Below, piece after piece: positions 1 through 64,000 of a stretch of DNA of 64,000 nucleotides. The stretch is from Candidatus Thorarchaeota archaeon (GTDB lineage: Archaea; Asgardarchaeota; Thorarchaeia; Thorarchaeales; Thorarchaeaceae), in assembly GCA_046758445.1 (NCBI GenBank), contig JBHIAE010000005.1, positions 1 through 64,000 on the forward strand, in the 5' to 3' direction. Numbering within the stretch: the first letter of the stretch is position 1; each line of letters begins with the position of its first letter. The notes under the pieces were generated by a model that had not been told where the DNA came from, made no database searches, and saw only the letters and a list, made by a program, of their open reading frames with translations. A program made the position numbers and the translations under genes.

Positions 1-2
1 CT

Positions 3-242
3 CTTGGATGTGCAGGGATTAACGCCTTCAAGTACAACAGAGGGAAGAAGGATCTCTATGGCAGGACATTGAGGCGCTCTACTGTATGCCAGATTGATGA
101 GCTTGCAGCTGCTGCCGAACCAATCATGGGGCAGGCTGACGAAGCAATTCCAGTAGTCATAGTGCGCGGATATGCGATTGGGGAGGGCACAGATGTCGGC
201 AAGGATGTTCAGAGGACGGAGGATGAAGATATATTCCGATGA
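3..242 (+). CDS. cofE: Coenzyme F420-0:L-glutamate ligase, C-terminal part (5'-truncated by window edge)
   Basis: Hand translation from nt 3: LGCAGINAFKYNRGKKDLYGRTLRRSTVCQIDELAAAAEPIMGQADEAIPVVIVRG...EDIFR*; DLYGR and DELAAAA-GQADE motifs of CofE. Confidence 0.85.
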   Translation, partial: LGCAGINAFKYNRGKKDLYGRTLRRSTVCQIDELAAAAEPIMGQADEAIPVVIVRGYAIGEGTDVGKDVQRTEDEDIFR

Positions 243-301
243 CCTTCACTTCTATCTTCTATGTCCGCTACCGCCTCTGGGTCCACTAGTGTGTTAAGGT
301 T

Positions 302-1012
302 CTAGCGCACAGGATGGCCGCAGCGACCGCAGAACTTATCTCCCGCGTCCAGTGTTGCTCCACAATTCGAACAGTATGAATCTCCACTCGGAGCGGCACC
401 TGTGCCACCTTCTAGAGTACCTCCGCAATTCGGGCATTTCGCAGCATTACCTGCGTTTGTGCCGCAGTAGGGACACTTGCCCTCGTTCTGAGCAGCTGAA
501 ACGTTCGCCATTATGGAAGGAATGACTCTCTTCTGCTTGAATCTGAATCGCATGTCCCCGCCAGACTTCAGCGATACGATTAGACTATTCCCGCTCTGTG
601 CAACCTGGCTTATGGCTAGTAGTGGAATCGCCAGACTCTCAGTGTTCCCATTGGCGTCTTTGTTGTAGAACGAGTCCGAACTCCAGGATGTGATCGCCGC
701 CCCGATGGCTGCAAAGCCTAGGCCACGTCCAATGCCCCGAACTGCTCGCCCACCAACTCCGCCCATCTCACGCCCAATTCCTTCAAGAATCGCCGCTCCT
801 GCGACGGCGCCGGCAAGCGCTCCGAACTTCTTGGCAGCACCCCATCTCGACGGCTTCTTAATCCACACTAATCTGATGTCCGTGAGTTCGATTGAACCAT
901 CCTCATTGTCGAACTTCACGTCCTTCTCACGGACCATCTTCCTCTCATGGCTCATGGTCGTGAGTCCTGAGCCCGAGTAGGTGACGTTTAGAAACTGTGG
1001 TCGTTCACCCAT
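302..1012 (-). CDS. PH/GRAM-like protein with Gly/Ala-rich insertion and C-terminal zinc ribbons
   Basis: Start moved to ATG 1012 (GAGGG upstream; the longer ORF overlaps hbd). GSIELTDIRLVW and LAIPLLAISQV PH-like strands; CPYC/CPNC and CSNC/CGRC ribbons. Confidence 0.7.
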   Translation of the reverse strand: MGERPQFLNVTYSGSGLTTMSHERKMVREKDVKFDNEDGSIELTDIRLVWIKKPSRWGAAKKFGALAGAVAGAAILEGIGREMGGVGGRAVRGIGRGLGFAAIGAAITSWSSDSFYNKDANGNTESLAIPLLAISQVAQSGNSLIVSLKSGGDMRFRFKQKRVIPSIMANVSAAQNEGKCPYCGTNAGNAAKCPNCGGTLEGGTGAAPSGDSYCSNCGATLDAGDKFCGRCGHPVR

Positions 1013-1217
1013 GACTATCCCTCTGACGTGTAAACGTGATGCTTGATAGCTCTTTACGCAATGTTGGAATCTGTCAGTATTAAGTTTGTTACCGCGTATC
1101 TCCAACGTCTGCAGAAGGACTGAGATCGGGTTTCCTTTCCCCCTCGGACAGTCAAACATATTACTGACCACAACGCGAACGAGAAGCATCGAATCCAAAC
1201 AAGAGAGGACGGAAATA

Positions 1218-2099
1218 ATGGAAATCAAGAAGGTAGCAGTCCTAGGTGCGGGTCTCATGGGGAATGGAATCGCCCATGTCTGTGCCCAGGCAGGTTATGA
1301 GGTAAAGATGCGGGACATCGACCAGAAGTTCATTGACAAGGGAATGGCCACCATCAAGAAGAATCTTGAGCGGGGTCTGAAGAAGGGCAGGATAACTCAG
1401 GAACAGATCGATGCAGTTCTCGGCAGAATCAAAGGTGTGCTTGATCTCAAGGAGGCAGTCGAGGATGCCGACCTCGTCATCGAGGCAATTCCAGAGATTG
1501 TGCAGCTTAAGCTCGACGTCTGGAAAGAGGTCGACGCACTTGCACCAAAACATGCAATTCTGGCTTCCAACACGTCGAGTATCAGTATCACTCAAATGGC
1601 TGCTGTGACAAAGAGGCCCAATCTGTTCATTGGTATGCATTTCTTCAACCCTGTACCTGTGATGCGTCTTGTCGAGATCATCAAGGGTCAGGCAACTGAT
1701 GATTCGACTGTGGATGTCATCAAGGAGGTTTCTGCGAAGATTGGCAAGGAAACTGTTTTGGTCAACGAGGCACCTGGTTTCGCAGTCAACAGGCTGTTGG
1801 TTCCAGCTCTCAATGAGGCTGTCTTTGCGATTCAGGAAGGCGTTGCCACTGTTGAGGATATGGACCTTGCCGTCAAGCTAGGTCTGAACTGGCCTATGGG
1901 GCCGTTGACGCTGCTTGACTTCGTCGGTCTCGACACGTCACTGCACATCTCCGACTACTTTGTCGACGAGTTCAAAGACAGCAAGTACAGAGCCCCGGCG
2001 CTCCTCAGGAAGATGGTCAGGGCAGGTTGGTTGGGCAGAAAGACCGGCATGGGCTTTTACGACTATAGTGGCGATGAACCGGTGCCCAATAGGTTCTAG
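1218..2099 (+). CDS. hbd: 3-hydroxyacyl(butyryl)-CoA dehydrogenase
   Basis: GAGLMG Rossmann motif, SNTSS, GMHFFNP, PMGP; ATG 1218 preceded by GAGAGG. Confidence 0.93.
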   Translation: MEIKKVAVLGAGLMGNGIAHVCAQAGYEVKMRDIDQKFIDKGMATIKKNLERGLKKGRITQEQIDAVLGRIKGVLDLKEAVEDADLVIEAIPEIVQLKLDVWKEVDALAPKHAILASNTSSISITQMAAVTKRPNLFIGMHFFNPVPVMRLVEIIKGQATDDSTVDVIKEVSAKIGKETVLVNEAPGFAVNRLLVPALNEAVFAIQEGVATVEDMDLAVKLGLNWPMGPLTLLDFVGLDTSLHISDYFVDEFKDSKYRAPALLRKMVRAGWLGRKTGMGFYDYSGDEPVPNRF

Positions 2100-2193
2100 G
2101 ATCCTGAATGTCTGCGAGTGGCTCTCCCGGGCCACACGTAACTCGTTTTGAGTTGGCGGGAACATTAATACTCAAAGGCCACATGTTTCATGG

Positions 2194-3045
2194 GTGACCG
2201 AGATGAGGTACAAGGAGAGCAAGTACATAGGCTATGACGGAACGCGAATGTTCATGGCAACGTGGATACCTGATGATGAAAGGCCTCGTGCACTACTGAT
2301 TGCCATTCATGGTCTTGGTAGTCACGGTCTTGACCTTGCTGTTCTCGGAGAGTATTTCGCTGAGCGAGGAGTCGCGGTCTTTGCACCCGACATGAGAGGT
2401 TTTGGTCACTTCGAAGGACGAAAAGGACACGTTATGCGGTTTGACGAATACATCGAAGACATTCAGAACATTGTGATGCAGTCCAAGGATCGTTACTTGA
2501 ACACACTGACCTACTTATTCGGTGGCTCACTGGGCGGCCTCAAGGTAATCAGATACGTTGTTGCGTATCCTAACACAGTTGACGGAATCATGCTTCAATG
2601 TCCGGCAGTGGCTCATTCAATAGACATAAACCCGGTCACGAGGCTCTTCGCAAACATCCTCTCGATTCTCAACGTGAAGAGGTACTTCGGCGACTTTACG
2701 GAGTACGAGGATGGCACGAGAAACCCTGACACTATAAAGCGCCATGAAGAAGACCCACTCAGGTTTGAACAAGTCACTCCCAGATTCGGGATGGAGGCAC
2801 TCAAGGCCTCGAAGGAGTCTTTTGAGTTCGGTCCACGCATCACTTTGCCGGTCTTTTATCAGCAGGGGGGAGAGGACAAGTTAGTTCCAGCAGATGAGAG
2901 CCAGAAGTTCTATGAGACTATAGCCTCGTCAGACAAGACATTCAGACTCTACGATGGACTCTACCATGAGCTCATCGAAGAACCGGAGAATGAGCAAGTT
3001 CTGGGTGACATGTACGGCTGGCTGGAGAAACGCCTTCCGTCCTAG
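2194..3045 (+). CDS. Alpha/beta hydrolase, lysophospholipase/monoacylglycerol lipase family
   Basis: HGLGSH, DMRGFG, nucleophile elbow GGSLGG, D in GGEDKLV, H in YHEL. Confidence 0.88.
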   Translation: MTEMRYKESKYIGYDGTRMFMATWIPDDERPRALLIAIHGLGSHGLDLAVLGEYFAERGVAVFAPDMRGFGHFEGRKGHVMRFDEYIEDIQNIVMQSKDRYLNTLTYLFGGSLGGLKVIRYVVAYPNTVDGIMLQCPAVAHSIDINPVTRLFANILSILNVKRYFGDFTEYEDGTRNPDTIKRHEEDPLRFEQVTPRFGMEALKASKESFEFGPRITLPVFYQQGGEDKLVPADESQKFYETIASSDKTFRLYDGLYHELIEEPENEQVLGDMYGWLEKRLPS

Positions 3046-5840
3046 GACTTCTCCCTTCTCCAGTGACCAAAGATGATGTGAGGCGGAATCAGCAGCGCTG
3101 GAATGCACGTTGCAAGGATTATCGCCCAGTCAATTGCATACAGAGGCGTTGTCTGGAAGAGCGGCCACATGAGTGGAAGATAGATTGTGGCCAACGTGAG
3201 GAGAACGGACAGAAACACTGCGCCAATTAGTGTCCTTGAGTTTCTTATGTGTGTCTTCCACACCGGCCTGTACTCATCTCTACAGTTCCACACAAACATG
3301 AGTTCGAAGGTCACAACGCTCGCAAAGACTGCGGTCCTAGCGTGCCGGAGAGCTCCTACCCATGGTTCACTCGCCCAGTCCACTGGCGGACCTGTGAAAC
3401 CTGGGATCCATCCGCCATATGCTGCGAGAGACCAGAAGAAGACTATGGCAGCTGAAAGAAATGCTACAAACCCGGCTATTATGACGAACAGGATCATACC
3501 TCTGTTCATCATCTTCTCTCCTGGTCTTCTCGGTGGCCTATCCATCACTCCTTCCTCAGGAGGATCCACACCAAGCGCCAATGCGGGAAATCCATCTGTT
3601 GCCAAGTTGAGCCAAAGTATCTGAATTGGGGTTATTGGCAGTGGGAAACCTAACATGATTATTGTGAAGATCAGAAAGATCTCATCAAAGTTGGCAGCAA
3701 GCAAGAATCTCACAAACTTGCGAATGTTGGCGTATATCTCTCGGCCCTTCTCGACCGCTGTCACAATCGTGGCAAAGTTATCGTCAGTCAGAATGACGTC
3801 TGAGGCCTCCTTTGTCACATCTGCACCACGCACACCCATGGAAACTCCTACATCCGCCGTCTTCACTGCCGGGGCATCGTTCACTCCATCCCCAGTCATA
3901 GCGACGACCTGATTCTGTGACTTGAGAGCGTTCACAATCTTCAGTTTGTGATGAGGAGCCACTCTGGCGTAGACGTCGACGTTAGGAACCAGCTCTCGGA
4001 GTTCATCATCTGACATATTGTCTATTTGAGCTCCTTTGAGGACCTTGTCATCACTCGAGATGAGGCCCACGTCGATCGCAATAGCTCTAGCAGTTAGAAC
4101 GTGGTCCCCGGTGATCATTATTGGTCGAATGCCTGCATTCATGGAGGTTTGAATCGCGCCTCGAACTTCATCCCTGGGTGGATCTATCATTCCAATCAGA
4201 CCCACAAAGATCAGGTTTCTCTCTACTTTCTCAGGTTCCCAGTCCTGTAGCTCTTCTTCAAGAGGCCTGTATGCAAATGCAAGAACGCGTAGAGCCTTCT
4301 CGGCGAACCCAGCACTGGTTCGAAGGACTTCTTGTCGAATCTCCTGTGTTAGGGGCGATACTCCGCCATTCGTGAACATTCTACTGCACAGAGGAAGGAG
4401 TATCTCGGGAGCACCTTTAGAGAACGCCCACAGAGAACCGTCTTCGTTCCGCCTAACTGTTGTCATGCGTTTTCTGGCCGAATCGAATGAGATCTCCGTA
4501 ACCTCAGTGTACCTCGATGATGTAGCATCAAATGTTATACCAGCCTTCTCGGCTGCGACCAGCAATGCGCCCTCTGTGGGGTCTCCAATCACGATCCAAT
4601 CGGCTCGCCCGGATGTGTCGGGCTGAAGCAGGGAGTTAGTACACAGTTGTCCAATCTCAAGAAGTCTTACAACATGAGGATCAGACTTGACATCATACTC
4701 TGTGTCCGAGAGACAGAATTCGCCCTCTCTGTTGTACCCGACACCTGTTACATCGACCTCCATTCCATTGACGAAGAGGACTTTCACAGTCATCTCGTTC
4801 TTGGTGATTGTGCCAGTCTTGTCCGATGCAATCACTGTTGTTGAACCAAGGGTTTCAACTGACGGTAGGCGTCTTACAATGGCGTTCTTCTGCACCATCA
4901 TCTGAACACCTATTGCTAGTGTAATTGTGACTACGGCTGGAAGGCCCTCTGGTATCGCTGACACGGCCAGCGCAATGGCCGCCAGAAGTGCTTCAACTGG
5001 ACTTGCCATGGCACCTTTGAGAATCTCAGCCAGAAAGACGATGATACAGAGTGCGATGACTAGAACTCCAAGCTTCTTCCCAAGGTCCGCTAGGTCTCTT
5101 TGGAGCGGAGTCATGTCCTTCTGGCTTTCCTGGACTAACTCTGCTATCTTCCCGAATCTTGTACTCATACCTGTGGCTGTGGCAACTGCCTGCCCCTTCC
5201 CTGATGCGATTGTCGTTCCCTGAAAGACCATGTTCTTCATATCGCCAACAGACGGGCTGGCCAAGTATATCGGATGCACAAGCTTCCTGACTGAAACTGA
5301 TTCCCCTGTAAGTATGGCTTCATCTACCGATAGGCCGACTGCGTATGAAACCCGACCATCCACTGGTATCCTATCACCGGCCTCGAAACCGAGAATGTCC
5401 CCAGGAACAACATATCGTGAGTCAATCTCCCTCCAAAGCCCACTCCGCCTTACCCTTGCTCTGGGTGCGGCCATCTCCTTTAGGGTCTCTAGGGCTTTCT
5501 CAGACCTATACTCTTGAATGAAACCAAAGACAGCATTGAAGATCACAATGGCTGAAATCACAGCAGCATCCACGAAACCGTGGTCACCACCGTTCTCGGT
5601 TGAGAATACTGCAGTTATGACTGAAATCCCTATAGCAACTAGAAGAATGATGACCATTGGGTCGGTGAACTGTCTCAGAAACATCACTATGGGGCTGATT
5701 CTCCCCGTTTCTATCAATTCATTATACCCATATGCTTGGATGCGGACCTCAGCCTCATCCTCTGTCAGACCCTCTTCAGACGTCCTAAGCTCACGAAATA
5801 CATGCTCTAAGTCATTGCTATACCATTGAGCTTCAACCAT
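3042..5840 (-). CDS. Cation-transporting P-type ATPase (P2A, Ca2+-type)
   Basis: TGES, PEGL, DKTGT phosphorylation site, KGAPE, GDGVND, QILWLNLATD. Confidence 0.95.
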   Translation of the reverse strand: MVEAQWYSNDLEHVFRELRTSEEGLTEDEAEVRIQAYGYNELIETGRISPIVMFLRQFTDPMVIILLVAIGISVITAVFSTENGGDHGFVDAAVISAIVIFNAVFGFIQEYRSEKALETLKEMAAPRARVRRSGLWREIDSRYVVPGDILGFEAGDRIPVDGRVSYAVGLSVDEAILTGESVSVRKLVHPIYLASPSVGDMKNMVFQGTTIASGKGQAVATATGMSTRFGKIAELVQESQKDMTPLQRDLADLGKKLGVLVIALCIIVFLAEILKGAMASPVEALLAAIALAVSAIPEGLPAVVTITLAIGVQMMVQKNAIVRRLPSVETLGSTTVIASDKTGTITKNEMTVKVLFVNGMEVDVTGVGYNREGEFCLSDTEYDVKSDPHVVRLLEIGQLCTNSLLQPDTSGRADWIVIGDPTEGALLVAAEKAGITFDATSSRYTEVTEISFDSARKRMTTVRRNEDGSLWAFSKGAPEILLPLCSRMFTNGGVSPLTQEIRQEVLRTSAGFAEKALRVLAFAYRPLEEELQDWEPEKVERNLIFVGLIGMIDPPRDEVRGAIQTSMNAGIRPIMITGDHVLTARAIAIDVGLISSDDKVLKGAQIDNMSDDELRELVPNVDVYARVAPHHKLKIVNALKSQNQVVAMTGDGVNDAPAVKTADVGVSMGVRGADVTKEASDVILTDDNFATIVTAVEKGREIYANIRKFVRFLLAANFDEIFLIFTIIMLGFPLPITPIQILWLNLATDGFPALALGVDPPEEGVMDRPPRRPGEKMMNRGMILFVIIAGFVAFLSAAIVFFWSLAAYGGWIPGFTGPPVDWASEPWVGALRHARTAVFASVVTFELMFVWNCRDEYRPVWKTHIRNSRTLIGAVFLSVLLTLATIYLPLMWPLFQTTPLYAIDWAIILATCIPALLIPPHIIFGHWRREKS

Positions 5841-6016
5841 TTTGTGGACTCCAAACGAAAACCAGAGTTCAGGTTATCCCAGATTCTGACTTGCGCCACA
5901 TGATGTTTGGAGAAATACCTTTCGGCATTGACCAAGCATTGTTCAAGTATCGGTTTCGAAAACGTTAAGAGATTGACGATTCCAGCACCAGTCGAAGTCG
6001 GGGTCGGTGAAAAGCC

Positions 6017-6622
6017 GTGGCTGAAGACAAAGAGAAATCGAAGTACAGTTTCAAGTGTCTTGAGCAGAAGTGTACAACTCGGGAGTGCCACATAAGACCG
6101 AACGTCAACGTCACTCTTGGAGACCTAAGCAGGTGGACTGCGCAAGGATACATTGGTCATATCGTTGCTGGCTTGACTATCGTTCCACCAGAGTCTGAGA
6201 ATGATCTAATGATGCTCGAAACTCTACGAAAGCCCCTTAAAGATGAATCCGAGATAACGGCCTGTGTGTTCTTCGACGAAGAGGCCAACGGCTGCACAAT
6301 CAGATATTCAAGACCCATCTCATGCAGAACCTTCCCTCTGGAGTATGATGGATCCAAGTTCTATCTGAGCAACAAGAACTGCCCGGGAGTAGGTGAGGGA
6401 GAGGTTTCTAAGGAGGCCCTGAAAGAGTCGAGGGACTTGGCAGAACAGGAGTTCAGAGAGCGAATGGAGACTATGTCTGCTCTTCCTGTTGTCTACACTC
6501 TCGTCATGGCTCCAATGGTCAGGCAGTCGGCCGAGGCAATGGAGCGTCTTTCCGAAGAAGATAGAAAGAAGATGGATGAGATATTGGAAAAGTCCCGTGA
6601 TGAACCTGAGGCTAAGAAATAG
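6017..6622 (+). CDS. YkgJ-like cysteine-cluster (Zn/Fe-chelating) protein
   Basis: FKC..KC...EC, CVFF, CTIRYSRPISCRTFP, CPG pattern. Confidence 0.75.
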   Translation: MAEDKEKSKYSFKCLEQKCTTRECHIRPNVNVTLGDLSRWTAQGYIGHIVAGLTIVPPESENDLMMLETLRKPLKDESEITACVFFDEEANGCTIRYSRPISCRTFPLEYDGSKFYLSNKNCPGVGEGEVSKEALKESRDLAEQEFRERMETMSALPVVYTLVMAPMVRQSAEAMERLSEEDRKKMDEILEKSRDEPEAKK

Positions 6623-6629
6623 CTGAATA

Positions 6630-7739
6630 CTAGGTATCTATCACGATGAGTTCCCTGGGTGTATAGGTGAGAACCTCCGCGGCATCTTCTCTTACACAGA
6701 CCAAGTTCTCGATCCGGATACCGAACTTGGTTTCAAGGTATATTCCGGGCTCCACACTATGAGTCATACCAGATTGGAGTTCCATTGCATTGCCTCGAAC
6801 AAGGTACGGGGGCTCGTGGACCTGGATCCCGATACCATGCCCGAGTCTATGAGTAAAGAATTCTCCGTATCCCGCCTCCTCGATAATCCTTCTGGCTACC
6901 CCATCTACGGTCCCACAGGGCGACCCCGGCCTGATCTGTTCTATGGCAGTCTGTTGTGCCTCGAGCACGACTGAGTGAATCCTCCTCTGCTCTTCAGAAG
7001 GAGGGCCTGCAACTCCAACTCTTGTCATGTCAGTATGATATCCACCCACGACGCATCCACAGTCAAGGAGAACGATATCACCTCTCTTCAACTTCCTCGC
7101 ACTGGGTGAAGCGTGAGGTAGTGCACTGTTTTCTCCGAACTGAACGGCCGCGAAGGTGGACTGGGACTCTTGGCGAGCTATCTCAGCATGTACAATCTGC
7201 TGCATTTCTAGCTCGGACATTCCCAATCTGACCTCGCTGTAGGCCTTCCTCACTGCAACATCCACAATTTCCCCTGCCTTCTTCATGAATCCAATCTCTT
7301 CCTCTCCCTTGAGTAAGCGCATCTGTTCGATGATAGGAGTAAGAGACGTCATCTTCTTGAACCCTCCAACTGCCTTCTCTACTTTCCAATAGACTCCTAA
7401 AGGCAGATGCTCATCGAACGCAAAGGAGAAACCATCGCTGGACTCCCCTGCTAGCTCAGCTATCGCGCCATATGGGTTCTCATCCTCAGCCCAAGGAACA
7501 AACTCCTCTACCCAAGTGTTTTCAGAGAGGCTGGAAACTTCGAATTCTGGGGCTATAATCTTGGGACTCTCATCGGGTTCAATCAGTAGAGCAATTATGC
7601 GTTCCATCATCCCTCGCCGAATTCCGGTTAGATACTGGAATGCCGGAGAGGGAGTAAGTAGAGCAAGATCTACTTTCTGCTGCCCCAAGAAATCGACAAC
7701 TTGCTTCATTCGTTTTCGATATGTATTGTCAGCAAGCAT
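6630..7739 (-). CDS. Xaa-Pro dipeptidase/aminopeptidase (M24 family)
   Basis: PH, DCG, DMTR, HRLGHGIG, HEPP, EPGIY, GIRIE metal-site motifs; start taken at ATG 7739. Confidence 0.9.
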   Translation of the reverse strand: MLADNTYRKRMKQVVDFLGQQKVDLALLTPSPAFQYLTGIRRGMMERIIALLIEPDESPKIIAPEFEVSSLSENTWVEEFVPWAEDENPYGAIAELAGESSDGFSFAFDEHLPLGVYWKVEKAVGGFKKMTSLTPIIEQMRLLKGEEEIGFMKKAGEIVDVAVRKAYSEVRLGMSELEMQQIVHAEIARQESQSTFAAVQFGENSALPHASPSARKLKRGDIVLLDCGCVVGGYHTDMTRVGVAGPPSEEQRRIHSVVLEAQQTAIEQIRPGSPCGTVDGVARRIIEEAGYGEFFTHRLGHGIGIQVHEPPYLVRGNAMELQSGMTHSVEPGIYLETKFGIRIENLVCVREDAAEVLTYTPRELIVIDT

Positions 7740-7875
7740 GGTTGAGCTCTCACAACCACGCCACCAGAAAGAGCACGGTATTAACAATGACGGTCTTTGC
7801 TCAAACTGCAGAAAGTCAATATCGTAAGAACTAGAGTTAAATTGTGGTCGCTAGGCAGCATGTCACCATAGGTGG

Positions 7876-9231
7876 ATGAAGATGAGTGATTCGGTGCAAG
7901 AAGCCGAGCAGATGCAAAAGCTTCCATCAAAGGTCTACGCCGTAGGGGCGTTGACTCAGTTTGCTATGGGACTGCACCAACCCTTTCTCCAAGCCTATAT
8001 GATTGACATGGGTGCAAGTTATGCGGAACTTGGTGCCTTTCGAAGTGTAGGGAATGCGGCGCCTTCAGTACTCCAACCCGCGTGGGGGGCATGGTCTGAC
8101 AAGATCGGTCACACGAAGAGCTTCGTGGTCTTTGGAACGCTAACTGGATTGACAATGGTCTTCCTCTTCTTGTGGGCGGCAACTCCAATCGAGATGATTC
8201 TGCTCTATGCTATACAGTCAGTGCTGTTCAGCATTCAGATTCCCACTTGGCAGTCGTTGTTGGGTGGGCTCATGGACGAGGAGAACCGGGGTACCGAGCT
8301 TGGAAGGCTTGGAGTCGCGACAAATGTTGCTTCTCTGGTTGCAACTCTTGCATCAGGGTTCATAGCGGGCTTTCCAGCTTTGATTCCTGCACTAAGATCC
8401 GTCCTCGGCGATTTCGGTCCGATTCTCCTGCCTACCGTTGAAGCTTGGAGGGAGATGTACTACCTGCCATTCTACTTCACTGCTCTCTTCGGGGTCGTTA
8501 CCTCTTTGCTCTCACTTACCATCAGAGAAGGAGCTAGAGATCCAACGAAGAAGAGAGAGTTCCCTCCGGTCCTGACACTTCTATCGCGAGCAGGTGACTT
8601 CAGACGGTTCGCTCTCATATCGGTCTTCTTCTCATTCGCAATGTCAATGGCTTGGCCTTACTTCATAGTAATTCAAAAGGACTGGCTCAACTTCACCAAC
8701 CTAGAGATTGCGATCGCCTCAGCTGCCATGAGTGTTACAATAATCCTCTTCACAGTTCCAATGGGGAATCTTAGCGACCGAGTCGGTCGAAAGCCGCTGA
8801 TAATCGTAGGAAGAGGCTCTCTCTTCATTGTTCCACTTATGTATGCCTTTGCAACTCACGCCTACGTGATATACGTGGCCAACGCTCTAGCTGGATTCTC
8901 TGTGGCAACTAGCTTCAATTCAATCACAGCCTACATCTTTGACGTCGCTCCCGAGGAGGAGAGAGGAGCCCATCTCGCAGTATTCAACACGTTCACGGGC
9001 ATCATCTACTTCTTTGGGTCTCTGACATCAGGACTACTTGGGGATTCACTAGCACTACTGGTCGGAGCGCACTTCGCTGTGTTTTCCATGATGGTGTTGA
9101 GCTCTGTTCTCAGGTTCATTTCGTCGTCACTCTACGTCTTAGTACGTGAACCACGGGAATACTCCTCCAACATGAGGATGGAGTTCAGGAGTCTTATTCA
9201 GCGAAGGAAGATTGACGCTGACATCGACTGA
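7876..9231 (+). CDS. MFS transporter
   Basis: About 12 hydrophobic segments; motif A GAWSDKIG and GNLSDRVGRK. Confidence 0.88.
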   Translation: MKMSDSVQEAEQMQKLPSKVYAVGALTQFAMGLHQPFLQAYMIDMGASYAELGAFRSVGNAAPSVLQPAWGAWSDKIGHTKSFVVFGTLTGLTMVFLFLWAATPIEMILLYAIQSVLFSIQIPTWQSLLGGLMDEENRGTELGRLGVATNVASLVATLASGFIAGFPALIPALRSVLGDFGPILLPTVEAWREMYYLPFYFTALFGVVTSLLSLTIREGARDPTKKREFPPVLTLLSRAGDFRRFALISVFFSFAMSMAWPYFIVIQKDWLNFTNLEIAIASAAMSVTIILFTVPMGNLSDRVGRKPLIIVGRGSLFIVPLMYAFATHAYVIYVANALAGFSVATSFNSITAYIFDVAPEEERGAHLAVFNTFTGIIYFFGSLTSGLLGDSLALLVGAHFAVFSMMVLSSVLRFISSSLYVLVREPREYSSNMRMEFRSLIQRRKIDADID

Positions 9232-9278
9232 GCCAGAATAGGTAATGCTAAAGCGGGAGTGGAATACAATGCTTTCTC

Positions 9279-9848
9279 ATGAAGATAGAAACAGTTCACC
9301 TTGAGGAGGCTTCTACTGAACACACCGAGAGTGTCCTTGCTGTTGTGGAGTCGTTCCTGAAGGAGAACAACGAGATCAAGCATATTGTGGTAGCAACAAC
9401 AACCGGTGCGACAGGTGTCGCGGCGGCCAAGAGATTTCCCAACCATGAGGTTGTGGTCGTTACTCATCACACAGGCTTTTCGCTGCCCAACGAGAACGAA
9501 CTTGATGATGCGAATCGGAAGTCCATTCTTGATGCGGGAGCGAAGTTGCTTACAACTACTCACGCCTTTGCCGGAGTGGCTAGGAGTTTTCGGAAGGAAC
9601 TCGGAACTTGGACTCCTACGGAGCTGATGGCTGTGGCGTTTCGGACATTCGGTCAAGGCACGAAGGTCTGTGCCGAGATTGCTATGATGGCTGCAGACGC
9701 CGGACTAGTAAGAGTAGACAAAGACGTCGTCACTGTAGGAGGAACGGGTTTCGGGGCAGACACAGCATGGTTGGTCACGCCCACGAACACTAGTACCTTC
9801 CCGAAGCTTAGAATGAAGGCCTGTCTGTGCAAGCCTCTCAAATTCTAA
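9279..9848 (+). CDS. Pyruvate kinase alpha/beta-domain-like protein (COG1751/MTH1675-like)
   Basis: [47 protein letters not shown]. Confidence 0.85.
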
Positions 9849-10888
9849 TCAAAGACGGATTCAAACTCCTTAAGGTACTTCTTCTGCTCCCTGCTGAGCT
9901 TCTTGGGGATTTGGATTGCTACTCGAACAAGCTGATCGCCCTTTCGACCATCGTCCGAGTGAACCCCCTTGCCTTTCATGCGAAAAACAGTACCGCCTTC
10001 CGTGCGTTTCCCAATCTTCATCTTACTATGCCCTCGCATTGTTGGGACCTCAATCTCTCCTCCCAAGACAGCAGTTGAGAAGGGTATCTCCATCTCCATG
10101 TATATGTGGAGGCCTCTCCTGACAAACGTTTCGTGAGGTTCCACTGAGAACACAAGAATTAGGTCGCCGTGTGGACCTCCTCTTGCCCCTGCGCTGCCTC
10201 CGCCGCGTATTCTAAAGGCCTGACCGTCCTCCACACCCGGCGGAATAGGAACCTTGGTTTCCTTTCGTTCAGTCTGAAGTCCCTTACCCCTGCAGTCTTT
10301 GCATGGCGTGTCTATCACTTCACCTGACCCGCCGCATGAAGGACAGGTCTGTGAAACTGAAACAAATCCTCCCATCGTCCGCATGACCTGTCCTCGCCCC
10401 CGGCACGTTGGACAGGTTCTTGGAGAGCTGCCAGGGCTTGCACCGAATCCATTGCAGGATTCGCAATACACTTGCCTTTTGAAGGCAATCTCTTTTTCAA
10501 CTCCAAAGAAGGCCTCCTCAAATGAAAGGGGGATGGTCACCCTCAAGGTCTGACCAGGAGGAGGTCCGGCGCGTCCCCTTCTGCCAAAGCCGAAATCACC
10601 GAAACCAGGGAAGCCACGAAATATCTCACTGAAAATGTCGCCAAAACCATCCATGTTGATTCCTTGGAAGTCTGCCGTTCCCCATCTGTCATAGTTGGCT
10701 CTCTTCTCAGCATCGCTAAGAACCTCGTACGCCTCGTTTATCCCTTTCAGAGTTTCCTCAGCCTGTTGGTTTCCAGGATTGCGATCTGGGTGATACTTCT
10801 TGGCAAGTGCACGATAGGCCTTCTTGATCTCCTCTTGTGTGGCATTCCTCCCCACACCGAGCCGCTCATAGTAGTCATCTGATGCCAA
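9845..10888 (-). CDS. dnaJ: Chaperone DnaJ
   Basis: J domain with HPD, G/F region, four CxxCxGxG repeats. Confidence 0.95.
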
Positions 10889-10919
10889 ACAGCTTCACCC
10901 AGTGGTATAATGATGTATT

Positions 10920-12794
10920 CTATTCGAGATCCTCGAAATCGACGTCCACAACATCCTCGTCATCGGGTTTCTCTGACTCCTCAGTAGGAGTAGACCCGGG
11001 TGCAGTGCCCATCTGACTTGGATCGAACCCCATTTGGCTCGGGTCGAAGTCTGCTGCTCCGGGTCCCTGTGCGCCATATACCTTCTCGGATATCTTGTAG
11101 ATGACCTGCTGGACCTGATCAGTGCCAGATTTCATCTTCTCGTAGTCTTCTGCCTCAATTGCCTTTCGGAGTTCTTCTGACTTGGCTTCAAGCTCCTTCT
11201 TGAGATCTTCTGGAACCTTCTCGCCCAAATCTTTGATGAGCTTCTCCCCCTGCCAAATCATCTGGTCGGCCATGTTCTTGGTATCAACCTCAGCTTTCCG
11301 CTTGGCATCTTCTTCAGCGTATTGCTCCGCTTCCTTGACCATTCGCTCAATGTCCCCATCCGAGAGGTTCGTACTGGCCGTGATGGTGATGCTCTGTTCA
11401 TTCCCTGTTGCCAAGTCCTTCGCTGTGACATTGGTGATTCCATTTGCGTCAATATCAAATGACACCTCGATCTGAGGAACACCTCTGGGTGCCGGAGGTA
11501 TGCCCACCAACTGAAATCTTCCCAGGGTCATGTTGTCCCTAGACATTGGTCTCTCACCCTGTGTGACATGAATATCCACAGCAGTCTGATGGTCAGCTGC
11601 AGTGGAGAATATCTTGCTCTTTCGAGTTGGTATGGTTGTGTTCCGTTCAATCAGAGGAGTTGCAACACCTCCTAGTGTTTCAATGCCGAGGGTCAACGGC
11701 GTGACGTCAAGAAGAAGTATGTCGGTTTCCCCTGAGATTACTCCAGCCTGTGCCGCAGCACCCAATGCAACGACTTCGTCAGGATTGATGCTCTTGTCAC
11801 CCTCCTTTCCAAACATTGCTCTGACGGTTTCTTGGATCACAGGCATTCGGGTTGCGCCACCAACAAGCAGTATTCTGTCAATCTGCTCTGGCTCCATCTT
11901 TGCGTCTGACAATGCCTGCCGGATTGGACCAAGAGTAGCCTGCACAAGGTCGTCGGTCATCTTCTCGAACTGTGATCTGGTAATCTCCATATCGAGATGC
12001 TTCGGTCCACTCTGGTCAGCCGTGATGTAAGGAAGATTGATTGTTGTTTGCTTGACGATCGAGAGTTCTATCTTGGCCTGCTCTGCAGCATCCCGAATTC
12101 GTTGCATTGCAGACGGGTCCTCGTTGATGTCTATCCCTGTTTCCTTCTTGAACCTCTCAGTGACCCACTTGATGATCCTGTTGTCCCAGTCGTCACCACC
12201 AAGCTGTGTGTTGCCACTGGTTGAAATCACTTTGTAGACATCCTCCCCAATGTCGAGTATCGACACATCAAAAGTTCCACCACCCAAGTCGTAGACGAGG
12301 ACTTTCAGTTCCTCACCCTTCTCAAGGTTATAGGCAAGAGCCGATGCCGTCGGTTCATTGACGATTCTCAGCACCTCAAGCCCGGCGATTTGCCCTGCGT
12401 CCTTGGTTGCCTGTCTTTGACTATCATTGAAGTAAGCAGGGACTGTGATCACTGCTCTCACTATCTCCTCGCCCAGAAATGCCTCGGCATCCTTCTTCAG
12501 CTTCGTCAGAATCATTGCAGAGATCTCTTGAGGCGTGTACTCCTTGTCGCCAATCTTCACTTTGTAGTCTTGGCCCATCTTCCTCTTTATCGACCTCACT
12601 GTTCGCTTAGGCATAGAAACTGCTTGCCGCTTGGCCAATTCTCCGACCACGATCTCGCCTTTTGGAGTGATACCAACAACAGATGGAGTCAATCGTCCTC
12701 CTTCTGCGCTCGTGATTATAGTAGGTTTGCCTCCAACCATGTAAGCGATTCCACTATTTGTTGTCCCCAGATCAATACCTACGACTTTCGCCAT
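10920..12794 (-). CDS. dnaK: Chaperone DnaK (Hsp70)
   Basis: [37 protein letters not shown]; TGATG overlap with grpE stop. Confidence 0.98.
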
Positions 12795-13402
12795 CAATCT
12801 TCACCTGTGTCTTCGTTGTCTAATCTATTCTCATCCATCTCGGCAGTTTCATGTCTGTTAACGACCACCATTGCCGGTCTTAGAACCTTCTCCCTAATCA
12901 TATAGCCCTCCTGATATACCTCTGTCACGATACCATCCGGGCTATCTTTGTCATGAATTGTACCTACAGCGTGCTGGTAGTAGGGGTCGAACGGCTGACC
13001 TAAGGCCTCGATAGGACGTACGCCCTCTTTCTTCAACAATTCCATCATCTGTCTGTAGATAGCATTGATCCCCTTCTTAGCCGCTTCTGGATCCTTCTCG
13101 AAGCCTTCCGCAAGGGATCTCTCCAGGTTATCATAGACTTCCAGCACCTTAAGGATAATCCCCTCGTTTGCGACTTTCGTTACTTCATCGAAACGATTCT
13201 GCGTTCGCTTCATATAGTTATCAAACTCTGCCTGCAGTCTTTGATACTTGTCTTGGAGTTCATCAATCTGTAGTTCTGATTCCTTCAGTTTGACTTCAAG
13301 CTCATCCAATTGAGTCACATCAGACGACCCTGATTCCTCTTCGAATTCAAAAGATGCAGGCTCGTTATCTGTTTCCTTGTTATCTTCTTTCTCTTCGGGC
13401 AT
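12794..13402 (-). CDS. grpE: Nucleotide exchange factor GrpE
   Basis: [39 protein letters not shown]; upstream of dnaK. Confidence 0.95.
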
Positions 13403-13649
13403 CGCGTGGTCGTTCCACCTATCTGTCGCTTGAACTCTAACTCATTCAGAAATGGGGAGGCTGTAGTTACTGCCGATTGCTCTCCCCGGCGGTCGGGGGC
13501 GACTCTTCAACTTCCGAAGAAAAACTTTTCGACATGGCACGATGATATCTATCGAGGCGGGAGAGAATCCTTCATTGAAACTAGAAAGGACATTAGACAC
13601 ATTGTGCGACCGAAAACAACATTTGCACCTATTCTCCGATTAGGCTATC

Positions 13650-14396
13650 ATGGCAAGCAAAGAGGATATAGAACTGGCACGAGAACTTGTGAAGAAGTCC
13701 ACCAAAATGTCAGCACTCACAGGTGCAGGCATTAGTGTTGATTCGGGGATACCAGATTTCCGATCTGAGGGAGGTCTGTGGGAGAGATACGATCCTCACG
13801 AATATGCCACCTACGAGAGTTTCCTGAGAGACCCTTCGAGGTTTTGGACTATGGGTCAAGAGCTTGCCGAAGTTCTTTTGAAAGCGAAGCCTAACGAGGC
13901 ACATCTCCAGCTGGCCAAGCTCGAGAAAGAGGGTAGGCTTCTAGCCATCATCACTCAGAACATCGACAATCTACATCAAGCAGCAGGGAACACCCATGTA
14001 GTCGAGCTTCACGGCAACTATCTTCGCGCGTATTGCATGGACTGCAATACTGAATACATTGGAGAAGAGATACATCGCCGCGTCGTAAGAGGGGAGATTC
14101 CTCCCAGGTGTGACAAGTGTGAGGGAGTTCTGAAGTCGGAAGCGGTTCTTTTTGGAGAGCCGATGCCAGAGGGGCCAATGGCTGAGGCGGTACGATTGTG
14201 CAACGAAACTGACCTGATGCTTGTCATTGGGACTAGTCTTACTATATATCCAGCTGCTTACCTTCCTCAGCTTGCCAAGAACTCAGGAGCCAAAGTGATT
14301 CTTGTGAACCTAGAAGGGATGAACAGAAACGGTGTTGCTGACATAGTCCTAAGAGGACCAGCTTCAGATCTCGTACCCAAAATCACGAAGATCTAG
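13650..14396 (+). CDS. cobB: NAD-dependent protein deacylase, Sir2 family
   Basis: GAGIS, GIPDFR, TQNID, ELHG, CxxC/CxxC, GTSL. Confidence 0.93.
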   Translation: MASKEDIELARELVKKSTKMSALTGAGISVDSGIPDFRSEGGLWERYDPHEYATYESFLRDPSRFWTMGQELAEVLLKAKPNEAHLQLAKLEKEGRLLAIITQNIDNLHQAAGNTHVVELHGNYLRAYCMDCNTEYIGEEIHRRVVRGEIPPRCDKCEGVLKSEAVLFGEPMPEGPMAEAVRLCNETDLMLVIGTSLTIYPAAYLPQLAKNSGAKVILVNLEGMNRNGVADIVLRGPASDLVPKITKI

Positions 14397-14728
14397 ACCT
14401 GTATTGGTGGAAAGGCGAACCAAGAATAAGCACCCAAAAAGCCAGGAATAACAATGACAGCCAGAAGGATTGTTATCAGCCCTAGATAGTGCAGTTCATT
14501 GTCCATAAGCCAGAGTCCAAGGTATGAGTAACCATACGAAACTACGCACGCTGTGAATCCCAAAACCGCGGTTGAGGGGAGCGGGATGCCAATGGCCAAG
14601 AAACCGCCCACAGTTGTCCAGAGAATCCCAATGTCCAATATCACAAAGAATCCTCTAACAGCAAGGTAGACTATGATGGATACAAGGAGGCCAATCTGGG
14701 AGAATGTCAACCGTGCTGATAGGCTCAT
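14393..14728 (-). CDS. Small hypothetical membrane protein
   Basis: 111 aa, 3-4 hydrophobic segments, fills gap between confident genes. Confidence 0.6.
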   Translation of the reverse strand: MSLSARLTFSQIGLLVSIIVYLAVRGFFVILDIGILWTTVGGFLAIGIPLPSTAVLGFTACVVSYGYSYLGLWLMDNELHYLGLITILLAVIVIPGFLGAYSWFAFPPIQV

Positions 14729-14803
14729 CTTCTGTCAATGAAGGCACACTCAGCCCGCTAATTAGGCTTTTCTAGGATACAAGAAGGCCTTTATCAGGAA
14801 ACG

Positions 14804-15796
14804 TTGGTCAGCAGGAACGCCTTGAAGGAACAATATGTATGGTCATTGGCAAGCCTAGGACAGCTTTCTATTCTCCTTGAAGTCAGTTCCCCCAAACCTG
14901 GGAACGTTAGTCGTCTTCGACGGTTTTCAGATACTGGCTACAGGCACTTCCTTGCAAGTGCCTCTCTTGCAGGCAGAGGACTCCACATGGCGGCACAGAG
15001 AGGGGCCGAACTGGCAAGCAACAAGCTGAAGCCGGAGCAAATAGGGCTTGGGGAGATAATCGTTGAGTGTTCTCGAGACGTGTTCTCTGGATTAAATCAG
15101 AGGAATACCATTTTTGGCACACTTCTTCTTCATGTACCCTTGGTAGTGGCAGCGGGCGCTGTGGTCAGTCGGCACGATTCCTTCTCTCAGAAGGCAATGA
15201 TGGAGCATGTGAAACTGATTCTCGACAATTCTACCGTTGAAGACACCATCAATCTCTATAGAGCCTTCCACATTGTTAGACCGGGAGGGCACCTGAACAA
15301 AGAAGATGCGACATGGACTGAGGTTCATGATAGATACGACATTGACAATCCGGATGTTTACGAGAACATCAGAAAGGATGGAATTACCATCCAAGAGCTC
15401 TTTCGAATGTCAGCCGAAGTCGATCCAATCTGCGGCGAGTGGTCTCAATACTACAACAGCATAATCAATGAAGTCTACCCGTATCTGAATCGCATTACGG
15501 GAGGGCTAGAGGATCTTGAGGAGGGCATAGTCAAGACCTTCATCTGGCAGCTATCACGACAACCTGATGGTCTTATTGCAAAAAAGGTCGGACGCAAACG
15601 AGCTGAAGATGTCCGCGCATTGGCTGAAAGAATAGTGCTCGAGGGAATGAATGGGAGAGCAACTGAGGACCTCATGGAACACCTAGACGAGGAACTGAGA
15701 AGAGAAGGAAACCTCCTCAATCCAGGCACAACTGCAGACTTCGTTTCTGCCGCTATATTCTGCAAGCTGGTTTCGATGCAATTTGGAGAAGAATAG
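14804..15796 (+). CDS. citG: CitG-family (triphosphoribosyl-dephospho-CoA synthase-like) protein
   Basis: LEVSSPKPGNV, NTIFG, DGLIAKK, NPGTTAD motifs. Confidence 0.85.
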   Translation: MVSRNALKEQYVWSLASLGQLSILLEVSSPKPGNVSRLRRFSDTGYRHFLASASLAGRGLHMAAQRGAELASNKLKPEQIGLGEIIVECSRDVFSGLNQRNTIFGTLLLHVPLVVAAGAVVSRHDSFSQKAMMEHVKLILDNSTVEDTINLYRAFHIVRPGGHLNKEDATWTEVHDRYDIDNPDVYENIRKDGITIQELFRMSAEVDPICGEWSQYYNSIINEVYPYLNRITGGLEDLEEGIVKTFIWQLSRQPDGLIAKKVGRKRAEDVRALAERIVLEGMNGRATEDLMEHLDEELRREGNLLNPGTTADFVSAAIFCKLVSMQFGEE

Positions 15797-15798
15797 AG

Positions 15799-15996
15799 CT
15801 ATGGAGGAAAAGGCCCGAGAATCCCACTGAATAAGATTGCCGCCAAGATGAAGAGCAGGATGGCTGATGGCAACAGCATCGCCTTGGCTTCGAGGCGCTT
15901 TATCTCACGTACTTCTCTGCTCGGACCTAGTTGGTATGAAATGAACAGAATGAGTCCCAATATCACTAGAAATGCAGCAATGCCTTCATGAGCCAT
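15799..15996 (-). CDS. Small two-helix membrane protein
   Basis: Two TM helices separated by a charged loop; ATG 15996 with GAGG upstream. Confidence 0.55.
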   Translation of the reverse strand: MAHEGIAAFLVILGLILFISYQLGPSREVREIKRLEAKAMLLPSAILLFILAAILFSGILGPFPP

Positions 15997-16113
15997 GTTG
16001 AAACCTCTGGAGAACACAAGTCTGCTCGGCAGTATTAATCATAATCGGAGTGGCTGATGCAGCGGAGAACTGTAAGGCAAGGTTGATTTGTGAGTGAGAA
16101 CCACCAAGTTCAC

Positions 16114-16386
16114 TCATGTTCTGCTCAGAACTTGAAGGATGAGATGTTCAAACTTTCGTCTAAACTCCTTGGCTCGCTCGATGTCGGCAAGATATAGGGG
16201 TTGTCTCATGTCTTTGAGGTTTGGTACCTTCTTGCAAAGATTGAGGCGAAGCAATTTCCTAAGAGCGAAAGAAACAGTCCTTGGCGCCAACTCTACTCTC
16301 CTGCTGAGATCTTTTGGAGTCATTGGCCCTTCGTGTGTCAAGCGGTCTAGGATGACTATTGCACTCCTAGGTAGCTCTACGGACAT
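16114..16386 (-). CDS. Winged-HTH transcriptional regulator (paralogue A)
   Basis: GPMTPKDL...LAPRTVSFALRKL...PNLKDMRQPLY. Confidence 0.85.
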   Translation of the reverse strand: MSVELPRSAIVILDRLTHEGPMTPKDLSRRVELAPRTVSFALRKLLRLNLCKKVPNLKDMRQPLYLADIERAKEFRRKFEHLILQVLSRT

Positions 16387-16561
16387 GTTTCATGCTGTTT
16401 CCCTGATGGCGATGCCTTCCGGGCGGCCCGTCGCCCAAACCGAATATAAGAAGCTAGGTCAGCGCATGCTGCTCCCAGCTGAGAGTAGATACTCTGTATT
16501 GAGATGGGCAAAGATGGACTACCGTGCGAGTATACATACCCTAATCGAAAGGGATCACAAA

Positions 16562-16870
16562 TCAGTGAATGAAAGACCGAGAGGAGTCAACGCTGGACAA
16601 CGACGGCTTCAGACGGTAGTAGGAATCTATGCTGAACATAAGTTTTAGTTCTCTAATCTTGTTCATATCGATTTGATAGTAGGGTCGCCGCATGTCACTC
16701 AGATTCGGAATCTTGTGACATAACTCCTCCTTCATGAGCTTACGAAGTGCAAAACTTATGGTTCTGGGAGCAAGGTCGACTCTATCGCTGATGTCCTTTG
16801 GCGTCATCGGTCCATCAATGGTCAAGCGTGCGAGTACGATTTTTGCACTCTTAGGGAGTCGGATAGACAT
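16562..16870 (-). CDS. Winged-HTH transcriptional regulator (paralogue B)
   Basis: GPMTPKDI...LAPRTISFALRKL...PNLSDMRRPYY; start set by alignment to paralogue A. Confidence 0.85.
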   Translation of the reverse strand: MSIRLPKSAKIVLARLTIDGPMTPKDISDRVDLAPRTISFALRKLMKEELCHKIPNLSDMRRPYYQIDMNKIRELKLMFSIDSYYRLKPSLSSVDSSRSFIH

Positions 16871-17044
16871 ATGATGCCATCCCCACGACAATCATCATAC
16901 AATTGACCCGCCGTCAAATATAAGGAATGAGGTTTCAGCAGGCTGCAACAATCCAGATGTGCGGTCGATAACGCAGTATTCAAGTGCGATATGCTCTGAC
17001 TAATTAACCCATCAGAATGCGGGCAGCCTTTGGAGTGTAGATTC

Positions 17045-18037
17045 GTGACAGAACAGGTGTTCATCACAAGAATGATTCCTGATGTTGGGCTGAAGGCGAT
17101 AAGTGCCGCCTTTGAAACGAGCATCTGGACGAAAGAAGAACCACCCTCCAAGGCAGATATCATCAGGAAAGCAAAGAGAGCATCAGGAATTGTCACACTT
17201 CTAACAGATTCAATCGACGGTGAGGTTATAGAATCTCTGCCCGAGCTAAGAGTCATTTCTCAGTATGCAGTTGGTTTTGACAACATCGATATCTCCACTG
17301 CTACGCAAAAGGGAATCATGGTCACCAACACACCTGGCGTGCTCACCGAAACGACAGCCGACTTCACGTGGGCGCTCATACTGTCAGTGTCCAGGCGAAT
17401 CATGGAGGCTGACAAGTACGTTCGCGAGGGGATGTGGAGAGTCGCATGGGGTCCTAGGTTACTTCTGGGAAGAGACATATTCGGCGCGACCCTGGGGATT
17501 ATAGGACTTGGTAGGATTGGACAGGCCGTGGCACGGAGAGCCACGGGGTTCTCAATGAGAATACTCTACCACTCGCGCACTAGAAGCGACGAAGCATTGG
17601 CCATAGAGAAGGCTACTGGGGCTGTTAGGAAGGATATTGGAGAACTGCTTCGCGAATCGGACATCATCACTGTTCATGTTCCGCTCACAGCAGAAACGCA
17701 CAACATGATCGGTCCTGATGAGCTTGCTATGATGAAGCCCGGCGCCGTTCTCATAAACACTTCAAGAGGGCCGGTCGTCGACGAAGACGCATTGTATGAT
17801 TCGTTGAAATCAGGGCATCTTGGAGGTGCTGGACTTGACGTGTTCACTCAAGAGCCCGTTTCTTTGAAGAATCCACTTCTTAAGATGCCCAATGTAGTCT
17901 TGGCTCCTCATATCGGAAGTGCCAGTATTGATACCCGGAATAGAATGGCACAAATCTGTTCGGAAAACCTGATAACGGCTCTTCAAGGAAATGTGCCCCG
18001 GTACATAGTTAACCCGGAGGTTCTACGAAATGAGTAA
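17045..18037 (+). CDS. gyaR: D-2-hydroxyacid dehydrogenase, glyoxylate reductase-like
   Basis: AVGFDNID, NTPGVLTETTAD, GLGRIG, NTSRGPVVD, LDVFTQEP, PHIGSA. Confidence 0.88.
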   Translation: MTEQVFITRMIPDVGLKAISAAFETSIWTKEEPPSKADIIRKAKRASGIVTLLTDSIDGEVIESLPELRVISQYAVGFDNIDISTATQKGIMVTNTPGVLTETTADFTWALILSVSRRIMEADKYVREGMWRVAWGPRLLLGRDIFGATLGIIGLGRIGQAVARRATGFSMRILYHSRTRSDEALAIEKATGAVRKDIGELLRESDIITVHVPLTAETHNMIGPDELAMMKPGAVLINTSRGPVVDEDALYDSLKSGHLGGAGLDVFTQEPVSLKNPLLKMPNVVLAPHIGSASIDTRNRMAQICSENLITALQGNVPRYIVNPEVLRNE

Positions 18038-18560
18038 GGATTGCATTCAGAGCATCATGAGCAGAAGGTCGATTCGAAGGTACACTGATGGCACTATATC
18101 TGAGAACGACATTGAGATGATATTGAGAGCAGGTTTCAGCGCGCCTTCTGCAGGTAACATGCAACCTTGGCGAGTCGTCGTCGTCAGGAAGGAATCATCG
18201 CGAAATCGTCTTGCTGAGGCGGCACTTAGGCAAACGTTCGTGGCCAGAGCACCTGTGGTGCTTGTTGTGTGTGCCGTGCCAAGAGAGTCCGCACTGAGAT
18301 ACGGGGAAAGAGGAATGTCTCTCTATGTCCTACAAGACACAGCAGCTCTTGTTGAGAACCTACTTCTAGCAGCGCATTTCTTGGGATATGGCGCCTGTTG
18401 GGTTGGAGCCTTCAACGAGGACCTCGCAAGGGGAGCTGTTGGCGTTCCTGATGATATGAGACCAGTTGCAATTATCCCGATTGGTATAAGTGCAGAACCG
18501 ACCTCTAGAACACGTCCTCGTCGTCCTTTGTCCGAGGTAGTTGTTTCAGAAAGCTTCTGA
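18030..18560 (+). CDS. Nitroreductase family protein
   Basis: RRSIRRY, APSAGNMQPW, GYGACWVG. Confidence 0.9.
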   Translation: MSKDCIQSIMSRRSIRRYTDGTISENDIEMILRAGFSAPSAGNMQPWRVVVVRKESSRNRLAEAALRQTFVARAPVVLVVCAVPRESALRYGERGMSLYVLQDTAALVENLLLAAHFLGYGACWVGAFNEDLARGAVGVPDDMRPVAIIPIGISAEPTSRTRPRRPLSEVVVSESF

Positions 18561-18688
18561 GTCTGTCAAGGGAACTGTGCTCACCACAACTTTGGTTGGT
18601 CCTTACTTTTCCTCAATTGCGAGTGAGTCCCGTGAAATGGCCACACCAATTGTGATTCCACCAAAATCATCGGAATACTCTCTGTGTT

Positions 18689-19741
18689 CTAGCCCTCTCT
18701 GGTCATTCTCTTGACGCTGTCAACAACCTCATGGGCCATCATCACAGCACCTATGAGCTCTATCTTGGGTTCCGTATCTGGTGCTCCAGGAGTGGCTGCT
18801 GAAACACGACCCATAGCGCGCCCCATGCTCTTGATTAGCGTAGTTAATGCGATCTGAGCAGATACATCCAATTTGCTACTCTCGACTTGGGAGATCAATT
18901 CGGCGAGATCTGAAATGACGCTGTCTGAAACCTCGGTTGCCGTTTCTGCTCTTCTTACGTAATCGCGAAACTTGGCCTCAGTTTCTGGCGCCGCTGTCGA
19001 TTCGGCAGCCAGTTTGAGATGAGCTACCTCAGACTGAAGATTGCTGATTGTCTGATCCTTGGTGGTGATGGTTCTGAGGAGTTCCTCCTCCCTTTCAGGA
19101 CTTGCTGCTGCTTCAGCCATCTTAGTCTGCATCTGGGCCATTGTCTTCTCTCTCTCAGAGATCTCAACCTTGATTGCATCGAGCTGAGCCTGTACAGCCG
19201 TGAGGGAGCTCTCTCTTTCTGTCAGAAACTCCTGTAGCTGTTTGTTCTCGCCTTCAAGCTTCTGGATATCAGCCTTCATGCTCTTCGCAGTGTCCTTAGC
19301 CTCCTTGAGGTCACTGCGGAGAGACACAAAATCAGGGTCCGGAGGAGATATGGTTCGCAGAGCCACTGTTCCAATGACGATAACCACTGCAACAACATAG
19401 AGTAGGCCAATGAACATCGACCCATACACAAAGTCAGTCAGGGCCTGGACTATTCCTACGAAATCCCTGTAGGAACCGAATTCAACGCCATCGATCCACC
19501 ACATGGAGCCAAAGCCAGCATAAAGTATCATGATGGACGCCACAGCCAAGCTTATGATGCCGCCTAAGACGAGTAGGTTACGTTTCAGGATGTCACGGGG
19601 CAGATGACGCTGGTACAACAACGCAATTATTCCAATGAACAAGAGAGGCAAGGCATAAGGGATCACCGCCACAAGATCTTGCATCGGATATTGGAAATCA
19701 ATGGCTGCACTGAAACCTGTTGACAAGTTGGGGTCGACCAT
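18689..19741 (-). CDS. Membrane-anchored coiled-coil protein
   Basis: N-terminal ~130 aa with 3-4 TM segments, then long heptad-rich region and helical C-terminal domain. Confidence 0.8.
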   Translation of the reverse strand: MVDPNLSTGFSAAIDFQYPMQDLVAVIPYALPLLFIGIIALLYQRHLPRDILKRNLLVLGGIISLAVASIMILYAGFGSMWWIDGVEFGSYRDFVGIVQALTDFVYGSMFIGLLYVVAVVIVIGTVALRTISPPDPDFVSLRSDLKEAKDTAKSMKADIQKLEGENKQLQEFLTERESSLTAVQAQLDAIKVEISEREKTMAQMQTKMAEAAASPEREEELLRTITTKDQTISNLQSEVAHLKLAAESTAAPETEAKFRDYVRRAETATEVSDSVISDLAELISQVESSKLDVSAQIALTTLIKSMGRAMGRVSAATPGAPDTEPKIELIGAVMMAHEVVDSVKRMTREG

Positions 19742-19745
19742 CAGG

Positions 19746-19770
19746 ATTCCTCCTATTACGCTGGAGGAAT
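19746..19770 (-). promoter_or_regulatory. Hairpin covering the SD sequence of the 18689-19741 gene
   Basis: Perfect 8-bp inverted repeat ATTCCTCC (19746-53) / GGAGGAAT (19763-70), 9-nt loop, 4 nt from the ATG. Confidence 0.5.
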
Positions 19771-20247
19771 ACAGGAGATTAGTCGAATAAGTATATTCTG
19801 GGTACTATTGGATACTGGAGAATAGCTGCGTTTTTTCATATATCCAGAAAAGGCCCATTCGTATTACGGGCTTGCCATTTTCGTACCGGAGCAGCACAAA
19901 ACATCCGGATGCATTGCTGTCCATCTCCGATATGCACAATAGTGGCAACTAATCACTGATGAAAGCACAACTACAGGATTAAGGATCGGCGCTACTAGAT
20001 TTACTAAAGCCAATGTTCGCCTAACGCCTATTGAAGAAGCTACGTCCATTCAAACTGAAAAGGCCGATACATTGTACTGGCCACTCAAAACACTGAGGAT
20101 ATAGCACATTTGTGTCTTCGATAACATGTAGACCGTCTAATAACACCGAGAGAATCAGTTTACTATGAAAACAAATATCATGAGAACAGATTAGATTAGC
20201 TCAAAGCTTGTTCGTCGAGCTGAACAATTGGATGTATGTGAACCAAA

Positions 20248-21528
20248 GTGGAGTTATGGCTGCTGATTCTGATAATCTTCTTCATTACCGTGCTATTGAT
20301 TGCGACACGGGCAGTTCATCATACATCAGCCGCATTAGTTGGGGCGGTATTAGCATCGATTGCCCTTATCACGAATGGGGTCCCCGATCAAGAAATCTTG
20401 GCCATGGTGCGTTTAGAGCCGATTCTTGTGATTGCCGGGATGACAGTAGTGGCTGAGGTGATGCGGGGTGCAGGCGTCTTTCAGTTTCTTGTGGTATATC
20501 TCATCCGGTTGACACGGGGGAATCCCAAGAAGCTATTCCTAATATTCTGCTTGCTAACCGCGGCTCTATCGACGGTGGTGTTGAATACCGTTGTGATATT
20601 GATAATGGGATACTTAGTGATTTTGACATGCCAGGCACTCGAGATTAGACTTCATGGGTTCCTACTTGGGAAAATGTTGGCGGTTGGCGCCGGTGGTGCG
20701 TTCACATTGATTGGCACCACATCGAATGTAATCATTGCTGATTACGCAGGATTCGGATTCTATTATTACATCACACGATTTGGCATATTAGCGTTAATAG
20801 TTATCACGGTGTCACTAGTCGCCGTTTTTCTAATGATTCGTCGTCAATTAACCGTAGAAGATTCAAAGACATCTGACCGTATGATGGACTTAGATCCTTG
20901 GACGATGGTACCAAATCGACGGTTGTTCTGGGTATACGCAGGATTCTTTTCCCTACTCATCGTAGCCTTTGTCCTCTTTCCTCAGCCATATGTTGTCGCC
21001 ATTGGGGGAATGATGGTCTTCATGACGGTCAGTCATGCTGATCCAGGGGCAAGTCTTCGCGACATAGAGTGGGACATCATCTTCTTCATTGGAGGGCTCT
21101 TCGTTCTGGCAGGCGCACTGGAACTTGTCGGAATTCTCAGTGTGATTTCAGACGTCATTCTTTCGGCAAGCGGCGGGCAATTGATACCTGCATCATTGAT
21201 GTTGCTTTTGGGAGCGTGGTTTGGAGCTTTCGTTATTGGTGGTTCACCCATAGCTGCGGTCTTTGCACCCCTTGCCGTCGATATGGCTACGGTCATGGGT
21301 TGGCCTATCGGCGTACGGGATCCACTATTTTGGGGCGTAGGATTTGGGGCCGCTCTGGGCGGTGTAGCAACACCGTTTGGTGCAGTACCATTGCTAGTTC
21401 TATCAATGGTTAGCTTCGAGAATTCAGAAATGTCATGGCACAGGTTTCTCATCATTGCAATACTGGTGAACATCATACAGATTGGATTTTGCTCAATCTA
21501 TATCATCCTCTTCGCACTACCTATATGA
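20248..21528 (+). CDS. ArsB/NhaD (IT superfamily) permease
   Basis: About 11-12 TM; GGAFTLIGTTSNVII and GAALGGVATPFG repeats, EWDIIFFIGGLFVL. Confidence 0.85.
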   Translation: MELWLLILIIFFITVLLIATRAVHHTSAALVGAVLASIALITNGVPDQEILAMVRLEPILVIAGMTVVAEVMRGAGVFQFLVVYLIRLTRGNPKKLFLIFCLLTAALSTVVLNTVVILIMGYLVILTCQALEIRLHGFLLGKMLAVGAGGAFTLIGTTSNVIIADYAGFGFYYYITRFGILALIVITVSLVAVFLMIRRQLTVEDSKTSDRMMDLDPWTMVPNRRLFWVYAGFFSLLIVAFVLFPQPYVVAIGGMMVFMTVSHADPGASLRDIEWDIIFFIGGLFVLAGALELVGILSVISDVILSASGGQLIPASLMLLLGAWFGAFVIGGSPIAAVFAPLAVDMATVMGWPIGVRDPLFWGVGFGAALGGVATPFGAVPLLVLSMVSFENSEMSWHRFLIIAILVNIIQIGFCSIYIILFALPI

Positions 21529-21696
21529 GCAAGTAGATGTCTCTCCGACACTCGTACAGAACTGCAGGTAAACCAATACTATGGCTACTCTAGAGCGTGA
21601 GTTGTCTTCGAGAAGTTTATTCTGGCGATAATGCCCTATGAGGAAACTACGACGTTCTGCCCCGGGGAGTTCACCGGGACAGAACACCCTTCTACT

Positions 21697-21987
21697 CTAT
21701 CTCTTCCACAACTCTGCCTTGAGCTTCTCGTGGTCCTCCACGATGGTCTTAAGACATTTGAACAGCCGACTTGCCTCATCGATCGAAAGAAGAAAGGCCC
21801 CCTTGACATCTCGGTCTTCACCGAGAGAGAGGCGAATCTTGCCGTCATTCACCCATCCCTCATCGGTCTTCTCTGGGGACTGGAGCTGAACTTCAAGCCA
21901 TGTTCTCCGTGTCGCACCTGTCTGGCGGTCATCGAAGAAGTGTTTGATCTGAAGTCGGCGTTCATAAATCCTAGGCTTATCACCCAT
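21697..21987 (-). CDS. Small hypothetical protein, possible PC4/Whirly-like beta4-alpha fold
   Basis: 96 aa, alternating beta-strand pattern followed by an amphipathic helix; GAAAG before ATG. Confidence 0.6.
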   Translation of the reverse strand: MGDKPRIYERRLQIKHFFDDRQTGATRRTWLEVQLQSPEKTDEGWVNDGKIRLSLGEDRDVKGAFLLSIDEASRLFKCLKTIVEDHEKLKAELWKR

Positions 21988-22175
21988 CTTTCAAAGCACC
22001 TCTATCAAGTAACAGGTCTTTGCACCTGTACCGCCTTCACATTCGCTTCTGGGAATATTTCTTCATTTCTCGGAAATGCCGAGCTATGTCTGTTTCCACG
22101 AACCTCCTATGGCCGTCGTACTCAAGAAAAGCCTTATCTGAAGAGCTGAGTCAATCGGGGCTGGCGGACGCTCAA

Positions 22176-25064
22176 ATGGACAAGAACCGTAGACTTACCA
22201 TCCAGAGATTTGCTTCGACAATCATCATCATGATGCTTGTATTACCGACGCCCTTGCTTATGGTTGAAGGGAGTACTCAAGAATCGGTATCTAGTTTGAT
22301 TATTGATCCGCGCTTGAACGCCGCGATGATGAACTCGAAGCAAGATGAGGTTCTTCCAATAGTCATTCAGTTCCCTGAAAGGTCTACACCCAACTCAATG
22401 GAACGTGCGATAGCCAGTCTTGGACTTGAGAGAGTTATCTTGCGTCATGTCTTCAGTTTCATACCGGTCGTTTCACTCTATGCTGGGGTTTCAGATATTG
22501 AGTCCCTGTCAACGTTGGAAGGAGTGTCCGGAATCGCCTTAGACACTATCAGGTCTGCAACCGCAGAGCCGAGCTTCGGCCATGAGAGTCTCAGCAATGG
22601 CGTTCATTATGAACACTTCACAGAAACGCTAGATGCAACAGGCATGTGGAGTCAAGGCTACTTTGGAAATGGTACAGTGGTGGCTGTCCTAGACACAGGC
22701 GCACAGAGGGACCACCCGGATCTTGAAGGTAAGATCGTTGGCTTTGAGGACTTGATAGGGACCGGAGTCCTTTCCTATGATGATAACGGACATGGAACAG
22801 CCTGCGCCTGGAATGTCGTCGGAACAGGAGCAGCCAGCGGAGGCAATTTTACAGGAGTGGCCCCTGGTGCGAAACTGTTGATTGTGAAAGTCCTAGATCA
22901 GGATGGGCAGGGATCGGATTCTATCATAGCGCAGGGAATAGAGTACGCAGTTTCGCAAGGCGTCGATGTCATCAGCCTCAGCCTTGGGGGGCCTTGGGCT
23001 GACACTCAGCTCATAATCGACCCTTCGGTGCAGGCTGTCAGAGAGGCTGTTTCCGCTGGTGTCGCAGTGGTCGTGGCCTCCGGGAACTCTGGCCCAGCAC
23101 CATTCTCAGTATCCTCGCCTGGGTATGTCGATGAAGTCATAACCGTGGGAGCATCTTCAGAGTCGACCGGAGTAACGGCATTCAGCAGTCGTGGACCGGT
23201 AGAACGTCAGAACACGGTCCCCCGCGGTCGGTTCGCCAAACCTGATATCCTGGCTCCGGGCTCAGACGTGATTTCTGGACGTTCACACAGCTCCAACACT
23301 CTTGAGTATCCAATCTATGAGGAGCCGACCTATGGCCTAAGCTATACTCAGTGGTCTGGAACGTCTGCATCAACAGCACAGATAGCTGGGCTCGTGGCAC
23401 TCCTGAAACAGAAGGACGGTAGCCTCACTCCACTCCAGGGAAAACTGGCTCTGATGGCGACCGCAAAGGACCTAGGTGCGGACTCAATGGAGCAGGGTTG
23501 GGGATTAGCAAATGTCACAGCAGCTTCCAATCTGCTAAACTCTTCCTCGGGACAGCTTACTCTGATGACTCCAAGAAGATATCCGACTCTTCCAGGAGCT
23601 GCGACAGTACTAGTCATAGGGGAAGACCGGCCTGACCAAAACATCACCATTATGTCCACCACCAATCTTGGAACCGCAGAGATCGTGCAGTCTGGAAACG
23701 CGAGTCAGTTCGTGAAGACTCAGGATGGAACGTTCACTGTCAATGCTGGCTATTCCTTCGTCACTGTTGGATTGGATATGCCCGATATGCTACCTCTGAA
23801 CGCGACAGGACTCTACACTGGAACGCTAACTCTGGTTTCAGGAGGTATGAACGTAACAGCAATTGACCTCGAGCTCACAATTACGACGTACGGCGGGAGA
23901 CTGCTTGCTGACATGGCTCATCACGACGTTGACGTAGATGATCCAAGCTTCTACAGCTACTTCCAAGACTATCTTAGACAGCAGGGCGTAGTCTTGGAAG
24001 AGTTTGGTAGTAGTGCCATCTTCATGCCCGACAGTATCGATAGTGGCGATCTCGCAACCGCAGAAACATTCATGATCATGGACACTGAGCTTCCTTATGG
24101 ACAGTCTGAGATTGATGCCCTGCACCAGTTCGTTCTGGATGGGGGGACCTTGCTGGTCCTCTCAGAATTCTACAACACCACGAGTGAGGAGGCACTCTTC
24201 GGTATTGACTCCTACAACGAGATTCTTCAGCCCTACGGGATTCAGTGTGAGAGATTCGGCATAGGCGAAGGCCCTGATGATCTCACCGGGGAGTTGTATG
24301 GACTGGACTATGGAGGTGCAGTTGAGTCAGATCCACTAATGAACGGCGTTAGCAACCTGTACATCTTATGGGGTAGCACTCTAAGTGTCAATCCATCAGT
24401 CGCTGGAGCAAGAGGGCTCTTCTGGTACGATCAGGCCAAAACTCACGCTATTGTTGCTGCTGCGGAGGCAGGTAAAGGGAAGGTCATAGTGGTTTCGGAT
24501 GGTTCTACCCTATATGATGATGTTCTTTATGATGCCATCCAGGGAGACGCAGACAATCTAAGATTGTTGCGCAATATCGCAGGCGCCATCATACCAACTA
24601 CGCCTAGGATATTCGATGTGGAGCTAAACACACGCGAAATAGGCGAGCCAGCAAACCTGACAACATTTGTCTTTGACGACGATCTAGACGAAGTGACCAT
24701 CACAATAGTCGGTCCTAGTGGCTCCACTATCCCCGGCGTGGTCACTGAGAGGCTAGGATACCTGTTCACCACTGAGTTCACTCTCGAGAGTGGTGGCTTT
24801 TACGATGTCACCATAGTCGCAACAGATGCCGATGAGAACGTGAAGACATTTCAGAAGACATTCTTGGTTCCGATTGATCCAGCTGATGACGTATTCATAA
24901 CGACTGTAACCTTCGGCCTTCTTGCTGTGGTAGGAGTATCGCTCATCTACGTCATTGCCATCAGGTTTGGAGGTAGACGAAGAAGGCCTAGAAGACCTGT
25001 ATCTCTGCCCGATGAGTATGGTCCAGAACCTGATGAGTGGGGTCCTCCACCGACTATCGAATAG
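22176..25064 (+). CDS. Membrane-anchored S8 subtilase with site-1-protease-like architecture
   Basis: Signal peptide from ATG 22176; VLDTG, GHGT, SGNSG, SGTS catalytic motifs; Ig-like and GATase-like (DUF4350/GldG-type) domains; C-terminal TM and basic Pro-rich tail. Confidence 0.9.
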   Translation: MDKNRRLTIQRFASTIIIMMLVLPTPLLMVEGSTQESVSSLIIDPRLNAAMMNSKQDEVLPIVIQFPERSTPNSMERAIASLGLERVILRHVFSFIPVVSLYAGVSDIESLSTLEGVSGIALDTIRSATAEPSFGHESLSNGVHYEHFTETLDATGMWSQGYFGNGTVVAVLDTGAQRDHPDLEGKIVGFEDLIGTGVLSYDDNGHGTACAWNVVGTGAASGGNFTGVAPGAKLLIVKVLDQDGQGSDSIIAQGIEYAVSQGVDVISLSLGGPWADTQLIIDPSVQAVREAVSAGVAVVVASGNSGPAPFSVSSPGYVDEVITVGASSESTGVTAFSSRGPVERQNTVPRGRFAKPDILAPGSDVISGRSHSSNTLEYPIYEEPTYGLSYTQWSGTSASTAQIAGLVALLKQKDGSLTPLQGKLALMATAKDLGADSMEQGWGLANVTAASNLLNSSSGQLTLMTPRRYPTLPGAATVLVIGEDRPDQNITIMSTTNLGTAEIVQSGNASQFVKTQDGTFTVNAGYSFVTVGLDMPDMLPLNATGLYTGTLTLVSGGMNVTAIDLELTITTYGGRLLADMAHHDVDVDDPSFYSYFQDYLRQQGVVLEEFGSSAIFMPDSIDSGDLATAETFMIMDTELPYGQSEIDALHQFVLDGGTLLVLSEFYNTTSEEALFGIDSYNEILQPYGIQCERFGIGEGPDDLTGELYGLDYGGAVESDPLMNGVSNLYILWGSTLSVNPSVAGARGLFWYDQAKTHAIVAAAEAGKGKVIVVSDGSTLYDDVLYDAIQGDADNLRLLRNIAGAIIPTTPRIFDVELNTREIGEPANLTTFVFDDDLDEVTITIVGPSGSTIPGVVTERLGYLFTTEFTLESGGFYDVTIVATDADENVKTFQKTFLVPIDPADDVFITTVTFGLLAVVGVSLIYVIAIRFGGRRRRPRRPVSLPDEYGPEPDEWGPPPTIE

Positions 25065-26337
25065 GCCCTAGGGTTCGTTCAAGCAATGACAGTAGCTGAC
25101 CGTGCCTGCTCTTCAGGAGAGGCTGCTCTATGAGCTTCGCACCAGTTTCCACACGTTTGAGAATCTCGTAACCAATACGTCCTCCCATCCGAGGCCCCAG
25201 CACCTGTCCTCCAATCAAGCGGCCTTCTTCTGTGGTGACGAGTGCCACTTTCGTTGACTCGGAGAGATCCTCTAGGTAGGAAACAGCAACACCAATTCCC
25301 AAATCCCTTGCAGTAGTGGATGAGTGGCCTATGCATACAATGTCAGTCCCAAAGATGTGGTCGTACTGCAGGCGCAGCGGAGTATCATCGTATATCTTTT
25401 CACTGCCAACTGCGGCTACTCCAGCCTGCCTGCCTGCTCGAGCCGCTGTGCTTCCTACTGGCATAAGGATCGGGCCACCTGAGAGTGGATCTATCATCTC
25501 AATGCAATCTCCGACGGCAAAGACACCACTGGTTTCGGTTTCCATTCTGCTGTTGACCGGAACTCCTCCCAACGAGCCGAGCTTCAGACCCAACTTCTTG
25601 GCAAGGATGGTGTTTGGCCTGACTCCTGTCATGAATAGGACTGAGTCAGCCGCTATCTCTTTGCCGCCCACCTCAATACCGACGGCCTTATCGGTTCCAA
25701 GAACTCTTGAGGGTGCCGACCCCAGATGAAGATGTATCTGTCTTGGTATTCTTGAAAGAAGCTCTTCGCTCATAGATTCCTCCAACTGCCTCCGCATTAA
25801 TCGCGACCTAATCACGATGTGAACATCCTTCCCCATCTTGAAAAGACGCTCGGCCGTTTCTAGGCCACTGAAGCCTGCTCCTACTATGACGATCGATCTT
25901 TGGTCGTTGAGGATCCTTCCAATCTGAGTTGTATCAGCCATGGATTGGATTGTGTAGACGCCTGGAAGGTCAACGCCGGGTATGTCCGGAACGGCCGGGA
26001 TGCCTCCTGTGGCAATGATTAATCTATCAAACTTGATTGTTGAGGTCTGGTCTTCACCCAATACCAAGTCAATTGTCTTTTTGCTGAGATCTCCACCAAC
26101 CACACTTGTCCCTGAATGAATCTGAATCTGCTTTGCTGCAAGTACTTCTGTAGACCAGTCTGGAATGTACAGTTCTCGAGTATCAGGGTCTTCCAATGCC
26201 AATGCAGAACCCGGTTTCTTATGAGCAGATACCTTCTCTTCTGTAACCAGGGTTATTTCCGCCCTTGAATCAAATGTTCTTGCGGCCAACGCAGCAGCGG
26301 CCCCTCCGGGTCCGTAACCGACAATCACAATCTTCAA
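25054..26337 (-). CDS. FAD/NAD(P)-dependent oxidoreductase (NADH oxidase/CoADR-like fold, no redox Cys)
   Basis: GYGPGG, ATGG, GAGFSGLE, GVFAVGDC; the usual redox-Cys position reads HKKPG. Confidence 0.85.
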   Translation of the reverse strand: MKIVIVGYGPGGAAAALAARTFDSRAEITLVTEEKVSAHKKPGSALALEDPDTRELYIPDWSTEVLAAKQIQIHSGTSVVGGDLSKKTIDLVLGEDQTSTIKFDRLIIATGGIPAVPDIPGVDLPGVYTIQSMADTTQIGRILNDQRSIVIVGAGFSGLETAERLFKMGKDVHIVIRSRLMRRQLEESMSEELLSRIPRQIHLHLGSAPSRVLGTDKAVGIEVGGKEIAADSVLFMTGVRPNTILAKKLGLKLGSLGGVPVNSRMETETSGVFAVGDCIEMIDPLSGGPILMPVGSTAARAGRQAGVAAVGSEKIYDDTPLRLQYDHIFGTDIVCIGHSSTTARDLGIGVAVSYLEDLSESTKVALVTTEEGRLIGGQVLGPRMGGRIGYEILKRVETGAKLIEQPLLKSRHGQLLSLLERTLGPIR

Positions 26338-29300
26338 TCGACCACACTTCCCTTCCTGCTTTCTCTGATACGAGGCACAAGGTAGACGACAACTATCAAT
26401 GCTGCGGCACCTATTCCAATGATCAAGGCCATGGAGTTGTCTTCAACTATCTGAAGCGTACCGACATGTAACTCTACTGTTACGCCCGCTAGGCTAACTG
26501 CTGCAGCATAGACTTCGTAGTTGCCTGGGACCAGCGCAGATGGAGAAACGTCTATCTCATATAATCCAAGGTTTCCCGTGAGACTCAGATTGAGGGGAAG
26601 GCCTGAAACGGGGCGAAAGCTAATGTAGACAGCTTGTGCCAAAGCATAGCCCTCCACAACCACTTCGCCCGTAACACGTTCAGAGATGAATAGACCGACC
26701 CGGACAACATAGCTGTCCAAGGTCGCACTGACAATCCTGAGATTGCCCAGACCTTGAGATAGCATCACAGGATGGAGTATTGACCAATAGTCTGAATCGC
26801 TCACGTTGAAGAGCACACTATGAAGTATCTCGTACTCCTCAATATTCACAACGTACTGAAACGATGCTACATTGGTTCCCGTGCTCACGCCGGACTCTAC
26901 TTCTCCAAACTCCCCATCCACTATGCTCCAGGCGATTGAGAGGTTTGCAGGTGCATCATCTCGATCGGATATCTCGATGCTGACATTGAATGAATCTAAT
27001 GATGGCTCAACAGTGATGTTCTCTACGAGGGGCCTCCACTGGTTGTGCAAGCGGGTATTGTTAGTCTGATCGACAGGAGAAAGCGTAGCATTGCTCGTAG
27101 TAACGGACACGTTTCCTCTTTTGTATGGGTTGCCCCTGTCAACACTGAGAAACACCGTGTCGTCGTCTGTCCACCAATCGGCTGACAAAGCGGACGAAAC
27201 GTACATGCTTCCTAACCATTCATACACGGATGCTGAGCCCATAGTGACATTGACAACCACATCATAGCCGCTTGGTCCCGAACTGATGTCTTCATCAGAG
27301 TCCAAGTGAAGCGTCAGGACATTTGTTCCTGAGTAATCAGGTGTTCCTCTTGACGACACAGCGAAGGCTTGGTGAGTTTTGGTCTGATAGTACTTCACAC
27401 TTCTAATGTCCAGCTCTGCGTCAATTGACAAGTCTACTGGTGAACTCAGCACATCGTCTATACCTACCCAATCTTCAACTACCATTCCGCTCTGAAGTGC
27501 CATATCTAGAACATGCCTCACGGACCAGACCGAATCGATAAGACCGAATCCCCAGTCATCGAGGGGTGGTGAATAGTGCGAAGTCAGACTGCCTGCACCC
27601 ATAGTCAACGCTGTAAGGTCATTCCATGGAGAAGAGTCGGGGGATGCCTGTCGTATTAATGCCAGCAGACCTGCAACATGAGGAGCAGCCATGCTTGTTC
27701 CTGCTCTCGAAATCCATAATCCTTGTATGTTCTGAGATGCTGCCAGTACGTTGGAACCCGGTGCGGCCACGGTTACTTTCTTTACACCATCAACTCGCGG
27801 GCCTCTGCTGGATCCGGTGTCTATGTTATGAGCCCCCTCGTTATAATTGACAACAGTAACAGCGAGGTCCGCTGTGCTTGGAGAGCTGATTGTTCTTGTA
27901 TTATCAGTCTGACTCAAGAACTGAAGGTTGGTCAAATGCCAGTTGCCGTCCCATGCAAATAGGTCCACAGTTACATTCCCTCCCCCTGGGTTTGTGAGTC
28001 CGACGTTCCAGTTCCCATTCGTCCAGTTATGGTCATCTTCTGATATCTGAATGAGCAGATTGTTCATTCCTCTCAGACTAACGTCAGCAAATGCATAAGC
28101 ATGGAGGCTAGGTGTTGCGATCACCTGGGAGCTACCTGCTATTGTTGAGAATGCACCAAAGTCTATGGGGTCTCCACTCGGAGGAATTAGAAACACATGC
28201 TCATCTTGGTCCTCGCTATGCCAAAGAAAGCTCAGGGCTGATGCATCCGGGGGATTTGTAACATCAAGAACAGCGCTCGAGTTCGCACCTGAGCCAACTT
28301 CGAGGTGGGCATGTTTCGGTCTATTCCCGAGATTTCCAGCGGCCACAGTGCTGATTGTGCCGTACTTCATGAATGCCTCTGTGATAGCCAGATCCTCCAA
28401 ATCCGTGCCATCAAGAAATCCGATATAGCTCGAGAATGACATGTTGATGATATCGGCGCCATACTCTACTGCAAAGTAGATTGCGTCCACGATATCGCTA
28501 GACCTCAAAGGACTCTTTACTACAATGAGGTCGGCACCCGGAGCCACACCCAGAAACGATGTGAAACCAGGCTGTCCGCCAACTGCTGTGGATGCTATAT
28601 GGGTGCCGTGGCCCTGTGGGTCTCCTATCTGATATGCTTGGGTAGTCAGGTTCACTCCGCGGAAATAGACTTGGCTGTTCTCTTGGTCATAGAGAACCTT
28701 CACCTTTGGCTCTCCCAGTACCACTACATCTTCAGATGGGATATCTGCCACGCTGTTGTTATTCGCATCGATTCCCCCGAGCCATAGGTCTCCTTCGTTG
28801 ACATTGAATTGACCATCATCACCTGTGTCTATGAACATGTACTCATTATTGATCTCAATGGTGGCTGGAAACTGTTTGTCGATATGATTGATGGGTCCCT
28901 CGTCGGGATCTGCGATGGAGTCACCATCTATGTCTACGTAGTAGTCAGAGCCCAACGTGACCACATGATACGGTCCTGAGCTTTGCCTCCATAGGCTTGG
29001 GTGTGCCCATTCTACACCGAGATCAATGACGGCCACTGTTGCGCCGGAGCCATTGATTGTGGTTCCATCCTTCTTCAGATTCGCCCAGACATCAGGTGCA
29101 CCCGTGGCCGGCACTGAAGACTGAAGAGAGGGGTAGAACTGTTTCTCGCCTGATGTAGCTCTCACCAGACCCACGCTTGACAAGGCATTGAGTGACGCAA
29201 TGCCCGAAACCCTTGCAGAATAGATTCTGCCCACACTGATGACTGATCTCCCCATTCTCTCAAACTTTACACCAAGTGACTCAGCAACGATGAGTTGTTC

Positions 29301-29522
29301 GGGTGACAGTTCTTCTTCAAACTGAAGAAGTGCCCTGTGGCTAAACTCATCTGGAAATATCTGGTTACCAACAGATGACGATGAGAGCATCCTCATCAGT
29401 TGTGGCTCAATTGAAATGGGATTGCTCTCTTGAATCACCATTGAATACTGGCGCGCAGCTGGCGCAGCTGGTATAAAGAGGGCAACAAGGAGGAGTGCCA
29501 ATATCAAATGGCGTCTGAACAT
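26334..29522 (-). CDS. Large secreted, membrane-anchored S8 serine peptidase with inserted domains
   Basis: Signal peptide; VIDLG, GHGTHIAS, AAGNLG, SSRGP, GTSMAAPHVAG; C-terminal TM helix. Confidence 0.9.
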   Translation of the reverse strand: MFRRHLILALLLVALFIPAAPAARQYSMVIQESNPISIEPQLMRMLSSSSVGNQIFPDEFSHRALLQFEEELSPEQLIVAESLGVKFERMGRSVISVGRIYSARVSGIASLNALSSVGLVRATSGEKQFYPSLQSSVPATGAPDVWANLKKDGTTINGSGATVAVIDLGVEWAHPSLWRQSSGPYHVVTLGSDYYVDIDGDSIADPDEGPINHIDKQFPATIEINNEYMFIDTGDDGQFNVNEGDLWLGGIDANNNSVADIPSEDVVVLGEPKVKVLYDQENSQVYFRGVNLTTQAYQIGDPQGHGTHIASTAVGGQPGFTSFLGVAPGADLIVVKSPLRSSDIVDAIYFAVEYGADIINMSFSSYIGFLDGTDLEDLAITEAFMKYGTISTVAAGNLGNRPKHAHLEVGSGANSSAVLDVTNPPDASALSFLWHSEDQDEHVFLIPPSGDPIDFGAFSTIAGSSQVIATPSLHAYAFADVSLRGMNNLLIQISEDDHNWTNGNWNVGLTNPGGGNVTVDLFAWDGNWHLTNLQFLSQTDNTRTISSPSTADLAVTVVNYNEGAHNIDTGSSRGPRVDGVKKVTVAAPGSNVLAASQNIQGLWISRAGTSMAAPHVAGLLALIRQASPDSSPWNDLTALTMGAGSLTSHYSPPLDDWGFGLIDSVWSVRHVLDMALQSGMVVEDWVGIDDVLSSPVDLSIDAELDIRSVKYYQTKTHQAFAVSSRGTPDYSGTNVLTLHLDSDEDISSGPSGYDVVVNVTMGSASVYEWLGSMYVSSALSADWWTDDDTVFLSVDRGNPYKRGNVSVTTSNATLSPVDQTNNTRLHNQWRPLVENITVEPSLDSFNVSIEISDRDDAPANLSIAWSIVDGEFGEVESGVSTGTNVASFQYVVNIEEYEILHSVLFNVSDSDYWSILHPVMLSQGLGNLRIVSATLDSYVVRVGLFISERVTGEVVVEGYALAQAVYISFRPVSGLPLNLSLTGNLGLYEIDVSPSALVPGNYEVYAAAVSLAGVTVELHVGTLQIVEDNSMALIIGIGAAALIVVVYLVPRIRESRKGSVVD

Positions 29523-29664
29523 CGTCTTACCTCGGCGGTGGGTTCTAAAGTCGTTCTCTCCATGGTCCTGATATGCTTTTGCGTGACTGAAGTAATCCCC
29601 GTCCCCCTTTGATAGCTCTTATAACAGGAGCAGACGGAGCAAAACACACACGGACGTGCTCTCA

Positions 29665-31329
29665 ATGACTTCTGTGGAGGAAATCAAAGAGCTATTAGAG
29701 AAGGGCGAATCTAGAAACATGGAGTTCAAACGGAACCTCTCGAAAGTAGACATGAAGCCGGAGCGGCGTCAGAAGTTGGTCACCCGTGTAAAGTACATGA
29801 CGTGTGAAAGCCCTTTCGAGGGCCTCTTCCTTTTGGGCATTGAGGACATTGGGGGGAAGAAATGGGAGGTCTTCGGTCTCTCGGAACCACGACTCGAAAC
29901 AGCCGAGGGAGTGCTTCATGAGATATGCAGGGAGGCAGAAGTAGAGATTGTTGAGGAGGAGAGAATTGAGACTGACAGAGGCCTTGTTGGGCAATATCTC
30001 CTGAAGAGAATCGCTGCGCTCGAGATCAAGGAAACTTGTTCGGTCAATGTCGCGGGCCGAGTCAATTCAGGCAAGTCAACTCTCATTGGTTCAATTGTCA
30101 CTGGAACTCCAGACAATGGTGCAGGAAGCTCGAGGTCATTTCTCCTCAAACACCCACAAGAGATCACGCGTGGTCAGACAGCAGACATTCATCTTGCCTT
30201 CATGGGCTTCAGCTCTGAAGGTGAGAGCATACACTTGGAGAATCCTCTAGATAAGGCTGAATCAGGAAGAGTTCTTGACACTTCTACAAAGATACTCACC
30301 TTCTTCGATGCGCCAGGTCACCGTGAGTACAGCAAGACGATGATCAGAAGCATCTTGGGGGCAGACGCACAGTATGGACTTGTGTTAGTCCCTGGTCCCG
30401 ACGAAGCCCAACTAATCAGAAGTGAGGAGAGCCGCACGGGACTTCGTCGACTAGATGACATCACCCGTGAACACTTGATTCTCATGACTAGTCAGGGGAC
30501 ACCGTTCATCGTTGCAATCTCAAAGGTAGACAAGACTAGTCCAGAAGACCTGCTTCTTGTCACTGATGTCATTCGTGACACGCTGAAGGAGATTGGCAAG
30601 ATCCCTGTCAACGTCAAGACAAGGGATGAGATTCCAGCCTTGGTTGGAGAAATCGAACATGGAATCATAGTCCCGATCCTCGAGTTCGCCGCCACCGAAG
30701 AGTCCTCCATCGACTTCTTCACAGATCTCTTCAGAAATCTGCCATCGAACTCAAGGCATGTCGATCCATCGAAACCTGCACGCGCCTATGTAGACAAGGT
30801 CTATAGAGGAATAAGAGGAACGAACGTCGTGGTCACGGGAACAGTCAGATCGGGAGTGTTCAAGAAGGGACAGACGCTATTCATCGGACCAGACGAGAAT
30901 GGAAACATGCAGGAAGGTAGGTTGTTCAGCATCGAGATGTTCAAGAAAAGAATCAGCACAGCAAAAGCAGGGGACCTGTTTGGTTTTGACATCAAGGATG
31001 TGGACAAGCACAAGATTCGAAGAGGACAGCTAATCACAGATCCAGATGATGACATCAGAAGCTGTCGCACATTTGATGCAAACATAGTTGTGACTCGTCA
31101 TCCTACAAGGATCTCAGTGGGGTACTCACCAGTCTTTCAGAGCCACACAATCCAACATACGGTTACGCTCAAGAGGATTTTCGACGCTGATTATCTCAGC
31201 GTAGGTGACTTTGCTCGCGTAACACTCGAGTTCATGTCTCTTCCTGAAGCAATAGAAGTCGGAGACAAGATTGTACTTAGAGAGGCCAACACACGGGCTA
31301 TCGGAACTGTTGTGGAGGTACTCAACTAG
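29665..31329 (+). CDS. GTPBP1/2-like translational GTPase (COG5258)
   Basis: N-terminal GESRNMEFK domain; G1 GRVNSGKST, HPQEITRGQT, G3 DAPGH, G4 SKVD; EF-Tu domains II/III (HPTRISVGYSPV). Confidence 0.9.
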   Translation: MTSVEEIKELLEKGESRNMEFKRNLSKVDMKPERRQKLVTRVKYMTCESPFEGLFLLGIEDIGGKKWEVFGLSEPRLETAEGVLHEICREAEVEIVEEERIETDRGLVGQYLLKRIAALEIKETCSVNVAGRVNSGKSTLIGSIVTGTPDNGAGSSRSFLLKHPQEITRGQTADIHLAFMGFSSEGESIHLENPLDKAESGRVLDTSTKILTFFDAPGHREYSKTMIRSILGADAQYGLVLVPGPDEAQLIRSEESRTGLRRLDDITREHLILMTSQGTPFIVAISKVDKTSPEDLLLVTDVIRDTLKEIGKIPVNVKTRDEIPALVGEIEHGIIVPILEFAATEESSIDFFTDLFRNLPSNSRHVDPSKPARAYVDKVYRGIRGTNVVVTGTVRSGVFKKGQTLFIGPDENGNMQEGRLFSIEMFKKRISTAKAGDLFGFDIKDVDKHKIRRGQLITDPDDDIRSCRTFDANIVVTRHPTRISVGYSPVFQSHTIQHTVTLKRIFDADYLSVGDFARVTLEFMSLPEAIEVGDKIVLREANTRAIGTVVEVLN

Positions 31330-33019
31330 ACTTCCCATTACTCCAGGTCGGATGCTCGGACTCAGAAGAGAATGTTTGTTCACTTCTTACGATACCTTTG
31401 TTGGAATAGACTCTTAGGACTGGCCGGACTTCTACGTGGTTCTTTGCTGAGGCCGTGATCACCCTCTTCATCCAGAAAGACGGCGCCGAAACTACTGCGA
31501 AGCTCTGCTGCTTGGTGTGAAGGAGCGTTGCTTCCACCGAATGACTGGCAACTGTTTCAACGTGGCCTCTTTCGCCCACAAGCAGAAGTGTGGGTCTGAG
31601 TCCTGCGTGGTTGAAGTCCGGCAATAGGATGACTCGCCCTTTCTTCACCAGAGAGTTGAGTCTTTGAGGGGATCCGATGAGAGTGTTAGATAGCACGCCC
31701 AGGCCTCCCTGAGTCAATCTCTCGAGAACTGCGCGTTCCGCCGCATCAATTTCGACATCTGAGAAATCTATGTGGCTCTCAAAAGTCACTTCCTCTTTCT
31801 GTTTGACTCCAAGAGATCTAAGAATCCACTCCAATACAGACTTGCCTTCAGCGACGATTCCTCCTGGTTTCAAGTCTTCGATGCTTAGACGATAGGTAAT
31901 GGATTCCAAGACCTCATCTTTGGACTCCACAAGTCCTAGGAGAACGGTTTCTGAGCCTCTCATGCACTCTATTTCCAGCCAGCTCTCGGGCTCATCTTCC
32001 TTTGTTTCTGATTCCTTGACAGACAAGTGAACTCCGAGCGGAGTAGGATCACAGATTGCTCTTGGTGCAAGATGAATTGACTCAAGTAGATGTCGCCTGG
32101 CAGCAAGCTTTCGGGGCTTTCTAAGTGTTCCACAGAGTCCTTTGACAGCAATATGCTCCTCCGTTCCAAGAGGGACTTCGATTGCATCGTGCAGGTGTAC
32201 TATCGCTTGCAACTGGGTTTCACTTTCAGCACTGTGTGGTAATGCCTGAATGAGCTCCAGTATTCTACTGAACCCTCTCCATGAGTAGGTGTCAATATGC
32301 TTCCTGAGATGCCGGACAAGGGGCTCCATTTTTGAGTCCGTTGATCTTTTGAACCACATTTCCCACCATTTCTCTCTGGAATCTCGTGACATCAGGGCAT
32401 AGGCAATCCCATTTCCCACGGCTTGGCTCAATTCGAGAGTCCGGCGTGGCTCACTGAGCAGTTGAAGGAAAGCCGCTCTCGTGACAAGGCCAATGCCTCC
32501 TGCGGCCTCAAGAAGATCCTGCTCAAACACCAAAACTCCGTCGCCATTCAGTTCAAGTCCGAACCCCTGGCTAGTTGATTCAATCTTCCCTCGGGTCACG
32601 TATGTCGTTGGGAATTCAGGTTCTTTCCGTCCAAGTACGCGAGCAACCTTCTTGATTTCACGAGATAGGTCCTGTCTCAGTTCTTCAGTTGCCTCAATTC
32701 TCAGCTCCTCCTCGGTCGGAGGTTTCACCTTCTCGTACTTAGCCAGAAGACGAGCGTTCTTCCTTATCTTCTCGTACTGCGCGTGCTCGACATTCTCCCC
32801 TACTAGCATCACTCCATTTGTGTCAAAGAAGTAGACTCTGACATAGTCAACATTGACTACTCCAACAAGAAATGTGATTCCTTGAATCTTCGAGAAATGT
32901 TTACGGATGGTCGCAGCCTTGACACGCAGGACATCTACGGTGGAAGCTCCCGTTTCTTGAAACTGCCGCTCGCCGAATGAAGCAATCTCCTTGGGAACAC
33001 CACGAACCTTGCGTGTCAA
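31322..33019 (-). CDS. Hypothetical protein, possible degenerate wHTH/AsnC-like C-terminus
   Basis: Long ORF with normal codon usage; probable TTG start 33019 after GAGGG; C-terminal RLNSLVKKG..LPDFNHAGL. Confidence 0.7.
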   Translation of the reverse strand: MTRKVRGVPKEIASFGERQFQETGASTVDVLRVKAATIRKHFSKIQGITFLVGVVNVDYVRVYFFDTNGVMLVGENVEHAQYEKIRKNARLLAKYEKVKPPTEEELRIEATEELRQDLSREIKKVARVLGRKEPEFPTTYVTRGKIESTSQGFGLELNGDGVLVFEQDLLEAAGGIGLVTRAAFLQLLSEPRRTLELSQAVGNGIAYALMSRDSREKWWEMWFKRSTDSKMEPLVRHLRKHIDTYSWRGFSRILELIQALPHSAESETQLQAIVHLHDAIEVPLGTEEHIAVKGLCGTLRKPRKLAARRHLLESIHLAPRAICDPTPLGVHLSVKESETKEDEPESWLEIECMRGSETVLLGLVESKDEVLESITYRLSIEDLKPGGIVAEGKSVLEWILRSLGVKQKEEVTFESHIDFSDVEIDAAERAVLERLTQGGLGVLSNTLIGSPQRLNSLVKKGRVILLPDFNHAGLRPTLLLVGERGHVETVASHSVEATLLHTKQQSFAVVSAPSFWMKRVITASAKNHVEVRPVLRVYSNKGIVRSEQTFSSESEHPTWSNGKSS

Positions 33020-33173
33020 CCTAGATCCCTCACTGAATGACAGTTGACGGTTCCGCCTGATAAGAGTGACTACAATGTTTCGACAAACGCTGGCATGAGA
33101 GTGCATGCCACAGCAGAAAGAGATTGTGACCAATACGTACGGACTGAAAGGTCGCGATAATTCAATGATCTGT

Positions 33174-33656
33174 TTATGCGACTTCAACAGATTCCATGTG
33201 CGTCTCGTACATTGGCATCAGGATGTTTCTTGTGGGTGTTGTGTTCATCACCACATCAAGAACCTCTTCATTCCTCATCAGAATGCAGCCCAGGAAATTG
33301 TACAGGAATTTGTCCAGTCTGATGTTGACTCCACGTCGAGGTACCTGAGTCAGAAGAAGTACGATGCTAAAGTCCCCGCGAGGCAACTGATTCAATATTC
33401 CTCGTTTCATATCAGGCTCGAGTTCATCCTCGAGTTGCCGGGTCATCACGCCTCGCTCCATGAAGTTGTAACGGATTCGTTCAAAGTCCCCGGACGAACT
33501 CTTCTTGGGGCGTATGAATGATATTGAGTATCCAAGTCGCTTTAGAGAGTTGTATCCAATATACGTCCTGAACAGCGGCGGACTAAGAGACTCAAGCTCC
33601 ACCTTACGTAGTTCTACAGTTTCTCCGTCTCTGCGCACTTTGAGGTTCAACCACAC
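33174..33656 (-). CDS. Hypothetical protein
   Basis: 160-aa ORF, GTG start preceded by GGAG; co-oriented with neighbours. Confidence 0.6.
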   Translation of the reverse strand: MWLNLKVRRDGETVELRKVELESLSPPLFRTYIGYNSLKRLGYSISFIRPKKSSSGDFERIRYNFMERGVMTRQLEDELEPDMKRGILNQLPRGDFSIVLLLTQVPRRGVNIRLDKFLYNFLGCILMRNEEVLDVVMNTTPTRNILMPMYETHMESVEVA

Positions 33657-33716
33657 ACACTCCGTATAGGTCCCACAATTAGAACTATTAGAACCTATTT
33701 AAAGCGTTATGATACA

Positions 33717-34229
33717 TTAGTCCGCGAAGGCGCCTTCCAGGGCTAAAATCTCGGCCTTTTTGTCAAGTCCAAGTCCATACCCGCCTAGACCATTGGTGGC
33801 AACAACTCTGTGACACGGCACGATAGGGCAGAGTCTGTTTTGAGCCATGACATTCCCCACAAAGCGTGCTCCCCCTGGAATCTTTGCTCGACTTGCTACC
33901 GTCCCGTAGGTGGCCGTTTCTCCTCTAGGAATTCTGAGTGTCACTTTCATTACATTACGCTGTTTTTCGGTCAAGTCAGAGAGGTCTAGACGAATACTTC
34001 GCAAGACCGGATGGTCCTGGCCATTTGCGATGGCAAACACTGCCTCGAGAACCTTGTGATGGTCGCTCTGCCGGCTTTCAGCCAAACCTTCGGCATGGAC
34101 TGCTTGAATCGCTTCCGTTCGTGTTCTTCTGGGCAGTGATGTAGCGTAAAGACCTGACGATGTGAAAACGCCAGCTACCCAATCGCCATCCATCTCTAGT
34201 ACTGCAACTGTCTTCAGTTCCATAGTCAA
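33717..34229 (-). CDS. ogt: Methylated-DNA--protein-cysteine methyltransferase
   Basis: IPRGETATYG, ARFVG, PCHRV active site, GLGGY. Confidence 0.93.
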   Translation of the reverse strand: MTMELKTVAVLEMDGDWVAGVFTSSGLYATSLPRRTRTEAIQAVHAEGLAESRQSDHHKVLEAVFAIANGQDHPVLRSIRLDLSDLTEKQRNVMKVTLRIPRGETATYGTVASRAKIPGGARFVGNVMAQNRLCPIVPCHRVVATNGLGGYGLGLDKKAEILALEGAFAD

Positions 34230-34243
34230 TCACGGGCTGGACG

Positions 34244-35125
34244 CTATTTGTACTTCGCGCATTTCTTCAGCACAAAGCCAAGTATTGAGCTCAACTCGGG
34301 GTCACTCTTCTTCGACCCCATCTGTGACCATCCTCCGTCATTGTTCTGACTCTCCAAAATGAACTCAATGCTATGTCTGACAACCTGTTTCTCCTTGTCA
34401 CTCTCTGGAGGACAGACCGCTGTCAGATCGATCATGTCGTAAGTCGATTTGTTATCCACTGCATCCTTCAGATGCTGGTAGAGGGCCGCCCGTGCCCCCT
34501 GGAGGATTTCGCTGTCGGAGTTGATGCCTAGGGCTCTCAACCCTGAAAGGATGTTACCAGTGGCCAGAGGGTCAGATTCTTCCATGTCTCTGAAATCTGG
34601 CCAGTTCCCATCCTCGTATTGCATGTGCATCAGGAAGTCCCTGGCCCTGCGTAGCCGTTCTTCGTCCTCGAAATCAGCAAGACATAATGCTTCAAGGGCT
34701 TTGCCAGTGAGCCATGTCAAGGTCTTTCCTACGGGATACCATCTTCTTCCCCATGTCATTCCATATCGATCCTGGATCAGTGGGTCCAAGTTCAGGGTTT
34801 CAGAGAATCCCCCGTCTGCCTTTTGGCGTGAAACCAGAAACGTCACCATTTTCTGAATCAGTCCACCATGAGTTTCCTTGAATTTCGTCAGAAGAGGCAG
34901 CATCTCCGAGGTTTCTTTCACAGAACTTGGGTTCCCTTTGAATAGGTCGAAAGGGACGCCTCCGTCCTTGTTGAGCAGTGCCTCCAGGTCCTTCAGGAGG
35001 TCATCGACACTGTCCTCCGGAAGCTTGTACCCAGCAGAAACTAGACGCATCTTGTCCGCGATATTCCCATTCTCCAATATGTAGCTCTGAAGGTCGTAGA
35101 AATGGTCTGCACTAGTATCACTCAT
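34244..35125 (-). CDS. Prenyltransferase/squalene-oxidase repeat (alpha/alpha barrel) protein
   Basis: QW-like repeats QKADGGF, QYEDGNW, QNNDGGW. Confidence 0.75.
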   Translation of the reverse strand: MSDTSADHFYDLQSYILENGNIADKMRLVSAGYKLPEDSVDDLLKDLEALLNKDGGVPFDLFKGNPSSVKETSEMLPLLTKFKETHGGLIQKMVTFLVSRQKADGGFSETLNLDPLIQDRYGMTWGRRWYPVGKTLTWLTGKALEALCLADFEDEERLRRARDFLMHMQYEDGNWPDFRDMEESDPLATGNILSGLRALGINSDSEILQGARAALYQHLKDAVDNKSTYDMIDLTAVCPPESDKEKQVVRHSIEFILESQNNDGGWSQMGSKKSDPELSSILGFVLKKCAKYK

Positions 35126-35259
35126 GAAAACTCCACCTATGTGCCAAAAGATCGGCTTGCGAAGAGCACCTCCGATACGTGGCAGCTGACAAAGTGGCTC
35201 TTCTTCCCAAATACAATTACCATCCGTATCCTGCCATTTTAAAGATTGTCCGGTACGTA

Positions 35260-35520
35260 TCAGTCCTCGGACTCGAAGTGCTCAAGAATCGCCTTCCTTC
35301 GCTCTCTGCGCTCGTCTTCTGAGATCTCTTCCTGCTGCCTGTCGTCTTCTTCTACAACAACAATCTTCTCACGAGGGCTGTGCTTAATTCTGTATTCCAC
35401 CTTGTACTCAGGCTTGGATCTCATGCTCTTCTCATGACCACATTCTCTGCACTTTAGAATCGCTTTCTTACCGCTTCTTTTCGGAAGCATCAGCGCGCCA
35501 CATTTCTCGCAGAACTCCAA
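35260..35520 (-). CDS. RpoM/TFS-family protein with N-terminal zinc ribbon only
   Basis: TTG start 35520 after GGGGAG; EFCEKCGALMLP...LKCRECGH and EKIVVVE linker; no C-terminal ribbon. Confidence 0.8.
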   Translation of the reverse strand: MEFCEKCGALMLPKRSGKKAILKCRECGHEKSMRSKPEYKVEYRIKHSPREKIVVVEEDDRQQEEISEDERRERRKAILEHFESED

Positions 35521-35710
35521 GTCGCACTCCCCGACATAGTTTTTGGTCCGCATGCTCGTTGATGACACTCATTTAAGTTTGACTGTTGAGCACGAAATGA
35601 TGAAATCCGCGAATTCAAACCTAGAACTGAAAGAAACACTTATGATGAAGTGACTACGGCGGCCGTTTCATTCTCAGGAGCATCTTCCTATCTGAAGGTT
35701 GTAGTGAAAC

Positions 35711-37042
35711 ATGGTTCGAGTCATCCCTTTCAGAGCATTCAGATATGACGAAACGAAGGTTGGAGACCTCAGTAAGGTCGTAGCTCCACCCTACGACATC
35801 ATCAAGGGTCAGAAGGTGGATGAGCTTCAGTCGCTCTCCGACTACAACATCTCTTGGATAATCAAGAACAGACCCCGAGAAGGTGACACACCCGAGAATA
35901 ATCAGTACACCAGGGCGCGTGATCTTCTGAACCAGTGGATGGAAGAGCGTATCGTGATACAGGACGAACAGGAAGCATTCTACGTCTACGGGCAGAACTT
36001 CTCAGTGAATAACCAAGATCTGTTTAGATTTGGGTTCATAGGTCTGATTCAACTTGAGGATTTTACGCAAGAGGCTCCTGAGAGTGGTATGTTCGCTGGG
36101 GTTCTTCAACACGAAGAAACCTTGCCTAAGGACATCCAAGATAGACTCAGCCTGTGTAGAGCATGCATGACACAGTTTGGACAGATATTCGTCATATATC
36201 CGGACCCTGAAGGGGAAATTGATGACGTTCTTGAGAGGCAAATGAAGCAGAAACCGACTGTCGATGTCACAGACAGCGACGGTGTCCGGCACAGGATTTG
36301 GATGGTCGATAATGCTGAAGACACGAGACTCATCACCGAATACATGAATGAGAAGTACATAATCATAGCCGATGGACACCACAGGTACAAGACTGCGCTA
36401 GCCCTCTCCAGAGAGAATCCAGACCTCGAGAGTGCGAAGTATAGAATGCTGACATTTGTGAACATCTCGAACCCAGGACTAGTCATCCTTCCGACTCATC
36501 GGGTCGTTCAGAATCTGGAGGATTTCTCGAGGGAGGAACTACTTGCCAGATTGAACCAACACTTCACTGTAAATTCGTTTGGGAAGAAGGAAGACATGTT
36601 CGCTCTTATGGCTAAGAAGTTCGATAGCGGTGCTCACACTTTTGGCCTCTTCGTGAATGACGGAATTTTCTATGCCCTCACATTGAATGATCCAGACCTA
36701 ATGGATGAGGTGCTTCCAGACAAGTCTCCTGAACATCGCGGACTTGATGTGGCTATTCTGCACTCGCTCATCCTTGATCGCATGTTAGAGATTGATAGAG
36801 AGAAGCTTGCCCAGGGTACAATGAAGGGTGGAGGTTTCGTCGTCTATGTCAAGGGTATCGGCGACGCTGTAGAGGAAGCGATTAAGTCGGTCGAGGGTGA
36901 TGCTCAAGCAGTGTTCTTCATGAACCCAACACGGATTGAGGAGGTAGAGACCATTTCAAGAAACATAGAGGTGATGCCGCAGAAGAGCACCTTCTTCTTT
37001 CCGAAAGTGTGGACGGGCTTTACAATGAACAAGTTGCGATAG
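35711..37042 (+). CDS. DUF1015 family protein
   Basis: PFRAFRY, VAPPYDII, HEET, IADGHHRY, LPTHR, MPQKSTFFFPK. Confidence 0.9.
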   Translation: MVRVIPFRAFRYDETKVGDLSKVVAPPYDIIKGQKVDELQSLSDYNISWIIKNRPREGDTPENNQYTRARDLLNQWMEERIVIQDEQEAFYVYGQNFSVNNQDLFRFGFIGLIQLEDFTQEAPESGMFAGVLQHEETLPKDIQDRLSLCRACMTQFGQIFVIYPDPEGEIDDVLERQMKQKPTVDVTDSDGVRHRIWMVDNAEDTRLITEYMNEKYIIIADGHHRYKTALALSRENPDLESAKYRMLTFVNISNPGLVILPTHRVVQNLEDFSREELLARLNQHFTVNSFGKKEDMFALMAKKFDSGAHTFGLFVNDGIFYALTLNDPDLMDEVLPDKSPEHRGLDVAILHSLILDRMLEIDREKLAQGTMKGGGFVVYVKGIGDAVEEAIKSVEGDAQAVFFMNPTRIEEVETISRNIEVMPQKSTFFFPKVWTGFTMNKLR

Positions 37043-37051
37043 GTGATTCAG

Positions 37052-38137
37052 ATGACAAAGAGAGTTTACAACTTCTATGCAGGTCCTGCAACACTACCGT
37101 TGCCCGCGCTCGAGAAGGCGCGAGAAGAGCTCCTAGACTTCGCCGGCACCGGCATGTCAATACTTGAGATCTCTCACAGATCAAAGGAATACGACAAGAT
37201 GCACAATGAAGCAACTAAACTAATACGAGAGTTGATGGAGATACCGGAAGAGTACAAGGTTCTTTGGCTTCAGGGTGGTGCATCAAGTCAGTTCTTTATG
37301 GCTCCTGTCAACTTGCAGATGCCAGGGAAACCTATGCAGTACGTGGACACGGGAACATGGTCATCGAAGGCACTGAAAGAGGCAAAGCTCTATGGAGAGG
37401 TACAGGTCGTAGCCTCGTCTGAGGATGACAACTACTCCTACATTCCAAAAGATGTAGGATTCAGTGAGAATGCAGCCTTTGCCCACATTACGAGCAACAA
37501 CACAATCTATGGGACACAATGGCAGCGATGGCCTGAAGTGCCAGACTCAGTTCCACTCGTCTGTGACATGTCTTCTGACCTCTTGGCTAGGAGAATCAAC
37601 GTGAAGGACTTCGGCGTGATCTATGCTGGTGCGCAAAAGAACCTCGGACCTGCTGGAGTCACACTTGTCGTGTTGAGAGAGGATTTAGTTGAGAGAGTGG
37701 CTGAAGATGTTCCAACACTAATGAAGTGGAAGACTGAGGTGGAAAAGAACTCGTTGTTTCATACCCCTCCGTGCTTTGCGATATACATATCCAAGCTTGC
37801 ACTTGAATACTGGAAGGAAGTCGGGGGTATTGCCAAGATAGAGAAGCAAAACAGGGAGAAGGCCAAGATTCTCTACGATGTGATTGATGGCTCAGATGGG
37901 TTCTACAGAGGACATGCGAGGGAAGACTCTAGGTCTCTCATGAACGTCACGTTTACTTTGGCGAATGCCGACCTCGAAGCCAAAGCCGTTGCTGAAGGAC
38001 TAGAGCATGACCTCGTAGGTCTGAAGGGACATCGATCCGTGGGAGGCATGAGAGCGTCCATCTACAATGCGATGACAATGGAAGGCACCAAGAAGCTAGC
38101 AGAGTTCATGACTCGTTTCAAAGAGAACAATCAGTAG
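37052..38137 (+). CDS. serC: Phosphoserine aminotransferase
   Basis: NFYAGPA, EISHRS, QGGAS, DMSS, YAGAQKNLGPAG, GHRSVGGMRASIYN; AGGTGA SD. Confidence 0.95.
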   Translation: MTKRVYNFYAGPATLPLPALEKAREELLDFAGTGMSILEISHRSKEYDKMHNEATKLIRELMEIPEEYKVLWLQGGASSQFFMAPVNLQMPGKPMQYVDTGTWSSKALKEAKLYGEVQVVASSEDDNYSYIPKDVGFSENAAFAHITSNNTIYGTQWQRWPEVPDSVPLVCDMSSDLLARRINVKDFGVIYAGAQKNLGPAGVTLVVLREDLVERVAEDVPTLMKWKTEVEKNSLFHTPPCFAIYISKLALEYWKEVGGIAKIEKQNREKAKILYDVIDGSDGFYRGHAREDSRSLMNVTFTLANADLEAKAVAEGLEHDLVGLKGHRSVGGMRASIYNAMTMEGTKKLAEFMTRFKENNQ

Positions 38138-38195
38138 CGTCAATCGCCACGAACAAATGCGAAGTTCTTCTCCTTGATTGGGAGTCAAATCGCTG

Positions 38196-38843
38196 CTAGC
38201 GGTACTGCTTTACAGTCCTCAGAAACTTCTTGACGTTCTCTGTTATGATTTCGAAACGACCTTCACTGATAGCCTTCTTGTCAGTGATGGCACTACCGAC
38301 CCCTAGAGCAAATGCTCCAGCCTCCAGAAGTGGGCCTGCCGTTTCAAGATTGACGCCGCCAGTCGGCACAAGAGGAATCTGCGGAAGCGGCGCTCTGATC
38401 GCTTTTATGTATGCCGCACCACCTAGGTTTCCACAGGGAAACACCTTGACAGCATCAGCTCCCAAAGTGTAGGCATCAAGAATCTCAGATGGGGTCATTG
38501 CGCCTGGAATGCACGCCTTTGAGTGTCTTTGGGCCGCCTCGATGAGTTCTCTTGAGTACCCCGGGCTCACAATGAATTCGCTACCTGCCTGTACGGCCTC
38601 ATCTACCATCTCTGCGTTGAGAACAGTTCCAGTGCCTATGAGTACTTTGTTTCCAAGCTTCTGAGTCAGCTTGCGGACTACCTCAGTAGCACCCGGCACA
38701 CTGAAGGTAACCTCAATGATGTTGACTCCACCTTCCAGAAACGCCTCCGCCACATTGAACGCCTTTTCGGTTGAGTCTACTCTAATGATTGGGATCAGAC
38801 CTGTTTCATACACAAGATCCATTACCTTCTTTTTGTTCCACAC
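38196..38843 (-). CDS. eda: KDPG/KHG aldolase
   Basis: PIIR, IEVT, GTGTVL, FIVSP, PGAMTPSE, KVFP (Schiff-base Lys), PTGGV. Confidence 0.92.
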   Translation of the reverse strand: MWNKKKVMDLVYETGLIPIIRVDSTEKAFNVAEAFLEGGVNIIEVTFSVPGATEVVRKLTQKLGNKVLIGTGTVLNAEMVDEAVQAGSEFIVSPGYSRELIEAAQRHSKACIPGAMTPSEILDAYTLGADAVKVFPCGNLGGAAYIKAIRAPLPQIPLVPTGGVNLETAGPLLEAGAFALGVGSAITDKKAISEGRFEIITENVKKFLRTVKQYR

Positions 38844-38855
38844 TTAAGCCAGCAC

Positions 38856-39851
38856 CTACCTGTCTATTCGGAGACCTCTCTCTCGACCCTTTATCAGCTT
38901 CTCAACTTCAGACTTGTATACAAATGCCAAATCGCCGGGGACTGAATGCTTCAGAGCAGAGAACGCTGAACCAAAGTCTACGGCTTTCTGCAGATCTTTC
39001 AGGATTAGATATCCATAGATGAAGCCGGCACTGCATGAGTCCCCTCCTCCGAGACGGTCCACAACTTCGACATCGTATGTGCGGCTTCGGTACACCTTTC
39101 CGTCCGAGTAGGCGAACACAGACCATTTGTTCTGCCATACTGATGGAGTTTCACGTAGTGTAATGACGACCACCTCAAAGCCAAACTTGTCAGTCAGCTT
39201 CTTAGCGACCTCCTCGCAGTCCTTTCCTTCAATCCCGTAGACTGTCTTTGTGTCCTCTTCAGTGGTTATCAGGATGTCAATGTGCTCTGACGCCGGTCCA
39301 GTGAACTTGTTTGCCTCCTTTGGAGTCCAGAGCTTGCCTCGGTAGTTCACATCGTATGATACTTTGCACCCCTGCTTCTGTGCCGCCGCGAGCACCTCAT
39401 TGGTTGCTTCTGCACAGGACGGACTGAGGGCCGGCGTGATTCCACTTGTGTGAAACAACTTTGTGCCTTTGAGAATGTCTTTCCAACTCACTTCCCCCGG
39501 CTTTATCTTGCTAATTGCTGATTCTCTTCGGTCATAGATGACACGGTTAGTTCTTGGAGCTGCTCCGAACTCCACGAAGTATACTCCACATCTGCTATCG
39601 GAGTCCCAGAGGATGTGTGACGTATCAACACCGTGTTCGCGCGCCTTGTTGCGAATGAAGTGACCAATTGAATTGTCGCCTAACTTGGTAACATAAGCCG
39701 ACTCGAGTCCAAGTCGGGCACAGGCAACTGCCACATTCATCTCCGCTCCCCCGGCATGTGCATCAAAGCCAGTTGTCTGTTCAAATCTCATGAAGTTGGG
39801 CGGTGAGAGTCTGAGCATGACTTCACCAAAGGTTACTACATCATATCCCAT
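38856..39851 (-). CDS. kdgK: 2-keto-3-deoxygluconate kinase (PfkB family)
   Basis: FGEVMLRL, GGAEMNVA, VIYDR, SGITPALS, DVNYR..LW, DRLGGGDS, KHSVPGD. Confidence 0.88.
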   Translation of the reverse strand: MGYDVVTFGEVMLRLSPPNFMRFEQTTGFDAHAGGAEMNVAVACARLGLESAYVTKLGDNSIGHFIRNKAREHGVDTSHILWDSDSRCGVYFVEFGAAPRTNRVIYDRRESAISKIKPGEVSWKDILKGTKLFHTSGITPALSPSCAEATNEVLAAAQKQGCKVSYDVNYRGKLWTPKEANKFTGPASEHIDILITTEEDTKTVYGIEGKDCEEVAKKLTDKFGFEVVVITLRETPSVWQNKWSVFAYSDGKVYRSRTYDVEVVDRLGGGDSCSAGFIYGYLILKDLQKAVDFGSAFSALKHSVPGDLAFVYKSEVEKLIKGRERGLRIDR

Positions 39852-39905
39852 TAGACCACTCTCGAGCGTTCAGGCAAACAAGTGGGTTGTTTAGTGGTCT
39901 AAATG
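39849..39905 (-). promoter_or_regulatory. Stem-loop leader occluding the kdgK RBS/start
   Basis: TTAGACCACT (39851-60) / AGTGGTCTAA (39893-902) 10-bp inverted repeat; inner AAACAA/TTGTTT hairpin. Confidence 0.5.
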
Positions 39906-39931
39906 TTAAATCTGTCGTCAATGATACCTTT

Positions 39932-42277
39932 CTAGCTGCTTCTCGAGAACTCCGTCCGTGCAATCACCTCATCCTGCACGAATGGATCTAGTTCTATGAA
40001 GTAAGCGCTATACCCTGCTACTCTGACTATAAGGTCTCTATGCTGCAAAGGATTGATTTTGGCATCTTCTAGAGTTTCTTTGTCGACCACATTGAATTGT
40101 ACGTGCAGTCCACCTAAGGCAAAGTAGCCCTCGATAAGACTAATGAACTTCTTCCGACTCGTGAGAGTGTCAAAGTAGTCTGGTGTGAATTTCATATTGT
40201 ACAGTGTCCCATTGTAGCAGAGTCTATGGTCCAAACGCGCCACCGACTTCATGGCCGCTGTGGGACCACGTACATCTCGATTCTGTGTTGGCGATACGCC
40301 ATCAGACAACATTATCCCTGCTTTTCTTCCATCCGGCGTTGCCCCGAGCACCTCTCCCTGGGGAATATACATAGATACCGAGAACAATGCACCATGGTAT
40401 GGGCCGTTTCTTGTAGTCATTCGGCTCTGAATTGACTTGCAGAACGCCCTGCCTGTGTCACGCGCGAGAAAGTCCACGCTCTCTATGTCGTTTCCATACT
40501 TGTCCGGATCATTCTCAAGGCGGACCCGAAGGTCCTCATGACCTTCAAAGTTGGTTGCAAGAGCATCAAGCATCTCTTCCATGGGGATACTCTTCTCTTC
40601 AAACACATGTTTCCTTAACATCGAAAGAGAATCTGCAACAATCCCAACTCCAACCCCCATTATGCCTCCGGAGTTGTATCTGACGCCTCCGTCTTGCATT
40701 GTCATTCCGTTTTCAAGGCAACCGTCAAGAAGTGCAGATATGAAGGGGGTTGGTGTCATCTTAGAAAGCATACCAGCCGCGATTCTGTCAGCTCTCGTGA
40801 GGAGTTCGATCGCATGGTCAATCTGCTTCTCATAGGCCCCCCACAGTTCATCGAACGATTTGAACTCGTTCGGATCACCAGTTTCTAGCCCTACGAGCGT
40901 TCTGCTTCGGGGGTCCCTTCCGTTGTTCAGAGTTATCTCAAGTATCTTAGGCAGATTCACATAACCGATATTCTGTCTGGCATCTGTCTTGCCTTCGATA
41001 ATTGGTTCGACACAGCCCAGAATTGAGTAGTTGTGAGCCTCATCCAGGTCTGTGCCCTTGTCAATCATCGTTGGTATTATGACCTCATCGTTGAAGATCC
41101 CTGGCATTCCAAGCCCCTTAGAGACCACATCGACAACTTTCAGCTTGAACTCTTCCGGCGTGCCTTGATGCCATCTGAAAGAAACTGTTGGTTGGGTGAC
41201 TCTCACGTTCGCCGTCACTTCGAGGACCAAGTCAGTCAGTTCATTACATACGTCTTTCCCTTCTGCGTCCTGACCCCCAATGGTCAGGTTCTGAAACATA
41301 GGGAACCCTGCAAAGGCAACACTGTAGTACTCGTTTCTCAGTTTGATGAGCGAGGCGAACTTGATCCACAGCATTTCAAGAAGGGCAACTGCATCGTCCC
41401 TTGTCAGTTCCCCTGAATCGATACTCTTCTTGTAGAGAGGATACAAGTACTGATCGAATCTACCAGTCGAAATGGAATGGCCATTTGACTCGGTCTGCAC
41501 CAACAATTGAATGAACCAGAACGACTGTATTGCCTCACGGAAGGTTCTGGCAGACTTGGCTGGCACCCTTCGACATATCTCTGCTATCTTCAGTAGCTCT
41601 TCTCTTCTGTCCGCATCTTCCTCTTGATGGGCAAGACTCTCAGCCAAGTCAGCAAACCTGTGTGCGTAGTGAATAATCCCTTCCATAGCAATCTCGACAG
41701 ACTCGTAGAAATGTTTCTGATTTGTTTCTTCGGCCCGCTTCTTTCGGTCAGATGCTTCCTCGGCAATCGCTTCAAGGCCTTCCTCTATTACTCTCTGATA
41801 ATCAACAATGACATGGCCTATTCCCGTTCCAGGAGCTCCTATCGTGAACAGTCCGGCTTTCGAAGCGCGCTGAGACTCCATCGGCATTTCTTCTTTGCAC
41901 AGCTCGGAGGTGCTCTTTCCACGCCAATACTCGAACACCTCTCTCAGTGCTTCTTTGTCTTTCTCGCCTATCTCAAATCTCTCTGTCCTTCTCTTGTTGA
42001 ATCGGTCCAACTCTTGATTGATCCATGTCCAACTGTATTCCGGGAAGATCTGACAAGAACGGGGAGTGGGTCCCATGTTTCCAACTATGATCTCTTCCGG
42101 CTCTATACGGAGTGTCATGTTGGCGAGAACATGTGAGAAAGCCTTGGCAAGTCGAATCTGTGTTGGTTCCTCTTCATGACTCATGACGTAGTCTGTGAAC
42201 CGCCTGGCTCTCTCAGATGATATTGTTGGCTGAGCCTCTAACATTCTATCGCGCAAGCGACCGGTCCGAGAGTTCAT
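39932..42277 (-). CDS. Glycyl radical enzyme (PFL-like, dehydratase/eliminase class)
   Basis: C-terminal RVAGYS glycyl loop, LGCVEP thiyl loop, ESNGHSIS, GIGHVIVDY, ATPDGR. Confidence 0.95.
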   Translation of the reverse strand: MNSRTGRLRDRMLEAQPTISSERARRFTDYVMSHEEEPTQIRLAKAFSHVLANMTLRIEPEEIIVGNMGPTPRSCQIFPEYSWTWINQELDRFNKRRTERFEIGEKDKEALREVFEYWRGKSTSELCKEEMPMESQRASKAGLFTIGAPGTGIGHVIVDYQRVIEEGLEAIAEEASDRKKRAEETNQKHFYESVEIAMEGIIHYAHRFADLAESLAHQEEDADRREELLKIAEICRRVPAKSARTFREAIQSFWFIQLLVQTESNGHSISTGRFDQYLYPLYKKSIDSGELTRDDAVALLEMLWIKFASLIKLRNEYYSVAFAGFPMFQNLTIGGQDAEGKDVCNELTDLVLEVTANVRVTQPTVSFRWHQGTPEEFKLKVVDVVSKGLGMPGIFNDEVIIPTMIDKGTDLDEAHNYSILGCVEPIIEGKTDARQNIGYVNLPKILEITLNNGRDPRSRTLVGLETGDPNEFKSFDELWGAYEKQIDHAIELLTRADRIAAGMLSKMTPTPFISALLDGCLENGMTMQDGGVRYNSGGIMGVGVGIVADSLSMLRKHVFEEKSIPMEEMLDALATNFEGHEDLRVRLENDPDKYGNDIESVDFLARDTGRAFCKSIQSRMTTRNGPYHGALFSVSMYIPQGEVLGATPDGRKAGIMLSDGVSPTQNRDVRGPTAAMKSVARLDHRLCYNGTLYNMKFTPDYFDTLTSRKKFISLIEGYFALGGLHVQFNVVDKETLEDAKINPLQHRDLIVRVAGYSAYFIELDPFVQDEVIARTEFSRSS

Positions 42278-42330
42278 CCCATGCAGTATCTCCCAGAGAG
42301 CTATTTACTCTTCCTCTTGCGGTCTTTCTT

Positions 42331-43491
42331 CTACTTGAGAAGCTTTGGAACGTAGGAATCCAACCGCTGGATGGCTTCTTCAATCACTTCAGTAGACATG
42401 GCGTAGCATATGCGCAGGAATCCTTCGCCGTACTTGCCGAAGGCAGAGCCATGGACGGTAACAACACCTGTTTCTTCCAGAAGTCTGATTGCCAAGTCCC
42501 AGCTGGCCAATCCATACCTTGAAACATCAGGGAACACATAGAAAGCTCCGCCTGGTGGACTCAGTTCTATTCCTTCTATTGCCTGAAGCCCCTTGGTAAT
42601 GGTATCACGGCGTCTTCGGAACGTATCTGTCATCCTCTTCACAGAATCTTGGGGCCCTCTTACTGCCGCCTCGGCCGCCTTCTGAGATATTGAGGTTGGC
42701 ATGGACAGGACGTGTTCTTGTAACTTCACCATACTCGATATTATCTCAGATGGCCCAGTCGAGAAACCAATTCGCCATCCAGTCATCGCGTAGGTCTTAG
42801 AGAATGAGAAGAGCGTAACAGTTCTCTCCTTCATTCCGGGCAGAGAAGCAATGAACAAGGGCTTTTCATCATCCCATCGGAACTTCTCGTATGCTTGGTC
42901 GGATAAGACCACGAGATCGTTTTCAATGGCAATCTCAGCCACTCTCTTCAGTTCCTTCGCGGGCATTGTGCCCCCTGTAGGATTGTTCGGGAAGTTGAGT
43001 ACGAGCAGCTTCGTTTTGTCTGTGATAAGGGGTTCAAGATCTTCTGCTTTGAAGGAGAACCCAAGGTCTCTCTTGAGCTGCACAGCGATACCTTTGCCGC
43101 CACACAAAGTGACATGCGCCGGGTGGCTGACAAATCCGGGATCAGGATAGATTACTTCGTCGCCGGGGTCGACAAGCACAAGGTTTGCGAGAAGCAGAGA
43201 CCCCATCCCACCACCCGTGCAGATAATCTCGGTCTTGGGATCCGCCTCTATTCCGTTGTCTCGTTTCAGTTTCTCCGCAAATGCCTCACGGACTTCCAGC
43301 ATTCCGGCATTCAACGTGTATTTTGTGTATCCCTCATCGATGGCTCTCTTGGCAGCATCTTTGATATACTGAGGTGTGTCGAAATCTGGAAGTCCAACTG
43401 TCATGTCGAGTGCGTTCTCATGTCCTTTGGCCATGTTGAACATCTTGCGAATTTCGCTTGCAACAATCATTTGGTTCCTCTGAGCGAGCAT
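42331..43491 (-). CDS. PLP-dependent aminotransferase class I/II
   Basis: GLPDF, YTLNAG, NFPNNPTG, DQAY, SFSKTYAMTGWRIG, GAFY; ATG 43491. Confidence 0.93.
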   Translation of the reverse strand: MLAQRNQMIVASEIRKMFNMAKGHENALDMTVGLPDFDTPQYIKDAAKRAIDEGYTKYTLNAGMLEVREAFAEKLKRDNGIEADPKTEIICTGGGMGSLLLANLVLVDPGDEVIYPDPGFVSHPAHVTLCGGKGIAVQLKRDLGFSFKAEDLEPLITDKTKLLVLNFPNNPTGGTMPAKELKRVAEIAIENDLVVLSDQAYEKFRWDDEKPLFIASLPGMKERTVTLFSFSKTYAMTGWRIGFSTGPSEIISSMVKLQEHVLSMPTSISQKAAEAAVRGPQDSVKRMTDTFRRRRDTITKGLQAIEGIELSPPGGAFYVFPDVSRYGLASWDLAIRLLEETGVVTVHGSAFGKYGEGFLRICYAMSTEVIEEAIQRLDSYVPKLLK

Positions 43492-43644
43492 GGGACATCT
43501 CCTCGAGCACGCGGAGCCTTGCCTCTTTATATAATATGTCAATGGGGTCCGATTCAGAGGTCAGAGATTGAAGACAATGCGTCAGAGTAGATTTAAGGCA
43601 CTTGTCGGACGTGGCGCAGTATCTCTACAAATGGAGGCCACCAT

Positions 43645-44313
43645 GTGACCAGCAAGAAGACAAAGATAATCGATAGGACCCTTAGACTGTATGTAGCAGC
43701 GCTATCCGACGCGGCTGATGAAGTTGGGATTGGAAGGGTATGTATGGATCGCGGTATTGTCCCACTGACCATCAACAAGAGGATGGCCGGATTTGCTAGA
43801 ACTGGAAAGCTAGTAAGACCTCCAGCTCAGCGGCCATATGATGAGGCACAGCTAGACATGTTCATGAGTCTCGCAACAGAGGCCCAGGTTGATGATCTGG
43901 TCGTAATCGATTCTGGAAAGGCCGATGATTGCTCTGTCTGGGGTCAGATCCTCACGAAAATCGGGATAGCAAAGGGACTAAGAGGGGCAGTCGTGGACGG
44001 GACCTCACGCGATATCGATGACATAGACAAGACAGGATTCGTAGTCTTTGCGCGTGGGTTGCATCCTGGGACCATGAGGGGACGCCTTGACATGGAGTCG
44101 ATTAGTGAGCCGATTGTTTGCGGTGGCGTGACTGTCCATCCGGGTGATCTTGTCTTTGCTGACGCTGATGGTGTTGCTGTCATTCCTCAAGACAAGATAG
44201 ATGCGGTTCTTACGCATGCCGAGGAAGTTGTAGACACAGACAGCTGGTGGGCAAAGAAGCTGGATGACGGCGAGGACCCCCACGACCTGCACAAAGAGAA
44301 ACCGATACCCTAG
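43645..44313 (+). CDS. RraA family protein (HMG/CHA aldolase-like)
   Basis: ALSDA, WGQIL, VVDGTSRD, VHPGDLVFADADGV. Confidence 0.88.
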   Translation: MTSKKTKIIDRTLRLYVAALSDAADEVGIGRVCMDRGIVPLTINKRMAGFARTGKLVRPPAQRPYDEAQLDMFMSLATEAQVDDLVVIDSGKADDCSVWGQILTKIGIAKGLRGAVVDGTSRDIDDIDKTGFVVFARGLHPGTMRGRLDMESISEPIVCGGVTVHPGDLVFADADGVAVIPQDKIDAVLTHAEEVVDTDSWWAKKLDDGEDPHDLHKEKPIP

Positions 44314-44322
44314 CAGCAACGA

Positions 44323-45453
44323 TCACAAGTCAATTGGATACCGACCTCGTTTCTCGGCGTAGTCATACATCTCCAGGACCTTCTCAGGTGTAGAGTCTGG
44401 CTGAATGTTGTGCGCAGGTGCTAGGAGATAGCCGCCTCCGGGAGCGAGTGCGTTTAGCCGTGTATCAATCTCAGATCTGACATCCTCAAGCGTACCTCGT
44501 TCAGACATTGCGCGCTGAAGATCTATGCCACCATGGAAGGTCAATCGATCTCCGTACTTCTCCTTGAGGGTAGCGGAGTCCATGCCCTTTGCCAGGGGCT
44601 GGATAGGATTCAGAATGTCTACGCCCACGTCGATCAAGTCATCAATCATGGGCTCTATCGCTCCGCAACTGTGAAAGAGAACCTTAACATTGGGAGCTCT
44701 CTTGTGAATGTCACCGTAGATCTTCTTGTGCCGCGGTTTGACAAGTTTCCGATACATTCGTGGGCTCATTATCAGTCCATCTTGATGCCCCAGATCATCG
44801 CCAACCTGTACAAGGTCAAGGTACTCACCAACCTCATCTAGAAGCACGCGGTTCATGTCGAGGGCGAGCTGCATCGCCTTTTCCATCATTGCCTCTGCAA
44901 GTTTCGTGTTTTGACCTAGATCAATCAAGAATCTGTCAAACCCACGCATGTAGTGTTCCAGGATCTCGAAGACGCCCCACGGTCCTCCTACCATTCCCAC
45001 AACTGCAGTATCGGTCTTCTCATGAAGATGCTTTGCCCATTCAACCACTCCCTCCATCCTGGAAGAATCGTCGGCGTCTGGCCACTCGTACTCCTCGATT
45101 TGCTCTACTTCTTCAAAGTCAGCCCAAGGAAAATGAGTCACTTCCCAATAGTAACCGACGTATTTTCCCCGGAATCCATACTCTGTGTCTGTGGAACCGT
45201 CAGGATAGGTCTTCATCTTGAAACTAGATGATTGTTTCATGTATACTCGACGGAAATCCACATGGAGTCGACGAAGCATCTCTTCGGAGATGTTCCAAGT
45301 TTCCATTATCCCCCACTCTTGGTCCTCTGTGGCGGTCACACCAAGGTGGTTTCGCAGACTCCTATAGGCCGCAGATGTGGTCCAATAGTCGATTGGGACT
45401 CTATCTGGTTCTTCGTGGCTTACGGCTCTATGGAATCTTTCTCTCGGCTTCAT
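44323..45453 (-). CDS. Uroporphyrinogen decarboxylase-like (URO-D/MtaA-CmuA) family protein
   Basis: RERFHRAVSHEEPDRVP, MRGF, GDDLG, HSCG, NPIQP, GGID, APAHNIQ. Confidence 0.88.
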   Translation of the reverse strand: MKPRERFHRAVSHEEPDRVPIDYWTTSAAYRSLRNHLGVTATEDQEWGIMETWNISEEMLRRLHVDFRRVYMKQSSSFKMKTYPDGSTDTEYGFRGKYVGYYWEVTHFPWADFEEVEQIEEYEWPDADDSSRMEGVVEWAKHLHEKTDTAVVGMVGGPWGVFEILEHYMRGFDRFLIDLGQNTKLAEAMMEKAMQLALDMNRVLLDEVGEYLDLVQVGDDLGHQDGLIMSPRMYRKLVKPRHKKIYGDIHKRAPNVKVLFHSCGAIEPMIDDLIDVGVDILNPIQPLAKGMDSATLKEKYGDRLTFHGGIDLQRAMSERGTLEDVRSEIDTRLNALAPGGGYLLAPAHNIQPDSTPEKVLEMYDYAEKRGRYPIDL

Positions 45454-45467
45454 GTTCCTTTGACTCC

Positions 45468-45482
45468 TTGTGTGTCACACAA
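45468..45482. promoter_or_regulatory. Palindromic operator-like site
   Basis: TTGTGTG-T-CACACAA perfect 7-1-7 inverted repeat 14 bp upstream of the URO-D-like start, in a divergent intergenic region. Confidence 0.4.
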
Positions 45483-45595
45483 TGTACTGACTCGCAGTTT
45501 AACTTCCCGTTGAGATGCAATCTCTATTAAACCTTCAGCGGAAACGTTTATCTAGCTCACGGAGTTCAAGCGTCTTCCTAAGGAGGTTGTGCAAG

Positions 45596-45751
45596 ATGGG
45601 AAAGATGAAGGTCGCGATTCTCTGTTGTCCAGAGGATTTCAGGATGGAATCGGTTGAAATCTGGAAACCGGGCCCGAGATGGCTCCTGATAAGCGTAGGA
45701 CCTGTTAACGTGGGCAAGTATTTCGGACACGGGATGTATGAAGAATGGTAG
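45596..45751 (+). pseudogene. Remnant of a Zn-dependent alcohol/polyol dehydrogenase N-terminus
   Basis: AGGAGG SD, then MGKMKVAILCCPEDFRMESVEIWKPGPRWLLISVG resembling MKAAVL-GP-DLR-E-V--P-PG--EVL-KV; stops after 51 aa. Confidence 0.55.
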
Positions 45752-46215
45752 CACCATCTGCTGATGATGTTAGAGTAGTTGGTATGTCGACCGTTGCCTC
45801 CGCACATGTTGTCTACGTGGAAACCGTTCGGGCCGCCTTTGGTAAGAAGGGACTCGAAGCGCTGGCCGAAGCGAATCGTCTACATGGACTGGAGCTCGGG
45901 GAGCAGGGTGTCAAGGACGGAGGTCTCAGAAAGGGTGATTTGAATTCAATTCATGACTTCTTTGCAGCTGCATATCCGTACTTCGGATTTGTCCTGGAGA
46001 TTGCTGATGCATCCGATCGACTGTTGGATCTGAAAGTGACTGAATGTCCATGGATTGACACTTTCCGTACTAAGAACGCCAATGATGATATCTGCCACTG
46101 GGTCACGAAGATTGACGAAGGAATCGGTCAGGCCGTAGATCCCGGTCTCAGGATGACTCTTCCAATGTGTATGATGCGAGGAGATGACCACTGCATCTAC
46201 AGATGGGAAAAATAG
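45745..46215 (+). CDS. L-2-amino-thiazoline-4-carboxylate hydrolase/V4R-like protein
   Basis: VTECPW, IC...IDEG, LPMCMMRGDDHCIYRW. Confidence 0.75.
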   Translation: MVAPSADDVRVVGMSTVASAHVVYVETVRAAFGKKGLEALAEANRLHGLELGEQGVKDGGLRKGDLNSIHDFFAAAYPYFGFVLEIADASDRLLDLKVTECPWIDTFRTKNANDDICHWVTKIDEGIGQAVDPGLRMTLPMCMMRGDDHCIYRWEK

Positions 46216-46402
46216 CATCTGAGTAAGTCAAATCGACTCAAATCCAACAGGCATCTTTGCCTACGAGGTCCGCGGCCACGTTCCGTCTTCAAACGACTTT
46301 AAATCAAATTAAGACACACCGGAGCTCTTAATTAACACCTTCTGAATCACCAGTGATTTGAGGATGATTGTCTGCAGCTAGACACTTATGGAGAGCCTTG
46401 TC

Positions 46403-47785
46403 ATGGTCGATGTGAAGAAGATCACTCAACTTTTGTCCGATGCTACTAGTCCCGACAGGGTCACTGACAAGGACTTCGATCTCATTTCCTATAGCAGAGA
46501 TTTGAGCCCCGCGAAGCAGAAACTTCCATCTCACGTTGTACTGGCAGAAACCCGGGAGGAGATTCAGAAGATTCTTGCGATTGCGAACAAGAATGATGTC
46601 CCGGTCTATATACGGGGCGGAGGCACTTCCCATTGGGATGCTTTTTTGCCTCAGGAACCAGGCATTATGGTTGACCTAGCACGTATGAATAAGGTCCTTG
46701 AAATAAACGAGAGAGACCTTGTAGTGACAGTGCAGCCGAACTGCACCTGGGCGAAGATGGATGAAGAACTACGGAAGAGAGGCCTGACGTATCTTTGCAG
46801 TGAAGCCGGAGGCCCGGCTATGACCGTGGGCGGTTCTGTCATGAAGGCAGGTGGCGGACCACATTCCACGGCCAAGTTCGGCTTCCACGGCAACCAAGAT
46901 GTGATTTGTCTGGAGATGGTGCTACCCAATGGCGACGTTGTCCAGACTGGTTCCGCGGCTTGGCCGAGTGCAGGGAAGTTTGAGCGACAATGCCTTGGAC
47001 CAGACTTGGCTGGAATGTTTCTAGGAGCTGAAGGAATACTGGGTGTTTGCACCGAGTTGAGTCTTCGGATTCGTCCAGCCGTTGATTTCAAGGAACGATT
47101 GAGCGCAGTCTTACCCACACTTGACGATGTAGTTGAGTTTGGCCATTTCATAAACAGGCATGTGGGCGACGAGTACCTACAAGGAATCTACCTATGGGTT
47201 GCCCCAGACACCCCAGATCTCTTCTTCATAATGATGGACATCTTCGGATATGAGCCTGAGATTGTGAAGCACCGCAAGAAGAAGATACTGGACAAGATTG
47301 CTGAACTGGGTGGAGAGATTGCAGACCGTGCTCCAGCAGACGACTATTATGACCGCATTCTGACAGGGCTCACAGACTTGTTCACTGCTGGTGTCTGGCA
47401 CTTCTTTGGTGCTGGGTCTCTCAGAATAGATGACATCAAGTTCCTGTACAAGATATGGCGAGAGGAGTTACTTGAGAAACGTGGCTACACGAAGGCTGGA
47501 TTCGGTGGACAGGTCCTACCACGAAGATGGCTGGCTTTCATGGTCACTAACTACAAGGAGCCAGAGGAATGGGAGGAACTTGTGAAGATGGCCGACGAGA
47601 TCGACGAGATGACCTTGAAAGGCCCGGTAGTACCCTACGGAGTGGGAGGACGAGACGGGCTTCGCCAATTCGTGGCTTCGCATGATACAGGCTACTATCG
47701 ATTGCTCAAGACACTCAAGCAGACTTTGGACCCAAAGAACATTCTACAGCGAGGCATATTCATCCCGGAGGAGGAGTTGCAGTGA
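46403..47785 (+). CDS. FAD-binding oxidoreductase, GlcD/D-lactate dehydrogenase-like
   Basis: RGGGTS, VDLARMNKVLEI, TVGG, LEMVLPNG, GAEGILG, LDPKNIL. Confidence 0.88.
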   Translation: MVDVKKITQLLSDATSPDRVTDKDFDLISYSRDLSPAKQKLPSHVVLAETREEIQKILAIANKNDVPVYIRGGGTSHWDAFLPQEPGIMVDLARMNKVLEINERDLVVTVQPNCTWAKMDEELRKRGLTYLCSEAGGPAMTVGGSVMKAGGGPHSTAKFGFHGNQDVICLEMVLPNGDVVQTGSAAWPSAGKFERQCLGPDLAGMFLGAEGILGVCTELSLRIRPAVDFKERLSAVLPTLDDVVEFGHFINRHVGDEYLQGIYLWVAPDTPDLFFIMMDIFGYEPEIVKHRKKKILDKIAELGGEIADRAPADDYYDRILTGLTDLFTAGVWHFFGAGSLRIDDIKFLYKIWREELLEKRGYTKAGFGGQVLPRRWLAFMVTNYKEPEEWEELVKMADEIDEMTLKGPVVPYGVGGRDGLRQFVASHDTGYYRLLKTLKQTLDPKNILQRGIFIPEEELQ

Positions 47786-48978
47786 GAATCGAGGAATTCA
47801 AGGATATGATCTATGCCTGCGGCAGGTGCAACTTCTGTAGAGGCACAGATTTCAATGAGCGCTGCCCAGAGGTGTTCACTCAGTTGTGGGAATCATCCAC
47901 ACTCCGCGGTCGGATGGCGATTGCCAGAGGAATCCTTGAGGGTCAACTTGACTATTCAGACGACTTGGCTGAGCGCATCTTCGGATGCTTCATGTGTGGG
48001 CGGTGCAGAGAGGAGTGCAAGAAGGCTGCTCAGATTGATGCTATTGCCATCACTAAAGCAATGCGAGCAGATTTTGTCGATAAAGGTGTCAAGATTCCCG
48101 AGGGTGGCACCAACATGGTAGATACTGCCATAGACTCAGGTAACATCTTCGCTGACACTCCTGCTAGACATACGAAGTGGGCTGAGGGATTGACATTCAA
48201 GGAGGGCTCAGGGACTCTATTCTATCCCGGATGTCTGGCAAGTCATAGATTCAAAGAGAAGACTAACATCTTGGTCAAAGTCCTACAAGCCGCGGGATAC
48301 GAGCTCGACTTCCTGGGCGACGACCAGACATGCTGCGGTACACCATTTTGGATATCAGGAAAGGTCGGGAATGCGAAGGAATGGGCCGAGAACTACCTCA
48401 AGAAGCTGAATGCACGCGGAGTGAAGGAGATCATTACTCCATGTCCGAGCTGCTTCAGAGCTTTTGATGAAGAGTATCCAGCTCTGTTGGGACTGGAGGA
48501 GTTTCCAATCCGAATCAGGCACACCAGTGAAGTGCTCGAAGAGATAGTGGACAAGAAGAAGCTGAAGTTCAAGGTTTCTCTTGACAAGCGTGTCACCTAT
48601 CACGATCCATGTGAGATTGGACGGTATAGAGAGATCTATGATCCTGGTAGGAAGGTTTTGTCCTCACTGCCAGGAGTAGAGTATGTGGAAATGTCAAGAT
48701 ACCGTGAGGAGGCATTCTGTTGCGGTGGAGGTGGCGGTGTCAAGATCATGTACGAGAATCACTCAAACAAAGTCGCCGAGGAACGAATCAATGACTTCAT
48801 CGACACGGAGGCCGACATTCTAACTACAGTTTGTCCTGCCTGCGAAATGAACCTTACTCATGGCACCTATGCGGCGGATGTCGAGGCGAGAGTTCTGGAC
48901 ATTGCTGAACTGATTGCGGTTGCCGCAGGAATTGTAGACAAGGGAATCCTTGAGCCAGACTATTTCCCAGAAGATTGA
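47782..48978 (+). CDS. (Fe-S)-binding CCG-domain protein, GlcF/HdrD-like
   Basis: CGRCNFC, CFMCGRC, YPGC, CCG, CPSC, HDPC, CCGGGGG, CPAC; GTGA overlap with the upstream gene. Confidence 0.9.
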   Translation: MRIEEFKDMIYACGRCNFCRGTDFNERCPEVFTQLWESSTLRGRMAIARGILEGQLDYSDDLAERIFGCFMCGRCREECKKAAQIDAIAITKAMRADFVDKGVKIPEGGTNMVDTAIDSGNIFADTPARHTKWAEGLTFKEGSGTLFYPGCLASHRFKEKTNILVKVLQAAGYELDFLGDDQTCCGTPFWISGKVGNAKEWAENYLKKLNARGVKEIITPCPSCFRAFDEEYPALLGLEEFPIRIRHTSEVLEEIVDKKKLKFKVSLDKRVTYHDPCEIGRYREIYDPGRKVLSSLPGVEYVEMSRYREEAFCCGGGGGVKIMYENHSNKVAEERINDFIDTEADILTTVCPACEMNLTHGTYAADVEARVLDIAELIAVAAGIVDKGILEPDYFPED

Positions 48979-49032
48979 CTGCACGGAAGCTGATCCCTGT
49001 CGCAATCCTTGATGCAAGAAGCTGCAACAGCA

Positions 49033-49323
49033 CTACCCGCCGACGGCTGCTATCATGAAGACAATGAGGTCTCCTTTTGAGAGCTTGGTCCTCTCTCCCT
49101 GATGTGCGACCATGTTCTTCCCATTCACAAGAACGATTGCGTCGCGCCTGAGTCTTCTACTCCCCTTCTCTTCAAGGTAGGGTTCAAACCTGTCTTCAAA
49201 CTTGTCCTGTAGCTCGTCAATCAGGTCTCTCACGGTCGCTCCCTCTTTAGTTTCAAAGCTAAACTTATCATGTTCGTGGGATTTCAATCCGCGATTCATG
49301 AGCTTCACGAAGACTTCAGTCAT
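49033..49323 (-). CDS. MoaD/ThiS ubiquitin-like sulfur carrier
   Basis: TVRDLI, VLVNG, L.KGD, C-terminal VGG. Confidence 0.85.
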   Translation of the reverse strand: MTEVFVKLMNRGLKSHEHDKFSFETKEGATVRDLIDELQDKFEDRFEPYLEEKGSRRLRRDAIVLVNGKNMVAHQGERTKLSKGDLIVFMIAAVGG

Positions 49324-49570
49324 TTGACCACACCTTTGGCCTTGTGGTCTAGATACCTAAAGTTTAAGTTAAATATGACGGAGCTGGACTCTAGCAGGCA
49401 GGCATTAGACATATTCTAGGTCTTAAAGTGTTGAATCCTCTACTGAGTGTTGAACAATGCGTTGCTTTGTCTGCACGAAAGAGATATAGCCTATTCATGG
49501 TTCGCGCATTGTACAAACGAGAACAGGGAATTAGCCACTGACAGGGAAAAGCGAAGGTTGCTGGTCTACG

Positions 49571-50356
49571 TTGACTGAACCGAACGGACATAGAACTACA
49601 CTGAGGGAATGGCTTGCGGCTCACGCACGCTCTGAGCCAGTCCATTATAGGAAGATTGCTGAAGCTTTAGGCAGAGATGCTGCATCCGTTTCAGCATCGC
49701 TCTCAATTGAGCGAAAGCAAGCTGAGGAAGACAATCGGCCGCCTTACTTCGTCCGAGTCGGATCTGGACTATATCAGTACAATGATCTATGCGAAGGGGC
49801 TGTCGACGAGGACCTCATCAGGGAGGTCCGGGCTCGCGCCGACGAGTTCAATCTCGTTACGCGAAGGGAAATGCGGCAAAGAATCTCAAAGCTCAGCCTT
49901 GATAGTTTCGAAGAGCTCGCTAAGATAGTCCTTCTGAATATCCGTGCCCGTGTAGAAGAGGCGAGGGTGGTCCGAAGGTATGACAATACGGTAGTAATGA
50001 CTGTATCTTGGCGAGATGATGGTGGCCGTTCTCCTGTTGTGGTCTATGCGAAGAAGTGTAGATTCGATGAGAAGATCGAGAGCGATACGATACTGGAGAT
50101 TCGAGGTTCCTTGCCGACCTACCAGGCAAACCAAGGTGTACTAATAACCAATGGCATTGTATCCGCTCAGGCAAAGAGTGAGGCATTGGGATATGCTGGT
50201 ACCGATGTGAAGGTTTCCGTGCCTCCAGTCCACTTGATGGATATCGACATTCTACTGAATGTGCTTCTCGAGAGCAGGACTGGTGTCAGAACGAGAAGCG
50301 TGGAAGTGCTGCTCCCGGACGATGAGTTCTGGGAACACTTGACGAGCCGGGGCTAG
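49571..50356 (+). CDS. HARE-HTH plus Mrr-like restriction-endonuclease-fold protein, probably inactive
   Basis: HYRKIAE...SVSASL...FVRVGSGLY HTH; FEEL, VYAKK, GVLITNG, VHLMD Mrr_cat pattern. Confidence 0.75.
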   Translation: MTEPNGHRTTLREWLAAHARSEPVHYRKIAEALGRDAASVSASLSIERKQAEEDNRPPYFVRVGSGLYQYNDLCEGAVDEDLIREVRARADEFNLVTRREMRQRISKLSLDSFEELAKIVLLNIRARVEEARVVRRYDNTVVMTVSWRDDGGRSPVVVYAKKCRFDEKIESDTILEIRGSLPTYQANQGVLITNGIVSAQAKSEALGYAGTDVKVSVPPVHLMDIDILLNVLLESRTGVRTRSVEVLLPDDEFWEHLTSRG

Positions 50357-50601
50357 TTCTCATAGCCATAACATTTTTATCAGGGGTCAGGTGGAGCACA
50401 GTCAGTTTTCGGCTCATTGCGGCTTCGAGGCAAGAGATTTGTTTTTGTCGATTCGATTCTCGACAATTCCTAGATGATTGTTAATCTTTCATAATCAAAA
50501 CGCGCCTTAAGGTTTTAATAGAGGAGACGCACTACTTCTGGTTCATCACGGAGAGAGAATTAACGATTCACCGTGAGAAAACAAATGGAGAAGAACGCAA
50601 A

Positions 50602-52143
50602 ATGGGCGAGGAAGAAAAACTTCTTTTCGTGCGTGAAAGCTCCGGCCTAGTGAAGGAAGTAGGTACGGGCTTCGCCCTCATTCTTCCGATAGCACTGACT
50701 CTTGGACCGTGGTTCCACTACTTCGGACCGCAGGTTTCAACCTGGTATGCAGGCGCGCATCTCATACCGATGTACTCCATCGGTGCAGCAATTGTCTTCT
50801 TTGAGGCAATCAGCCTCATGGTCTTGATGCTTGCTATGCCGAGATCAGGAGCCTCCTACCACTTTACAGGTAGAGGTCTGAGTCCGATCTTTGGTGTTAT
50901 GGAAGGCTGGCGAAGTGTTATCACAAACCCCGTCTTCAGAGGCACTGGCAGCTTCTTTGCAGTACAAATCTTCGCAGGCGGTCTTACTGTTGTTGGAACA
51001 GCAACCGGCAACACCGGTCTTGTAGACGCAGCAGCATACCTAGGATCAGATCCCATTGCGCTATTCGTAGCAGCAGCCGCGATGATCTTCATTGGATTCA
51101 TCTTTAGCTATCTCAGCGTCAGGATGCTGGGCTGGTTTACGATAATCCTGGGAATCATCAGCATACTTGCGCTACTCGTAGCAGACATGGTTATGCTAGC
51201 GACTCCGATAACTCAGAGTGTCTGGGAGAATGCGATGGGTACCGGTACGTGGGCCCCAATAGCTGCATTTGACAATAGTGCCTATGTAACCTTTAAGCCG
51301 GCTGCGGTTGGCCCGGCGCTCCTTCTGACAGTTGGAGGTATGTGGCCATATCTGATAATGCCTGTAGCGGGTGAAGTGGCTCAGCCCAGTAGAAACATCC
51401 CCCTGAGCAATCTGGGAGGTTGGGCTGGTATCGCCTTCTTCTTCCTGCTGTCGGCCTTTGCGGTCGAGGTCAGCATGGGACCCTATCTGTACGGCATAAA
51501 CTCTGTCGGTGGAGTGTTCCCGGGATTCGGCAACTATGCTGCAGTAATCTTGGCTGACAACCCGCTGGCTTGGTTTGTGATACTATGTCCAATCTATGCG
51601 AGTGTGCTAGACTCCCCGAGCAATGCTCTGTGGGTAACTAGACCGATGCACTCCATGGCAATGGACAGGTTCTGTCCTGAGGCATTTGCTAGTGTCCATC
51701 CGAAGTATCATGTGCCACACATCACACTGTACTTCTGGCTGATACTGTCGCTAGGAACAGTTGCCTACGCTACTATCCTAGTGATGTTCTTCGGAACAGC
51801 ATTGTCAGCACTAATAGGCGTGGCCTTCACGTACGTGTTCATCAGATGGCAGATGCAGCTAGCTGCAGTGTCATTACCGTACTACCGGCCTACCTTATGG
51901 GAGCGAAGTGGTGCCTGGAAGTTCCTAGGTATACCGCTTGTGGCCATTGGTGGCCTTGTAGCTGGTGCAGCATTCTTCTATGCTATGATAGCATACATAC
52001 CTGATCCCAATGTCGCTTTCGAGGTCTGGTTCACCGTAATCGTGTATCTGATTGGTCAATTGGCATACATGTACTACGGAGCCAAGAACAAGGCCAAAGG
52101 CATAGAGATGTCTGCCATATTCGGACAACTTCCACCAGAGTAG
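50602..52143 (+). CDS. APC-family amino acid/polyamine permease
   Basis: FVRESSGLVKE, MPRSGASY, AGEVAQP, SMAMDR..PEAFASVHPKYHVP; 12+ TM. Confidence 0.9.
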   Translation: MGEEEKLLFVRESSGLVKEVGTGFALILPIALTLGPWFHYFGPQVSTWYAGAHLIPMYSIGAAIVFFEAISLMVLMLAMPRSGASYHFTGRGLSPIFGVMEGWRSVITNPVFRGTGSFFAVQIFAGGLTVVGTATGNTGLVDAAAYLGSDPIALFVAAAAMIFIGFIFSYLSVRMLGWFTIILGIISILALLVADMVMLATPITQSVWENAMGTGTWAPIAAFDNSAYVTFKPAAVGPALLLTVGGMWPYLIMPVAGEVAQPSRNIPLSNLGGWAGIAFFFLLSAFAVEVSMGPYLYGINSVGGVFPGFGNYAAVILADNPLAWFVILCPIYASVLDSPSNALWVTRPMHSMAMDRFCPEAFASVHPKYHVPHITLYFWLILSLGTVAYATILVMFFGTALSALIGVAFTYVFIRWQMQLAAVSLPYYRPTLWERSGAWKFLGIPLVAIGGLVAGAAFFYAMIAYIPDPNVAFEVWFTVIVYLIGQLAYMYYGAKNKAKGIEMSAIFGQLPPE

Positions 52144-52157
52144 AACGCACTTTAGCT

Positions 52158-52193
52158 GAAGAGAGCAGCAAGCTCTCTTCTCCCCTTTCTTTT
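52158..52193 (+). terminator. Hairpin plus pyrimidine/T tract after the APC permease
   Basis: GAAGAGAGC-AGCAA-GCTCTCTTC followed by TCCCCTTTCTTTT. Confidence 0.6.
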
Positions 52194-52309
52194 ATCATAT
52201 CAACAGCAGGACTACTCGGCACTCTATCGTACTGAATTGTCATCCGCCATAGCTAATGGAATTCCGTTCGATTCCGAGACTAGCAGACTGAGCTCTGAAG
52301 TGGCTACTC

Positions 52310-53236
52310 CTATTCAACGAAGTCATAGATAGGCGGGAACCTGTTTCTACTGGCTTTCGAGGAGAATGCGTCAAGGTCCTTCCAAGTCTTATGGAATCGT
52401 GACGGGAAGGATCTAGGTCTAATCAGAAGCAATTCATCGACATCCTCTGAAGCCCTATAAGATTCAAGAGCACTCTCTGCCTTGTCACAGAAATCGCGTC
52501 GGTCTTCGTTATCCAATACCTGTTGTCGATATGTATAGGAGTCCTCGTGCCACTCATAGCGGACTTCGAACTCGTAGTCGTCCGAGAAGACTCTCCTGAT
52601 TAGTTTCCATGGCCAGAATGTGGACATCTGTTCAAGTTGTTCTCCAGTTCCATAGAGGTCAATTGCCATTCCCTCTTTGCAGTAAACATAGTCTGGACCT
52701 CTCTCTCTGAACTTCTCGTTGGGCTTTGCCATGCGCCCTTTCTTAGCCCAATCATACCATTGGGCTCTCTTCTTACCAAGAACTTCACAGTTGTCCACGA
52801 TATATCTGACTGCAGCAGCTGTTCCGTGATGTGCCAATCCCGGTAGAGGCGGACGCTCTAGCCGTTTCTCCAAGAGGTCCAGAACTGTTGGCACGTCCTC
52901 AATCGGAATTGCGCCCCATATCGGAAAGAATGCCTGGCCTAAGGGCATCAAGTAGAGATACAACAAACCAGCGGTTCCAATCGGTTCGTAGCCTTCTGGT
53001 AACTCTTCATCCACTGGCCACGTTTTGTCGCCTTTACAGTAGAGCACATTACATACCTCAAATGAAACGACTTCATCCAGGTTTGCATCAAACATTGCTT
53101 CATACTGCTTTTTCCTCTTCTCGCGCGGCAAAATGAACCTCGCTTGTTGGCGATTGATCTGGACTTCGCTCTTCCTTTCACTGAAGGGGTCGATTCCTAG
53201 GTATTCAATATCCGGCAGTCTTTCATCTTTAGTCAT
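52310..53236 (-). CDS. Hypothetical protein
   Basis: 308-aa ORF, GGGGG upstream of ATG, no recognised motif. Confidence 0.65.
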   Translation of the reverse strand: MTKDERLPDIEYLGIDPFSERKSEVQINRQQARFILPREKRKKQYEAMFDANLDEVVSFEVCNVLYCKGDKTWPVDEELPEGYEPIGTAGLLYLYLMPLGQAFFPIWGAIPIEDVPTVLDLLEKRLERPPLPGLAHHGTAAAVRYIVDNCEVLGKKRAQWYDWAKKGRMAKPNEKFRERGPDYVYCKEGMAIDLYGTGEQLEQMSTFWPWKLIRRVFSDDYEFEVRYEWHEDSYTYRQQVLDNEDRRDFCDKAESALESYRASEDVDELLLIRPRSFPSRFHKTWKDLDAFSSKASRNRFPPIYDFVE

Positions 53237-53395
53237 TTCGTTGATGTCCCCCTGTCATTGGGAGTTCCAAACGGAGCACCAATATGAGGTCGTGGACCTG
53301 TTTCCGGATAGTACGCTCTTAAACGAAGCGGTTCTCACAATAGTAAACGTTATTTGACGGTTGTAACGAGGCTCCGAACAAGAGGACTTTTCACC

Positions 53396-54094
53396 ATGAG
53401 TCGTCGAAAAAAGCGAGAGAAGCGTGCGCCCTCGATTTCGCTTGACAACTTTGAGTTTGATCCTTCAGGACTTGACCTGAAGCACAGTAGGAACCTGATG
53501 ACCGTGCTGGATGCCTACCGCATCAACAGGACTTACGGCTTGGATTTCATCGACAAGGGGATCAAGGAGGGCAAGTTGCCAAGGTCCTTCATCCAGCAAT
53601 GGGGAACAATCAAGTCTGTTCTCCACAGATTAGCTGCTATTGGACCGAAAGTACCTGGAGTGGAGTCCTCTATGAATAGGCGACAGACCGTATCCTTTGC
53701 CGCAATGGCCCTGCTCACCATTACGGCACCAATGCTTCTGTTAACTTGGGTATTCCAGCTAGACGTTCTTCAGCCAATAGCTTTGCCGCTTGCAGTCGTT
53801 GCAATGGCCGTAGTCCTCATAAGCTGGCTCACATCTGCCTGGTACAATCGCAAAGTAGCATGGGCGATCCATAACTACTTGGAGGAGCACCCGGAGGTGG
53901 GAGCCAAGGAAAGACTCCACCTTCACAAGTGGGTTCAAGTCCTCATCTATCATACTGCTCGCTTGCTACGGATCGGCAATGTCGACCCTGAGAAGAAACT
54001 TGTCAAGTTCTTTAATGACGATTACAAGGGAATAATCGTGATGAAGGAACCACAGGGCATGAGAAAGAACTACGTTGTCAAGATCAGAGTATAG
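53396..54094 (+). CDS. Hypothetical two-TM membrane protein
   Basis: Basic N-terminus, two central TM helices; ATG 53396 with GAGGA upstream. Confidence 0.7.
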   Translation: MSRRKKREKRAPSISLDNFEFDPSGLDLKHSRNLMTVLDAYRINRTYGLDFIDKGIKEGKLPRSFIQQWGTIKSVLHRLAAIGPKVPGVESSMNRRQTVSFAAMALLTITAPMLLLTWVFQLDVLQPIALPLAVVAMAVVLISWLTSAWYNRKVAWAIHNYLEEHPEVGAKERLHLHKWVQVLIYHTARLLRIGNVDPEKKLVKFFNDDYKGIIVMKEPQGMRKNYVVKIRV

Positions 54095-54199
54095 GCTAAA
54101 GTACAAGGAGATACTCACAATGCAGTCCTAGATACAGCTCGATCAGTGTGAAGAGATGGTTAACCTATTAGTTTCAGTTGGACGTCATGCACTCCTGTT

Positions 54200-55315
54200 T
54201 CACACTAGATCTTCTATTGGTTTGTAGTCAAGGTCGAAATCAAAGTGCCTTGGACCCAGAACATTGAGTCCCTTAGGCTCCCGGAAGATCTTCTCAGCCT
54301 TCATCCCAATGACGCTGACTTCGTCGCCTTTCTTTATGTCTGTGTTAGTGATGGGCTCCCCAGAGTTTGCGTCGATTATCTCGATAATGTCTGGACTTGT
54401 CACCCAAGGCTTGCCATCTAGCCAAGTAATATGGTTCTCGTTCTTGAACCACACTTTCAGCTTGTTGCCCGGCTTCGCTCCACTTCCTTCAATCAGCGTT
54501 TCACCCCACATGTAGCCAGCACGATTTTCCCATTCCCTCTCAACTACCTTGCCCCTAAAGAGAACCCATCCACCGACACTCTCAATGATCTTGTCAGCCG
54601 GGTCATCTCCCGACTCTCGACTCTCTCGGATTATCTTACCCACTTTGTAGCTCTTTGAGAGGGTTCCCGGGATGATTGCTTCATGGAAGTCAGAACCCTT
54701 CAGAGGAAACGCAACGTTTCCAAGGCGACCCCATGCAACCTCACTCAAAGCCTTTGAGATGCGTTCACCCATCTCATAGTTGATGACATGCGTAACAACC
54801 GCCTTGTTCCCGTACCAATCGATGAGTGCCATGGGCGCCATGGAGAAGCCCTTTATGCAGACCGTGTTCTGGCATATCTCGGGAACCGCTCTTGCTGAGT
54901 AGTCTCCATCAACACACGGAATTCCATGCTTCACTGCAGCATCAATGGGTGCTGGTGTGTTCACTCCACCAAGCTCAAATGGAGCCGCGGCGGAGAATTT
55001 GATGTCCATGTACTCCTCAAGTGCAGCCAAGCCTGCAGCCAGCTCTTTCTCGTAGAAGTCCCAAGGAAATCGCGCGCGCAGGGCTTCTATCTTAGGAGTC
55101 GGGGGGGCAATTGTTCCTGAGTAATATGGACACGCCACCCAATTGTCATCCTTCACCCTGTCGACATCAATTATCTCGATTCGCGTTCCAGCATCTACAT
55201 GCGGATATAGCATGTTCAGCCCGAGTTCCTTGGAACCACCTCCGCCGGTCCCAAAGAACGTACAACCTATTGTGAGATCCTCAACATCTGTCCTAGTCTT
55301 CAAAACCAGTGTCAA
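54200..55315 (-). CDS. DUF917 family protein (paralogue 1)
   Basis: GCTFFGTGGGG, FELGGVNT, VDGDYSARAVPE, FKNEN, SPDII. Confidence 0.9.
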   Translation of the reverse strand: MTLVLKTRTDVEDLTIGCTFFGTGGGGSKELGLNMLYPHVDAGTRIEIIDVDRVKDDNWVACPYYSGTIAPPTPKIEALRARFPWDFYEKELAAGLAALEEYMDIKFSAAAPFELGGVNTPAPIDAAVKHGIPCVDGDYSARAVPEICQNTVCIKGFSMAPMALIDWYGNKAVVTHVINYEMGERISKALSEVAWGRLGNVAFPLKGSDFHEAIIPGTLSKSYKVGKIIRESRESGDDPADKIIESVGGWVLFRGKVVEREWENRAGYMWGETLIEGSGAKPGNKLKVWFKNENHITWLDGKPWVTSPDIIEIIDANSGEPITNTDIKKGDEVSVIGMKAEKIFREPKGLNVLGPRHFDFDLDYKPIEDLV

Positions 55316-55470
55316 TCAGACCCAGCCTCTGTTTAAGCTTGTTAAACTCCAGTTGACTCCACTGCTATATATTTCCAATGGAGAGAATGGACTGGTGTCA
55401 TTTACTAGGTGCCGTACAGAAGAAGGAAGGGAGGTGTTATGTGCACTCTCCCCACACGTGAAGGCCAGAC

Positions 55471-56412
55471 TTAGAGCTCAACTCGTCCTGCGTTAACCTT
55501 TCCATCCTCGATGTTGATTACGAAACCCTTCAGGATTCCCTCTCTGTACTCGGAGCCGGGATTGACACTGAGTGTTCTTCCTATTCTCCTGTACCCAACC
55601 GATTCATGGATGTGACCATGCATTCCGAGCAACGGTTGATACTTCTCTATGACTGCCCTGACGGATTTGCTACCTACAGGAACCATTAGTTCATGTGCGC
55701 CTGCCTTGGCCACTCTGTGGTCTTCAGTCAGCTGCGGCGCAACATCGAGCCCTGAGTTATATGGAGGGTCGTGAAAGTTGCATAGCACATTTGAGTAGTC
55801 ATCTGTTTCCAAGCGGGCAAACTCTGCTTCCAGCTTTTCCAAGAGTTCCTCATCAGGGCATTCTCTGTGAGTGTCCCATGGAGTGGAGTTGACCCATTCC
55901 AAGCTTATCATAGGGTAGCCTCGCACATCGATGACTTTCTTGAGAGGATAGATCACTCTCGGGTCCTTCGCGATGACCTCATCGATGGAGTAATCGTCAT
56001 CATTCCCCGGATTGACTACAACCATTACTTCCTCTGGGATTCTCTCATTAGCCATGTCCATCCATTCTTGGATTCTCTCAACCATCAGAACTTGGAAGAG
56101 CTTGGTGATTGATCCCGGAGTTTCTCGAAGCTGAGCAAGCTCTTCCTGAGTAAGGATCTTAGGGTAGTATCCCTCATCCTTTGTGAACTTGATGAAGTTA
56201 TCGAGATCTTTCTGCTTCTTGAATGTCTTTTTGCTGCCATGCGGTTGTACATACCATCTATCTTCTTTCTCTTGAATGATGGGCATTATCGCTTTACCAG
56301 TGAGATCTCCACACATCATCGCAACATCAGCCTTGAAGACCTTAGGAGCACGGCACATCTTCTCCCAAGTCTGTTGTGATCCGTGCGGGTCCGCAGCTAG
56401 GAATATCCTCAT
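55471..56412 (-). CDS. Metallophosphoesterase (Icc-related, COG2129-like)
   Basis: DPHG, GDLTGK, PGNDD, HDPP, HGHIHES, NPGSEY. Confidence 0.9.
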   Translation of the reverse strand: MRIFLAADPHGSQQTWEKMCRAPKVFKADVAMMCGDLTGKAIMPIIQEKEDRWYVQPHGSKKTFKKQKDLDNFIKFTKDEGYYPKILTQEELAQLRETPGSITKLFQVLMVERIQEWMDMANERIPEEVMVVVNPGNDDDYSIDEVIAKDPRVIYPLKKVIDVRGYPMISLEWVNSTPWDTHRECPDEELLEKLEAEFARLETDDYSNVLCNFHDPPYNSGLDVAPQLTEDHRVAKAGAHELMVPVGSKSVRAVIEKYQPLLGMHGHIHESVGYRRIGRTLSVNPGSEYREGILKGFVINIEDGKVNAGRVEL

Positions 56413-56637
56413 ATCATTACCTCGCCTATTTGTCTTCGTGAATCCTGTCAGAGTTCATTGACTTGACAATATCAGATTGTCGATTCGAGAGAAAGCGTCG
56501 GTTTAAAATCTAATGGTACAACAGCTTTTACTAACTTTAAGATAGCACGACAGTCGTGCCATGGCACAACATATTAATGTCATCCATCTACCTCTTCGAC
56601 GATAGTTCAGATTACCATCTTTGAGGTGAGGACGCAT

Positions 56638-57438
56638 TTGACAGGTAAGTACGGCCCGATTCTCGAGGACTTCTTGGAGGAAGCGATGAGACTGGAGAAA
56701 GCGGCCGAGGAGCATAAGATACCTCTTCGGCTTATTGGATGCCTGGCATTCAGAATAAAGGCTCCAGAATACGTCGATCTACACCGGAGCATGGGACGGG
56801 AAGTCACAGACATTGATTTCATTAGTTACTACAAACATCACAAGAAGCTACGGAACTTGTTCAGGGACGAACTAGGATACCATTGGGTGCCTCCAGGTTT
56901 CGCACGTGCAACAACACTTAGAGACCTCTTCATTGACAGAGAGCGTGAAAGGAAGGTGGATGTCTTCTATGATTTTCTTGATTTCAACCATAATATCGAC
57001 TTCAAGAAGAAAGACAGACTGTGGGTTGATGAGCCAACTATAGCGTTGGCTGAGCTCTTCCTAGAGAAGACACAGATTGTTGAGATCAATGCCAAGGACT
57101 TGAAGGATCTTGTGATAACCTTCCTTGCCCACGACGTATCCGCTGAACATGACGATACCCAAGTAAATGGTCATTACATAGCCAGTCTTCTCTCTGATGA
57201 CTGGGGTTTCTACTACACGGTGACTACTAATCTCAAGAAGCTTGTTGACTTTGTTCCAACAATCGAACAGCTCAATCAGGAACAAAAGGATCTCGTGATA
57301 TCCCGCGCACAGAAGCTGTGGGACATCATTGAAGAAACACCAAAGACACGAAAATGGAACAGACGCGCCGCGGTGGGCGCCAAGAAACGCTGGTTCAAGG
57401 TAGTACACTCGATGGAAGGAACGAGAAACGCGGAGTAG
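56638..57438 (+). CDS. Nucleotidyltransferase-fold hypothetical protein
   Basis: LRLIGCLAF...REVTDIDF (hG-x-A...RxxxDhD), KVDVF, EKTQIVEINAKDLKD; TTG start after GAGGTGA. Confidence 0.75.
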   Translation: MTGKYGPILEDFLEEAMRLEKAAEEHKIPLRLIGCLAFRIKAPEYVDLHRSMGREVTDIDFISYYKHHKKLRNLFRDELGYHWVPPGFARATTLRDLFIDRERERKVDVFYDFLDFNHNIDFKKKDRLWVDEPTIALAELFLEKTQIVEINAKDLKDLVITFLAHDVSAEHDDTQVNGHYIASLLSDDWGFYYTVTTNLKKLVDFVPTIEQLNQEQKDLVISRAQKLWDIIEETPKTRKWNRRAAVGAKKRWFKVVHSMEGTRNAE

Positions 57439-57479
57439 CATCAGCCTGAGATTTCCCGGCGAAAGAGGAGAGAGAATCA

Positions 57480-58598
57480 ATGGAGATGTCCAAACAGAAT
57501 GCGTACGACATGCTAACTGGAGTTGGAATACTAGGTACTGGCGGTGGGGGTGACCCTGTAGCCTTCGGAAAGCCAATGGTTGATTGGGACTATGAGCGCG
57601 GCAGAGTGTATGAACTGACGCCCCCGGACGAGATTAGAGATGACGCCTTTATCGTCTGCGGCGGATACATGGGTTCTGTCCAAGCGTTCACCTCCATCGG
57701 GGACATGCTGGAAGCTTGGGAGGAGAGGTACGAGCTTCACGAGGCCATGAAGATCTCAGAGAGAATCTCAGGAAAGAAGGTCAACCATCTTGTTCCCTTC
57801 GAGCTCGGAGGCACGAACACAACAGTGATGCTCTCACTGGCCGCGAGAGCTGGCATTACAACGGTTGATGGTGATGGTCTCGGCCGGTCTGCTCCAGAGA
57901 GCCAGATGATTACATTTGTTGGCTATGGAATCGAGCTTTGCCCGATGCCACTCGTCACCAAGAATGGAAGTGTCGTAGTAGTGGACAAGGCGACATCCCC
58001 TGCACTGGCTGATGAGATTGGCAGGTTTGCTGTGGTTCAAGACGGTGGAGCTGGTGCCAACAATCACTACCATCAGACTGGAGCACAGCTGAAGAAGGCA
58101 GTCATTCCGAACAGCATCACCAAATCAGTCGAACTCGGTGAGGCAATTGATGATGCCAACAAGAGTGGAAAGAATCCGATAGATGCTTTCCTAGACATCA
58201 TGGGTGGACAGACGCTCACTCACGGACGAGTCGAGGAGGTCAAGGGTGAAGACCGTGCCGGACATTGGCATGTACGTGTCAGAATCAAACCGGAGAGTCT
58301 GAAAGGCCGTTTCGAGGTTGTTGTCAAGAATGAATACATGATGGCTATGAGCGATGGGAATCCTGTTGTGATGTTCCCTGATCTCATTTGCATGCATTAC
58401 CCTGATACTGGTCATGGTGTGATGAGTGCCTCACTGAAGGAAGGCATGGATGTTGTTGTCACGGCTGTTCCGGCCCACGAGAGGCTTCGATATGCGGGAA
58501 GTACTGATATCGGTAGGAAGGCCTTCTCACCTGAAAGGTATGGTCACCCTGAGCATGAATACAGACCGATGGAAGAGATTATCGGGAATCTTGCATAA
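57480..58598 (+). CDS. DUF917 family protein (paralogue 2)
   Basis: GILGTGGGG, FELGGTNT, VDGDGLGRSAPE, KNEY, FPDLI. Confidence 0.9.
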   Translation: MEMSKQNAYDMLTGVGILGTGGGGDPVAFGKPMVDWDYERGRVYELTPPDEIRDDAFIVCGGYMGSVQAFTSIGDMLEAWEERYELHEAMKISERISGKKVNHLVPFELGGTNTTVMLSLAARAGITTVDGDGLGRSAPESQMITFVGYGIELCPMPLVTKNGSVVVVDKATSPALADEIGRFAVVQDGGAGANNHYHQTGAQLKKAVIPNSITKSVELGEAIDDANKSGKNPIDAFLDIMGGQTLTHGRVEEVKGEDRAGHWHVRVRIKPESLKGRFEVVVKNEYMMAMSDGNPVVMFPDLICMHYPDTGHGVMSASLKEGMDVVVTAVPAHERLRYAGSTDIGRKAFSPERYGHPEHEYRPMEEIIGNLA

Positions 58599-58657
58599 TT
58601 CATAGGAGAGGGACACACGCTGTCCCTACGCATTCTATTGCCTGCTGGTGGTGGATA

Positions 58658-59422
58658 ATGAAACGCATTGCTCTGATTGGAGCGACTGGAGTTGATTGGT
58701 GGGAAGACGAGAAGAAGAGGTCATTTGTTGAGTTGCATACCCCCGAGGGGTATAGCATAGACAACTTCACACCCCGATATGGAACTCACAGTGTAGAGTC
58801 TTTTGTCGATGAGGCATACAACGCACCGTTCATCCTCGAACAGGTAGTAAGAGCCAGCAGAGAGGGCTATGATGCCATAGTGATTGACTGCGCCTGCGAT
58901 CCGATACTTGAAGCTGCACGAGAGGTCACGACAATTCCAGTTGTAGGTCCCAGGAATTCTTCACTTCATGTTGCTTTGACTCTGGGTACGAGATTCAGCA
59001 TCATCACGGTTCAGGGTGAGTCTCTAAGGCGATGTCAGGAAGCAGGTGTGAGAAAGGAGGACCTTGAGCAGTTCTGCGCGAGTGTCCGGTACTTCACTAT
59101 GTCCGTTCTAGACATAGCAGAGCGCCCTGAAGCAGCTCAGAAGGAAATCCTTGAGCTTTGCAAGCTGGCCGTGAACGAGGACGGCGCAGATGTTGTGGTT
59201 CTTGGGTGTACGGGCCTCTCTCATCAAGTCGATTTGAATCCCATCATGGAAGAAGTGGGGATTCCAGTACTTGATCCATTTGTCATCGCTATTCGAATGG
59301 CCCATCTGTTAGTTGAATCAGGTCTCCGTCATAGCAAGGTGGCATACCCAACTCCTCCAAAAAAGGGCATTACAGAAGCCCCAAGCCTCAAGGGTGCTTT
59401 TGATGATGCACTGAAGCAGTGA
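58658..59422 (+). CDS. Asp/Glu/hydantoin racemase family protein
   Basis: GYDAIVIDCACDP, AAREV..IPVVG, VVLGCTG (two catalytic Cys). Confidence 0.9.
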   Translation: MKRIALIGATGVDWWEDEKKRSFVELHTPEGYSIDNFTPRYGTHSVESFVDEAYNAPFILEQVVRASREGYDAIVIDCACDPILEAAREVTTIPVVGPRNSSLHVALTLGTRFSIITVQGESLRRCQEAGVRKEDLEQFCASVRYFTMSVLDIAERPEAAQKEILELCKLAVNEDGADVVVLGCTGLSHQVDLNPIMEEVGIPVLDPFVIAIRMAHLLVESGLRHSKVAYPTPPKKGITEAPSLKGAFDDALKQ

Positions 59423-59436
59423 GCAGTCCAGGTCGA

Positions 59437-60666
59437 CTACCGCCTATCCCTGACAAGGAGTGGTAGGATGCCTATGAAGACAACAATCGCGAGAACGGTG
59501 CACATCAGATATGGAAGTGATCCGCTTACATCCATGAGCCATCCTCCGACAATTGGACCTAGGAACAATCCCACACCCCCCATACTCTCCACAAGTCCAG
59601 CATGAGCTCCCTTCTCCACATCCGTTGCGGAAACTATCAGATAGAGTGCACCGAGATAACCGAAGCCGACTGCGACACCGGATAAGGACATTGCAAGGAC
59701 ATAGACTAGCATGTCAACAAACACGTAGAGCAACGAACAGGAGATTGCAGACAGTGCGGCACCTGTGGCAATGACAGCACCCATCATCCGTTCTGGTAGT
59801 CTTGCACAGATGATGAACGTTACAGTCCGAACTCCATTCCAAGTCAGTAGAAGCGTTCCCCAGTCTTCACTCACAAATCCTGGGAAACTCTCAACATAGG
59901 ATGGAAACAGTACAAGAATGACTGTGGATACAACTCCCCAAAGCATCACTGACAGGTATGAAGCGATGAACCTGGGGCTTGTCTTGGAAGGTCTTGCGGC
60001 CTCTAGCTTAGCTTCCGTAATCTTTGAAGAATCAGTCAGAGCAATAGATTTCCGGCGGTATCCCTGCAAGAATCCACCGATTATGCCAAGCGAAACTAGC
60101 TCGATGGCGATGACGACATAGATGCTCGCCATGGGGCCATAGAAACCCTGTGTGTATGCAATGGCAATTGGGCTGAATATCATTCCTGCACTCCAGGATG
60201 TTGAGAAATTGCCTAGGACCTCACATTCGGCCTCTGGTGTGAGCTCGGCAACCATCCCCTCTACTGAGGGGATAATGAAACCGTACACGAATCCCTCAAG
60301 AGCTCGAATGAGGATTAGGTAGAGAGGAGAGGAAAAGGGATTCAAATACAAAGTAATGACGCCCATGTAAGCAATCGTCGCAATTACGAGAGACCTCTTT
60401 CTTCCTACTCTGTCCGAGAAGCGTCCTCCTATCGCAGGAAACAGCATGTAGACGACTCCAAATGAGCCCATAGTCCAACCTAGCTCGAAGCTCGAGCCCC
60501 CAAGTATGTCCGCATACCAAGGTGCGAATATCTCAGGAGTGCCAATTGAGAAAGTTACAAGGAATGTGGTCAGGTATGCGACGAGTCTGTTCCTTCTCTT
60601 TGCAGCCGCCGGCAGATCTGTTTCGGCAGAATCGTCTAGGCAGAAGGGCTCTTGTAGATGGACCAT
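59437..60666 (-). CDS. MFS transporter
   Basis: GRFSDRVGRK motif A, IRALEG, about 12 TM; start uncertain (60666 or 60699). Confidence 0.85.
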   Translation of the reverse strand: MVHLQEPFCLDDSAETDLPAAAKRRNRLVAYLTTFLVTFSIGTPEIFAPWYADILGGSSFELGWTMGSFGVVYMLFPAIGGRFSDRVGRKRSLVIATIAYMGVITLYLNPFSSPLYLILIRALEGFVYGFIIPSVEGMVAELTPEAECEVLGNFSTSWSAGMIFSPIAIAYTQGFYGPMASIYVVIAIELVSLGIIGGFLQGYRRKSIALTDSSKITEAKLEAARPSKTSPRFIASYLSVMLWGVVSTVILVLFPSYVESFPGFVSEDWGTLLLTWNGVRTVTFIICARLPERMMGAVIATGAALSAISCSLLYVFVDMLVYVLAMSLSGVAVGFGYLGALYLIVSATDVEKGAHAGLVESMGGVGLFLGPIVGGWLMDVSGSLPYLMCTVLAIVVFIGILPLLVRDRR

Positions 60667-60711
60667 TATCTGTTCTCCATGACATGCCTCTCTGTGCACT
60701 GAGGTCTCTGT

Positions 60712-61725
60712 CTAGCCCAGCTGCGGGGCAACTTTCTCTCCTATGACCTTGGCTGTTTCTATCGGGTCCGTACCAGGGACAGGAAACGCCACCGGTGTGT
60801 TAGCACCTGCATCAACTATCTCTCGAATCTGCTTGATACAAGATTCCACGTCTCCAACCACACAGAGTGACTGAACCATCTTGTCGGTTATGAGCTCAGA
60901 GAGGAGGTCGTCTTTTCCCTTTTCAACTGCCTGCCTGAAAGCTTCGGTGTCCTCGGCCTTAACACCTGCGTGCTCCATAAGTGGCCCACCTGCCTGCGAA
61001 TGTGGGAGATACAGCTTGGAGAACTCTCGGGTAATATTCAACGCCTTGTCTAGGTCCTCGTCAATCACAACAGGGAGGTACGCGACCATCTCGAACTTGT
61101 CCAGCTTGCGGCCTGCGACTTGAGCTCCTTTTGCGACTCTCTCCCATGCGAACTTGATATAGCTGGCAGTTGTGAAGATCGAAGTAATGGCACCGTCCCC
61201 AATCTCTCCTGCGAGTTTCAGTCCCATCTTCCCCTCAAATGCTAGGTAGATGGGCACCTCCTTCCTCACGGGTTCGAAGATGAGCTTCACGTCTTTGCAG
61301 GTATAGTACTTGCCATCGTGGGTGACGCTGCCGCCAGTCATGATCTTACGGATAACTTCAATGCATTCACGAGTTCTAGATATTGGCTTCTTGTCCCAAA
61401 GACCCATCTGATCCATCCAGAACGGGACGCCAGACCCTAGACCAAAGACTGTACGCATGTTGCACATCTCGTCAATCGTGGCAAACTCCATTGCAGCAAG
61501 TGCAGGATGTCGAGAGTAAGGGTTAATGACACCGAGACCAAGTCGGATCTTATCAGTAGCCATTGATGCTGCCGCCATGTAGGGTATACCACCTCTGAAG
61601 AAGTAGTCCTCAGCGAACCAAACAGAACCAAGACCGGACTCCTGAGTGGTCTTCGCTAAGTCCACACCTTCTCTGACCGGAAAGACTCCTGTCATGGCCA
61701 TTCCAAACTCTTTGTAACCTTTCAC
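60712..61725 (-). CDS. LLM-class (Mer-like, probably F420-dependent) oxidoreductase
   Basis: WFAEDY, TDKIRLGLGVINPYSRHP, GLGSG, PIYLA...LAGEIGDG. Confidence 0.88.
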   Translation of the reverse strand: MKGYKEFGMAMTGVFPVREGVDLAKTTQESGLGSVWFAEDYFFRGGIPYMAAASMATDKIRLGLGVINPYSRHPALAAMEFATIDEMCNMRTVFGLGSGVPFWMDQMGLWDKKPISRTRECIEVIRKIMTGGSVTHDGKYYTCKDVKLIFEPVRKEVPIYLAFEGKMGLKLAGEIGDGAITSIFTTASYIKFAWERVAKGAQVAGRKLDKFEMVAYLPVVIDEDLDKALNITREFSKLYLPHSQAGGPLMEHAGVKAEDTEAFRQAVEKGKDDLLSELITDKMVQSLCVVGDVESCIKQIREIVDAGANTPVAFPVPGTDPIETAKVIGEKVAPQLG

Positions 61726-61779
61726 TTGCGTTTCACCATCCTTGCGAATTGGAAGGACAGAGGGAATGTCTTCCCGCTT

Positions 61780-63699
61780 CTAGGGCAGTTTGCCAATCTT
61801 CTCAAGGTAGTCAGCGACGTCCTTGAGTCCCATCTTCTCATACGTTTCCCGGAAGGGCCAGCTAGTCTTCGGGTCCCATTCATGCAGAGCATAGTATTTG
61901 TCTAACATCTCATCAAGCTCTTCTTGCGAGTTCATCTCTCCCTTGAGTGGACCAGACGCGGCGCCTTCATTCATGAGACGCCATGGGAGATTGTCGTGTT
62001 CCCTAGTGGCACCACGAGTCACGTTGAAAGCCTTCTCAAGTGTCACGACCCTTCGCCCAGTGAACATGAGCTCATCTGCGGTCATTGATATGCCTGTGGC
62101 AGCCTCAAACATACGTGCCATGTTATCTGGGTTGACTCCGTAAGCCGCAGTTGATGTGAACACACAGAAACCGAGAGCCTCCGTGATTTCATAGCAGTCT
62201 TCATGCCATCGTACAATCTCTGCTCTGTATTCGGTGAAGTGAGGAGAGGCCCACTTCTTGTCACCAGTGACCTCCTCAATGACAGCCACAGCCTCTGGAC
62301 TTGCTCCAAACTCAGCAAAGGTTTCCGTCATCAAGTGATCGTTTCCTCGGGGATTGACAGCAAATGCCAGCGCATAGGCCTTCGCAGACCGAGTTTCCAC
62401 GTTCGACTGTTCAAGACCCTTGGCGTTCATGATTGCCCACTTATAGGAGTCTTGACCAACCTTCTCAGCTGCAATCTTGAGTCCATCGCCAAGTAGGTTA
62501 CCCAGCTTGCCTTTGCGCAGGGCCAGGGCCTCAACAGTCTTGAGCGTTTCATCGAGCTTGCCCCATCCCAGATCGAGTCCGTCAGTATCATCCTTGCTGA
62601 GAACGCCTCTCTCGTAGCTCTCGATAGCCCATTGAGCAACAGTTCCCGCGGTAATTGTGTCCAATCCTAGCCGATTGCATAGCTCATTCAGAAGCAGGAC
62701 TCCCTCGGTGTCGATGATACCAGGACCGTTTCCAAGTGCTCCGAAGGTTTCATACTCTGGACCTCCGCTTTGAATTCCCTTGTTGGGTCCCTTCTCGATA
62801 GTGGAGTACCGATGGCAACCTATGGTACAGCCAAAGCATGCCACCCTTCTCTTGAGGTAGCCCAACTCAACCAATGCTTGACCTGTGATTGGATGAACAT
62901 TCTCAGTGTACCCTGTCTGCCAGTTCTTGCCTGGGAATGCATGTAGCTCGTTCACAGCTGCAATTGACCCTGATGTACCGTAGTCATGGAGTCCAATAGC
63001 ACCACTGTCCGCCCTCAGGAGTTCTCTCTGCTCCTTAGCTACCTCTGCGAACTTCTTGGGGTCTTTGACTCTGATGGGCTTGGTTCCCTTAACAGAGATC
63101 GCTTTCAGCTTCTTCTTGCCCATAACTGCGGCACCGCCACCTCTGCCTGCAGCGTGGTAAAGCGAACACTGAATGGAAGAGGCTCGAACAAGCTTCTCAC
63201 CCGCAGGGCCGATATAGAGGCCCTTCGAGTCATTTCCATGCCATTTCTTGAGTAGCATGTCTGTTTCGACGATGTCCTTACCCCACAGCTCTTTCGCGTC
63301 CTTGATTTCGACATGGTCGTCTACGATGTTTATGTAGGATGGCTTGTCGGCGACCCCGTGCACAACTAGGTGGTCGTAACCTGCGAACTTCAGCTCTGCA
63401 CCCCAATGACCACCAGTGTTGCTCTTTAGGTAGAGGCCGGTGGTGCAGCCTACAGTTGTAACCGATGTTCTCCCTGAAGCTGGAGCGGTGGTACCTGTTA
63501 CTGCGCCCGGAGCGAAGATAATGACATTCCTTGGGTCGTCCCATGTTATCTCTGGATCCTTGCAGTAGTTCCACAGGAGTTTTGCATTGATACCTCTGGA
63601 GCCCACGTACATACGTCTCCACTCCTCTGGAATGTACTCCGTCCAGATCTTCTTATTCGAAAGGTCAACGTGTAGTATCTTGCCTTGATGCCCGTACAT
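61780..63699 (-). CDS. Tungsten-dependent aldehyde:ferredoxin oxidoreductase family protein
   Basis: SNTGG, IGPAGE, AGRGGGAAVMGKKKLKAI, CFGCTIGC, PEYET, GLDTI, LGFCVF. Confidence 0.93.
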   Translation of the reverse strand: MYGHQGKILHVDLSNKKIWTEYIPEEWRRMYVGSRGINAKLLWNYCKDPEITWDDPRNVIIFAPGAVTGTTAPASGRTSVTTVGCTTGLYLKSNTGGHWGAELKFAGYDHLVVHGVADKPSYINIVDDHVEIKDAKELWGKDIVETDMLLKKWHGNDSKGLYIGPAGEKLVRASSIQCSLYHAAGRGGGAAVMGKKKLKAISVKGTKPIRVKDPKKFAEVAKEQRELLRADSGAIGLHDYGTSGSIAAVNELHAFPGKNWQTGYTENVHPITGQALVELGYLKRRVACFGCTIGCHRYSTIEKGPNKGIQSGGPEYETFGALGNGPGIIDTEGVLLLNELCNRLGLDTITAGTVAQWAIESYERGVLSKDDTDGLDLGWGKLDETLKTVEALALRKGKLGNLLGDGLKIAAEKVGQDSYKWAIMNAKGLEQSNVETRSAKAYALAFAVNPRGNDHLMTETFAEFGASPEAVAVIEEVTGDKKWASPHFTEYRAEIVRWHEDCYEITEALGFCVFTSTAAYGVNPDNMARMFEAATGISMTADELMFTGRRVVTLEKAFNVTRGATREHDNLPWRLMNEGAASGPLKGEMNSQEELDEMLDKYYALHEWDPKTSWPFRETYEKMGLKDVADYLEKIGKLP

Positions 63700-63702
63700 T
63701 GT

Positions 63703-63999
63703 CTATGCAGCCTCCTTCCTTATGTCGCGATACATAGCCATTCTTGCCGATCGCAACCTCTTCTTCTGTTTCATCATGTCATCAGTAGCATCCAACCATT
63801 GAATTGCGCCTGGCACACAGTGCTTTGCACAATAGGGATCACCTCCGCAGAGGTCACAGATCAGAACCTTCCCTGTTTCAGGATGCAGTCTAATCCCATT
63901 GTAGGGGCATGAATCGACACATGTTCCACAATCATCACAGGTCTCAGCAAGTACTGTGATAACACCAGTATTCTCGTCTCTTGACAGAGCCCCCTCTGG
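63703..63999 (-). CDS. 4Fe-4S dicluster protein, AOR partner (5'-truncated by window edge)
   Basis: Hand translation PEGALSRD...CDDCGTCVDSCPY...ICDLCGGDPYCAKHCVPGAI...KEAA*; ends 3 bp before the AOR start. Confidence 0.88.
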   Translation of the reverse strand, partial: PEGALSRDENTGVITVLAETCDDCGTCVDSCPYNGIRLHPETGKVLICDLCGGDPYCAKHCVPGAIQWLDATDDMMKQKKRLRSARMAMYRDIRKEAA

Positions 64000-64000
64000 A

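Follow-up and report, generated by a model that had tools for sequence, protein, structure and literature searches.

Eukaryotic site-1 protease (S1P / SKI-1 / MBTPS1) triggers the regulated intramembrane proteolysis of SREBP and ATF6, among other factors of this kind, and a gene on the stretch of Thorarchaeote DNA analysed here (the window, 64,000 nucleotides) raises the question of whether its product, a subtilase that the initial annotation took to have the full layout of S1P, is a forerunner or a functional counterpart of that enzyme. In a subtilase survey the S1P lineage (SBT7) was suggested to have originated in eukaryotes (PMC6713707), and a text search of the literature returned no paper connecting Asgard archaea with S1P. 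If Asgard proteins joining a peptidase S8 domain to a GIFT domain (S8-GIFT) were indeed S1P forerunners, another core secretory-pathway enzyme would be traceable to the archaeal host, and a pre-sterol, pre-ER-stress role of S1P would become testable in cultured Asgard archaea.

Domain organization of the archaeal subtilase

The open reading frame extends from an ATG at 22176 to a stop codon ending at 25064, as initially annotated. A full-length AF2 model of the product (pLDDT 85.7, pTM 0.78) showed, in order, a hydrophobic N-terminal helix, a prodomain, the S8 domain, a beta-sandwich, a GIFT domain, a second Ig-like beta-sandwich, a transmembrane (TM) helix and a disordered tail. The features are as follows:

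22176..25064, + strand, whole gene encoding a 962-aa membrane-anchored S8-GIFT subtilase (P0001; ORF and translation)
22176..22274, + strand, N-terminal signal peptide or anchor, residues 1-33 (basic n-region, then a hydrophobic stretch)
22293..22565, + strand, I9-like alpha/beta prodomain, residues about 40-130 (AF2; Tk-SP propeptide alignment)
22608..23549, + strand, peptidase S8 catalytic domain, residues 145-458 (Pfam, AF2)
22692-22694, + strand, D173 codon, S8 triad
22791-22793, + strand, H206 codon, S8 triad
23085-23087, + strand, N304 codon, oxyanion Asn
23364-23366, + strand, S397 codon, S8 triad
23553..23891, + strand, beta-sandwich immediately after S8, residues 460-572 (AF2; alignments to Tk-SP and S1P)
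23895..24593, + strand, GIFT domain with a non-catalytic GATase1-like fold, residues 574-806 (AF2)
24603..24872, + strand, second Ig-like beta-sandwich ("stalk"), residues 810-899 (AF2 strands 811-898)
24888..24971, + strand, TM helix, residues 905-932 (top hydropathy peak at 911; AF2 helix)
24972..25064, + strand, cytoplasmic tail (family tail alignment)

All parts named in the initial annotation (signal peptide, prodomain, S8, Ig-like and GATase-like domains, TM helix and basic tail) were recovered from the ORF, Pfam and AF2; the second Ig-like domain (810-899) had not been listed there. The signal peptide region contains the second-highest hydropathy peak of the protein, at residue 12, within a helix (2-22) of low pLDDT. 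The prodomain superposes on the Tk-SP propeptide (3afg_B), with the alignment starting at model residue 38, and is followed by a disordered linker (131-143). Pfam placed the S8 match at residues 164-443 with 186 bits, and D173, H206, N304 and S397 were invariant among 63 homologues; by triad order, oxyanion Asn and subtilisin fold the protein belongs to peptidase family S8 (subtilases, S8A). In S1P the oxyanion Asn is N338. The beta-sandwich at 460-572 occupies the place of the Tk-SP beta-jelly-roll and of the S1P "P-like" / MBTPS1_3rd domain. Both S8 and beta-sandwich are closest to those of Tk-SP from Thermococcus kodakarensis (PDB 3AFG, 9UES), an ordinary archaeal subtilase, and with S8 followed by a beta-jelly-roll of high sequence similarity the protein is Tk-SP-like over this part. 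The solved Tk-SP chains, however, stop after the beta-jelly-roll; nothing in them aligns past about model residue 561-562, and they offer no counterpart to the GIFT domain, stalk, TM anchor or tail.

In family members the stalk gave weak matches to Filamin, Big_13 and PKD, and hhalign found no match between the stalk and S1P. The tail runs from a basic patch (RRRRPRRP) through an acidic stretch to a motif conserved at the very C-terminus, (D/E)EW...PP(S/T)I(E), in which P959 is nearly invariant in the family. A protease that served feeding alone would have no need of such a motif, which may point to a role in regulation or sorting.

Comparison with S1P

The S1P strings quoted in the initial annotation proved genuine, being present in 8uwc_A (691-736) and in 14 vertebrate S1P sequences, and both hhalign and BLASTP matched them with their archaeal counterparts in the stated order. 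BLASTP against S1P gave a single HSP of 575 columns with 27% identity (E 2e-30). With the GIFT part alone BLASTP still returned E 2e-6, and hhalign of the two GIFT domains gave E 2e-7 to 4e-7; on these sequence comparisons similarity to S1P outside the S8 domain goes beyond chance and the GIFT domains of the archaeal family and S1P are homologous. Two other kinds of marker did not hold up. The EQGxG motif and the non-Met GTS serine motif occur in both proteins, as had been pointed out, yet they are not peculiar to this pair and were rejected as shared derived characters: QGxG and the lack of the Met are common to many other S8 proteins in the alignment, and the motifs turn up again in Streptomyces, Tolypothrix and Deinococcus as well as in further Asgard clades. 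A small insertion before KPD was likewise discarded as an S1P marker, a Deinococcus S8 having it too.

At the structural level, a Foldseek search of the PDB with the post-catalytic part gave S1P as the top match, aligned over residues 3-354 of the post-catalytic model. S1P was also the sole solved structure aligning through S8, beta-sandwich and GIFT together (585 residues), the alignment with 8uw8_A spanning model residues 145-807. Among 7.7 million cluster representatives of the ESM Atlas, S1P and the archaeal family were reciprocal nearest non-self clusters. In the Atlas fold search with the whole model S1P ranked first, although this ranking is weak on its own since its lead over other multidomain subtilases was slight (TM 0.50 against 0.46). 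Sequence searches of the PDB with the single post-catalytic sequence gave no match, and with the family profile weak matches only. A search of the window's own genome with the post-catalytic part of S1P returned this gene as its sole match, at an E value (0.116) too weak to count alone.

S1P (PDB 8UW8, 8UWC, 9CSD) shares with the archaeal protein the type-I topology, the signal peptide and prodomain, the order S8, beta-sandwich/Ig-like, GIFT, TM and short basic tail (AF2 compared with the S1P Pfam domains), and a colinear GIFT block around (M/V)D(T/S)E..Y..EI..L...V..G..L.V.S(E/D)(F/W)YNT. It differs in having a linker of roughly 120 residues where the archaeal protein has the additional Ig-like stalk, in its many cysteines as against 2, and in its SPRING, SREBP and ATF6-type partners, of which the archaeal protein shows no sign. 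Pfam detected neither MBTP1_N nor MBTPS1_3rd in this protein or among the families listed for 56 family members, and hhalign of the Ig domain against that of S1P gave no sequence-level match (E 0.09-0.3).

Closer inspection of the GIFT region qualified the proposed link to MBTPS1. The region adopts a flavodoxin-like alpha/beta fold superposing on solved GIFT domains, and its best Pfam scores were to DUF4350 (29.9 bits) and GldG (ABC_transp_aux), both of which were matched by all 56 family members. MBTPS1_4th (PF23090) was matched at E<0.1 by 49 of the 56 (best E-value 8.4e-6), but here it scored 15.4-18.3 bits, under the Pfam gathering cut-off of 27, and was outscored by DUF4350 and ABC_transp_aux. 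GIFT domains are also found in IFT52, which is cytoplasmic, and OST48/Wbp1 (PDB 5FMR, 5FMS, 6S7O, 6EZN), proteins that lack a protease domain and whose GIFT domains share 12-19% sequence identity with the archaeal one, while prokaryotic DUF4350 / GldG (ABC_transp_aux) proteins are described in Pfam as stand-alone or ABC-transport-associated, without S8 fusion. S1P stands as the top structural match of the post-catalytic part and matches its GIFT profile, but the archaeal GIFT domain is at least as similar to IFT52, OST48 and DUF4350 as to S1P.

Distribution and kinship to S1P

The S8-GIFT fusion was found in 168 of 301 sampled Asgard genomes, and the named members are all Asgard, in a profile search that was seeded with the Thorarchaeota family and that non-Asgard S8-GIFT proteins may have escaped. 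Close homologues number about 140, in Thor-, Loki- and Promethearchaeota, and the protein is a member of an orthologous group present throughout Thorarchaeota, within an Asgard-wide superfamily of S8-beta-sandwich-GIFT-TM architecture. Even without a link to S1P, this is an uncharacterised phylum-wide family of tethered surface proteases with a conserved cytoplasmic tail and synteny, which bears on feeding or envelope remodelling in protein-degrading sediment archaea.

The initial annotation had proposed a prokaryotic sister or ancestor of S1P. In S8 trees (IQ-TREE) the backbone was unresolved, and all trees were computed under LG+G4 and are hence prone to long-branch effects. S1P did not nest within the Thorarchaeota clade, and the addition of eight invertebrate S1P sequences made the S1P stem no shorter (1.19). 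A position of S1P beside a Deinococcus S8 in FastTree became a polytomy under IQ-TREE, and a grouping of S1P with P0191 in the three-domain tree was flagged as a meeting of long branches and is given no weight. Together with the closeness of S8 and beta-sandwich to Tk-SP and the likeness of the GIFT domain to those of IFT52, OST48 and DUF4350, these results speak against the Thorarchaeota family being specifically the sister of S1P, and it is only at the level of the entire S8-GIFT superfamily that S1P ancestry is plausible.

At this level, two histories of the fused architecture were weighed. In the first, the S8-beta-sandwich-GIFT-TM unit had a single origin, in Asgard archaea, and eukaryotic S1P is its descendant. 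S1P would then count among the eukaryotic signature proteins of archaeal origin without having been recognised as one: the archaeal host would have brought a tethered protease of its surface into the endomembrane system, where it was later recruited to SREBP/ATF6-type signalling. On this view OST48 and IFT52 might likewise have obtained their GIFT domains from Asgard GIFT modules. In the second, GIFT/DUF4350 modules, which are common and mobile, were joined to subtilases in two separate events, one in Asgard archaea and one on the eukaryotic stem, and the likeness is convergent. AU tests, with S1P represented by vertebrate or bilaterian sequences, did not reject S1P joined to the Thorarchaeota clade (p 0.06 with vertebrate S1P only, p 0.20 with bilaterian S1P) or to all S8-GIFT (p 0.22), which speaks against convergence, as does the reciprocal Atlas match. 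Against the S1P GIFT profile, GIFT domains of non-S8 proteins scored about 10 bits below S8-linked ones, placing the latter nearer to S1P, although the sequences compared are kin from three or four clades and hence not independent. The order S8, beta-sandwich, GIFT and TM was met only in Asgard archaea and S1P, and the fused architecture may plausibly go back to one ancestor, because the Asgard proteins are the sole prokaryotic group found with the S1P ectodomain order and share its GIFT subtype. Descent of S1P from a single Asgard fusion, and with it common ancestry of the architecture, is accordingly put forward as a real possibility somewhat short of an even chance, and independent assembly as an alternative only slightly less likely.

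Gene neighbourhood and predicted function

The gene is a single conserved orthologue in phylum-deep synteny and adjoins a second TM-anchored subtilase. A 172-codon ORF also lies upstream. Neither the CitMHS transporter gene immediately upstream nor the gene for an EF-Tu-like GTPase downstream had a match in 63 related Thorarchaeota loci (flanks of only about 3 kb), and they were for that reason not counted as conserved context. The conserved Thorarchaeota neighbours carried no functional information. One locus, from a different clade, gave a hint of peptide supply.

Taken as a whole, the protein is probably a surface-anchored type-I subtilisin-like endoprotease of a Thorarchaeote. Its synthesis would yield a zymogen, with signal peptide and I9-like prodomain, that is exported and presumably cleaves off the prodomain itself, in the manner of Tk-SP and other subtilases. 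At the cell surface, four stacked ectodomains (Tk-SP-like S8, Tk-SP-like beta-sandwich, non-catalytic GIFT and Ig-like stalk) would be carried on one TM helix, with the short conserved tail on the cytoplasmic side. On the model of S1P, the most likely place of the GIFT domain is against S8, where it could shape access to the cleft or hold a partner or glycan. The role envisaged is peptide supply, or turnover or processing of envelope proteins.

The specificity to be expected differs from that of S1P, in which D218, Q282 and S307 form an acidic P4-Arg pocket giving R-x-hydrophobic-x specificity (PMC11231238). In the BLASTP alignment S307 corresponds to S269 and D218 to D173, but Q282 is replaced by the near-invariant G244, the usual subtilisin Gly, so that the protein appears to lack an S1P-type P4-Arg pocket and would be expected to cleave proteins outside or on the surface of the cell with the fairly broad specificity of a subtilisin rather than at R-x-x-L. 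This bears on whether the protein could be a functional S1P counterpart, making the first extracellular cut in a membrane-tethered regulator that an M50 site-2 protease then releases, in an archaeal cascade of regulated intramembrane proteolysis. Topology and domain order are as in S1P, the conserved tail suggests regulation, and the genome has three M50 genes, although M50 is uninformative, being present in all 14 control genomes. Neither an M50 gene nor a tethered transcription factor, by contrast, lies in the conserved gene cluster, the S8 domain most resembles the Tk-SP / subtilisin type of broad specificity, and the undetected MBTP1_N prodomain and MBTPS1_3rd Ig families, like the Gly at the Q282 position, argue the same way. 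Such a counterpart is considered very improbable, and the S1P/S2P-type signalling suggested initially is not borne out, since neither S2P nor tethered transcription factors could be connected with the gene.

A further alternative to a feeding protease would be an enzyme dedicated to maturing or shedding a small set of envelope proteins, such as S-layer proteins, adhesins or the second subtilase encoded next to it. The single orthologue kept in synteny beside that subtilase, the conserved tail and the tethering of the enzyme, instead of its secretion, would fit this role. On the other hand, the analysis turned up no candidate substrate, the subtilisin-like pocket would favour broad specificity, and tethered feeding proteases are common among archaea; a dedicated maturase or sheddase is thus judged unlikely, though less so than an S1P counterpart.

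Gene, domain layout and topology

The archaeal protein encoded at 22176-25064 (+) is a subtilase of the type of Thermococcus kodakarensis subtilisin-like protease (Tk-SP) that is anchored in the membrane and also carries a GIFT domain and a stalk, a new architecture in a known enzyme class. Its reading frame has 962 codons and starts with ATG; initiation at a TTG or ATG farther upstream would lengthen the protein by at most 52 residues, while homologues are mostly 960-970 aa and their alignment begins at the ATG at 22176. The Pfam Peptidase_S8 domain is complete (residues 164-443, 186 bits), and D173, H206, N304 and S397 are invariant among 63 aligned homologues, which predicts an active enzyme. 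With family alignments as input, AlphaFold2 gave confident models, with pLDDT 86 and pTM 0.78 for the whole protein and pLDDT 89 and pTM 0.86 for the post-catalytic part.

Parts of the archaeal protein in the AlphaFold2 model
N-terminus: hydrophobic helix
Residues about 45-127: alpha/beta prodomain, then a disordered linker
Residues 145-458: S8 domain
Residues 460-572: beta-sandwich
Residues 574-806: alpha/beta domain (GIFT)
Residues 810-899: second Ig-like sandwich
Residues 905-932: TM helix
C-terminus: disordered tail of 30 residues

The two top hydropathy peaks lie at the N-terminus and at residue 911, and all 10 N-x-S/T sequons fall in the predicted ectodomain (4.8 expected). The predicted topology fits a tethered ectoprotease. 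Together, the modelled parts, hydropathy and sequon placement bear out the anatomy proposed in the initial annotation, except that its list lacked the second Ig-like domain. The cytoplasmic tail (24972-25061) carries a basic patch, an acidic stretch with EW and a terminal PP(S/T)I(E), conserved across the Thor family as (D/E)EW...PP(S/T)I(E) at the extreme C-terminus; tail comparison showed the motif to be absent from more distant Asgard relatives. Such conservation hints at a cytoplasmic sorting or binding signal, or at regulation.

Similarity to eukaryotic site-1 protease

The post-catalytic profile matched the site-1 protease (S1P) chains 8uwc_A and 8uw8_A, yielding S1P residues 691-736; this 46-residue stretch served as query to gather vertebrate S1P proteins, and an invertebrate fragment as query for insect, mollusc, brachiopod and chelicerate S1P. 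The S1P strings quoted in the initial annotation were found in real S1P sequences (PDB chain and vertebrate S1P), and their claimed order held: hhalign of two full-length alignments gave a single colinear alignment of 506 columns from the S8 start into the GIFT domain, and BLASTP of the archaeal protein with S1P gave one 575-column HSP (27% identity, E 2e-30). The signal persisted without S8 (E 4e-6 and probability 87% for the post-catalytic profile compared with S1P), between GIFT profiles (E 2e-7 with the vertebrate and 4e-7 with the bilaterian S1P profile) and in BLASTP of the GIFT parts alone (E 2e-6). The beta-sandwich of S1P holds the same position as the archaeal one and the two superpose; profile comparison of the sandwiches found no significant sequence similarity (E 0.09-0.3). 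The archaeal layout matches the cryo-EM description of S1P, in which S8 is followed by a beta-sandwich called "P-like" (479-616) and then by a GIFT subdomain (617-998) (PMC11231238). The motifs put forward as shared, EQGxG and a non-Met GTS serine motif, are not exclusive to S1P and the archaeal protein.

Identity of the GIFT domain

Behind S8, Pfam gave weak matches to four related GATase1-like/GIFT families.

Pfam matches in the GIFT region of the archaeal protein, and family members matched
DUF4350: 29.9 bits (cut-off 30.4); 56/56
ABC_transp_aux: 19.9 bits; 56/56
MBTPS1_4th: 15.4 bits (cut-off 27); 49/56
IFT52_GIFT: 12.9 bits; 52/56

None of the 56 members matched MBTPS1_3rd or MBTP1_N. By raw score, therefore, the C-terminal domain is a GIFT domain that stands no nearer to S1P than it does to the remaining GIFT families. 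A GIFT subtype common to S1P and the Asgard fusions fits a further comparison, in which S8-attached and non-S8 proteins matched the Thor GIFT profile equally well (medians 45.3 and 45.7 bits): against the S1P-GIFT HMM, medians were 13.8-14.7 bits for S8-attached GIFT and 3.3-4.8 bits for non-S8 GIFT (Mann-Whitney p 8e-5 and 2e-5, values that are optimistic because the sequences are related). In ESM Atlas language-model features, the closest non-self clusters to the archaeal protein were nine S1P clusters (up to 0.92), followed by bacterial multidomain subtilases (≤0.84), and the nearest non-S1P cluster to S1P was a Thorarchaeota cluster (0.89; plant S1P cluster, 0.87). This proximity is a lead, not proof.

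Distribution of S8-GIFT fusions

Among 1.84 billion representatives, searched exhaustively by profile, 29 proteins were found to combine S8 with a long GIFT match, and all named ones are Asgard (Thor, Loki, Hel, Heimdall, Odin, Baldr, Ran, Asgardarchaeia and Hermod). One of the other types, which is 1240 aa long and has a zinc ribbon at its C-terminus, had matches in 168 of the 301 genomes from the window's phylum (68/90 good-quality genomes, 49/70 genera). The window's genome encodes a second paralogue of 1456 aa (contig C15, L087:2030-6400) with GIFT at about 1058-1230, distant from S8, so the fusion exists in several forms within this one genome. There is perhaps a third gene, for a subtilase of 671 aa whose GIFT match is weak (16.6 bits; contig C5:73608-74339).

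Relationship of the S8 domains

The S8 domain of S1P scored 103 bits against Bacillus subtilisins and 80 bits against Tk-SP. In one phmmer run a Streptomyces plasmid subtilase matched it at 126 bits, Odin-type Asgard S8-GIFT proteins at 108-116 bits and the Thor protein at 86 bits; within its own genome the Thor protease gene was the best S1P match by a narrow margin (79.6 vs 76.5 bits). Two Streptomyces plasmid subtilases ranked first (126 bits) and fourth (112 bits), and no GIFT domain was detected in either. These proteins, of about 1125 aa (L081:1838-5215 and L082:1817-5191), adjoin sigma-factor genes.

Maximum-likelihood S8 trees (LG+G4), with S1P sampled from vertebrates and invertebrates, put S1P in a polytomy with Asgard and bacterial clades, at the end of a long stem (1.18-1.19); the placement was the same with vertebrate S1P alone and with invertebrates added. 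AU tests neither support nor reject grouping S1P with the Thor clade (p 0.06 and 0.20) or with all S8-GIFT proteins (p 0.22), the free tree leading each constrained grouping by 14-16 log-likelihood units. When S8, sandwich and GIFT were combined in one tree, S1P fell outside the strongly supported Thor clade, weakly attached to another long branch. The proposal of a prokaryotic sister or ancestor of S1P survives in part: of the prokaryotic groups found here, the Asgard-wide superfamily holding the Thor protein looks most like S1P, but the Thor family is probably not specifically its sister. Common descent of the fused architecture in Asgard S8-GIFT proteins and S1P is plausible, falling somewhat short of probable. 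A subtilase survey proposed that the S1P lineage, there SBT7, arose in eukaryotes (PMC6713707), and text searches of the literature found no paper linking Asgard archaea to S1P/MBTPS1 and none on GIFT domains in Asgard archaea.

Putative function and gene neighbourhood

In S1P, Q282 binds Arg (PMC11231238). In the BLASTP alignment S269 and D173 of the archaeal protein correspond to S307 and D218 of S1P, and the Q282 position is G244 in the Thor family, Gly being usual in subtilisins; this Gly, with the closeness to Tk-SP, suggests broad specificity and not the motif of S1P.

Most of the 63 related Thor loci keep the same gene order around the protease gene.

Conserved neighbours of the protease gene
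18689-19741 (-): TM and coiled-coil protein, 350 aa, N-terminal TM helices and long coiled coil; upstream, 43/63 loci
21631-22149 (+): Cys-rich 172-codon ORF without Pfam family; upstream, 42/63 loci (tblastn)
25054-26337 (-): Pyr_redox_2 oxidoreductase (flavoprotein); downstream, 59/63 loci
26334-29522 (-): second TM-anchored subtilase, 1062 aa; downstream, 54/63 loci

Because tblastn finds matches in the corresponding position of 42 loci (identity 37-84% among the matches listed), the 172-codon ORF is probably a real small gene; it stops 27 bases before the protease start and is possibly co-transcribed with it. The Pyr_redox_2 gene overlaps the protease gene by 11 bases at the 3' ends and keeps this place in 59 loci; no functional link to the protease is evident. 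The second subtilase, whose gene is convergent with the S8-GIFT gene, has, besides its signal peptide, an S8 domain interrupted by large insertions, a C-terminal TM helix and a short basic tail. A CitMHS transporter gene (20248-21528) sits in the window between the coiled-coil gene and the cluster, and the gene at 29656-31329 (+) encodes an EF-Tu-like GTPase of 557 aa, in which all three EF-Tu domains are present and the N-terminus is extended by about 125 residues.

No conserved neighbour in the 63 loci points to intramembrane proteolysis or a tethered transcription factor. The genome has M50 genes, but M50 is universal and its presence is therefore not informative on an S1P/S2P-type role. 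An S1P-like signalling role for the Thor protein, as suggested in the initial annotation, is unlikely.

In another archaeon, the S8-GIFT gene at L090:6001-8835 (GCA_976602455.1), whose product belongs to an S8 clade holding a Heimdallarchaeota member, adjoins the genes for a substrate-binding protein, an M14 carboxypeptidase and a complete oligopeptide ABC transporter of the Opp type. The transporter and carboxypeptidase fit peptide scavenging at that locus.

What the first reader, a model, noticed from the sequence alone, without database searches (positions are those of the whole stretch)
38196..43491. Glycyl radical enzyme directly upstream of kdgK-eda: candidate radical sugar-acid dehydratase feeding an Entner-Doudoroff-type route
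Seen: four co-oriented genes, aminotransferase > GRE > kdgK > eda (gaps 53, 80 and 12 bp), and no IlvD/Edd, UxuA/UxaA or enolase-type aldonate dehydratase in the window. The GRE keeps motifs typical of glycerol/propanediol dehydratases (GxGH, ESNGHSIS, GCVEP). Its substrate-pocket segments differ: FAGFPMFQN, DARQNIG where those enzymes have roughly GWHD, and LFSVSMYIP (reference motifs recalled from memory). Established chemistry: GRE diol dehydratases abstract H from a carbinol carbon and expel the neighbouring OH, giving C=O/CH2. Applied to C2/C3 of gluconate or another hexonate this yields 2-keto-3-deoxy-hexonate, the KdgK substrate. Inference: an oxygen-sensitive radical aldonate dehydratase (or amino-sugar-acid lyase, given the aminotransferase), with the new Arg possibly binding a carboxylate. 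I know of no characterised GRE with this activity.
Basis: partly seen in the sequence, partly recalled or inferred. Interest (0 to 1): 0.88.

Follow-up and report, generated by a model that had tools for sequence, protein, structure and literature searches.

The report
Asgard glycyl-radical enzyme beside KDG genes
An uncultured Asgard (Thorarchaeota-type) archaeon carries an uncharacterised oxygen-sensitive glycyl radical enzyme in one gene cluster with the kinase and aldolase of the Entner-Doudoroff sugar-acid route, so the radical enzyme may supply their substrate, which would be a new reaction but is not yet shown.

Summary
On the minus strand lie an aminotransferase, a glycyl radical enzyme (GRE), a KDG-type kinase and a KDPG-type aldolase, with gaps of 53, 80 and 12 bp. 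All the quoted motifs are present.

**The GRE**
- It is a CXE-type 1,2-eliminase. It keeps the catalytic Cys, Glu and His of glycerol dehydratase and the glycine radical site.
- It reaches no curated equivalog cut-off and lacks the HypD-specific residues.
- It forms an isolated clade: 67-100% identity within one Asgard family, and at most 44% to anything else among 1.84 billion representatives.
- Its pocket is invariant across 120 members (A148, F328, D432, R434, N436, F632, V634).

**Link to kdgK-eda**
- The four genes are contiguous in about 40 genomes.
- Among 38 genomes at least 90% complete, 28 have both the GRE and Eda, 10 have neither, and none is discordant.
- In one genus the GRE lies elsewhere in the genome. 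One member there has nonsense codons in both the GRE and kdgK; another lacks both.
- The window's genome has no IlvD/Edd, UxuA, UxaA, UxaC, KduI or enolase-type dehydratase.

**Cautions**
- The substrate is unknown.
- The pocket is more hydrophobic than that of glycerol dehydratase.
- The nearest bacterial relatives sit in amino-acid-type contexts.
- The synteny is confined to one family.

The parts
42331..43491 (-). Class I aminotransferase, first gene of the cluster. The ORF is open to a TTG at 43542; the likely start is the ATG at 43491.
   Evidence: PF00155 242 bits. Best solved relatives are the Pyrococcus horikoshii aromatic/aspartate aminotransferases 1DJU and 1GD9, 342 bits. Orthologues of 57-86% identity lie directly upstream of the GRE in relatives. 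A separate 35-38% paralogue is present in nearly all family genomes searched.
39932..42277 (-). Glycyl radical enzyme of 781 aa, a CXE-type 1,2-eliminase of unknown substrate.
   Evidence: Pfam and NCBIfam. Best solved relative is glycerol dehydratase 1R8W at 678 bits, against 1250-1790 bits within its own clade. Isolated clade.
41003..41017 (-). Cys loop GCVEP (C422 thiyl radical site, E424 catalytic base).
   Evidence: Invariant in 120 clade members.
40970..40984 (-). Clade-specific pocket strand D432-A-R434-Q-N436. It replaces E-G-W-H-D447 of glycerol dehydratase.
   Evidence: Alignment to 1R8W. D432, R434 and N436 are invariant in 120 members. The D-x-R motif is shared with the nearest bacterial clusters P0121, P0126 and P0153.
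40010..40024 (-). Glycine radical loop RVAGY (G755).
   Evidence: PF01228 110 bits.
38856..39851 (-). PfkB kinase of the 2-keto-3-deoxygluconate kinase type.
   Evidence: Best solved relative is Thermotoga maritima KDG kinase 2AFB, 273 bits. In the alignment to Thermus KDG kinase 1V19, the positions recalled as binding KDG (G34, Y89, Y103, R105, I134, R167, D251) are all conserved (the residue list is from memory).
38196..38843 (-). Eda-type KDPG/KHG aldolase.
   Evidence: TIGR01182 201 bits. Best natural solved relative is T. maritima KDPG aldolase 1WA3/1VLW. The lysine motif VKVFP and the motifs PTGGV and GVGSA are kept.
43645..44313 (+). RraA-like protein (HMG/CHA-aldolase family), divergent neighbour and accessory part of the island.
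   Evidence: PF03737 105 bits. Adjacent in most genomes that carry the cluster. Not found in G005 and G063, which have the four core genes.
44323..45453 (-). URO-D/MtaA-like protein, a conserved neighbour of unknown role.
   Evidence: PF01208 103 bits. Syntenic in L012, L014-L016 and L023-L026.
45745..48978 (+). ATC_hydrolase-like protein (45745-46215), then a GlcD-like FAD protein (46388-47785) and a CCG iron-sulfur protein (47782-48978). These are frequent neighbours.
   Evidence: Syntenic in L014 and L023-L025.

Best explanation
The GRE is an oxygen-sensitive radical 1,2-eliminase that belongs functionally to the kdgK-eda pair. It probably makes their 2-keto-3-deoxy sugar-acid substrate.

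**Proposed steps**
1. The genome's single activase, encoded elsewhere, installs the radical on G755. The radical passes to C422.
2. The thiyl radical abstracts H from a carbinol (or amino-bearing) carbon next to the carboxylate: C2 of a hexonate or of a 2-amino-2-deoxy-hexonate.
3. E424 deprotonates that group, and H155 protonates the leaving group on C3. The leaving group is OH, or possibly an ether oxygen as in 3,6-anhydrogalactonate.
4. The C3 radical takes H back from C422, giving KDG or KDGal.
5. The kinase phosphorylates C6. Eda cleaves the product to pyruvate and glyceraldehyde-3-phosphate.
6. The aminotransferase most simply converts pyruvate to alanine, or links the route to amino-acid pools.

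**Shown:** gene order, family assignments, the catalytic triad, clade isolation, co-inheritance with kdgK/eda, and no match to the canonical KDG-forming families searched in this 92.7%-complete genome.

**Inferred:** the substrate, the site of H abstraction, the order of the kinase and GRE steps, and the role of R434 as an anion binder.
For: - Tight co-oriented spacing of 53, 80 and 12 bp.
- AT>GRE>KdgK>Eda is contiguous in about 40 genomes of the family, by coordinates.
- Among 38 family genomes at least 90% complete, 28 have both the GRE orthologue and Eda, 10 have neither, and none is discordant. Gains or losses occur within genera g6, g12 and g14.
- In genus g6 the GRE is unlinked. G281 has both intact. 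G055 has 3 in-frame stops in the GRE and 2 in kdgK at two different loci, with the aminotransferase intact. G075 (98% complete) lacks both.
- No IlvD/Edd, UxuA, UxaA, UxaC, Mannitol_dh, SGL or KduI match and no enolase-type dehydratase in the own genome.
- C422, E424 and H155 are retained. They correspond to C433, E435 and H164 of glycerol dehydratase, whose roles are given in PMC13450708.
- The pocket differs from glycerol and propanediol dehydratases and is invariant in 120 members, including a new Arg.
- The kinase and aldolase look like genuine KDG kinase and KDPG aldolase.
- The genome's other two GREs lie among housekeeping genes.
Against: - No chemical or structural evidence identifies the substrate.
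- No characterised GRE acts on a sugar acid (PMC13450708; literature searches).
- Ordinary acid-base dehydratases handle aldonates, so the need for radical chemistry is unexplained.
- Compared with glycerol dehydratase the pocket loses polar side chains (N156A, Y339F, Y640F, S642V; F328 and V634 match propanediol dehydratase). This fits a less hydroxylated substrate better.
- The nearest bacterial relatives (P0121, P0126, P0153) sit beside P5C reductases, DAO-type oxidases, an M20 peptidase and saccharopine dehydrogenase, not sugar-acid genes.
- In genus g6 AT>KdgK>Eda are contiguous without the GRE.
- The kdgK-eda pair stands alone in Terriglobia and in a Ranarchaeia relative.
- All the synteny lies in one family, so the genomes are not independent.
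- No transporter or upstream dehydrogenase is consistently linked.
Confidence: 0.4

Rival explanations
1. The GRE is a diol-type dehydratase acting on a terminal 1,2-diol that carries a distal anionic or hydrophobic group, in the manner of glycerol, propanediol or DHPS dehydratases. Its place next to kdgK-eda reflects shared descent within one family or only a loose metabolic relation. It does not make KDG.
For: - The core glycerol-dehydratase machinery (H155, H267, S268, F322, C422, E424) is intact, and glycerol dehydratase is the best solved match.
- F328 and V634 equal the propanediol-dehydratase residues at those positions in the alignment to 5I2A.
- The remodelling is concentrated at the end of the pocket that (from memory) holds C3 of glycerol, which fits a longer tail on an otherwise GD-like diol.
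- The GRE is unlinked in genus g6 and in L013.
- kdgK-eda is a self-contained module elsewhere.
Against: - There is no aldehyde dehydrogenase, alcohol dehydrogenase or microcompartment gene beside it, as diol-dehydratase GREs usually have.
- Co-occurrence with kdgK/eda has no discordant case, including where the genes are unlinked, and G055 shows joint nonsense mutations.
- The W-H-D motif shared by glycerol dehydratase, propanediol dehydratase and 9RCO is replaced by R-Q-N.
Confidence: 0.27
2. The GRE acts on an amino-acid-like substrate, such as a hydroxylated or cyclic amino acid or an amino-sugar acid. The aminotransferase, Eda (acting as a 4-hydroxy-2-oxo-acid aldolase) and the RraA-like aldolase form a route for 4-hydroxy-2-oxo acids derived from amino acids.
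For: - The aminotransferase is the first gene of the cluster. Its orthologue is specific to the island, distinct from the housekeeping paralogue.
- The wider GRE clade (support 0.99) contains bacterial enzymes in proline, hydroxyproline or amino-acid-type contexts and shares the D-x-R motif.
- Neighbours include an RraA-like aldolase and a GlcD/CCG 2-hydroxy-acid oxidoreductase pair.
- Eda-family enzymes also cleave 4-hydroxy-2-oxoglutarate (family knowledge).
Against: - The HypD-defining residues D278, S334 and D339 (PMC7077986) correspond to H267, F322 and F328 or its neighbour here, by transfer through glycerol-dehydratase numbering.
- The kinase has no role in a 4-hydroxyglutamate-type route, yet it keeps the KDG-binding residues.
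- The best solved aminotransferase relatives are broad aromatic/aspartate enzymes.
- The aminotransferase orthologue occurs alone in G164 and G257, and RraA was not found in G005 and G063.
Confidence: 0.2
3. The GRE is an alkyl- or benzylsuccinate synthase, or a pyruvate formate-lyase, as public records name members of this clade and as was proposed for Asgard GREs.
For: Sources name 70-83% identical homologues 'benzylsuccinate synthase alpha subunit' or 'formate C-acetyltransferase'. PMC8163825 proposes Ass/Bss for GREs of Hermodarchaeota and Thorarchaeota.
Against: - It has the CXE eliminase motif and a single Cys, not the double Cys of PFL.
- It scores 678 bits to glycerol dehydratase against 315 to BSS alpha, 296 to MasD and 148 to PFL.
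- TIGR01255 (PFL) scores 152 bits against a cut-off of 994.
- No BSS small-subunit genes lie beside it.
Confidence: 0.02

Closest known systems
B12-independent glycerol dehydratase (Clostridium butyricum DhaB1, PDB 1R8W/1R9D)
   Same: Best solved match: 678 bits over the full length. It shares the Gly loop, the GCVEP Cys loop, His164, the His281-Ser282 motif (ESNGHS) and Phe333. The radical 1,2-elimination machinery is therefore presumably the same.
   Different: Only about 40% identical. N156A, Y339F, W445R, H446Q, D447N, Y640F and S642V. No activase or 1,3-propanediol genes adjacent. Archaeal. Clustered with kdgK-eda.
GRE 1,2-propanediol dehydratase (Roseburia inulinivorans, PDB 5I2A)
   Same: 658 bits. 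Phe and Val at the positions aligned with F328 and V634.
   Different: It keeps G-W-H-D where this enzyme has A-R-Q-N. It carries an insertion that this enzyme lacks. It is encoded in microcompartment loci with aldehyde dehydrogenase (family knowledge), which are missing here.
trans-4-hydroxy-L-proline dehydratase HypD (PDB 6VXC/6VXE)
   Same: A CXE eliminase that removes a hydroxyl beta to the abstraction site in a carboxylate-bearing substrate. It is the best NCBIfam equivalog model hit (624 bits). The nearest bacterial relatives of the clade lie beside P5C reductase genes.
   Different: Below the 1100-bit cut-off. The HypD-specific D278, S334 and D339 (PMC7077986) are not matched.
YbiW/PflD, 1,5-anhydrohexitol-6-phosphate GREs of E. 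coli (PDB 8YJN/8YJO)
   Same: GREs that act on sugar derivatives. Their keto-deoxy product goes to an aldolase (PMC13450708). This is the closest precedent for the logic of a GRE feeding an aldolase.
   Different: 510-534 bits only. The substrates are phosphorylated anhydro-alditols, not acids. They cleave a ring C-O bond. The downstream aldolase belongs to a different family.
Semi-phosphorylative Entner-Doudoroff / KDG route (Thermotoga maritima KdgK TM0067 with Eda TM0066; archaeal gluconate dehydratase routes)
   Same: The kinase and aldolase here are the closest solved relatives of the T. maritima pair. The predicted end of the route, KDG to KDPG to pyruvate plus GAP, is the same.
   Different: Known routes make KDG with enolase-superfamily, IlvD/Edd, UxuA or UxaA dehydratases. 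None was found in this genome. A radical enzyme occupies the upstream position.

Membership tests
Glycyl radical enzyme superfamily (PFL-like) | PFL-like barrel plus a C-terminal glycine radical domain with the RVxG motif | tested here: met
   PF02901 730 bits, PF01228 110 bits; RVAGY with G755.
Glycyl radical enzyme superfamily (PFL-like) | A cognate radical-SAM activase is available | tested here: met
   One TIGR02494 activase above its cut-off (318 bits) on contig C43, unlinked, with a ferredoxin-like insert. Whether it activates this GRE cannot be tested here.
GRE 1,2-eliminases (CXE class) | A single catalytic Cys followed by Glu two residues later (CXE) on the Cys loop | tested here: met
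   GCVEP, with C422 and E424 invariant in 120 clade members. The definition is from PMC13450708.
GRE glycerol / 1,2-propanediol dehydratases | The conserved G-W-H-D strand after the Cys loop (D447 of glycerol dehydratase) and the Asn156/Tyr339/Tyr640 or Phe/Val pocket | tested here: not met
   The strand reads A-R-Q-N, and N156 is replaced by A. Glycerol dehydratase, propanediol dehydratase and 9RCO all show GWHD in the same alignments. The ligand roles of these residues are recalled from memory.
HypD (trans-4-hydroxy-L-proline dehydratase) | NCBIfam equivalog score of at least 1100; strictly conserved D278, S334 and D339 | tested here: not met
   624 bits. The corresponding positions are H267, F322 and F328 or its neighbour, by transfer through glycerol-dehydratase numbering.
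CutC, HpfG/HpsG, IAD, HPAD, PFL (NCBIfam equivalogs) | Score above the curated equivalog cut-off | tested here: not met
   CutC 580 of 1050, HpfG 614 of 1000, HpsG 576 of 1000, IAD 456 of 1100, HPAD 362 of 1150, PFL 152 of 994.
X-succinate synthases (Ass/Bss) | Cys loop without the CXE glutamate; accessory small subunits; close similarity to BssA or MasD | tested here: not met
   CXE is present. 315 and 296 bits to BSS and MasD against 678 to glycerol dehydratase. No small ORFs of that kind are adjacent.
2-keto-3-deoxygluconate kinase (PfkB) | PfkB fold with the KDG-binding Tyr/Arg set and the catalytic GxGD aspartate | tested here: met
   273 bits to T. maritima KDG kinase. The seven Thermus KDGK positions are conserved in the alignment. 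The residue list is recalled from memory. All NCBIfam equivalog cut-offs were missed.
KDPG/KHG aldolase (Eda) | Class I aldolase with the Schiff-base Lys and the phosphate-binding Gly-Gly and Ser motifs | tested here: met
   TIGR01182 201 of 156. VKVFP, PTGGV and GVGSA are aligned with T. maritima KDPG aldolase. KDPG versus KDPGal versus KHG preference was not tested.

The most novel reading that the evidence does not exclude
Thorarchaeota-type Asgard archaea run a modified Entner-Doudoroff-type route in which a glycyl radical enzyme replaces the acid-base sugar-acid dehydratase, forming KDG (or KDPG) from a hexonate, a 2-amino-hexonate or an anhydro-hexonate. This would be the first function assigned to an archaeal PFL-like GRE and the first GRE acting on a sugar acid.
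Probability: 0.35. Interest if true: 0.88.

Novelty: new variant of a known kind. Interest (0 to 1): 0.68.

Why it matters
- A June 2026 review states that no archaeal PFL-like GRE has a characterised function, and that whole GRE clades lack experimental validation (PMC13450708).
- This clade is well defined and abundant in sediment Asgard genomes. It comes with a ready-made coupled assay, because its own neighbours KdgK and Eda convert the predicted product to pyruvate.
- If the prediction holds, it adds a reaction class (radical dehydration or elimination on a sugar acid) to GRE chemistry. It also adds a strictly anaerobic entry to the Entner-Doudoroff lower branch.
- It would revise metabolic reconstructions of Asgard archaea, which currently label these genes as pyruvate formate-lyase or as hydrocarbon-activating succinate synthases.
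- If the prediction fails, the clade is still an uncharacterised eliminase with a distinctive D-x-R-x-N pocket.

Tried and rejected
- **Literature.** Searches for a GRE linked to KDG, KDPG aldolase or sugar acids found nothing relevant. The Asgard microcompartment preprint concerns DERA-type metabolosomes, not this locus.
- **PDB 9RCO.** It is a GWHD-type GRE cited only in a proteolysis study and is not informative.
- **Insertion in genus g4.** The gene inserted between the GRE and kdgK is a PAS histidine kinase, which gives no clue to the substrate.
- **MDR zinc dehydrogenase.** One with a glucose-dehydrogenase C-terminal domain lies near the island in L012 and L026. It scores nearest to Tdh and IolM, below their cut-offs, and has no orthologue in this genome. 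It was not used as evidence for a glucose-to-gluconate step.
- **G025.** There kdgK-eda follows two HGD-D and two BcrAD genes, another radical-enzyme family. A Ranarchaeia relative lacks this arrangement, so I treated it as coincidence.
- **Terriglobia.** The contexts of the 60%-identical kdgK-eda pair vary and show no dehydratase, so they do not reveal the sugar.
- **Out-group clusters.** The ten scanned with NCBIfam are all uncharacterised.
- **In-frame stops.** Single stops reported inside several orthologues are read-through upstream of shorter N-termini, not breaks. Only G055 is truly broken.
- **Not done.** No structure prediction or docking was run, because the tools return no coordinates and no sugar-acid ligands.
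Full report
**Observation.** The window is contig C5 of a 3.25-Mb, 92.7%-complete metagenome-assembled genome. Four co-oriented genes lie on the minus strand:
- a class I aminotransferase (42331-43491; the ORF is open to 43542, but orthologues and an ATG with a GGAG upstream point to 43491);
- a 781-aa glycyl radical enzyme (39932-42277);
- a PfkB kinase (38856-39851);
- an Eda-type aldolase (38196-38843).

The gaps are 53, 80 and 12 bp. Sources name the closest homologues as Thorarchaeota, Hermodarchaeota or Promethearchaeota, so this is an Asgard archaeon.

**What the GRE is.** It has the PFL-like barrel and the glycine radical domain (RVAGY, G755). Its Cys loop GCVEP carries a single Cys with Glu two residues on. 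This is the CXE signature that a 2026 review gives for all C-O, C-N and C-S cleaving GRE 1,2-eliminases.
- Against solved structures the order is glycerol dehydratase (678 bits), propanediol dehydratase (658), 9RCO (632), CutC (616), PflD (534), YbiW (510), HypD (503), HplG (467), IslA (388), BSS (315) and PFL (148).
- It passes only the broad TIGR01774 subfamily model and misses every equivalog cut-off.
- The residues the review assigns to catalysis in glycerol dehydratase (C433, E435 as base, H164 as acid) are kept as C422, E424 and H155. H281-S282 and F333 are kept too.
- These positions differ: N156 to A148, Y339 to F328, W445-H446-D447 to R434-Q435-N436, Y640 to F632, and S642 to V634.
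- F328 and V634 equal the propanediol-dehydratase residues in the same alignment.
- The HypD-specific D278, S334 and D339 (PMC7077986) are not matched.
- Naming it a benzylsuccinate synthase or a formate acetyltransferase, as public records do for 70-83% identical homologues and as PMC8163825 argued for Asgard GREs, conflicts with the CXE motif and with the score ranking.

**An isolated, isofunctional-looking clade.**
- Among 301 Asgard genomes, orthologues of 67-100% identity occur only in the window's own GTDB family. The next matches drop to 42% or less.
- An exhaustive HMMER search of 1.84 billion 50%-identity representatives found one cluster for the clade (P0011, 77%) and then nothing above 44%.
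- In a tree the clade is monophyletic (support 1.0) on a stem of 0.43 substitutions per site. Its sister is P0121 (support 0.67), inside a group with P0126, P0153 and P0179 (support 0.99).
- Across 120 members the pocket positions A148, H155, H267, S268, F328, C422, E424, D432, R434, N436, F632, V634, M636, Y637 and G755 are all 99-100% conserved.
- The D-x-R motif is shared with P0121, P0126 and P0153.

**Is the link to kdgK-eda real?** By coordinates, aminotransferase, GRE, kinase and aldolase are contiguous in about 40 family genomes (loci L012, L014, L023-L026).
- In genus g4 a PAS histidine kinase is inserted between the GRE and kdgK.
- Among the 38 family genomes at least 90% complete, 28 have both the GRE orthologue and Eda, 10 have neither, and none is discordant. 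Both states occur within genera g6, g12 and g14, so the unit was gained or lost several times. KdgK follows the same pattern.
- Because the genes are adjacent, one deletion can remove all of them. The informative case is therefore genus g6, where aminotransferase, kdgK and eda are contiguous and the GRE lies elsewhere, beside thermosome and oxidoreductase genes (L017, L019 and L013).
- Within g6, G281 has both loci intact. G075 (98% complete) lacks both.
- In G055 the GRE carries three in-frame stops (residues 76, 230, 606) and kdgK carries two (residues 14, 218). The aminotransferase and the neighbouring genes are intact. Joint decay at two loci argues for a functional dependence, although it rests on one genome.
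- The own genome gave no match to ILVD_EDD, UxuA, UxaA, UxaC, Mannitol_dh_C, SGL or KduI. Its only MR_MLE-like hit is enolase. The kinase and aldolase therefore have no known supplier of KDG.

**The downstream enzymes.**
- The kinase is most like T. maritima KDG kinase (273 bits). It conserves the positions I recall as KDG ligands in Thermus KDG kinase.
- The aldolase is most like T. maritima KDPG aldolase. It keeps the lysine and phosphate-binding motifs.
- The pair is about 60% identical to Terriglobia pairs that stand alone in varied contexts. It is a mobile two-gene module, probably exchanged between Acidobacteriota and Asgard archaea.

**The aminotransferase.**
- Its orthologue is specific to the island. 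A 35-38% paralogue is present in nearly all family genomes searched.
- It also occurs alone in G164 and G257.
- Its best solved relatives are the broad aromatic/aspartate aminotransferases of Pyrococcus.
- The simplest role is converting the pyruvate made by Eda to alanine, but an amino-substrate role cannot be excluded.

**Mechanism proposed.** The thiyl radical abstracts H from the carbon next to the carboxylate. E424 deprotonates its hydroxyl (or amino) group. H155 protonates the leaving group on the next carbon. Return of the H atom gives a 2-keto-3-deoxy acid, which the kinase and aldolase convert to pyruvate and glyceraldehyde-3-phosphate. This is the standard eliminase mechanism (PMC13450708) applied to a new substrate class. 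The catalytic residues are shown; the substrate is inferred. R434 and N436 lie two residues apart on the strand that carries D447 in glycerol dehydratase, so both should face the pocket. R434 may bind a carboxylate or a phosphate.

**Cautions.**
- The pocket is less polar than that of glycerol dehydratase.
- The nearest bacterial relatives sit next to P5C reductases, DAO-type oxidases, an M20 peptidase and saccharopine dehydrogenase.
- No transporter or sugar dehydrogenase is consistently linked.
- All the synteny comes from one family.

I therefore put 0.40 on the KDG-forming reading, 0.27 on a GD-like terminal-diol dehydratase that is only loosely related to kdgK-eda, 0.20 on an amino-acid-type substrate, and 0.02 on the succinate-synthase or PFL annotations.

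**Novelty and verdict.** The review lists six C-O cleaving GRE eliminases, none acting on a sugar acid, and says no archaeal PFL-like GRE has a known function. This is a new variant of a known kind: a known radical mechanism in an uncharacterised clade, with a testable and unusual pathway context. Its interpretation is partly supported, and its interest score is somewhat high for evidence that is genomic only.

Earlier scan notes on this stretch were first-reader notes only and added no tests.

Noticed in passing
L020 6130-8472 and L018 8046-9038 (genome G055, contigs C15 and C6): In one relative the unlinked GRE orthologue has three in-frame stop codons and kdgK has two. The aminotransferase between them and all the flanking genes are intact. 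This looks like pathway decay caught in progress.
   Followed up: yes
L035 2598-10956 (genome G025; sources name its kinase homologues Ranarchaeia): A 61%/50% identical kdgK-eda pair lies just downstream of two HGD-D genes, two BcrAD/BadFG ATPase genes and an HpcH/HpaI aldolase. This is a second kind of oxygen-sensitive radical or reductase system next to kdgK-eda. A Ranarchaeia relative (L042) lacks this arrangement.
   Followed up: partly
G000 contigs C2:47994-50336 (L001), C39:5740-7677 (L003) and C43:9601-10467 (L004): The genome has two more GRE paralogues. One lacks the CXE glutamate. The other has an F-T-S-S-D-A-L strand. Both lie among housekeeping genes (archease, ribosomal protein L3, asparaginase, thioredoxin). 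A single activase lies beside a GNAT gene, unlinked to any GRE.
   Followed up: partly
L015 5219-8650 and L016 7772-11215 (genus g4): A PAS-rich sensor histidine kinase of about 1145 aa is inserted between the GRE and kdgK in two genomes. It may be a dedicated regulator of the cluster.
   Followed up: partly
L043/L044 2974-9029 (Terriglobales): A bacterial kdgK about 60% identical to the Asgard ones lies near an RraA-like gene, an MDR zinc dehydrogenase with a glucose-dehydrogenase C-terminal domain, and aldehyde dehydrogenase genes. The RraA-like and MDR genes also flank the Asgard island in L012 and L026. This hints at an older association and at transfer between Acidobacteriota and Asgard archaea.
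   Followed up: partly
window 35711-38137: DUF1015 is immediately followed by serC, convergent with eda. The pair is conserved in the same-genus genome (L026 5073-7496). It appears unrelated to the GRE cluster.
   Followed up: no
proteins P0002, P0012, P0061 and others: Public records name members of this GRE clade 'formate C-acetyltransferase' or 'benzylsuccinate synthase alpha subunit'. Both names conflict with the CXE eliminase motif and are likely to mislead metabolic reconstructions of Asgard archaea.
   Followed up: yes
L049-L051 (bacterial contigs carrying P0153): Three tandem GRE genes with an activase, a MutL/B12-binding pair, two P5C reductase genes and a 2-hydroxyacid dehydrogenase. 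This is an uncharacterised multi-GRE amino-acid cluster in the sister group of the Asgard clade.
   Followed up: no
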